Virus record (IMG/VR): IMGVR_UViG_3300045988_045637
Coordinates: 1-5,925 of that record
Direction: 5' to 3' (one strand)
Length of the DNA stretch: 5,925 nt
Source of the DNA: a virus
Part shown: one piece after another, positions 1 through 5,925 of the stretch
How positions within the stretch are numbered: position 1 is the stretch's first letter
Layout: each line of letters begins with the position of its first letter
Notes under the pieces: model-generated
The model's database searches: none
What the model saw: only the letters and a program-made list of their open reading frames with translations
What the model was told of the DNA's origin: nothing
Program-made: the position numbers and the translations under genes

Positions 1-119
1 ATTTTTTTTGTTACATAACCCGCAACATATCTATATGTTTCTGGAACCGCTTGTGCTATCTGTACTTGACCCATTCCCCATAGGTCTGCTAACCATTTAC
101 TGGTATAGTATCCGTTGTG
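1..119. repeat. Terminal redundancy of a circular genome (copy 1). Identical to 5807-5925.
   Basis: Hand alignment: a + 8 t + gttacataacccgcaacatatc...tccgttgtg at 1-119 matches 5807-5925 base for base. This implies a 5,806-nt circular unit. Confidence 0.95.
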
Positions 120-662
120 GTGAATCTTGTATAGATTTTCTAGGTCTTTTGGTCTCCATCCGTATAGAATCATGTGATAATGTGGTCTCGCTGTTTGTTC
201 TCCGTACTCACCGGCCACAAAATAGCGTAATTTGCCCCTGTAAGCCTTTCTGAGACGTTTTAAGAACTTTTGAATATCTTCATACAGCAAAATTTGAACA
301 CTACTAGGGAGCTTCTCTCCCGGCTTCCATGTGTACTGTACCTTTCGCATGATTTCACCTGTTTTTACTATCATGCCCGGTACATGGTCATCATCATAAG
401 TTAGCGTGATAAACCAGACTTCTTCTTTTGGATAGTCTCGTGCTTCCAGTTCGATTCTTGTCGTCCAATCTTCTCGTTGTCTGATTCTGCATCCAATACA
501 TTGCCCGCATGGAATTAACATGACTTTCGGATTATACATCAAATCTTCATATTTTAGCTGTTTCCCGCTTAGCTGTGAAAAGCGGGCGAGTGAATATACC
601 CGCCCGCTCTGCTCTCTATCGCCCGGGTTGTACAGCCTTATTAACGGCTTGTAACAACTCAT
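1..662 (-). CDS. VP4: Replication initiation protein VP4 (HUH rolling-circle endonuclease), 5' portion. It runs off the window start and continues at 5806 downward. The full CDS is 5449-5806 joined to 1-662 (1,020 nt, 339 aa).
   Basis: Manual translation from the ATG at 662-660: MSCYKPLIRLYNPGDRE...PCGQCIGCR...FITLTYD (RCR motif I, 396-413)...RPHYHMILYG (HUH motif II, 174-182)...YVAGYVTKK (two-tyrosine motif III, 6-29). The start codon overlaps the VP2 stop (ATGA, 659-662). AGGTGA lies about 9 nt upstream. Confidence 0.92.
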   Translation of the reverse strand, partial: MSCYKPLIRLYNPGDREQSGRVYSLARFSQLSGKQLKYEDLMYNPKVMLIPCGQCIGCRIRQREDWTTRIELEARDYPKEEVWFITLTYDDDHVPGMIVKTGEIMRKVQYTWKPGEKLPSSVQILLYEDIQKFLKRLRKAYRGKLRYFVAGEYGEQTARPHYHMILYGWRPKDLENLYKIHHNGYYTSKWLADLWGMGQVQIAQAVPETYRYVAGYVTKK

Positions 663-1531
663 TTTAGATAATCACCTGGCTTTCTTTTTGCGCCGTAGTC
701 TCCTGTTTTATTCTGCATTGGGTTTTCTGGTTTGTGTCCTACTTTGCTACTGCCTTTTGTTTTATTTGTGATATCTCCAATTGTTTTGTTTGTTTCGTTA
801 TCGATATTTGTTAGTGCTTTCATTAGGCCGTAAGGACTTAAATGTGTTTCACTTAGCATTTGATTCCAGCTTTGCGAAGCGTTATACCAATCTGATTTAC
901 TCCAACTTGTGCTGCTGTACGAGTTTGGAACAAATCCGTTGCTTCTGCTGACTCCTAGTGCGCTGCTGCTTGCTAGTCCCATGCTTGCTCCGCTGATTGT
1001 TCCTGCAGACCCTCCAGGTGTGCTTGCTCCACCGTTTGCAAATGCTAGAATTGGGTTTATACCTGCCTTTTTCATGTCCTCAACCGCTCTTTGATATGAT
1101 GTGTTGCTCATACGCTCTTGAAACTGTCTGTTTGCTAGTGCTTCGGCGCTGTTGTAATTCATTGCGGTTGTGTTTTCGATGTGGTTATATACGCCTTGCA
1201 TTATGGCTTGCATGGTGTTGTATCCCATCTGCTGAAGCATGCTTTTTTGGTTGTATTTTTGCTGTGCTATGCCCTCTGCGCTTTGATATCCATACGCTTG
1301 CTGTAAATATTTTGCGATTTGTTCGTCATTCGTACCGGATTGGCTCCCGCTTACGGATGCTCCACCGCCTTGGCTTACACTTCCTCCGCTGCTTTGTCCT
1401 GTTCCTTCGTTTCCCCAACCGCCAAAAGCGCCTGTAACGTTTTTTACTGCGCCTGTTATGCTTCCTATGCTTGTTGCGACATTGCCAAGTATGTTTACTC
1501 CTCTTAAAATTGCTCCCCAAGGAATTGCCAT
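659..1531 (-). CDS. VP2: DNA pilot / minor capsid protein VP2
   Basis: 290-aa ORF directly downstream of VP1. It has a hydrophobic Gly/Ser-rich N-terminus and the segment NTSYQRAVEDMKKAGINPILAF, which matches the conserved core I recall from microvirus pilot proteins. Its stop overlaps the Rep start. Confidence 0.85.
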   Translation of the reverse strand: MAIPWGAILRGVNILGNVATSIGSITGAVKNVTGAFGGWGNEGTGQSSGGSVSQGGGASVSGSQSGTNDEQIAKYLQQAYGYQSAEGIAQQKYNQKSMLQQMGYNTMQAIMQGVYNHIENTTAMNYNSAEALANRQFQERMSNTSYQRAVEDMKKAGINPILAFANGGASTPGGSAGTISGASMGLASSSALGVSRSNGFVPNSYSSTSWSKSDWYNASQSWNQMLSETHLSPYGLMKALTNIDNETNKTIGDITNKTKGSSKVGHKPENPMQNKTGDYGAKRKPGDYLK

Positions 1532-1539
1532 TTTAAAAT

Positions 1540-1560
1540 AGCCGGGTTTTTGGCCCGGCT
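1540..1560 (-). promoter_or_regulatory. Intercistronic hairpin between VP1 and VP2. Possibly a leaky terminator and/or a structure that bridges the SD and the start codon.
   Basis: Minus strand reads TAA-AGAAAGGAGGA-AGCCGGG-CCAAAAA-CCCGGCT-ATTTTAAA-ATG. The stem is 7 bp (6 G:C) with a 7-nt loop, followed by a short T run. Confidence 0.6.
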
Positions 1561-1571
1561 TCCTCCTTTCT

Positions 1572-3281
1572 TTACATTTTTTCCAGACCCGGCACGCTAT
1601 ACAGCGGCATACAGCGTGTTGTATTGTTCATTACTCGAATTGCTCCAAAAAATTGTGGCTCGCTCTGAACAATCAGTGTTCTTGCAATTTCTGTTTTGCC
1701 CTCGTTCATCCATTCTTGACTGAGTGTCGGTACCTTGTCGTAGTTGTCCGCATAGTGCCAGAAGTCCAGCGTTCCTTGTGCGTTACTCCGCATTTTGCCG
1801 CTTACTCTGTTCGGCTTCATGCGATAGTCGGCCCAGGCTTCTTGATAACCGAAGGTTTCATCATCTGTGCTCGTGCCAGTAAACATGATTTCCTTCTTCT
1901 TTACAGGCTGTTCGCCTAGATTTGCGAACTGCGGGAAGTAGTAGTCCAGTCTGTCTGAGCGGCTCCAGAACCTTTCTAAGCCCTGCTGGTAACTATGGTC
2001 GTGGCGTACACACATGACACCGATAACAAAGCCGTGCTCTTCAAAGCTCTTTGTAAAGGAACTTTCATTGATAGGTGTTACTGACATTGCACCTGTTTCA
2101 CCAATAGGTGTGTCGTTTTCGGTCTGCTGTCCGCTGGTCTGCACGATCTGATTAACATTCACGTGATAGCGTCCGCCACCTAGATACTCAGGCACCTGAA
2201 CCGTTTTGTCACTGATGCTTACGCCAAAAATTGCCCTTACCTGCTCACGGTATCGACTGCCGCCACGTGCCAGTGCTTCATAGTAGTGCTGAACTGCAAA
2301 AGCCTGTCGGAGTTGGTTGATGGTTGCCGCTTCGATTTTTGACAGGTCTGCGCCCAAGTATACTGCACTGCTTTCAGTGAGGCTATCATTTCCTTCGTTT
2401 ACGCCCAGTTTTACCGGGTTTCCTTCGCCTCCTGCTCCACCTACTAGCTGGATTCCTGCTGTTGCACTGTCAATTCCATTGAGGTAGTTTACTTCTGCAG
2501 ATTGGTTGATGTTTTTCAGTACTGTATCGCTGTATGGTCTTACAGGCGCATTCCCTGTCAGTCCGATTGTCACTTCCGGCCCTCGCTGAGGATACGGCAG
2601 ACACGATGAGAAATAATCGTGAAATTTGCTCACCGGTAGACAACGTGCGCCACTTACTGCATCTCTCAGAATCCCTTCTTCGTCACTGTCTTCGTTTAAA
2701 TCCGTATACTGAATCAGTGTTTCGTCTGTAAAGTTCGTCGCCGGATTTCCTACGTTTTGGTCTCTGAAAAATTCGTTCCAGATTTTCACATATGCCCGGA
2801 CTGGCAGTGCGTTTATGTACGTTATTCCGCTTCCTTCTTTTTCGTTGATTTTTGTCGGCACTCCCATGTAGTCCAGAATGCTTCCTTCTTTTGGCCCTTT
2901 CAGGTTTTCTTTTCCGTTTGTCTCTGCGTTTGATGCGATTTTGATTTTTGGCACTTCGTATGTTTTTGTTGGCATCCACGGTGCATCGTCTGCTTCTCCC
3001 ATGAAACGCTTGAAGTTGTCCCATAGAATTCTGTTAGGACAGTAGAAGTAATAAAAATCGATGTATGCATCGTCCATAACCGGAAATTTCGGTGTGCTCA
3101 TTCGGATGATCGCCGCGGTATTTACGCTGAAAGTATCGCCGGGTAATACTTCGTCAACGTAAAACGGGATGAGTTTTCCCGAGTCAAACGTTGTGAGAAT
3201 GTTCTGGTCTCTTTTGAATCGCGTTCGACTTACGTGCGTTTGCGGTACATTGTTGAAGTGCCTCTCGTTATTTCTGTTCAT
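1572..3281 (-). CDS. VP1: Major capsid protein VP1 (phiX174 F-like jelly-roll capsid protein)
   Basis: 569-aa ORF, the largest in the genome. The N-terminus ...RTRFKRDQNILTTFDSGKLIPFYVDEVLPGDTF...MSTPKFPVMDDAYIDFYYFYCPNRILWDNFKRFMGE matches the conserved gokushovirus VP1 pattern. Strong SD: AAGGAGGAAAGCA-ATG. Confidence 0.95.
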   Translation of the reverse strand: MNRNNERHFNNVPQTHVSRTRFKRDQNILTTFDSGKLIPFYVDEVLPGDTFSVNTAAIIRMSTPKFPVMDDAYIDFYYFYCPNRILWDNFKRFMGEADDAPWMPTKTYEVPKIKIASNAETNGKENLKGPKEGSILDYMGVPTKINEKEGSGITYINALPVRAYVKIWNEFFRDQNVGNPATNFTDETLIQYTDLNEDSDEEGILRDAVSGARCLPVSKFHDYFSSCLPYPQRGPEVTIGLTGNAPVRPYSDTVLKNINQSAEVNYLNGIDSATAGIQLVGGAGGEGNPVKLGVNEGNDSLTESSAVYLGADLSKIEAATINQLRQAFAVQHYYEALARGGSRYREQVRAIFGVSISDKTVQVPEYLGGGRYHVNVNQIVQTSGQQTENDTPIGETGAMSVTPINESSFTKSFEEHGFVIGVMCVRHDHSYQQGLERFWSRSDRLDYYFPQFANLGEQPVKKKEIMFTGTSTDDETFGYQEAWADYRMKPNRVSGKMRSNAQGTLDFWHYADNYDKVPTLSQEWMNEGKTEIARTLIVQSEPQFFGAIRVMNNTTRCMPLYSVPGLEKM

Positions 3282-3663
3282 TGCTTTCCTCCTTTTCTAC
3301 AGATACTTCTGCAACTTTTTTCTGATTTCGTTGGATTTCCATTGCCGCGGCTTGTGCTGTTGCTATCATGGCGTGATACTCGTGAATGTTTGTCGGCCAT
3401 TCCGTGATATCGATGATTTCATCTGTTTTTGCGCTGTCTGCCAGACTTTTGGCAAACTCAGGGTCAAAACTCGCTTTGCGGACAATGTTTTTGATGTCGC
3501 ACTCGTCTGCATAGCTTTCAATTTCAGCTTGAATGTCGATTGGTTCGGTTTCAATCAGCTTTTTTTCGCCTTTTTCGTCCTTGCCCCAGACGTACTGCTT
3601 GCGTAGTTTTTCGCCCGGATTTGAAAAGAAGGGCTTTCGCCCTTCCTCGTATCGTTTATTCAT
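3268..3663 (-). CDS. Putative internal scaffolding protein (VP3-like), 131 aa. This is the shortened version of track ORF 3268-3816.
   Basis: ATG at 3663 is preceded by GGGAGGG. It overlaps the upstream ORF's stop by 8 nt and the VP1 start by 14 nt. The protein is acidic and contains ADECDIKNIVRK, resembling the ..ECDIN.I..K motif I recall from gokushovirus VP3 scaffolds. The family assignment is from memory. Confidence 0.6.
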   Translation of the reverse strand: MNKRYEEGRKPFFSNPGEKLRKQYVWGKDEKGEKKLIETEPIDIQAEIESYADECDIKNIVRKASFDPEFAKSLADSAKTDEIIDITEWPTNIHEYHAMIATAQAAAMEIQRNQKKVAEVSVEKEESNEQK

Positions 3664-3898
3664 TCGGCTTGCCCTCCCAGACCTTATCCGGCTCGATGCT
3701 CTCAAATCGGCCGCTTTCATCGTCGAAGTTTGCGACGTGGTAGCCCTTGTAGTCCTCAGGCGACTGCCCAAGGAAGGTTTTTTCATCCTTTGCCATAATT
3801 GTGCACATCCGTGCAAACGTCTCGTTGCTCTTGCTTTCGCCGATGTAGCAGTAGCTTTTTGCTACGCTGTCGTAGATGCCATAGTATCCATGAATCAT
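3656..3898 (-). CDS. Small non-structural protein, gokushovirus VP5/ORF5-like
   Basis: 80-aa ORF with SD AAGGAGAAAAAAC-ATG. The pattern YDSVAKSY...FARM...SPEDYKGYHVANFDDESGRF resembles the YD.KA..Y / PEDY..(x)G.FDD.TG signature I recall from the small conserved gokushovirus protein encoded upstream of the structural genes. Confidence 0.6.
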   Translation of the reverse strand: MIHGYYGIYDSVAKSYCYIGESKSNETFARMCTIMAKDEKTFLGQSPEDYKGYHVANFDDESGRFESIEPDKVWEGKPNE

Positions 3899-3910
3899 GT
3901 TTTTTCTCCT

Positions 3911-3988
3911 TTACAGTCTGATGCCGCCCCGCATGGGTTTCTGGCTGAGGTTGATACTTTTCGTTTTTCGTGCCGTTACGTTGAACAT
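3911..3988 (-). CDS. Candidate 25-aa highly basic peptide (possible J/VP8-like DNA-packaging protein)
   Basis: Manual translation: MFNVTARKTKSINLSQKPMRGGIRL, with 6 K/R and no acidic residues. It fills an otherwise unexplained 97-nt gap. The ATG is 7 nt after the upstream TGA and its TAA lies immediately upstream of the next gene's SD. It has no SD of its own. Confidence 0.3.
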   Translation of the reverse strand: MFNVTARKTKSINLSQKPMRGGIRL

Positions 3989-3995
3989 ACGCTTG

Positions 3996-4241
3996 TCAGT
4001 GCGTGCCGGCATCCGCTGTCTGTGCTTCACTTGTGTACTCCCTTCTGATTAGCTCTAGCTCGATGTCGTTGGCCCATTTCTTCATAACCCAGATCCGGCT
4101 AATGATTTCTTCTGCATCTTTCAGTTCGGACACTTTCTTCATCATCTTGTATCCGGCTTCAATCTGCTTGTATAACCTTTCGGCTTCTAGCCTGAGTGTT
4201 TCTTCGGTCTGGTCTCTGACGTTCCATGTTTTAGTCAACAT
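3996..4241 (-). CDS. Hypothetical protein, 81 aa, predicted helical or coiled-coil
   Basis: ORF on the coding strand with charged, heptad-like composition (LRLEAERLYKQIEAGYKMMKKVSELKDAEEII). AAGGAGG lies upstream but 13 nt from the ATG. I recognised no motif. Confidence 0.55.
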   Translation of the reverse strand: MLTKTWNVRDQTEETLRLEAERLYKQIEAGYKMMKKVSELKDAEEIISRIWVMKKWANDIELELIRREYTSEAQTADAGTH

Positions 4242-4246
4242 TGTCT

Positions 4247-4351
4247 TTACTTTTCCTCCTTCAGAATGTGGTAAATCTCGTCCAGCTTTTCGAGGACGTT
4301 CTTAATTAGCTGGATTGCTTCCCTCAGGTCTTTGACCTTAATCAATGCCAT
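4247..4351 (-). CDS. Candidate 34-aa amphipathic helical peptide
   Basis: Manual translation: MALIKVKDLREAIQLIKNVLEKLDEIYHILKEEK. The ATG is 3 nt after the peptidase TAA with GGGGGTG upstream, and its TAA is 5 nt before the next ATG. It exactly fills the gap between 4241 and 4355. It is below the ORF-track size cutoff. Confidence 0.35.
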   Translation of the reverse strand: MALIKVKDLREAIQLIKNVLEKLDEIYHILKEEK

Positions 4352-4354
4352 GGG

Positions 4355-4738
4355 TTACACCCCCTTTCTGTATCGTTTTTCGCGCACATCAATGTGTGTG
4401 AAGTTTGTATATCTGACTATGCCGCCCTGTTCCATGATACTGTCCGCGTATTTTGCAACTTCTCTGCTGCTGTGTCCTTTCACTACGATGTCTGCTGCCA
4501 TTCCTTTGCAGTGGTAGCTGTTTGATGCTCCGTTTACTTTGCTGTTCCAGTTTGGTGTACGGTATCCGCTGCTGATAATGACCGGTGCGTTAAAGTGATT
4601 TCTGATCGTTTCTAAGATTGCGAGTAGCTCAGGTGACCATAAAAATTCTGTTGTTTTGTCTTTGCATCTAAACTCTTCTGCTTTGAAGTGTTGCGTTAGT
4701 CGGTCGTTGTTTGTTTGGTTTAAGATTGGTGTACTCAT
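4355..4738 (-). CDS. Zinc D-Ala-D-Ala-carboxypeptidase-type cell-wall peptidase (Peptidase M15, M15_3/M15A-like). Candidate lysin.
   Basis: 127-aa ORF with SD AAAGGTGATAAAAA-ATG. Motifs: FKAEEFRC, SGYRTPNWN, SYHCKGMAADI (H76, D83) and FTHIDV (H115). This is the H-x6-D...H zinc triad layout of the small phage/bacterial M15 peptidases. Confidence 0.8.
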   Translation of the reverse strand: MSTPILNQTNNDRLTQHFKAEEFRCKDKTTEFLWSPELLAILETIRNHFNAPVIISSGYRTPNWNSKVNGASNSYHCKGMAADIVVKGHSSREVAKYADSIMEQGGIVRYTNFTHIDVREKRYRKGV

Positions 4739-4793
4739 TTTTTATCACCTTTTAGCTCATAAAATTTATATGTTTCACGCTGGTCCCTTTTCG

Positions 4794-4973
4794 TCACATC
4801 CACATTATTTTGTTTTCTTTTTCTAGCTGGTGGATTCTTTGTCTTGACAGTTGGCAAGTCCTGTTATCCCAGCACCTCATCTTCTTGTTGTAAGTATAAG
4901 GGAACTTTATTCTGTTGTCAATTGGCGATTTGTACCATTTTACCTTTTTGTTTTCGGTGTATTCGTACATCAT
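4794..4973 (-). CDS. Hypothetical protein, 59 aa, first ORF after promoter P1. This is the shortened version of track ORF 4794-5027.
   Basis: ATGATG at 4973-4968 is preceded by AGAGAGGTAAGCAAT. The track's start at 5027 is a TTG that is actually part of the -35 box TTGACA. The protein is K/N/Y-rich with no recognised motif, and a second promoter lies inside the ORF. Confidence 0.45.
   Translation of the reverse strand: MMYEYTENKKVKWYKSPIDNRIKFPYTYNKKMRCWDNRTCQLSRQRIHQLEKENKIMWM
4893..4921 (-). promoter_or_regulatory. Promoter P2, sigma-70/sigma-A type, internal to the 59-aa ORF
   Basis: Minus strand: TTGACA (4921-4916), 17-nt spacer ACAGAATAAAGTTCCCT, then TATACT (4898-4893). It sits about 155 nt upstream of the peptidase start codon. 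Confidence 0.6.
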
Positions 4974-4998
4974 ATTGCTTACCTCTCTTTCTGACTCT

Positions 4999-5027
4999 AT
5001 TGTATCACATTTCTTTACGTTTGTCAA
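4999..5027 (-). promoter_or_regulatory. Promoter P1, sigma-70/sigma-A type with extended -10
   Basis: Minus strand: TTGACA (5027-5022), 17-nt spacer AACGTAAAGAAATGTGA, then TACAAT (5004-4999), with TG at the extended -10 position. An A/T-rich UP-like tract (GAAAAATTTT) lies just upstream, and an SD plus ATG about 20-30 nt downstream. Confidence 0.75.
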
Positions 5028-5053
5028 GTCCTCTGCAGAAAATTTTTCATTAG

Positions 5054-5104
5054 ATGGCCGCCGTTGCGCGCTACGCGGCGCAACTTCCAGCGAAGCGCGG
5101 CCGT
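5054..5104. other. GC-rich compound fold (predicted three-way junction)
   Basis: The outer stem pairs 5054-5061 with 5097-5104 (GGCCGC/GCGGCC core plus A:T and one G:T). Inner hairpin 1 is GTTGCGC (5063-5069) / GCGCAAC (5078-5084) with an 8-nt loop. The inner mini-hairpin is GCGAAGC (5090-5096). About 72% G+C by hand count, in an otherwise AT-rich spacer. Confidence 0.6.
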
Positions 5105-5140
5105 GACTTTCCCGCTCGATTCCGGACTGCTTCTATTGGG

Positions 5141-5243
5141 TTTTCAACATTTTCAACATAGTTTTCAACATTTCAACATTGTTAAACTTTAGCACAATAG
5201 AGTGTTTCAACAATTCAACAAGTTTTCAACAAATCTTTCAACA
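5141..5243 (+). repeat. Iteron array: 8 same-orientation copies of (T)TTCAACA in two clusters of four
   Basis: The TTCAACA core ends at 5149, 5158, 5170, 5178, 5212, 5220, 5231 and 5243. Four copies are the exact 9-mer TTTTCAACA (5141-5149, 5150-5158, 5162-5170, 5223-5231). Start-to-start spacing is 8-12 nt within clusters. The larger module AGTTTTCAACA...TTTCAACATTGTT occurs twice (5160-5183 and 5221-5248). Confidence 0.9.
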
Positions 5244-5288
5244 TTGTTTTTTGTTTATTTTTAACGCTCTAACGTTTTAAAATTATAG

Positions 5289-5305
5289 TTTTCAACTTTT
5301 CCACA
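5289..5305 (+). promoter_or_regulatory. Degenerate iteron TTTTCAACT overlapping by one base a DnaA-box-consensus 9-mer TTTTCCACA
   Basis: TTTTCCACA at 5297-5305 fits the relaxed DnaA box consensus TTWTNCACA at all 9 positions. TTTTCAACT is at 5289-5297. Both are in the same orientation as the iteron array. Confidence 0.5.
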
Positions 5306-5341
5306 TACCCTACTACTACGACTACAACAAGTTATATTATA

Positions 5342-5391
5342 ATACGTGCGCACGCGTGCGCGTGTAGTTTTCGCGTGCACGTGTGTGCGCG
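5342..5391. repeat. Two alternating purine-pyrimidine CG/TG tracts (25 nt and 20 nt) with nested palindromes
   Basis: Perfect R-Y alternation over 5342-5366 and 5372-5391, separated by GTTTT. Palindromes: CGTGCGCACG (5345-5354), GCGCACGCGTGCGC (5348-5361), CGTGCACG (5374-5381) and CACGTG (5378-5383). Confidence 0.85.
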
Positions 5392-5404
5392 ATTAGAATA
5401 ATAA

Positions 5405-5436
5405 AGCCCAGTACCTTACTTGATAGGTACTGGGCT
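5405..5436 (-). terminator. Rho-independent terminator downstream of Rep, marking the end of the single transcription unit
   Basis: Perfect 12-bp stem AGCCCAGTACCT / AGGTACTGGGCT with an 8-nt loop, 12 nt after the Rep TAA. On the minus strand it is followed by TTTATTATTCT. Confidence 0.75.
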
Positions 5437-5448
5437 AGGTGACACCAA

Positions 5449-5925
5449 TTATAAAATACCACGCTTTTTCGTTTGTTTTTTGGTGACGCGTTCTTTTGTC
5501 TCTAGGACTGTTTTATAGTCCTGTTCTTCTAGCTGTAGACGCTTCTGCTCTATGGCGTTTTTCTGTCTGTTTTGTTTAATTCTCCACAGTCTTTGTGGGT
5601 TTTCTGCTTCCATCTGCTTTTCGTAGTATCTTGGAATTTGCGCCCGTTTTCCGTTGGTGCATTGAATGTAGCCTTGCCGCCAGATTTCTGCTTTGTGTTC
5701 TTGGTAGTAGTGGTCTCCAAGACCTGGTTTTAGGCTCATGCAAGCAAACGGTTTCGTTTGTCCCAATTCGTAGTACGCATTGGCTTTCTTTCCGTCTATC
5801 TCGTACATTTTTTTTGTTACATAACCCGCAACATATCTATATGTTTCTGGAACCGCTTGTGCTATCTGTACTTGACCCATTCCCCATAGGTCTGCTAACC
5901 ATTTACTGGTATAGTATCCGTTGTG
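5449..5925 (-). CDS. VP4: Replication initiation protein VP4, 3' portion. The 143-aa track ORF 5449-5880 is only the part downstream of internal Met197. 5807-5925 duplicates 1-119.
   Basis: Open frame continues upstream of 5880 to the window end and is in frame with 1-662. It contains the catalytic motif YRYVAGYVTKK (5812-5835) and a basic C-terminal tail. TAA stop at 5449-5451. Confidence 0.92.
   Translation of the reverse strand, partial: HNGYYTSKWLADLWGMGQVQIAQAVPETYRYVAGYVTKKMYEIDGKKANAYYELGQTKPFACMSLKPGLGDHYYQEHKAEIWRQGYIQCTNGKRAQIPRYYEKQMEAENPQRLWRIKQNRQKNAIEQKRLQLEEQDYKTVLETKERVTKKQTKKRGIL
5807..5925. repeat. Terminal redundancy of a circular genome (copy 2). Identical to 1-119.
   Basis: Same hand alignment as for 1-119. 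The reading frame of Rep is preserved across the junction: the ATG at 5880 corresponds to position 74, and 662-74=588 is divisible by 3. Confidence 0.95.

Follow-up and report, generated by a model that had tools for sequence, protein, structure and literature searches.

An accessory M15-family peptidase in gut gokushoviruses, a candidate lysis booster on a backbone that also exists without it

The window, a stretch of 5,925 nt that begins at position 1 of IMG/VR record IMGVR_UViG_3300045988_045637, contains a complete circular gokushovirus genome of 5,806 nt, and positions 1-119 recur at 5807-5925 as a terminal redundancy of 119 nt. Its identity as a microvirus was indicated by Pfam matches to the Phage_F capsid family (E 3e-138), Chlamy_scaf and Phage_ORF5, and it has the features by which Gokushovirinae are recognised: a circular genome within ~4.5-6 kb, genes on one strand, a Phage_F capsid protein, a VP2 pilot protein, a VP4 Rep, and a scaffold and ORF5 protein of the Chlamydia-phage type. 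The closest GenBank records were likewise gokushoviruses, with a best nucleotide identity of 76-78% over about half of the genome, and no match at high nucleotide identity was found in the GenBank phage set.

All genes and signals described below lie on the minus strand. The VP1 major capsid protein (569 aa, 1572-3281) gave the Phage_F match, and the VP2 DNA pilot protein (290 aa, 659-1531) matched phrog_8742 (E 5e-115). The VP3 internal scaffolding protein (3268-3816) matched Chlamy_scaf over residues 80-157 (E 7e-11) and probably starts at an internal ATG near 3663, and a VP5-like protein of the Phage_ORF5 family lies at 3656-3898 (Pfam E 6.9e-13; phrog_1670). VP4/Rep, which looked fragmented in the list of open reading frames, proved to be intact on circular translation, since its 339-aa frame spans the junction, with the N-terminal part at 1-662 and the C-terminal part at 5449-5806. 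Just past its stop codon, an intrinsic-terminator-like hairpin with a 12-bp stem, 7 GC pairs and a T-run occupies 5405-5436. A highly basic (+11) VP8-like ORF of 39 aa with a GTG start (3911-4030; phrog_10695, E 8e-11) was present in all 50 relatives of one comparison set at 90% identity, at the position where peptidase-bearing relatives have a DNA-binding/VP8 gene annotated. Neither this ORF nor the VP5-like one had been noticed in the initial annotation.

The gene of main interest lies at 4355-4738 and encodes a single-domain Peptidase_M15_3 protein of 127 aa, a LAS-type zinc peptidoglycan peptidase. The plus-strand frame over the same interval is riddled with stops, and the real ORF runs from 4738 to 4355, with a Shine-Dalgarno sequence (AAAGGTGAT) 6 nt upstream of its ATG. 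The initial annotation had recognised an M15 peptidase in a microvirus from the motifs SGYR (S57-R60), SxHxxGxAxD (S74, H76, G79, D83) and HxD (H115, D117), and had suggested a profile search and a structure prediction, both of which agreed with the assignment. Pfam Peptidase_M15_3 (PF08291, clan Peptidase_MD) was matched over profile positions 2-108 of 108 with E 6.3e-25 and 87.8 bits against a cut-off of 23.2, PHROG 894 ('endolysin') was matched with E 2e-35, and NCBIfam also gave a match, with MepK below its threshold; as a sequence relationship, the family match is well past chance. The AlphaFold2 model (pLDDT 73.8) has the alpha/beta LAS fold, with TM scores of 0.85-0.90 against predicted viral M15 peptidases, and its best Foldseek matches in the PDB were 1LBU, Ply500, ChiX, VanY and LysECD7, all with weak E-values. 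A 37-residue active-site core aligned with the R/H/D region of the Streptomyces albus zinc DD-peptidase 1LBU and was 54% identical to it.

The zinc/catalytic set R60, H76, D83, H115 and D117 was 97-100% conserved among 131 microviral homologues that are 41-91% identical to the peptidase, so the catalytic residues are under purifying selection. Copies in GenBank were 44-68% identical to the protein and metagenomic copies as much as 91%, and microviral peptidases fall into two types, ~45% and 65-91% identical to this one. The protein has no wall-binding domain. From these sequence comparisons we infer that the product is a zinc enzyme predicted to be active in cutting peptidoglycan peptides, and that its gene was probably acquired horizontally.

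Several small ORFs and candidate signals surround the peptidase gene. ORF34 (4247-4351) encodes a 34-aa micro-protein with an invariant D-x-I-Y-H motif, predicted to form an amphipathic helix and neutral to acidic, its charge lying between -5 and +1 for nearly every variant; the maximum of its hydropathy (KD19, the 19-residue Kyte-Doolittle mean) was 0.55, giving no transmembrane (TM) segment, and its hydrophobic moment was ~0.7. Its ATG lies 3 nt past the peptidase stop, and it adjoins the peptidase on either side depending on the clade. The two genes are in frame here, and stop-codon readthrough was considered and rejected: across relatives the gap ranges from -1 to +4 nt, the frames vary and all three stop codons are used, which points to translational coupling instead. 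A database search with ORF34 returned 1,542 clusters, and among the matches listed the contigs were no bigger than microvirus genomes. ORF81 (3996-4241) encodes a conserved, helical 81-aa protein with a strong Shine-Dalgarno sequence (GAAGGAGGA) and a KD19 of 0.24, and had no match in Pfam, PHROG or NCBIfam.

On the upstream side of the peptidase, a hydrophilic, basic ORF (4794-5027; 77 aa from a TTG, or 59 aa from an ATG at 4973 with a Shine-Dalgarno sequence) was found in only 7 of 50 and 2 of 51 relatives. It matched no family in Pfam or PHROG, and Pfam gave nothing significant for the variable accessory ORFs in general. Two promoter-like sites of the sigma-70 type, each with 11/12 matches to consensus, lie upstream of the peptidase, namely a near-consensus one at 4999-5027 (TTGACA, a 17-nt spacer and a TG-extended TACAAT) and a second at 4893-4921 (TTGACA, 17 nt, TATACT). 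Rfam families were absent, and the GC-rich segment 5040-5130 folded no better than shuffled sequence (z = -0.12).

Comparison with close relatives, taken as two sets (n = 50 and n = 51), showed that the peptidase is fixed in the clade of the window, being carried by 100 of the 101 genomes; ORF34 was found in 46/50 and 50/51 of them, and ORF81 in 47/50 and 50/51. The clade is a large one of mammalian-gut gokushoviruses, probably with Clostridiales as hosts. The picture differed among 66 gokushovirus loci selected by an ORF34-like motif: 38 of them kept ORF34 and had no peptidase at all. The gene order was the same in the 20 peptidase-less loci examined, ORF81 was detected in 12 of those 20, and other small ORFs filled the slot in 12 that were inspected; VP1, VP2, VP3 and VP8 were all retained. 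Conversely, Dulem virus 189 and MG945689 are microviruses with a peptidase and without ORF34 and ORF81. By this comparison of sequences, the peptidase sits in an accessory slot of variable content, flanked by the regulatory non-coding region and by a backbone of ORF34-ORF81-VP8-VP5-VP3-VP1-VP2-VP4, and ORF34 and ORF81 are backbone genes, not dedicated partners of the peptidase. That peptidases are accessory, presumed lysis genes of microviruses has been recognised previously (Kirchberger 2022, PMC9239249).

The gene itself is already known, and the window presents no new kind of system. M15_3 peptidases were first reported in 2012 from Gokushovirinae and Alpavirinae of the human gut, with a proposed endolysin role (Roux et al. 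2012, PMC3394797), and the mention, in the initial annotation, of surveys with such genes is borne out by this and the 2022 study. Pfam family, virus group, habitat and proposed role are the same as in that report, the nearest cellular homologues are again holin cassettes of Clostridia (Faecalibacterium-type), and nothing essential differs. GenBank records carry the gene as 'peptidase M15' (KX513877, KX513864, KX513868) or 'similar to peptidase' (the MG9451xx-MG9457xx series).

Among tailed phages, the endolysins of SP6-like Autographiviridae (Zindervirus BP12B gp44, Acadevirus PM93 gp43) and Vibrio phage M15 peptidases are likewise single-domain proteins of ~115-130 aa, 42-50% identical to the microviral enzyme; these nearest tailed-phage homologues infect Gammaproteobacteria. 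The BP12B and PM93 genes adjoin holin or membrane-protein genes in lysis cassettes, whereas the microviral copy has no such neighbours. In Clostridia, chromosomal or prophage M15 genes with holins (MAGs of Ruminococcaceae, Eubacteriales and Lachnospiraceae) are 43-50% identical in the catalytic domain, but their products are mostly 245-279 aa long with an extra C-terminal region, while the microvirus has the catalytic domain alone. These genes are followed by a 92-94-aa ORF ('MKINWKVR...') with a hydrophobic stretch, which we take for the holin that Roux et al. (2012) described. The M15 homologues of Ruminococcaceae and Lachnospiraceae MAGs have holin-like TM proteins as neighbours, in one case together with an ORF that we read as a GH25 lysozyme.

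The same LAS fold and zinc site occur in 1LBU, the zinc D-Ala-D-Ala carboxypeptidase of S. albus G, which we take to be MEROPS M15A, and in Escherichia coli MepK (YcbK), but enzymes of these types are secreted or periplasmic housekeeping proteins, which carry an export signal or a wall-binding domain. Phages with amurins, such as phiX174 with its E protein, resemble the present virus in having a small genome without a holin. Amurins are, however, non-enzymatic inhibitors of MraY, MurA or MurJ and often overprinted membrane proteins, whereas the protein here is an enzyme and no conserved overprinted TM ORF was found in the genome. A further parallel is Gp7 of Ebor, a 'Tainavirinae' microvirus, the first ssDNA-phage peptidoglycan hydrolase to be verified experimentally, as a purified and active protein (PMC11980548); both are microviral accessory wall hydrolases, which is a likeness of role. 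Ebor also encodes Gp1, a predicted membrane protein of 45 aa, in contrast to the clade of the window. Picobirnaviruses, too, encode a peptidoglycan metallopeptidase in a very small phage genome, here of a different peptidase family: an M23 lysin that lyses E. coli when expressed alone (Gan & Wang 2023, PMC10500164).

How such an enzyme could reach the wall was considered through Kyte-Doolittle hydropathy, with a 19-residue window and a KD19 of 1.6 as the TM-grade threshold. Residues 1-19 of the peptidase had a mean of -1.07 and the 19-residue maximum of the whole protein was 0.98, and the 16 hydrophilic residues ahead of the Pfam domain, which starts at residue 17, leave no room for a signal or SAR segment, so that the hydrophilic N-terminus described in the initial annotation stands. 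None of the 131 microviral peptidase copies attained a KD19 of 1.6, nor did any coding-strand ORF of at least 20 aa in the window, and the 101 relatives scanned contained no conserved TM-bearing ORF on either strand. Hydropathy thus upheld the earlier statement that no holin is evident, and a canonical holin-endolysin cassette, with its small and usually adjacent TM protein, was found neither in this genome nor in the relatives scanned. The earlier remark that the small ORFs of 59, 34, 81 and 25 aa lack TM stretches was borne out for the 77/59-, 34- and 81-aa ORFs, and the 25-aa ORF could not be matched with certainty. The sole hydrophobic segment among non-overlapping gene products is the Gly-rich, moderately hydrophobic N-terminus of VP2 (KD19 1.19).

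Several other candidates for a lysis or export function were discarded. A hydrophobic stretch in the +1 frame of VP1 (2068-1976, 'TALLSVSCVYATTIV') recurs in several relatives as a consequence of the VP1 motif EEHGFVIGV being conserved, but a stop precedes or interrupts it in about half of 50 relatives. The hydrophobic 41-aa ORF at 5462-5337 ('GFIILIA') is spurious and arises from translating the Rep terminator hairpin with its T-run. The T-rich composition of the plus strand accounts for the TM-like stretches in its ORFs of 88-171 aa, and no more than 2-20 of the 101 relatives keep 80% or more of such an ORF open. The N-terminal extensions of longer database homologues (136-176 aa) are mostly hydrophilic or basic and probably reflect mis-called starts, not signal peptides; one protein of this set, P0029, is a natural peptidase-ORF34 fusion. 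A hydrophobic 27-aa ORF in some peptidase-less relatives lies in strongly conserved non-coding sequence and is broken by Lys substitutions in one relative. The claim that no amurin is evident was nevertheless overstated, as amurins have no signature, and neither they nor soluble inhibitors of the Qbeta A2 type are recognisable from sequence.

We consider it somewhat probable that the peptidase is an accessory, endolysin-like lysis booster that is freed by a core exit function, and not a self-sufficient lysis system. It would be made in the cytoplasm, on a long transcript shared with the structural genes, and could accumulate there harmlessly; a core gokushovirus exit function, presumably present in peptidase-less relatives too, would then compromise the membrane or wall, upon which the enzyme could get to the sacculus and hasten wall breakdown and virion release. 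Since the same backbone occurs without a peptidase, a core exit mechanism must exist to which the enzyme is an add-on. By analogy, the lysis-cassette context of the homologues in BP12B, PM93 and Clostridia MAGs supports a role in lysis, in agreement with Roux et al. (2012). Clostridiales are plausible hosts on the predictions available, against which stands that the tailed phages with the nearest homologues infect Gammaproteobacteria. The release step is an assumption, because to our knowledge a membrane-permeabilising function has been identified in no gokushovirus. It also counts against this account that endolysins of Gram-positive hosts usually have a wall-binding domain, which the peptidase lacks.

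A role in entry, which the initial annotation had also raised, is unlikely, albeit the best of the alternatives. A few packaged or capsid-bound copies would locally open the host peptidoglycan for DNA delivery by the VP2 pilot tube, and the enzyme might serve both entry and exit. An export pathway would then be unnecessary, which removes the holin problem, and the predicted Clostridiales hosts of gut gokushoviruses have thick peptidoglycan. Dual use is known from dsRNA phages, with one lytic protein for entry and lysis such as phi6 P5 (PMC10707117), and Ebor Gp7 was seen in virions by LC-MS/MS, but merely as a trace component (PMC11980548). Against entry, the structural set VP1, VP2, VP3 and VP8 is unchanged in peptidase-less contigs, the gene is free-standing in its variable slot and unfused to any structural protein, and its homologues belong to lysis cassettes and not to structural modules.

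Less probable again is that the enzyme would act from within the cytoplasm, doing by catalysis what phiX174 E, Qbeta A2 or LysM does. It would destroy wall precursors (the D-Ala-D-Ala end of UDP-MurNAc-pentapeptide, free D-Ala-D-Ala or cytoplasm-facing lipid I/II) or cleave another bond, so that growing cells run short of material for cross-linking and lyse with no need of a holin. The lack of an export signal and of a TM partner would fit such a mode, and 1LBU, the closest solved relative, was deposited as 'muramoyl-pentapeptide carboxypeptidase'; VanX presumably belongs to family M15D. According to a passage in PMC11514776 that cites Sohya 2014, over-expressed cytoplasmic VanX lyses E. coli with D-Ala-D-Ala incorporation blocked, and a block of wall synthesis is the characteristic lysis of small phages (PMC3394797, PMC10707117). 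The close homologues are, however, ordinary endolysins paired with holins, and cross-linked sacculi are the substrate of MepK, another member of the family. It also counts against this mode that recombinant endolysins of the M15 and amidase types, such as those of T5 and T7, accumulate in the E. coli cytoplasm without lysis. We know of no phage for which holin-free lysis by enzymatic precursor cleavage has been described; if it were true here, the whole gut-gokushovirus clade would lyse its hosts by enzymatic starvation of wall cross-linking.

The proposal that the genome encodes an unconventional partner, in which the amphipathic ORF34, ORF81 or the hydrophobic VP2 N-terminus would free the peptidase as a non-canonical membrane disrupter, is more doubtful still. 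ORF34 draws attention through its translational coupling to the peptidase, its adjacency on either side in different clades, its single natural fusion and its high hydrophobic moment, and no other segment of a non-overlapping gene product is as hydrophobic as the N-terminus of VP2. However, ORF34 and ORF81 occur without the peptidase and the peptidase without them, as described above, both lack a TM-grade stretch, and ORF34 is unlike cationic membrane-active peptides in being neutral to acidic. That the gene is a decaying or functionless passenger from recombination, as its horizontal origin and patchy spread among microviruses might suggest, is scarcely credible given its conserved catalytic residues across divergent copies and its presence in nearly all close relatives, in a genome whose size is at the limit for microviruses.

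Gokushoviruses rank with the most abundant phages in the human gut, but we know of none with an established lysis gene or exit mechanism. The initial annotation had raised the puzzle of export and lysis for the peptidase; as peptidase-less relatives share the backbone and its gene order, the missing holin is instead part of the general problem of gokushovirus lysis. What the comparison adds is that the backbone also exists without the enzyme, which appears to have been inserted into it; this shifts the question to the core exit function, and the conserved wall peptidase may serve as one experimental handle on how gokushoviruses leave their hosts.

The genome is circular at 5,806 nt, to which the window adds a 119-nt terminal redundancy (1-119 = 5807-5925), and the minus strand carries every recognisable gene. 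In minus-strand order, VP4 (Rep, 339 aa, intact over the circular junction) is followed by a terminator-like hairpin (5436-5405), a non-coding region of ~420 nt, a variable ORF (4794-5027; 77 aa, or 59 aa from ATG), the 127-aa peptidase (4738-4355), ORF34 (34 aa, 4247-4351), ORF81 (81 aa, 3996-4241), a basic 39-aa VP8-like ORF, VP5 (Phage_ORF5), the scaffold protein VP3 (Chlamy_scaf), the major capsid protein VP1 (Phage_F, E 3e-138) and the pilot protein VP2. The closest GenBank records were human, monkey and pig gut gokushoviruses, with nucleotide identities of 74-81% across no more than half of the genome.

The ORF that the initial annotation placed at 4355-4738 is real and is read on the minus strand, and its assignment to the M15 family with a zinc triad held in the profile search proposed there. 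Pfam Peptidase_M15_3 matched the protein end to end (E 6.3e-25, 87.8 bits vs a cut-off of 23.2), as did PHROG 894 'endolysin' at E 2e-35, with MepK as a sub-threshold match, and the named motifs are all present (S57-G-Y-R60, S74-x-H76-x-x-G79-x-A81-x-D83 and H115-x-D117). The active-site core of 1LBU, the Streptomyces albus zinc DD-peptidase, is 54% identical to residues 50-86. Structure prediction gave an AlphaFold model (pLDDT 73.8) that fits predicted M15 peptidases of viruses at TM 0.85-0.90 and, at lower TM, several 'Microvirus mar' peptidases; the best-matching solved structures were 1LBU, Ply500, ChiX, VanY and LysECD7, all with weak statistics. Among 131 microviral copies, 41-91% identical to that of the window, R60, H76, D83, H115 and D117 are 97-100% conserved. 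The gokushovirus gene codes for a genuine M15 peptidoglycan peptidase that is well conserved, and we conclude from sequence that it is probably an active enzyme under purifying selection.

Hydropathy, used in place of SignalP and TMHMM, agreed with the earlier view that the peptidase has neither signal peptide nor SAR segment, that no holin is evident and that the neighbouring small ORFs lack a transmembrane stretch. The 16 residues ahead of the catalytic domain are hydrophilic (Kyte-Doolittle of residues 1-19, -1.07), the highest 19-residue mean of the protein is 0.98, and none of 129 distinct microviral copies reached the transmembrane-grade threshold of 1.6. Longer database versions carry hydrophilic, basic N-terminal extensions that look like mis-called starts. 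No ORF of at least 20 aa in any frame of the window's coding strand attained 1.6, and no transmembrane-grade ORF was found to be conserved among 50 microvirus genomes fetched via the peptidase and 51 more fetched via VP1. The most hydrophobic segment among non-overlapping gene products is the Gly-rich N-terminus of VP2 (1.19). Three kinds of candidate were rejected: the long hydrophobic ORFs of the plus strand stem from its richness in T and are open in only 2-20 of 101 relatives, a 'GFIILI' ORF is the translation of the terminator hairpin and its T-run, and a hydrophobic stretch in the +1 frame of VP1 meets a stop in roughly half of the relatives. The last (1976-2068, minus strand) reads the conserved VP1 motif EEHGFVIGVMCVRH as the peptide TALLSVSCVYATTIV; in some relatives the frame yields ORFs of 30-99 aa. 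It is probably a by-product, though it resembles an overprinted phiX174 E-type lysis gene. Dulem virus 189 (PP511348), a more distant microvirus with the peptidase, has, directly after VP2, an annotated 58-aa hypothetical protein (2607-2783) with a clear N-terminal transmembrane helix (19-residue mean 2.8), which may be a holin-like partner, though many frames of that genome's coding strand give similar ORFs, which makes the specificity uncertain; the window's clade is without such a protein.

The peptidase-ORF34-ORF81-VP8-VP5 block keeps the same order in 100 of 101 genomes of the clade to which the window belongs (VP1 identity of 67% or more). The distance from the peptidase stop to the ORF34 start ranges from -1 to +4 nt, the frames vary and all three stop codons occur, an arrangement that points to translational coupling rather than readthrough. 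A natural in-frame fusion with the stop replaced (P0029, a 167-aa database protein on a 1,442-nt contig; junction ...RKGVQTTALIKVKD...) may have arisen by sequencing error or represent a viable variant. ORF34 belongs to a micro-protein family of 1,542 clusters at 90% identity, with an invariant D-x-I-Y-H core (ILxxLDxIYHA) and a strongly amphipathic helix; helix and tail are neutral to acidic, and no Pfam or PHROG family was found for it.

Members of the ORF34 family are conserved whether or not a gokushovirus has the peptidase: a search with divergent ones yielded 66 more gokushovirus loci, 38 of them peptidase-less. In 20 examined peptidase-less genomes the order VP4, non-coding region, ORF34-like, (ORF81-like), VP8, VP3, VP1, VP2 is kept, with ORF81-like genes in 12 and VP5 detected in about half, and in 12 inspected ones other small hydrophilic ORFs fill the slot of the peptidase. 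Conversely, peptidase-bearing Dulem virus 189 and MG945689 are missing both ORF34 and ORF81, and KX513864 has its ORF34-like gene upstream of the peptidase. This makes ORF34 and ORF81 backbone genes, and the peptidase an insertion in a variable accessory slot directly downstream of the regulatory region. The interval from VP4 to the ORF34-like gene (contigs L143-L185; window 4794-5027) is a hot spot of variable small ORFs: some genomes have the peptidase there, others unrelated hydrophilic 52-77-aa ORFs, one of them Cys-rich with CxxC-type motifs; no recognisable family was found among these ORFs, and the window's own 59/77-aa ORF occurs in only 9 of 101 relatives. Two peptidase sequence types, ~42-48% and ~62-91% identical to the window's (L066-L116 vs L001-L050), occur within one clade of 67-85% VP1 identity, which suggests that the gene may have been replaced or recombined independently of the backbone; exchange between microviral families has been reported (Kirchberger 2022, PMC9239249).

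By consensus match, near-consensus promoter-like sites lie upstream of the peptidase at 5027-4999 and 4921-4893 (minus strand), and the sole coding-strand terminator-like site in the scanned region 4200-5600 follows Rep. Between that terminator and the promoters, 5142-5305 (minus strand) holds 10 copies (7 exact) of TGTTGAAA within ~165 nt; window-wide, there are 18 matches at up to one mismatch vs 8 expected. In 38 of 50 relatives, pseudo-ORFs from this region show ~92% identity, a sign of strong conservation of the non-coding DNA, which may contain iterons, an origin of replication or sites bound by regulators. Within the otherwise AT-rich non-coding region, GC-rich imperfect palindromes at 5335-5403 and 5062-5099 (ACGTGCGCACG / CGTGCGCGTGTA, and CGCGC-rich arms) are a putative origin or nick-site region; the 5040-5130 segment folds no better than shuffled sequence (z = -0.12).

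In the SP6-like podoviruses BP12B (of Salmonella) and PM93 (of Proteus), the homologue, 42-47% identical, is the annotated endolysin and adjoins holin or membrane-protein genes. Among cellular copies the closest, at 43-50% identity, come from MAGs of Lachnospiraceae, Ruminococcaceae and Eubacteriales. Most of these have 245-279 aa with an extra C-terminal region, whereas the microvirus kept the catalytic domain only; downstream of most lies a 92-94-aa 'MKINWKVR...' ORF that includes a hydrophobic stretch and that we read as the holin of the Faecalibacterium cassette of Roux et al. This cassette has the same surroundings in several Ruminococcaceae and Eubacteriales MAGs (L061-L065), with a 276-aa ORF on its upstream side and a ~479-aa 'MLFDIGIIGAGAVGS...' ORF on its downstream side, and could represent a phage lysis module that has been domesticated, as noted for Faecalibacterium prausnitzii (Roux 2012). 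A single Lachnospiraceae contig has its homologue within a prophage lysis cluster that also contains a three-TM protein and an ORF that we read as a GH25 lysozyme.

Strong Shine-Dalgarno motifs accompany 8 of 10 genes, which argues against a Bacteroidota host; Bacteroidota make little use of such sequences. Together with the nearest cellular homologues being in Clostridia and the Clostridiales hosts predicted from CRISPR spacers for gut gokushoviruses in a large infant-gut virome study, this makes a Gram-positive host plausible.

The best-supported reading, which we hold somewhat above even confidence, is that an accessory cytoplasmic peptidase aids release after a core function has damaged the membrane or wall. 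What is shown directly is its identity, how conserved it is, its context and its lack of export features; the steps that follow we infer. The peptidase would be transcribed together with the structural genes, given the promoter-like sites upstream and the sole terminator-like site after Rep, and would build up in the cytoplasm; damage by the core exit function would then give it access to the sacculus, where it could accelerate release. A virion-associated entry enzyme would need no export, and Ebor Gp7 was found in virions in trace amounts (PMC11980548), but the structural gene set is the same in genomes without the peptidase, leaving this role unlikely. Slightly less probable is a 'catalytic amurin' cleaving precursors in the cytoplasm, to which the kinship with a muramoyl-pentapeptide carboxypeptidase (1LBU) and VanX-induced E. 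coli lysis (Sohya 2014, as cited in PMC11514776) lend some weight, although the homologues sit in ordinary endolysin context. A non-canonical partner among ORF34, ORF81 or VP2 is more doubtful again: ORF34, a candidate from its family and coupling, was set aside as it also occurs in the 38 peptidase-less loci, and ORF81 likewise extends to gokushoviruses of that kind. That the gene is a functionless passenger is hardly credible, being contradicted by its conserved active site.

The initial annotation suspected that the gene might not be new, and this is so. M15_3 peptidases were described in 11 human-associated Microviridae, 5 of them gokushoviruses, with horizontal acquisition shown, gokushoviral copies linked to Faecalibacterium and an endolysin role proposed (Roux et al. 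2012, PMC3394797). Peptidases are recurrent accessory, presumed lysis genes over microviral families (Kirchberger et al. 2022, PMC9239249), M15 peptidases also occur in marine Occultatumvirinae, and peptidoglycan hydrolase activity has been verified experimentally for the microviral protein Ebor Gp7 (PMC11980548). 'Peptidase M15' is annotated in GenBank gokushovirus records, and public data hold >450 peptidase clusters with identity up to 91%, many on 5.4-6.0 kb contigs. The M15 peptidase and the missing holin both belong to a phenomenon on record since 2012 and offer little novelty; the residual interest lies in the release mechanism. Since gokushoviruses that share the conserved genes but have no peptidase must also exit their hosts, a core gokushovirus exit function exists, and the 'missing holin' would therefore be one aspect of the general question of gokushovirus exit, which the comparison recasts as a property of the backbone rather than of the peptidase.

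Follow-up and report, generated by a model that had tools for sequence, protein, structure and literature searches.

A composite replication-control region in a gokushovirus genome: a probable Clostridial oriC-like unit beside a predicted rolling-circle origin antisense to the genes

The viral-strand origin of phiX174 occupies 30 nt inside gene A and is nicked between G4305 and A4306, the nick site being annotated at A4306. We know of no mapped gokushovirus origin, and positive polarity is, to our knowledge, the rule for microviruses; the literature searched, with subscription journals largely outside it, held no description of a gokushovirus origin hairpin, of DnaA boxes in microviruses, or of a negative-sense microvirus. 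For bacterial origins, the system used for comparison is the “basal unwinding system” of Richardson and Murray, whose core reads TTATCCACA-AATCCACA-GGCC-CTACTATTACTTCTACTA-TTTTTTATA in B. subtilis (PMC8287927 Table S1) and TTATTAACA-TTATCAACA-ACAC-CTACTACTATTACTACTA in C. difficile (PMC7561715). The search rules for this system (Pelliciari et al. 2021) call for a DnaA box that departs from TTATCCACA at no more than 2 positions and allow an adjacent second box with up to 4 mismatches; the first trio must begin 0–16 nt from the box (4 typical), the strand complementary to TTATCCACA must carry three or more trios whose middle base is A (consensus 3'-GAT-5'), and an AT-rich unwinding element must lie past the trios.

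The window, that is, the whole stretch of 5,925 nt analyzed here (IMG/VR record IMGVR_UViG_3300045988_045637), is the circular genome of a gut gokushovirus, 5806 nt long with a 119-nt terminal repeat, and its minus strand carries all genes. A sequence-only reading had described positions 5028–5448 as non-coding and as a replication-control module unusual in a rolling-circle microvirus; the module is supported and the region is indeed non-coding, but its left limit was misplaced, the true extent being ~4974–5448. A near-consensus sigma-70-type promoter of the gene block lies at 4999–5027 on the minus strand (TTGACA at 5027–5022, a 17-nt spacer, and a TG-extended TG-n-TACAAT ending at 4999; 11/12 consensus matches), within the supposed TTG start of a 77-aa ORF, and a -35 of TGTCAA type is seen again in relatives. 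The first gene probably starts at the ATG near 4973, with GAGAGG ahead of it. At the other end, the stop codon of rep (VP4; 5449–5451, minus strand) abuts the predicted nick motif. The rep product is an HUH rolling-circle protein (PF23343 match; motifs FITLTY, HYHMILYG, and YVAGYVTKK) and the sole initiator encoded, the other ORFs specifying capsid, scaffold, VP5, an M15 peptidase, and small unknowns.

From sequence architecture, conservation, covariation, bacterial-origin homology, strand placement, and a composition flip, all computed here, we read 4974–5448 as a composite replication-control region, made of two units of different origin plus the gene-block promoter. We put the probability of this whole explanation (an oriC-like unit A, a rolling-circle unit B, and a predicted negative-sense virion) at about 0.7. 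Relatives share ~82% identity at positions 5140–5448, against ~73% over whole genomes, and the features described earlier are real and mostly kept in relatives. The GC-rich segment at 5054–5104 (plus strand) fares differently: its proposed three-way fold is not significant (z = -0.27; 73/200 shuffles fold equally well), leaving the specific structure unsupported, and in the non-coding-region alignment the segment is conserved in one close relative only (L012), with few GenBank matches extending there.

Unit A (5141–5344) is in sequence a look-alike of the Clostridial chromosomal dnaA-dnaN origin, nearest to the Oscillospiraceae and Ruminococcaceae type. It opens with repeats of TTCAACA, eight copies of which lie at 5143–5243, all on the plus strand and in two clusters of four, with only 1 further copy elsewhere in the genome; shuffled sequences are expected to hold 1.07 copies and reached at most 4 (0/200 reached 9). 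The clusters had been called iterons; the repeats stand, their identity does not, as they are of DnaA-box type. Array 1 (5141–5178, plus strand) has four direct boxes (TTTTCAACA three times and ATTTCAACA once), is kept in 15/15 aligned relatives, and uses a box type that is also arrayed in bacterial dnaA-dnaN spacers. After it come a variable spacer (5178–5203) holding a partial inverted box, ATTGTTAAA, that pairs with 5206–5214, at about the position where an inverted box, TGTTGAAAA, is found in bacterial origins; array 2, again of four direct boxes (5204–5243); and a T-rich linker to the unwinding core (5244–5288), similar in length to the linker of bacterial origins. All three are given on the plus strand, and A+T over 5244–5300 is 80.7%, in agreement with the ~80% noted before.

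The unwinding core itself begins with tandem DnaA boxes, TTTTCAACT and TTTTCCACA (5289–5305, plus strand), which are invariant in relatives and spaced 8 nt start to start, like boxes 6 and 7 of B. subtilis. The second (5297–5305) has 1 mismatch to TTATCCACA and matches TTWTNCACA exactly, as the sequence-only reading had it, whereas TTTTCAACT (5289–5297) has 3 mismatches to the same DnaA box. A 4-nt spacer, TACC (5306–5309, plus strand), corresponds to the GC-rich 4-nt spacer of bacterial origins, its length being constant in the window and 16/16 gut-clade relatives. At 5310, where CTACTACTACGACTAC begins, the plus strand enters the complement of DnaA-trios (CTA CTA CTA CGA CTA CAA CAA, 5310–5330), the trio strand being the minus strand, 3'-GAT GAT GAT GCT GAT GTT GTT-5'. 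What had been seen as a (TAC)n-like segment is thus present but not a separate element, and the AT-only 13-mer next to it, a candidate DNA-unwinding element, is also real, at 5332–5344 (plus strand) and so one base from where it had been placed; all bacterial origins retrieved likewise have an AT-rich run after their trios.

The window core, TTTTCAAC-TTTTCCACA-TACC-CTACTACTACGACTACAACAA-G-TTATATTATAATA, has the order, orientation, and 4-nt spacer of the B. subtilis and C. difficile cores, and its box, second box, spacer, trios, and AT-rich element all fall within the search rules. At the level of sequence, the repeats, DnaA box, (TAC)n run, and AT-only 13-mer are a single unit that matches the Clostridial dnaA-dnaN oriC element by element. 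A phage-derived 27-nt pattern, TCAACTTTTCMAC-N5-CTACTACTA, has 40 exact matches among 185,579 species genomes, with ~0.1 expected by chance (our own arithmetic), in 40 bacterial species, nearly all Clostridia. On the motif strand, dnaA lies upstream, dnaN downstream, or both in 38/40 matches (both in 30); of the other two, one has its upstream dnaA on the other strand, and the sequence retrieved around the second includes neither dnaA nor dnaN. None of the 40 loci carries phage VP1 or Rep. The resemblance extends beyond the pattern used for the search: TTCAACA is ~39-fold above background in the unselected upstream parts of the bacterial matches, and phage and bacterial upstream parts are colinear over ~210 nt, with 61 invariant columns and alignment z-scores up to 19. 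A resemblance of TGTTGAA to the Spo0A-box form TGTCGAA was considered separately; it lacks the CG core and was dropped once the oriC match appeared.

Like B. subtilis incC and C. difficile oriC2, unit A has a DnaA-box array in one orientation and tandem boxes 8 nt apart, and it shares with bacterial oriC the 4-nt spacer, trios read as CTA repeats on the TTWTNCACA strand, and an AT-rich run next. It differs from oriC in its setting, a 5.8-kb rolling-circle ssDNA phage in which it sits between rep and the promoter with no adjacent dnaA or dnaN, rather than at a chromosome origin beside these genes; in having just three consensus trios ahead of degenerate ones; in a melt element of 13 nt that abuts a GC hairpin; and in an invariant phage-specific CTACAACAAGTTA that comes next. 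The departure of trios 4, 6, and 7 from GAT and the shortness of the AT-only element, which runs directly into the hairpin, speak against an oriC-like reading. In B. subtilis and C. difficile, moreover, the origin also includes a second cluster of boxes, upstream of dnaA, and because the phage has no such cluster it is uncertain whether unit A could fire autonomously. Unit A is, on these predicted elements, something that works like or copies an oriC core, and is not a chromosomal origin; as a segment of chromosomal-origin type on a small circle, it resembles oriC plasmids (minichromosomes). It was probably captured from a host, although shared DnaA specificity could account for part of the resemblance by convergence.

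The classical theta layout of pSC101, F, P1, and R6K, which had been offered as a parallel, does not hold, since there is no plasmid-type initiator and the repeats are Clostridial oriC boxes. Iteron theta origins do resemble the region in their DnaA boxes, AT-rich region, direct repeats, and host DnaA dependence (predicted here). They differ in having an initiator of RepA/Pi/RepE type, for which the phage has no counterpart, and 17–22-bp Rep iterons, whereas the phage repeats lie 8–12 nt apart, are DnaA boxes themselves, and are not replicon-specific; DnaA-trios are also present.

Unit A was found in at least 120 IMG/VR contigs (119/121 analyzed are microviruses) and 47 GenBank records, and we found no plasmid carrying it. 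It is conserved more strongly than the genes, with the greatest invariance in the trios, the spacer of constant 4-nt length, and the AT-only run, and a minority of genomes carry it inverted at the same position. We considered a melt site that always faces the nick hairpin, so that DnaA would open the Rep site; KX513876 spoke for this arrangement and MG945388 against it, the latter having unit A inverted in place with the AT run directed away from the hairpin. A role as general companion of antisense origins was likewise rejected, because small antisense lineages lack unit A. We regard unit A as a double-stranded module that probably works independently of orientation.

Such a module might instead be a DnaA sink or sensor on the multi-copy replicative form (RF), stalling host initiation, or a regulator of the phage promoter, and we consider either role unlikely. 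DnaA-box clusters outside oriC titrate or regulate in B. subtilis, each phage genome carries about ten DnaA-type boxes, and a strong promoter lies 114 nt away. Titration or regulation, however, requires boxes alone, and this counts against both roles because the most invariant parts of unit A, the trios, 4-nt spacer, and AT-only run, are required solely for unwinding; inversion of the unit also alters its distance and orientation to the promoter.

Unit B (5335–5447) probably is, as predicted from its motifs, the rolling-circle origin, comprising a GC hairpin and a stem-loop with ACTTG|AT followed by TAGGTGACACC. The CG/TG tracts, placed earlier at 5342–5391 and found at 5345–5391, pair mutually into a long GC-rich alternating hairpin of ~28 bp (5335–5400, plus strand), just 5' of the nick hairpin on the strand predicted to be nicked. 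Relatives keep this structure despite differing in sequence (z = -2.6 to -5.4), and it remains beside the nick hairpin where unit A is inverted. The second hairpin (5405–5436, plus strand) is a stem-loop found across gokushoviruses, with a perfect 12-bp stem and the loop TACTTGAT; together the two reach -36.6 kcal/mol (z = -8.1). Within the loop, ACTTGAT at 5418–5424 equals the phiX174 nick heptamer (7/7) and leads into TAGGTGACACC, placing the predicted nick between G5422 and A5423. The conserved 3' flank, TAGGTGACACCA (5436–5447, plus strand), is a candidate Rep-binding “key” sequence and includes the near-palindrome GGTGNCACC, for which the phiX174 comparison sequence is TATAGACCACC.

At least 120 IMG/VR contigs and 430 GenBank records contain the stem-loop motif, among them cultured Chp2, which has it on the coding strand; a recognizable canonical motif was not found in cultured phiMH2K. 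Its 101 unique versions have 65 different stems, all of which fold, with 10/11 pairs varying on both sides and a stem covariation of 0.309, against 0.127 in shuffles (0/500 reach 0.309) and at most 0.104 in slid registers. The hairpin-bearing genomes were selected by exact motif pattern, so that conservation of loop and flank is partly by construction; stem, strand, and skew are exempt from this. With phiX174, the site shares the heptamer ACTTG|AT, a TAG..GAC.ACC-like block downstream at a similar distance, and a homologous HUH Rep with a two-tyrosine motif, as in phiX174 gpA. Unlike the phiX174 site, it lies in the loop of a covarying hairpin and is non-coding, next to the rep stop and antisense to the genes.

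The motif lies on the plus strand, antisense to all genes, and thus departs from the coding-strand placement of a Microviridae viral-strand origin, here and in 20 other genomes. Across 124 genomes, it is on the coding strand in 103 and antisense in 21, this phage included, and composition at four-fold sites follows its strand: genomes with a coding-strand motif have T 0.46 and A 0.21, those with an antisense motif A 0.49 and T 0.12, in non-overlapping ranges (Mann-Whitney p = 6e-13). Antisense placement arose independently at least four times, every such lineage being reversed with respect to its closest relatives. This composition suggests that the virion strand has switched in the antisense-motif genomes. 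The coding strand of cultured phiMH2K is A-rich at four-fold sites (+0.31) without a recognizable motif, and composition is therefore no proven proxy for the packaged strand. Because the motif is on the plus strand and the genes on the minus strand, the packaged strand is predicted to be antisense to the genes, which would probably make this a negative-sense microvirus. Anelloviridae, which are negative-sense ssDNA viruses, would be alike in having a virion strand complementary to the mRNAs, and differ in realm of hosts and in Rep.

The 5405–5436 hairpin had been taken for the Rep terminator; a 12-bp hairpin is there, and we favor it as the foremost candidate for the site nicked by Rep. Read on the minus strand, its 12-bp stem is followed by TTATTATTCT and scores as a terminator after rep. 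This would suit a hairpin that is terminator only, with the nick elsewhere on the coding strand and a positive-sense virion, a quite improbable reading to which the positive polarity held as the family rule and the A-rich, motif-less coding strand of phiMH2K also lend some weight. Against it, the T-run is unconserved, being absent in several relatives, and no T-run stands behind the motif in the majority of genomes, which have it on the coding strand; loop and flank nucleotides are conserved despite VP1 identity of only ~45–50% across the family; the genome has no second motif elsewhere; and the four-fold-site flip follows the motif strand in at least four lineages. Terminator and nick roles of the hairpin are in any case not exclusive.

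The GC hairpin at 5335–5400 is, with low confidence, a candidate complementary-strand origin or cruciform; plasmid sso elements are located just upstream of the nick site, and the long hairpin directly upstream of the predicted nick resembles them, with no sso consensus recognized in the phage region. A very improbable alternative gives this role to unit A, acting on the incoming ssDNA through a DnaD/TnnT strand or a DnaA-box-hairpin primosome. The predicted virion strand reads CTACTACTA, with T at each third base, and DnaD is reported to recognize such a strand (TnnT); the partial inverted box could form a double-stranded box in ssDNA, and DnaA-box hairpins in E. coli reportedly can direct primosome assembly (Masai and Arai). 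Relative to the nick strand, however, unit A is found in both orientations, so that either of its strands may reach the virion, something a strand-specific signal should not tolerate, whereas the GC hairpin keeps its position by the nick site and is the better candidate.

It is very unlikely that the repeats are iterons for the phage Rep and the whole region a Rep-only double-strand origin in CRESS or pMV158 style, since, although iteron-plus-hairpin origins occur in other HUH replicons and the direct repeats here share a strand with a nick-type stem-loop, the same arrays lie in bacterial dnaA-dnaN spacers without phage genes (at loci encoding neither VP1 nor Rep), at least 160 nt separate repeats and hairpin, in some relatives the orientation of unit A to the hairpin is reversed, and such repeats are missing from other gokushoviruses that share the hairpin and encode a homologous Rep. 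The likeness to CRESS-DNA viruses and pMV158-type plasmids is a nick site in a hairpin loop with direct repeats nearby; the differences are that the phage repeats are host-type DnaA boxes, lie far from the hairpin, and can be inverted with respect to it, and that the phage nick motif is unrelated to the CRESS nonanucleotide. A structured-RNA reading of the region was rejected, Rfam covariance models giving two chance-level matches only (E = 0.55 and 0.92). XerCD/dif integration sites are used by enterobacterial gokushovirus prophages, and the GTGCGCA...TTATA look of 5331–5356 suggested such a site; its match was no better than shuffles, and the best match of a 28-nt dif-like sequence to E. coli or B. 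subtilis dif, with 11/28 mismatches, equaled shuffles and lay outside the region.

In the composite reading, host DnaA-ATP would bind the boxes of unit A on the double-stranded replicative form, spread onto the trio strand, and melt the AT-only 13-mer, which could give entry to the host helicase-loading machinery. Either DnaA-driven RF replication (amplification or plasmid-like carriage) or an opening of the adjacent Rep site may follow. Rep, an HUH protein with YVAGYVTKK, would nick between G5422 and A5423, and the strand displaced and packaged would be antisense to the genes. Among the four roles proposed earlier, host-DnaA recruitment fits best, and a Rep-recognized iteron origin does not fit.

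As a tentative extension, possible rather than probable, a large mammalian-gut gokushovirus clade may have captured a Clostridial oriC core for minichromosome-like maintenance by host DnaA and, in that clade and no fewer than three further lineages, flipped its Rep origin to give negative-sense virions. If true, this would mean long-term carriage without integration and the end of the positive-sense rule for microviruses, and a chromosomal-type DnaA-dependent module on an ssDNA phage would be a new viral link to host replication control. This virus group is abundant and uncultured, with database entries that record no host. The stem-loop provides a family-wide candidate origin for the subfamily, down to a predicted phosphodiester bond, and motif strand combined with four-fold-site A/T bias a quick computational test of polarity. 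Antisense packaging, if true, would alter annotation and the reading of strand-aware libraries and mutation-bias models. Unit A offers a host lead, to Oscillospiraceae or Ruminococcaceae-like Clostridia, and a DnaA-dependent unit could account for the persistent carriage of gut microviruses.

The window represents a complete, circularly permuted genome of 5806 nt, as indicated by an exact 119-nt terminal repeat (1-119 = 5807-5925). Every real gene lies on the minus strand: capsid VP1 (Phage_F, E = 3e-138), VP2, a Chp2-type scaffold, VP5, an M15 peptidase, and an HUH Rep of 339 aa (motifs FITLTY, HYHMILYG, and YVAGYVTKK) whose gene crosses the circle junction. The phage is a gokushovirus, a group known from the human, pig, and monkey gut, and shares ~73% whole-genome identity with its GenBank relatives. 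We computed the architecture, conservation, covariation, bacterial-origin homology, strand placement, and composition flip of its noncoding region, and together these yield strong computational inferences that the region is a two-part replication module: a look-alike of the host origin joined to a family Rep stem-loop that is antisense to the genes. The sequence-only reading, which saw 5028-5448 as built like an iteron-type origin or control module, was right to single out this region, but its significance lies elsewhere than first stated.

Most of the elements described from the sequence are present. The plus strand of 5143-5243 carries eight copies of TTCAACA, which is found only once elsewhere (1.07 expected); the repeat is accompanied by an AT-rich stretch (81% A+T), an exact TTWTNCACA DnaA box (5297-5305), a perfect 12-bp hairpin (5405-5436), and, each within one base of its description, a CTA/TAC run, an AT-only 13-mer (5332-5344), and CG/TG tracts. 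A GC-rich "three-way fold" did not hold up, being no better than shuffled sequence (z = -0.27) and common to only one close relative in the noncoding alignment. The left border also moves: a near-consensus minus-strand promoter (5027 to 4999) overlaps the TTG start assumed for the first ORF, so noncoding DNA extends from ~4974 to 5448. This ORF (77 aa, minus strand, 4794-5027, TTG at 5027) probably starts instead at an ATG near 4973, preceded by GAGAGG, and its product of ~59 aa has no Pfam match. The segment 5140-5448 is ~82% identical among genomes that are ~73% identical overall, which indicates that the noncoding region is under selection.

The invariant blocks revealed by alignment of 15 relatives are a pair of four-box arrays, TTTTCAACTTTTCCAC, and CTACTACTAC..CTACAACAAGTTA with the AT run after it. 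The array repeat, TTTTCAACA, is a one-mismatch DnaA box, and TTTTCCACA replaces it at matching places in some relatives. The window core reads TTTTCAAC-TTTTCCACA-TACC-CTACTACTACGACTACAACAA-G-TTATATTATAATA, and the element order, strand, 8-nt box spacing, and 4-nt spacer are those of the Bacillus subtilis basal unwinding system (top strand, TTATCCACA-AATCCACA-GGCC-CTACTATTACTTCTACTA-TTTTTTATA) and its Clostridioides difficile counterpart (TTATTAACA-TTATCAACA-ACAC-CTACTACTATTACTACTA) (PMC8287927 Table S1; PMC7561715). The core holds three consensus trios, passes all the sequence rules that the published search program applies, and was never produced by shuffles of the window. Together, the "iterons," the DnaA box, the TAC run, and the AT-only 13-mer are best described as one unit, probably copied from a bacterial origin, most simply by capture from a host. 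We also note that CTACAACAAGTTA (5322-5334), invariant in 15/15 aligned phage relatives and absent from bacterial origins, is a phage-specific addition where the trios meet the AT run.

We searched bacterial genomes, a single one for each species, with a core pattern taken from the phage, TCAACTTTTCMAC-N5-CTACTACTA, and obtained 40 exact matches (~0.1 calculated by chance), nearly all in Clostridia (Oscillospiraceae, Ruminococcaceae, Ruminococcus, Lachnospiraceae, and "Eubacteriales"). The matched contigs are mostly much longer than a microvirus genome, and none of the 40 encodes VP1 or Rep. In 38/40, dnaA upstream and/or dnaN downstream is found on the motif strand (both in 30); one of the remaining two has dnaA upstream on the opposite strand, and the other has neither gene in the fetched stretch. 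Pfam confirmed DnaA and beta clamp in both loci tested. TTCAACA, which lies outside the selection pattern, is ~39-fold enriched upstream of the bacterial core, and the phage unit aligns colinearly with six bacterial origins over ~210 nt with 61 invariant columns; these results identify the phage repeats, at the sequence level, as DnaA boxes of the host type and 5141-5344 as a dnaA-dnaN origin look-alike. That the repeats are instead iterons bound by the phage Rep is unlikely, because the same arrays occur in bacteria without any phage Rep. Outside Clostridia, the 27-nt core appears in three MAGs, assigned to Blastocatellia (L138, with dnaA-dnaN context), Fusobacteriota (L148), and Alistipes (L155); for the latter two, the upstream dnaA is the only one of the pair within the fetched stretch, and in L148 it is on the opposite strand. 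These occurrences may reflect real conservation or mis-binned contigs.

The second part of the module is shared far more widely. BLAST of the region returned short matches, all within 5403-5448, to small, very remotely related microviruses sampled from sea squirts, bees, birds, peat, and blackflies, and the three of these that we read follow one design, with differing stem sequence, a (T)TACTTGAT loop, and a TAGGTGACACCA flank. The pattern ACTTGAT-N6-16-TAGGTGACACC matched at least 120 IMG/VR contigs, and a 45-nt hairpin consensus matched 430 GenBank phage records, including cultured Chlamydia phage Chp2. The 101 unique hairpin versions contain 65 different stems, and all fold (mean 10.5 bp), leaving the G and A beside the predicted nick unpaired in 83. 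In an independent alignment both sides of the stem change in 10/11 pairs, with a covariation score of 0.309; shuffles give 0.127 ± 0.019 (0/500 as high) and slid registers no more than 0.104. CAACTTG|ATATTAATAACACTATAGACCACC, the cleavage site of phiX174 (origin annotated at A4306 in its GenBank record), has a heptamer identical to that of the window loop, and its TATAGACCACC block resembles the TAGGTGACACC flank at a similar distance. From its loop, its flank, and the homologous Rep, the hairpin at 5405-5436 reads best as the predicted Rep nick site. It had been taken for the Rep terminator, and its minus strand does score as a terminator after rep, but the T-run is not kept in relatives, and most genomes have the motif on the coding strand, without a T-run.

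At 5438-5446, GGTGACACC forms a near-palindrome (GGTGNCACC) also seen at many loci, and in many genomes an inverted second copy (GGTGTC) 5-20 nt downstream would form another small hairpin downstream of the nick hairpin. Some relatives, namely MG945388 (1000-1480), KX513876 (5370-5637), and MG945382 (1000-1100), have a variant nick hairpin whose loop contains ..CCTTGTC.. and whose flank is GGTGACAC, GATGACAC, or TTGACACC. Spiroplasma phage SpV4 has AAACTTGATAAGCAAGGTTTAGGTGATTTAG (ACTTGAT ... TAGGTGA) at ~1641-1680, just upstream of the capsid gene, which resembles the nick motif with only a weak stem.

Assigning the gene strand of motif-bearing genomes by tblastn places the motif on the coding strand in 103 genomes and antisense in 21, the window included; by VP1 similarity the 21 form at least four separate lineages. 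The antisense class has a whole-genome coding-strand A-T skew of +0.32 to +0.48, compared with -0.30 to +0.22 for the other genomes. At fourfold degenerate sites, T 0.46 and A 0.21 in the ordinary class change to T 0.12 and A 0.49 in the antisense class, with skew ranges that do not overlap (-0.85 to +0.18 and +0.33 to +0.77, respectively; p = 6e-13). Compared with the ordinary genomes nearest to it, every antisense lineage shows the flip (e.g., the antisense genome L053, +0.33; its neighbors, -0.56 to -0.79). One caveat is that the coding strand of the cultured gokushovirus phiMH2K (Bdellovibrio phage, NC_002643) is A-rich as well: its fourfold sites (A 0.45, T 0.23, G 0.07; skew +0.31) resemble the antisense class, and the canonical hairpin motif was found on neither of its strands. 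The virion strand of ssDNA phages is characteristically T-rich, and both classes are equally T-rich when read on the motif strand. Since the rolling-circle nick sets which strand is displaced and packaged, virions of the antisense class are predicted to be negative-sense, packaging the strand complementary to their mRNAs. Rolling-circle synthesis from the nicked plus strand of the window would run head-on against transcription of every gene, opposite to the arrangement in ordinary microviruses.

The oriC-like unit is more restricted. Its core is found in at least 120 IMG/VR contigs, nearly all of those listed measuring 5.1-6.2 kb, and 119/121 analyzed are microviruses; two larger contigs (L195, 23.6 kb; L251, 12.1 kb) carry the core without VP1 or Rep and are probably bacterial origin fragments classed as viral. 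It is also present in 47 GenBank phage records, in none of the plasmids searched, and in no other microvirus lineage, the remaining antisense ones included. A minority of genomes have the unit turned around with respect to the genes and nick hairpin: MG945388, where it is inverted in place; KX513876, where it lies between VP2 and VP4; and two IMG/VR contigs. These inversions argue for a self-contained module acting on double-stranded DNA and against a strand-specific role on virion DNA; they also argue against a requirement that the melt site face the Rep site.

Where the unit is inverted, a GC hairpin stays beside the nick hairpin. It is formed by pairing of the CG/TG tracts (5335-5400) and, together with the nick hairpin, reaches -36.6 kcal/mol (z = -8.1); relatives keep a ~20-bp stem of differing sequence (z = -2.6 to -5.4). 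Because it immediately precedes the nick on the nicked strand, it would be the last DNA to be displaced. Single-strand origins of rolling-circle plasmids sit just upstream of the nick, and by analogy we tentatively suggest the GC hairpin as a candidate single-strand origin.

In our proposed working, Rep would nick G5422|A5423 on the plus strand, which would be rolled off and then packaged. On the replicative form, host DnaA-ATP would fill the ten boxes, extend onto the trio strand, and open the 13-mer, whereupon host helicase loaders would enter. A pure DnaA sink or promoter control is less likely, because the best-conserved parts of the unit (trios, fixed spacer, and AT run) serve unwinding only. 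Full-text searches of a collection with few subscription journals yielded no account that treats the gokushovirus hairpin as an origin, places DnaA boxes or trios in microviruses, or reports microviruses of negative sense; other microvirus clades have unrelated conserved hairpins whose role their authors left open (PMC9865509). Both parts of the module are directly testable, and the Clostridial matches of the oriC-like unit provide a host lead for this phage clade. If host DnaA does open the 13-mer, the outcome may be amplification of the replicative form ahead of Rep build-up, or carriage in the manner of a plasmid, coupled to the host cell cycle.

Follow-up and report, generated by a model that had tools for sequence, protein, structure and literature searches.

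A host-type DnaA-box and DnaA-trio module, probably a mimic of a bacterial origin, in the intergenic region of gut gokushoviruses

We analyzed a window of 5,925 nucleotides (positions 1 to 5,925 of IMG/VR record IMGVR_UViG_3300045988_045637), corresponding to a circular gut gokushovirus of 5806 nt (~5.8 kb), in which an array of TTCAACA iterons is located in the sole large intergenic region, between VP4 and a block of small genes. These iterons are probably binding sites for the DnaA protein of the host and, together with the sequence downstream of them, appear to constitute a copy or mimic of a host dnaA-dnaN origin. The module matches origins of Oscillospiraceae and Ruminococcus in motif, in geometry and, partially, in sequence, and it is conserved across a large microvirus clade, independent of both Rep divergence and gene orientation. 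The features of the region, in window coordinates, are:

4999-5027, minus strand: candidate sigma-70-type promoter (TTGACA, 17 nt, TG-n-TACAAT; 11/12 matches), serving the gene block beginning at 4994.
5141-5178, plus strand: putative DnaA-box cluster A, four co-oriented boxes, TTTTCAACA at 5141, 5150 and 5162 and ATTTCAACA at 5170.
5143, 5152, 5164, 5172, 5206, 5214, 5225 and 5237, plus strand: starts of the TTCAACA cores.
5179-5203: inter-cluster spacer TTGTTAAACTTTAGCACAATAGAGT, kept in close relatives.
5204-5243, plus strand: putative DnaA-box cluster B, four co-oriented boxes with cores at 5206, 5214, 5225 and 5237.
5244-5288: AT-rich spacer of 45 nt with TAACG repeats, conserved in length and partly in sequence.
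5289-5305, plus strand: tandem box pair, TTTTCAACT (5289-5297) and TTTTCCACA (5297-5305), overlapping by 1 base, in the 9+8-nt geometry of B. subtilis #6/#7.
5306-5309: 4-nt spacer TACC, counterpart of GGCC in B. subtilis.
5310-5324, minus strand: putative DnaA-trio array, CTA CTA CTA CGA CTA on the plus strand and 3'-GAT GAT GAT GCT GAT-5' on the minus (coding) strand.
5325-5332: CAACAAGT (ACTTGTTG on the minus strand), phage-specific, in phase with the trios, absent from host origins.
5332-5344: AT-only run of 13 nt, TTATATTATAATA, the presumed duplex-opening site; AT-rich in all relatives, with varying sequence.
5345-5391: alternating CG/TG tract capable of self-pairing, conserved in composition and not in sequence.
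5405-5436: 12-bp hairpin just past the VP4 stop codon, with the loop TACTTGAT at 5417-5424 on the plus strand.

TTCAACA occurs nine times in the window, eight times on the plus strand and once on the minus strand at 3251, compared with a mean of 1.07 and a maximum of 4 in 200 shuffled sequences, none of which reached nine. An earlier note, made from the sequence alone, had judged the eight co-oriented copies to be beyond chance and had proposed such a shuffling control; with ~1 copy expected, the judgement holds for the span 5143-5243. As it had described, the TTTTCAACA 9-mers at 5141-5149 and 5150-5158 do abut, and TTTTCCACA at 5297-5305 does match TTWTNCACA exactly. Its spacing of 8-12 nt applies inside the clusters, but not to a single even series, the start-to-start distances being 9, 12, 8, 34, 8, 11 and 12. 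The boxes instead fall into two groups of four (clusters A and B, 5141-5178 and 5204-5243) with a 25-nt spacer between them, and a third, degenerate element, the TTTTCAACT/TTTTCCACA pair at 5289-5305, follows 45 nt past cluster B. That the boxes lie one mismatch from TTWTNCACA is correct, but does not discriminate on its own, with 15 such sites window-wide against 13.4 expected. The signal of the array lies in its exact repetition, single orientation and clustering. The 10-mer TCAACATTGT is present at 4235, 5173 and 5238, and chance alone would rarely give a third copy (0.01 expected). The copy at 4235-4244 had been suggested as a possible regulatory link to the 81-aa ORF, or else a coincidence; since the homologous start codon carries it in 0 of 52 relatives, we regard it as coincidence.

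The series of boxes ends in a complete unit of box pair, spacer and DnaA-trios, which further supports a resemblance to bacterial oriC. In B. subtilis, the basal unwinding system (BUS) of incC comprises DnaA-box #6/#7, a GC spacer, DnaA-trios and AT-rich DNA (Richardson 2016/2019, Pelliciari 2021/2023), and the unwinding unit reads, in succession, TTATCCACA, AATCCACA, GGCC and CTACTATTACTTCTACTA (supplement, PMC8287927). The window counterpart reads TTTTCAACT, TTTCCACA, TACC and CTACTACTACGACTA, followed by the AT-only run; B. subtilis DnaA-box #6/#7, TTATCCACAAATCCACA, has the same 9+8-nt geometry as the phage pair. Published BUS search rules specify a box with ≤2 mismatches, a second box with ≤4, a spacer of ≤16 nt and ≥3 NAN trios, and the box pair, spacer and trios of the window fall within these limits. 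The proximal box, TTTTCCACA at 5297-5305, has 1 mismatch to TTATCCACA, while the second co-oriented box, TTTTCAACT at 5289-5297, has 3 mismatches and a start-to-start distance of 8 nt. The spacer, typically ~4 nt and GC-rich, is TACC in the window and 0-4 nt in relatives; the variants seen were TACC, CCCC, GCCC and GACC in hosts and TACT, CTCC, GGCC, GCCC and TTGC in other phages. At least three consecutive trios have a central A, with a polarity that matches the B. subtilis scaffold oHM558. Even a loose pattern, one DnaA-like box ≤16 nt from three CTA trios, arose in only 2 of 3000 shuffled sequences.

Shared with the B. subtilis BUS are the co-oriented boxes 8 nt apart, the 4-nt spacer with a CC end, the CTA-type trios, whose 3'-GAT-5' lies on the strand running 5'-trios-boxes-3', the AT-rich DNA next to them and the further boxes upstream. 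Unlike the BUS, the phage module belongs to a single-stranded DNA phage of 5.8 kb and lies away from dnaA, uses TTTTCAACA-type boxes, has the extra CAACAAGT after the trios and can face either way with respect to the genes. A BUS lies in a chromosome origin, usually beside dnaA; because this module is located in a microvirus genome, it is BUS-like in form and no chromosomal origin. Several details count against a DnaA origin: the fourth trio, CGA in the window and GAT in many relatives, lacks the central A; CAACAAGT, an 8-nt motif with no counterpart in host origins, intervenes between the trios and the AT run; this run at 5332-5344, although AT-only, is short (13 nt vs a 27-mer in B. subtilis); and some relatives, KT264792 (TCTCCATA) among them, have a degenerate trio-proximal box.

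Bacterial genomes were scanned for three close TTCAACA, and at least 120 rows matched, with Oscillospiraceae, taxa named Ruminococc- or Clostridia accounting for about one third of the matches listed. Among these matches, at least ten loci carried the array between DnaA and DnaN (tblastn, with a Pfam check on two), including the complete chromosome of Owariibacterium komagatae (Oscillospiraceae), and at an eleventh listed locus the array lay beside DnaA at a contig end. We know of no description of these Oscillospiraceae/Ruminococcus dnaA-dnaN origins. Each contained 4-20 copies of TTCAACA vs 0-5 of TTCCACA among the matches listed; retrieval by the TTCAACA pattern biases the share of this box upward and makes the taxonomic enrichment, too, a biased estimate.

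Sequence identity between the phage and these origins extends beyond the box cores. Positions 5141-5173 are identical to a dnaA-dnaN origin of an Oscillospiraceae MAG (L210) at 33/33 positions, 5214-5245 to an origin of Ruminococcus sp. (L175) at 31/32, and the box/spacer/trio junction 5298-5324 to the latter at 25/27. The phage module and the host origins have in common GTTTTCAACA boxes with 8-12-nt spacing (8, 9, 11 and 12 in phages, with peaks at 9 and 11 in hosts), mostly in one orientation and with even the linker bases alike, and also a terminal pair, a TACC/CCCC/GCCC spacer, (CTA)3-5 at the position equivalent to the phage trios, and AT-rich DNA. A spacer of roughly similar length to phage 5244-5288 precedes the terminal box pair of the recovered origins. 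Among the matches listed, 851 kb contained ten (CTA)3+ runs, and seven of these directly follow a DnaA-like box or box pair plus a 4-nt spacer, C-rich in six. Unlike the phage module, the host origins are 300-1300 nt long, include some inverted boxes, are flanked by dnaA and dnaN, and lack CAACAAGT and the CG/TG tract. The proposal in the earlier note of an oriC-like DnaA-box array with a Firmicute host is supported by this recurrence of boxes, spacings and linker bases at verified dnaA-dnaN origins, the box share being raised by the TTCAACA pre-selection.

The DnaA proteins encoded next to the host arrays have the recognition helix RDHST(I/V)VY(S/A/T), vs RDHTTVIHA in B. subtilis. TTCAACA is the majority box in the recovered, TTCAACA-retrieved origins, and in two of them (L167 and L189) the trio-anchoring pair consists of two such boxes. 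The description of the phage boxes as weak or low-affinity is thus probably wrong; they probably represent sites cognate to the host DnaA, and the host is likely an Oscillospiraceae/Ruminococcus-type Clostridium.

Low-affinity DnaA arrays of E. coli oriC consist of close, co-oriented non-consensus boxes that guide a DnaA oligomer; these boxes bind more weakly than the consensus and fill cooperatively, starting from high-affinity anchors at their flanks. The phage boxes are also closely spaced, co-oriented and non-consensus, but their layout is of the Firmicute box-pair-plus-trio type, and the phage-type box, being the commonest in the recovered host origins, need not be weak. The origins of P1 oriR, pSC101, F, R6K and RK2 contain a few DnaA boxes that assist a plasmid-encoded iteron-binding initiator. 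The phage resembles them as a mobile replicon whose origin boxes would recruit host DnaA, and differs in having a full chromosome-type array with trios, a rolling-circle Rep and no iteron-binding initiator.

The earlier note had advised a search of metagenomic microvirus genomes for TTCAACA arrays; the module was found at the same position in 73 related microviruses from human, pig and monkey samples collected by several laboratories, and part of this set was retrieved with patterns containing two or three of the ten boxes. In 51 close genomes, conservation was 94% for box cores, 92% for trios, 79% for linkers and 73% for spacers, and the sole frequent core change was A<->C at box position 6, which interconverts the host variant and canonical TTTTCCACA. 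The 100% conservation score of CAACAAGT is built in, as this motif was the anchor for collecting the module set. The architecture and the box core remain constant while identity falls to 36% for VP4 and 40% for VP1. In other sub-clades, GTTGCACAA and lineage-specific inverted repeats replace the inter-cluster spacer TTGTTAAACTTTAGCACAATAGAGT. Relative to the genes, the module is inverted in 7 relatives, which fits a cassette recognised by a host factor. Long viral contigs matching an 18-mer pattern (L006, L009, L014, L016, L027, L036 and L038) had no nearby box arrays or trios and are best read as chance matches, and the small contigs L078 and L116, with TTCCACA arrays, had no VP1 homolog and are uninformative on the presence of such modules in other microviruses.

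Several other readings of the intergenic region were considered and dropped. No credible Rfam match to a structured RNA was found in 4950-5480, and the GC-rich segment 5054-5105 folds no better than shuffled sequences (z = -0.22). As -35-like TTGAAA promoters on the minus strand, the repeats offer one weak 9/12 site within the array, and the trios would be left unexplained. A dif/Xer-like site in 5327-5356, assessed against the E. coli and B. subtilis dif sequences, has a mismatched XerD arm, and the sequence at 5333-5344 is variable among relatives.

A Microviridae nick site of the phiX174 type is an ACTTG-containing motif that Rep cleaves on the packaged, coding-sense strand. Two candidate nick motifs lie in or near the module. 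ACTTGATA (5418-5425, in the loop of the hairpin at 5405-5436) equals the phiX174 nick core and is on the non-coding strand. The loop TACTTGAT is constant in the relatives compared, the stems differ yet still pair (by eye), and the orientation of the hairpin relative to the genes is fixed. In the window, the coding strand carries the second motif, ACTTGTTG (5332-5325), which flips in 7 relatives. Placement of ACTTGATA in a hairpin loop, and of ACTTGTTG beside the trios, recalls the phiX174 origin (CAACTTG/ATATTAATAAC) and the Chp2 and phiMH2K loops; unlike in those phages, ACTTGATA is on the non-coding strand, and the ACTTGTTG copy is unstructured and flips together with the DnaA module. We considered whether ACTTG/TTG beside the trios might be the VP4 nick site, exposed by DnaA instead of by a hairpin. 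In its favour are the resemblance of the CAACAAGT/ACTTGTTG motif to the phiMH2K hairpin loop ACTTGTTGTA and the absence of a stem in the window, but this possibility is weakened by the inversion of the module in 7 relatives and by the presence of the ACTTGATA-loop hairpin.

Based on the resemblance to the BUS, we propose that the GTTTTCAACA-type boxes of 5141-5243, arranged in one orientation as two arrays of four, would load a DnaA oligomer onto the double-stranded replicative form. The terminal pair (5289-5305), 4-nt spacer and CTA/TAG DnaA-trios (5310-5324) would then hand the oligomer to one strand, and the adjacent 13-nt AT run (5332-5344) would open, as in the B. subtilis system; we infer both the binding of DnaA to the phage boxes and the opening of the duplex. 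The purpose of opening is more speculative. Rolling-circle replication of the phiX174 type needs no DnaA, and for this reason the need for a DnaA module is not obvious. In our preferred reading, opening may start or license replication of the replicative form, by helping neighbouring inverted repeats to extrude, among them the hairpin at 5405-5436 with ACTTGATA in its loop, and so providing a single-stranded substrate for Rep (VP4); alternatively, it may let the host helicase load. We only tentatively suggest that this gut gokushovirus clade took over the origin-opening module of its Gram-positive host, whose DnaA would open the replicative form and thereby allow replication to be started by Rep or by the host helicase.

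A variant of this explanation with a different purpose is a plasmid-like maintenance origin, supporting theta replication synchronised with the host while the phage is in a carrier state, with Rep rolling circle used for virions only. All recognised elements of a host dnaA-dnaN origin are indeed present, the cassette occurs in either orientation, as a bidirectional origin would allow, and the phage has no integrase, with no prophage copies among the genome matches listed. Nevertheless, we consider it unlikely: 5.8 kb contain no partition or copy-control function, carrier states in the clade are without direct evidence, and the end that would unwind points in every case toward the conserved hairpin by VP4, suggesting coupling to Rep.

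It also seems rather improbable that the boxes act as a DnaA sink or sensor without origin function, soaking up DnaA to delay or stop host initiation, or tying phage transcription to DnaA status. When cloned on multicopy plasmids, box regions of B. subtilis oriC show 'incompatibility' with the chromosome, and DnaA doubles as a transcription factor; both facts favour such a role, as do the ten boxes per phage genome that match the host's own origin boxes and the strong candidate promoter 114 nt from cluster A, the nearest box. Titration requires boxes only, however, and leaves unexplained the conserved spacer, the in-register trios (92%), the AT run and the constant order of box pair, trios and AT run; moreover, no box overlaps the promoter.

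Binding of the iterons by the phage Rep (VP4) or a small phage protein, raised in the earlier note and reminiscent of geminivirus, circovirus and plasmid rolling-circle origins, is very improbable. As in CRESS-DNA viruses and rolling-circle plasmids, short direct repeats lie in the origin-bearing intergenic region, here beside the Rep gene and 90-290 nt from the candidate nick motifs. Co-variation with Rep, the test that the note itself had named, is absent, the core being unchanged across VP4 identities of 96-36%. The array does not adjoin the nick hairpin, lying 160-290 nt off and inverted relative to both hairpin and Rep in 7 genomes, its main variant is the canonical DnaA box, and the same sequence, spacing and linkers recur at dnaA-dnaN origins of bacteria, in surroundings free of phage genes. 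A functionless passenger, whether a piece of host origin gained by recombination or an assembly chimera, would account for the 27-33-nt stretches nearly or fully identical to host origins, but is scarcely credible for a module held at the same position in 73 genomes across sample sources and laboratories, with boxes more conserved than linkers and an architecture kept at 36% Rep identity.

Microviruses are textbook examples of replication by a phage nickase and not by the host initiator. In a literature drawn mostly from outside subscription journals, with co-mentions judged by title or abstract, no report was found of DnaA boxes, oriC or DnaA-trios in Microviridae, and to our knowledge a DnaA-dependent/rolling-circle hybrid origin has not been described for any single-stranded DNA virus. 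If correct, our reading would place a conserved chromosome-type DnaA unwinding module in a microvirus origin, altering the nickase-only picture, and would define such a hybrid origin, as well as a synthesisable system of ~200 nt in which to study the coupling of DnaA opening to another initiator. On the bacterial side, the TTCAACA-retrieved origins indicate that Oscillospiraceae/Ruminococcus have TTTTCAACA among their main origin boxes and that the recognition helix of their DnaA is altered as well, a point of importance for origin prediction software built around TTATCCACA. Few gut gokushoviruses have a known host, and documentation of microviruses infecting Gram-positive bacteria is scant (PMC9239249). 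Matching phage DnaA boxes to bacterial origins may offer a new, culture-free signal for host prediction, pointing here to Oscillospiraceae/Ruminococcus, and the module would, if our reading is right, be a built-in host label for abundant gut microviruses that at present lack an assigned host.

The window is a complete circular genome of 5806 nt with terminal redundancy, positions 1-119 repeating 5807-5925 (119 nt, read from the sequence). All of its genes lie on the - strand, and the closest GenBank records are gut gokushoviruses of humans, pigs and monkeys. The box array lies within the single large intergenic region, 4995-5448, bordered by a strong promoter and a hairpin.

Features of the window
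Minus strand: VP1 capsid (Phage_F, E = 3e-138)
Minus strand: Chp2-type scaffold protein
Minus strand: Phage_ORF5 protein
Minus strand: M15 peptidase
Minus strand: VP2
Minus strand, across the window ends: VP4, rolling-circle Rep (REP_ORF2-G2P)
5027-4999, - strand: strong promoter, one border of the intergenic region
5141-5178, + strand: box cluster, four TTCAACA, start-to-start 9, 12, 8
5204-5243, + strand: box cluster, four TTCAACA, start-to-start 8, 11, 12
5289-5305, + strand: degenerate box pair TTTTCAACT/TTTTCCACA, 45 nt past the second cluster
5405-5436: hairpin directly after the VP4 stop codon, other border of the intergenic region

Between 5143 and 5243 the + strand carries eight TTCAACA copies, where 1.07 would be expected for the whole window on both strands; none of 200 shuffles reached the observed count. 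The enrichment over shuffled sequence that the earlier note had proposed to test is thus present, and its coordinates were correct on recheck. From the final box of the first cluster to the opening box of the second, the distance is 34 nt, start to start. The signal lies in exact repetition, single orientation and clustering; sites a single mismatch away from the DnaA consensus TTWTNCACA, the measure used in the earlier note, show no enrichment across the window (15 sites vs 13.4 expected). A third copy of TCAACATTGT, at 4235-4244, spans the 81-aa ORF's start codon (0.01 expected by chance); the suggested link to that gene is not borne out, as none of the 52 relatives that have the ORF carries the copy there.

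Other repeats were observed in the intergenic region. A perfect 10-nt inverted repeat, ACTCTATTGT (4994-5003) and ACAATAGAGT (5194-5203), 190 nt apart, joins the promoter -10 region on the - strand to the inter-cluster spacer. This spacer (5179-5203), and the same position in the retrieved sequences L020, L043, L068, L147 and L156, carries lineage-specific inverted repeats after a common GTTGCACAA, either TGCACAAA..TTTGTGCA or TCGTCA..TGACGA, which may form an operator for another protein. Positions 5345-5391 hold an alternating CG/TG tract of ~47 nt, broken by TAGTTTT and capable of self-pairing, whose composition but not sequence is kept among relatives; alternating tracts of this type are prone to form left-handed (Z) DNA. 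An insertion of ~80 nt precedes the tract in L007, L012, L015 and L018.

From 5289, the + strand reads TTTTCAACT, TTTCCACA, TACC, CTA CTA CTA CGA CTA, CAACAAGT and TATATTATAATA, comparable to the B. subtilis unwinding scaffold TTATCCACA, AATCCACA, GGCC, CTACTATTACTTCTACTA (supplement of PMC8287927), with equal strand polarity of the trios relative to the boxes. The window sequence obeys all the rules set by the published search program, and a looser pattern, one DnaA-like box at most 16 nt from three CTA trios, appeared in 2 of 3000 genome shuffles. The layout, search rules and shuffle count together indicate that the box series ends in a complete origin-opening unit, not merely at 5305. At sequence level the phage element has every defining feature of the basal unwinding system (two DnaA boxes, 4-nt spacer, DnaA-trios, AT-rich DNA), but that system sits at a chromosome origin and the phage element does not; we therefore call the latter a phage-borne origin-opening module of host type and not an oriC. 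Between trios and AT run, every collected module has CAACAAGT (5325-5332; ACTTGTTG on the coding strand), which served as the anchor for collecting them. This motif is similar to the phiMH2K loop ACTTGTTGTA and was not found in the host origins retrieved.

This layout bears on the two main rival explanations. A pure DnaA sink or sensor would use the boxes, but leaves the spacer, trios and AT run unexplained. A plasmid-like maintenance origin would be a variant of the same opening mechanism. The DnaA boxes of P1 or pSC101 origins assist a plasmid-encoded iteron-binding initiator, an arrangement from which the phage module differs, and we know of no DnaA-trios in plasmid or phage origins such as these.

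The host-type reading was examined by scanning bacterial genomes, one for each species, for three TTCAACA spaced 0-5 nt, a pattern comprising neither dnaA-dnaN location nor trio unit. At least 120 loci were obtained. About a third of the matches listed belong to Oscillospiraceae, Ruminococcus/Ruminococcaceae or unclassified Clostridia, an enrichment biased, like the TTCAACA share, by retrieval with a TTCAACA pattern. Local tblastn among these matches, with a Pfam check on two, placed the array between DnaA and DnaN in at least ten loci (L167, L175, L189, L201, L210, L213, L215, L237, L240 and L263), including the complete chromosome of Owariibacterium komagatae (Oscillospiraceae); in one further listed locus, at the end of a contig, the array adjoins DnaA. 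Local tblastn detected no VP1 or VP4 homolog in any of the 120 loci listed, so these arrays are not prophages. The TTCAACA-retrieved dnaA-dnaN regions each contain 4-20 TTCAACA vs 0-5 TTCCACA, mostly in a single orientation (20 and 0 in L189), which suggests, with the share biased by the retrieval pattern, that GTTTTCAACA is the main DnaA box of Oscillospiraceae and Ruminococcus chromosome origins.

Most of these arrays end in a box pair followed by CCCC, GCCC, TACC or GACC, CTA-type trios and AT-rich DNA, as in the Ruminococcus locus L175 (TTCCACAGTTTCAACA TACC CTACTACTACTACTA ACTATATAC), and six of the ten regions among the matches listed have three to five exact CTA. The 851 kb fetched contained ten (CTA)3+ runs; seven of them are immediately preceded by a DnaA-like box, or a pair of such boxes, and then a 4-nt spacer that is C-rich in six. 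Phage and host sequences also coincide at length: 5141-5173 equals the origin of L210, an Oscillospiraceae MAG, at 33/33 nt including linkers, and the L175 origin matches 5214-5245 at 31/32 and 5298-5324 (box, spacer, trios) at 25/27. Box spacings are 8, 9, 11 and 12 in the phages, with host peaks at 9 and 11. The likely host is thus a member of Oscillospiraceae/Ruminococcus. The DnaA recognition helix beside the arrays, readable at eight loci (L167, L175, L189, L201, L215, L240, L263 and also L243), is RDHST(I/V)VY(S/A/T) vs RDHTTVIHA in B. subtilis; this change might account for the A at box position 6, and box and protein may form a lineage-specific pair. Host-origin identity and the trio unit support the DnaA reading of the earlier note and sharpen it to probable cognate host boxes with a full unwinding unit, while its view of them as weak boxes becomes doubtful given the preponderance of TTCAACA in these TTCAACA-retrieved origins.

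TTCAACA arrays were also seen in two Thermotogota contigs, L204 (Mesoaciditoga MAG; TTTTCAACACTTTCAACA GTAC (CTA)4, then AT-rich DNA) and L271 (Athalassotoga MAG), so this box type is not limited to Oscillospirales. Non-coding TTCAACA clusters occur in further Oscillospirales loci (L164, L168, L171-L173, L203, L220, L222, L225, L231, L251 and others), where the DNA fetched around them shows no DnaA signature; each may represent a secondary DnaA-box cluster or else, as in L263 and L243, the origin half between rpmH and dnaA.

The search of metagenomic microviruses proposed in the earlier note was productive: pattern scans of IMG/VR and GenBank, none including trios, yielded 73 microvirus genomes with the module. 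Their layout is 3-4 boxes, a ~37-nt spacer, four boxes, a ~45-nt AT-rich spacer, the box pair, a gap of 0-4 nt, 4-6 CTA-type trios, CAACAAGT and an AT-rich run. Among 51 close genomes, conservation is 94% in box cores (somewhat inflated, part of the set having been retrieved with patterns holding 2-3 of the ten boxes), 92% in trios, 79% in intra-cluster linkers and 73% in spacers; the 100% score of CAACAAGT is built in, since it was the collection anchor. The sole frequent core substitution, A<->C at box position 6 (405 A, 96 C), switches between the host variant and canonical TTTTCCACA. The sub-clade trio spacers TACC, TACT, GCCC, CTCC and GGCC recur among different host origins. Separately, a 31-kb viral contig (L045) and a 5.6-kb contig (L108) alternate TTCAACA/TTCCACA boxes with GGTAACGCGTT palindromes; by VP1 they are not microviruses, and represent another mobile element with host-type DnaA boxes.

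Genes and TTCAACA reading are on opposite strands in the window and in 66 of these 73 genomes; they share a strand in seven divergent genomes (L043, L059, L091, L097, L110, L141 and L150; VP4 36-44% identical), where CAACAAGT/ACTTGTTG flips with the module and a GGTGTCAAC-plus-hairpin unit lies just upstream of the VP4 start. The module therefore behaves as a cassette that can take either orientation relative to the genes, which fits a host-factor site on duplex DNA, not a strand-specific Rep accessory. The alternative that the boxes are Rep-binding iterons, also raised in the earlier note, is disfavoured by this inversion and by a layout that stays unchanged while identity to the window falls from 96% to 36% in VP4 and down to 40% in VP1. 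A functionless passenger is likewise disfavoured.

What was observed of the module, namely its sequence, its geometry, its conservation and its identity with host origins, makes it probable that it functions through DnaA. We propose, with fair confidence, that host DnaA would bind all ten boxes when the phage DNA is in its double-stranded replicative form, that the co-oriented arrays and terminal pair would steer a DnaA oligomer onto the - strand TAG trios, and that the neighbouring AT run would then open, as in the basal unwinding system. In both orientation classes the trio/AT-rich end points towards the hairpin wherever the screen found one (60 of 74 genomes). HUH nickases require single-stranded substrates; since the opening keeps a constant position facing the CG/TG tract, which is self-complementary, and the ACTTGATA hairpin, coupling to the start of replication is suggested. 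Speculatively, opening by DnaA could favour extrusion of the hairpin for VP4, or could serve host helicase loading.

A full-text literature search, thin in its coverage of subscription journals, returned no description of DnaA boxes, oriC or DnaA-trios in Microviridae, and a recent survey (PMC9239249) states that there is hardly any documentation of microviruses from Gram-positive bacteria. The terminator-like hairpin after VP4 keeps a fixed orientation relative to the genes; its loop (5417-5424, + strand TTACTTGATAGG) is constant in the close relatives compared, and its stems vary yet still pair, as judged by eye. Chlamydia phage Chp2 also carries TACTTGAT in the loop of its intergenic hairpin, and phiMH2K has a similar loop. 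ACTTGATA (5418-5425) is identical to the core of the nick site of phiX174, CAACTTG|ATA. The hairpin may be the Rep origin, and its ACTTG reading lies on the non-coding strand, which bears on the choice of strand for nicking and packaging in this clade.

Follow-up and report, generated by a model that had tools for sequence, protein, structure and literature searches.

The twin alternating purine-pyrimidine (R-Y) tracts at positions 5342 to 5391 of this microvirus genome are the two arms of one hairpin that is tuned for the + strand, the strand shown. This hairpin keeps a fixed polarity with respect to a neighboring hairpin that probably contains the nick site of the initiator protein Rep, and it is restricted to the clade in which the motif of that neighbor is inverted relative to the genes. 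Based on its pattern and position, the twin-tract hairpin may serve as a complementary-strand initiation signal, or as an accessory origin hairpin, that acts in the single-stranded virion strand. The probability of this reading is put at about 45%.

Organization of the genome and its intergenic region

The window, which is the whole stretch of 5,925 nt that was analyzed, is a circular microvirus genome composed of a 5806-nt unit and a 119-nt terminal repeat. The closest GenBank records are gut gokushoviruses from human, pig and monkey, with 74-81% identity across parts of the genome. No relatives turned up when bacterial genomes were scanned with Rep. Every recognizable gene is carried by the minus strand, so that the + strand is antisense to the genes. 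The + strand is also T-rich, with 37% T and 18.5% A. Read 5' to 3' on this strand, the intergenic region contains a repeat block, CTACAACAAGTTA with an AT-rich stretch, the R-Y hairpin, AATAA, the nick-type hairpin and AGGTGACACC. The individual features are as follows.

Minus strand: capsid protein F (PF02305)
Minus strand: Rep (PF23343)
Minus strand: scaffold protein of the Chp2 type
Minus strand: ORF5
Minus strand: Peptidase_M15
5141-5305, + strand: repeat block with nine TTTTCAACA-type copies (the window as a whole has ten matches, a number reached by 0 of 200 shuffles)
5310-5341, + strand: conserved CTACTACTACGACTACAACAAGTTA and AT-rich stretch bordering tract 1, kept in nearly all relatives
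5335-5403, + strand: possible extension of the stem by the AT-rich flanks TATTATAATA / ATTAGAATAATA; inverted repeat I1 with 19-nt arms, 74% complementary, into which the predicted fold reaches
5342-5366, + strand: R-Y tract 1, the left arm of the hairpin, ATACGTGCGCACGCGTGCGCGTGTA, 25 nt in perfect alternation; its paired core, 5345-5364, pairs with 5372-5391 in the + strand MFE fold
5365-5371, + strand: T-rich loop of the MFE fold, TAGTTTT, in which the R-Y phase is broken at 5367-5371
5372-5391, + strand: R-Y tract 2, the right arm of the hairpin, CGCGTGCACGTGTGTGCGCG, 20 nt in perfect alternation
5405-5436, + strand: perfect inverted repeat that folds into a hairpin of 12 bp with loop TACTTGAT and resembles a terminator on the minus strand; candidate Rep nick site
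5437-5446, + strand: conserved AGGTGACACC box 3' of the nick-type hairpin, with one exact copy in the window; kept with the hairpin in distant microviruses

A preliminary description of this DNA had reported perfect R-Y alternation over 25 and 20 nt, and both the sequence and a script bear this out. The nested palindromes that it listed are exact (CGTGCGCACG at 5345-5354, GCGCACGCGTGCGC at 5348-5361 and CGTGCACG at 5374-5381), and GCGCAC at 5348-5353 is indeed the reverse complement of GTGCGC at 5385-5390. The tracts were also placed correctly, between the 12-bp hairpin 3' of the Rep stop (5405-5436) and the module of AT-rich sequence and TTTTCAACA repeats (5141-5341). A chance origin, which had been considered very unlikely, is unlikely on a direct count as well. 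The longest other R-Y run in the genome is 13 nt, and when the 5806-nt unit was shuffled 1000 times with its dinucleotides preserved, the longest run ranged from 9 to 23 nt, so that 25 nt was reached in none. A coding role for the tracts was rejected because the sole open reading frame that spans them is a spurious one of 41 amino acids with a GTG start.

Conservation of the twin tracts

The non-coding region 5140-5450 matches about 50 GenBank gokushovirus records. Twin (C/T)G tracts occupy the same position in 18 of the 19 GenBank loci taken for comparison, lying between CTACAACAAGTTA with its AT-rich box and a hairpin directly 3' of the Rep stop. A single tract is found only in L009 and L011, and L018 (KT264798) keeps the entire architecture with the tracts missing. 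A search of IMG/VR through Rep (at least 84% identity) found 80 loci, of which 73 had sufficient downstream sequence, and the tracts are present in about 70 of these 73 informative loci. As for the IMG/VR exceptions, L062 and L097 are without tracts, although a small tract remnant is left in L097; the contig of L058 is odd; and the sequence is truncated in L091 and L070. Because L018, L062 and L097 are near relatives that do without the tracts, the element is dispensable. Comparison with related genomes had been suggested as a check in the preliminary description, and the tracts, which are non-random, conserved and adjacent to the origin, pass this check.

In total, 63 distinct tract variants were found, with arms of 16-34 nt and spacers of 0-6 nt. 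The spacers are largely T (116 T, 17 A, 12 C and 8 G over the 63 variants), and nearly every variant retains a T-rich loop at which the R-Y phase is broken. What separates the variants are C/T and G/A transitions together with changes in length, and the alternation within the arms is unbroken in every one of them. Thus, the element is conserved as a pattern and not as a sequence. In L001, L007 and L099 the two arms are exact tandem copies, which shows turnover through duplication or slippage in a few lineages.

A hairpin specific to one strand

When folded as DNA, the + strand of the window gives -22.7 kcal/mol (z -5.35) and the minus strand gives -12.5 kcal/mol (z -0.57). The GC-rich + strand stem comprises 20 bp, including five G·T pairs that are A·C on the minus strand, and in relatives the hairpin has 16-32 bp and a T-rich loop. 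Because wobble allows pairing between any two (C/T)G runs, the null model was chosen to preserve the alternation: within each tract, bases were shuffled among the purine positions and among the pyrimidine positions, which also keeps the composition. Relative to this null, the folding energy has a mean z of -1.45 on the + strand, where 62 of 63 variants are negative, and of -0.02 on the minus strand, with mean energies of -23.8 vs. -18.0 kcal/mol. In all 63 variants the MFE fold of the + strand is one inter-tract hairpin.

The bases opposed in these stems carry the same asymmetry. Across the 63 variants, which are phylogenetically related so that the counts are not independent, there are 914 G-C, 124 A-T, 257 G·T and 17 A·C oppositions. 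The null expectation is 67.5 A·C and 305 G·T; A·C is therefore depleted about fourfold and G·T only slightly. There is no A·C at all in 49 of 63 variants, and G·T outnumbers A·C in 61 of 63. In addition, the lengths of the two arms covary (r = 0.75). When 11 variants of one subclade were aligned, 220 of 220 cells paired with G·U allowed, and two pairs had changed on both sides. If the pairing register of this alignment is slid by 2 nt, however, 90-96% of the cells still pair, so covariation in the classical sense is weak and the register is not tight. The asymmetry of folding is local to the two hairpins, as the whole intergenic region 5040-5447 has little of it (-66.2 vs. -61.2 kcal/mol). The pattern is that expected of a structure formed by the + strand as a single-stranded nucleic acid.

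Of the structures previously considered for this DNA, the hairpin in ssDNA fits best, since the tracts pair across a T-rich spacer in all 63 variants. A cruciform extruded in the replicative form is disfavored. A cruciform calls for matched hairpins on both strands, and 5 of the 20 stem positions in the window, and 257 of about 1320 overall, are G·T on one strand and A·C on the other, so that on the minus strand A·C would take up about 19% of the stem positions.

Several other candidates were examined and rejected. A palindromic protein site in duplex DNA would penalize both types of imperfection alike, yet A·C alone is strongly depleted. A pure direct repeat is significant in only a minority of the 63 variants. 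An intrinsic terminator does not fit either strand: the + strand hairpin is followed by ATTAGAATAA and has no U-run, and the minus-strand hairpin is mismatched. The sole hit of a minus-strand terminator scan in this region is the adjoining hairpin (5436-5405). As for known RNA families, there was no Rfam match other than a single chance match to mir-318 (E = 0.086). A dif/XerCD site was also considered. Such sites in gokushovirus prophages are 28 bp long, with XerC and XerD arms that resemble the host dif, and gokushovirus dif motifs sit in other contexts (PMC7062461). Using the E. coli dif sequence as the only query, the best match in the window was 17 of 28 and lay away from the tracts.

The neighboring hairpin as a candidate nick site

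The R-Y hairpin lies 13 nt 5' of the nick-type hairpin, whose stem covaries among 32 variants. The changes include compensated transversions, for example from CCCAG/CTGGG to CCAAG/CTTGG. The loop T(T)ACTTGATAG is invariant in the 32 variants and is followed by the invariant AGGTGACACC box, and non-Watson-Crick pairs in the stem are again mostly G·T on the + strand (15 G·T vs. 4 A·C). The loop 8-mer ACTTGATA is the core of the annotated phiX174 viral-strand origin, AACTTG|ATAT. The motif ACTTG|ATA occurs exactly once in the window, on the + strand at 5418-5425, and it was found in 105 IMG/VR contigs. Judging from this resemblance and conservation, the hairpin at 5405-5436 is probably the Rep nick site, with candidate cleavage, by analogy with phiX174, between G5422 and A5423. 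The preliminary description had called this hairpin the Rep terminator. It is terminator-like on the minus strand, as that name implies, but it is more likely a rolling-circle nick hairpin.

The repeat block behaves differently from the two hairpins. Together with CTACAACAAGTTA, it is inverted relative to Rep and the nick hairpin in L105-L107 and L062. In those inverted-block genomes that have the tracts (L105-L107), the tracts stay on the side of the hairpin and TG is kept on the motif strand. Since the block flips independently of the hairpins, its repeats act like duplex sites for which orientation does not matter. The R-Y hairpin acts like an element locked to one strand, as described for single-strand origins (PMC5703833).

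Orientation of the motif and the packaged strand

A layout of stem, ACTTGAT, stem and AGGTGA is present on the coding strand of Chlamydia phage Chp2 and, less cleanly, of SpV4, and the same layout occurs on the coding strand of distant microviruses from Ciona and Apis. In SpV4, AACTTGATAAG lies inside an ORF region and serves only as a further coding-strand example. A pattern scan of IMG/VR for the motif yielded 105 contigs of microvirus size. In 57 of these genomes, which are 4.2-5.4 kb long, the genes are on the motif strand. In another 43-47 genomes of 5.5-6.1 kb, which form the clade of the window, all genes are opposite to the motif strand. The inverted state is essentially that of one clade.

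The R-Y tracts follow this division. Within the pattern-scan set, which is an independent sample of the clade, R-Y tracts no more than 220 nt 5' of the nick-type motif were found in 37 of 43 genomes of the inverted clade vs. 3 of 57 canonical genomes, and in the latter three the R-Y runs are part of the stem of the nick hairpin itself. The tracts are thus essentially absent from microviruses outside the clade of the window, and 6 of the 43 genomes within it are without them. In the canonical genomes, the 60 nt directly 5' of the motif are also significantly structured, with a mean z of -2.78 and 32 of 55 genomes below -2. An upstream hairpin is therefore general, and the R-Y hairpin is the version of it found in the clade of the window.

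Base composition offers soft support for the orientation of the motif as a marker of polarity. On the coding strand, the third-codon skew (T-A)/(T+A) has a mean of +0.21 where the motif is on that strand, with 46 of 57 genomes positive, and a mean of -0.41 in the inverted clade, with 45 of 47 negative, so the excess of T follows the motif strand. The tolerance of G·T on that strand in both hairpins is a further hint in the same direction, likewise a soft one. Counter-cases are canonical genomes with values down to -0.28 and phiMH2K, whose coding strand is equally A-rich and bears only a loose ACTTTGAT hairpin. Because phiMH2K combines an A-rich coding strand with no motif, whole-genome base composition was rejected as a polarity marker in its own right. 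Among singleton substitutions in 14 close genomes, C>T was higher on the + strand (0.085 vs. 0.053 per site), but T>C was raised too, and no clean deamination signal was found.

If the nick hairpin, which is antisense to the genes, is the Rep site, then it is the antisense strand that this clade nicks, displaces and packages. The clade of the window may therefore package the antisense strand. The Microviridae are positive-sense viruses by the textbook account, and the single-stranded + strand of this model contradicts that polarity. A broader proposal combines several elements, namely that the origin of the clade is inverted relative to all genes, that the microvirus is negative-sense, that the twin CG/TG hairpin is the complementary-strand origin of the virion strand, and that the R-Y alternation gives it a second, Z-DNA state in the supercoiled replicative form. 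As a whole, this proposal is tentative and stands at somewhat less than even odds.

Proposed function of the hairpin and alternative explanations

In ssDNA phages, hairpins that resist SSB mark the initiation of the complementary strand. In the proposed mechanism, Rep would nick the + strand in the ACTTG|ATA loop, and that strand would be displaced and packaged. Lying just 5' of the nick, the R-Y hairpin would be exposed last in each round of rolling-circle replication, and it would also be present in the incoming virion DNA. By resisting coating with SSB, it could provide a landmark for the host priming machinery, from which the complementary strand would start as at a single-strand origin. 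Alternatively, it could be an accessory hairpin for Rep in initiation or termination. In this mechanism, the single-stranded state of the + strand, the priming role and the enzyme involved are all inferred. Hairpins in the intergenic regions of microviruses have been proposed as complementary-strand signals, and single-strand origins have one functional orientation, on the displaced strand (PMC9865509; PMC5703833, respectively). For the R-Y hairpin, strand specificity at the level of the sequence and fixed polarity relative to the nick-type hairpin are seen, and the + strand would be the displaced one. Priming motifs were not detected: the stem has no mimic of a -35/-10 promoter, and neither an RSB or CS-6 box of ssoA nor an Rfam family was found.

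One property that this function does not explain is the strictness of the alternation. It is perfect in all tract variants even though a hairpin needs none, and the adjoining hairpin has compensated transversions. The alternation may result from growth by slippage in units of CG/TG or of GCGCGCGT, as in L009 and L050, or from drift restricted to transitions that pass through G·T intermediates. Folding that tolerates shifts of register is a possible cause as well, and selection for Z-DNA in the replicative form may also contribute.

The last of these leads to the best surviving alternative, whose main idea comes from the preliminary description: in the supercoiled replicative form, each tract would flip to Z-DNA and act as a torsional switch. 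About 4.4 turns would be absorbed per tract, and melting or extrusion of the adjoining origin hairpin would be modulated. The 25- and 20-nt runs belong to the class of Z-DNA-forming sequences (R-Y runs of at least about 12 bp rich in CG and TG/CA), and Z-DNA is the simplest account of an alternation that is kept in 63 of 63 variants with arms of 16-34 nt, for which a plain hairpin has no need. The setting is also suitable, with AT-rich flanks and the nick-type hairpin 13 bp away. A rough two-state B-Z estimate that uses the parameters of Peck and Wang and of Ho et al. puts the critical superhelical density of each tract at about -0.038 to -0.039 for a 5.8-kb circle. This threshold can be attained in vitro, but it is above the usual unconstrained supercoiling in vivo and is borderline there. 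Moreover, Z-DNA predicts neither complementarity between the arms nor covariation of their lengths, a T-rich spacer that breaks the phase or the avoidance of A·C on one strand. One continuous tract would also flip more easily than two that are out of phase, yet single tracts occur only in L009 and L011, and relatives without tracts exist. The Z-DNA reading stands as physically possible, at an estimated density near -0.04, and as an explanation of the alternation. It does not stand as the main explanation, given 17 A·C oppositions where 67.5 are expected on one strand and the correlation of arm lengths, and in that role it is unlikely.

Less likely is a functionless, self-propagating palindromic CG/TG microsatellite that is maintained by slippage and is harmless, acting at most as an incidental hotspot of recombination or inversion. 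Lengths vary in units of 2 nt and 8 nt (with GCGCGCGT repeated in L009 and L050), the arms are exact tandem duplicates in L001, L007 and L099 (z up to 5.7), deletion remnants occur in L091 and L097, and several relatives are without the element. All of this is consistent with such turnover, as is the inversion of the repeat block in some relatives with R-Y-type stretches at its borders. However, a microsatellite of this kind would not be expected to keep the same place and polarity in about 90% of a clade in which the coding genes are too divergent for megablast to detect, or to have A·C oppositions fourfold below composition-matched nulls. Long GC hairpins are usually unstable, so loss would be expected in the absence of selection.

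The tracts could also be twin binding sites in duplex DNA for Rep or a host protein, similar to the iterons of CRESS-DNA viruses or the bind locus of pMV158. The two units are of similar length, lie 23-29 bp apart beside the nick-type hairpin and are exact direct repeats in some lineages; in the window, the direct repeat D3 is 23 nt long with 74% identity. Nevertheless, direct-repeat identity rises above the alternation null in only about 10 of the 63 variants (mean z 0.96), and the sequence drifts freely through transitions among genomes whose Reps are at least 84% identical. Because the tolerance of G·T with avoidance of A·C on one strand is left unexplained as well, duplex binding sites are improbable. 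Least probable of all is a role in RNA, either as a G·U stem-loop in a + strand transcript antisense to Rep or as a back-up terminator of the Rep mRNA. The + strand RNA hairpin is stable (-41.3 kcal/mol, z -5.6), G·U tolerance is typical of RNA and the + strand bears a weak promoter-like site at 5261-5289. However, that site scores 9 of 12, and by eye its -10 element lacks conservation among relatives. The + strand also has no U-tract after the hairpin, the mRNA-sense hairpin is mismatched at its A·C positions and is located beyond the Rep terminator, on its downstream side, and there is no Rfam family match.

Implications for gokushovirus replication

The Gokushovirinae are the dominant ssDNA phages of the mammalian gut, and we know of no experimental definition of their replication origin or complementary-strand signal. 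In the literature searched, no R-Y tracts, Z-DNA, defined origin, nick site or virion-strand polarity were described for gokushoviruses. The earlier remark that such tracts have no described function in the Microviridae is in agreement with this search. The complementary-strand reading of the R-Y hairpin leads to an origin model with two hairpins, in which the R-Y hairpin, the ACTTG|ATA hairpin and the AGGTGACACC box would together cover a clade of hundreds of metagenomic genomes. The model ties the nick-type motif to Chp2, SpV4 and phiX174, and it predicts that virions of the clade hold the strand antisense to the genes. If this is true, the assumption that all Microviridae are positive-sense would be overturned, and strand-aware virome libraries, analyses of mutation bias and the synthetic revival of uncultured gokushoviruses would be affected. 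If it is false, a new explanation would be needed for strand-specific wobble in a hairpin whose strand never becomes single-stranded. The element itself belongs to a known class, the origin-associated hairpins of ssDNA. The antisense packaging of a whole gut clade, as yet unproven, would be the further-reaching implication.

Comparison with known systems

The closest parallel to the proposed arrangement is the intergenic region of f1/M13, where the minus-strand origin hairpins B and C lie directly 5' of the plus-strand nick hairpin D. As in the model for the window, a stable hairpin that primes the complementary strand is found directly upstream of the Rep nick hairpin on the packaged strand. 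The minus-strand hairpins of f1/M13 act only as ssDNA and in one orientation. The phage family and the Rep differ from those of the window, however, and the function in the window is a proposed one. In addition, the hairpins of f1 imitate an RNA polymerase promoter of the -35/-10 type, whereas the stem in the window is a (C/T)G alternation without promoter-like hexamers.

Within the microviruses, the phiX174 origin, CAACTTG|ATATTAATAAC..., has the 8-mer in common with the loop in the window, and the Reps are homologous HUH-type initiators. Similarly, the PriA-type hairpin of phiX174 and the primase hairpins of G4 resist SSB and mark complementary-strand initiation, as is proposed for the window. 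In contrast to the motif of the window, which lies in a hairpin loop antisense to the genes, the phiX174 origin is inside gene A on the coding strand and does not lie in a hairpin loop. The complementary-strand signal of phiX174 is also elsewhere in the genome, whereas the R-Y hairpin is beside the nick-type motif.

The single-strand origins ssoA, ssoU, ssoT and ssoW of rolling-circle plasmids from Firmicutes are, like the element in the window, imperfect palindromes that are specific for strand and orientation and are dispensable, and on the displaced strand they improve lagging-strand synthesis (PMC5703833). They differ in size and content. While ssoA is about 130-160 nt long with RSB and CS-6 (TAGCGT) boxes (in part after PMC5703833), the hairpin in the window is about 50 nt long, has neither box and is strictly R-Y. 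On inspection, TAGCGT is not present in the loop of the window hairpin, and TAGCG follows the tracts in some relatives.

Two further systems resemble the tracts as duplex DNA. Plasmid inserts of d(CG)n and d(TG)n are of the same sequence class and have a threshold comparable to the estimate of about -0.04 for the window. Unlike these inserts, the element in the window is split into complementary arms with a T-rich loop and avoids mismatches in a strand-specific manner, and Z-DNA requires neither. In pT181, the nick cruciform IR-II and the adjacent IR-III likewise place a GC-rich inverted repeat beside a nick hairpin, in a rolling-circle origin that in pT181 depends on supercoiling. IR-III, however, is a site of Rep-binding specificity in the duplex, whereas the arms of the R-Y hairpin are 19% G·T/A·C and vary among genomes with nearly identical Reps.

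Genome form and gene content

The genome in the window is circular and 5806 nt long, with its cut point inside the Rep gene; positions 1-119 recur exactly at 5807-5925, a terminal redundancy of 119 nt. This gokushovirus genome includes a peptidase gene, which also occurs in those GenBank relatives that carry the annotation 'peptidase'. The product is probably a lysis enzyme.

4355-4738, minus strand: Peptidase_M15 gene (E = 6e-25)

Promoter and repeat block

Upstream of the gene cluster is a near-consensus sigma-70 promoter, which suggests a host with promoters of this type. Between it and the repeats sits a GC-rich block, at the place of which relatives carry different GC-rich hairpins.

5027-4999, minus strand: sigma-70 promoter with extended -10 (TTGACA, 17 nt, TG-n-TACAAT; 11/12 matches)
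5055-5110, plus strand: GC-rich block of nested inverted repeats (GTTGCGC...GCGCAAC and GGCCGC...GCGGCC)
5141-5305, plus strand: repeat block of nine 9-mers of the TTTTCAACA type, in a single orientation

Matches of the TTTTCAACA type number 10 in the whole window, a count reached in none of 200 shuffles. The last 9-mer of the block, TTTTCCACA, is similar to a DnaA box. The relatives L062, L105, L106 and L107 carry the entire repeat block and CTACAACAAGTTA in inverted orientation with respect to Rep and the hairpins. Short alternating purine-pyrimidine stretches (TGCGCGCGTGCGCG, GCGCTGTGCGCG) also flank the far side of the block in L062 and, at its left edge, in L081 and L087. Because (C/T)G runs are self-complementary, such stretches could act as the inverted repeats behind the observed inversions.

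Orientation of the candidate origin

Two further non-coding elements bear likeness to the origin of phiX174.

5310-5334, plus strand: unpaired box CTACTACTACGACTACAACAAGTTA, the most conserved of its kind in the clade
5405-5446, plus strand: nick-type hairpin with a 12-bp stem and invariant loop TACTTGAT, followed by the 3' box AGGTGACACC

Read on the minus strand, the unpaired box is AACTTGTTGTAG and includes AACTTG of the phiX174 origin. The hairpin contains the 8-mer ACTTGATA, which is identical to the annotated core of the phiX174 viral-strand origin. Many relatives (L046, L050, L091 and others) carry an insertion between the purine-pyrimidine tracts and the hairpin: an additional copy of the nick-type motif, CTACTTGATAGACTGAATAGACTGATAC, which is unpaired.

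In Chp2, SpV4 and 57 IMG/VR microviruses, the coding strand carries the hairpin motif, whereas in the clade of the window the motif is antisense to every gene. This orientation implies a putative origin inverted relative to the genes, and the clade would then possibly package the antisense strand.

Comparison with known microviruses

The coding strand of the window is A-rich and T-poor (A 32% and T 19% at VP1 third positions), and the clade mean of the third-position skew, (T-A)/(T+A), is -0.41. The coding strand of phiMH2K is likewise A-rich and T-poor, and its third positions are also strongly G-poor (G 8%, C 37%), the mirror image of SpV4 and Chp2. The virion-strand polarity of phiMH2K may be worth a second look.
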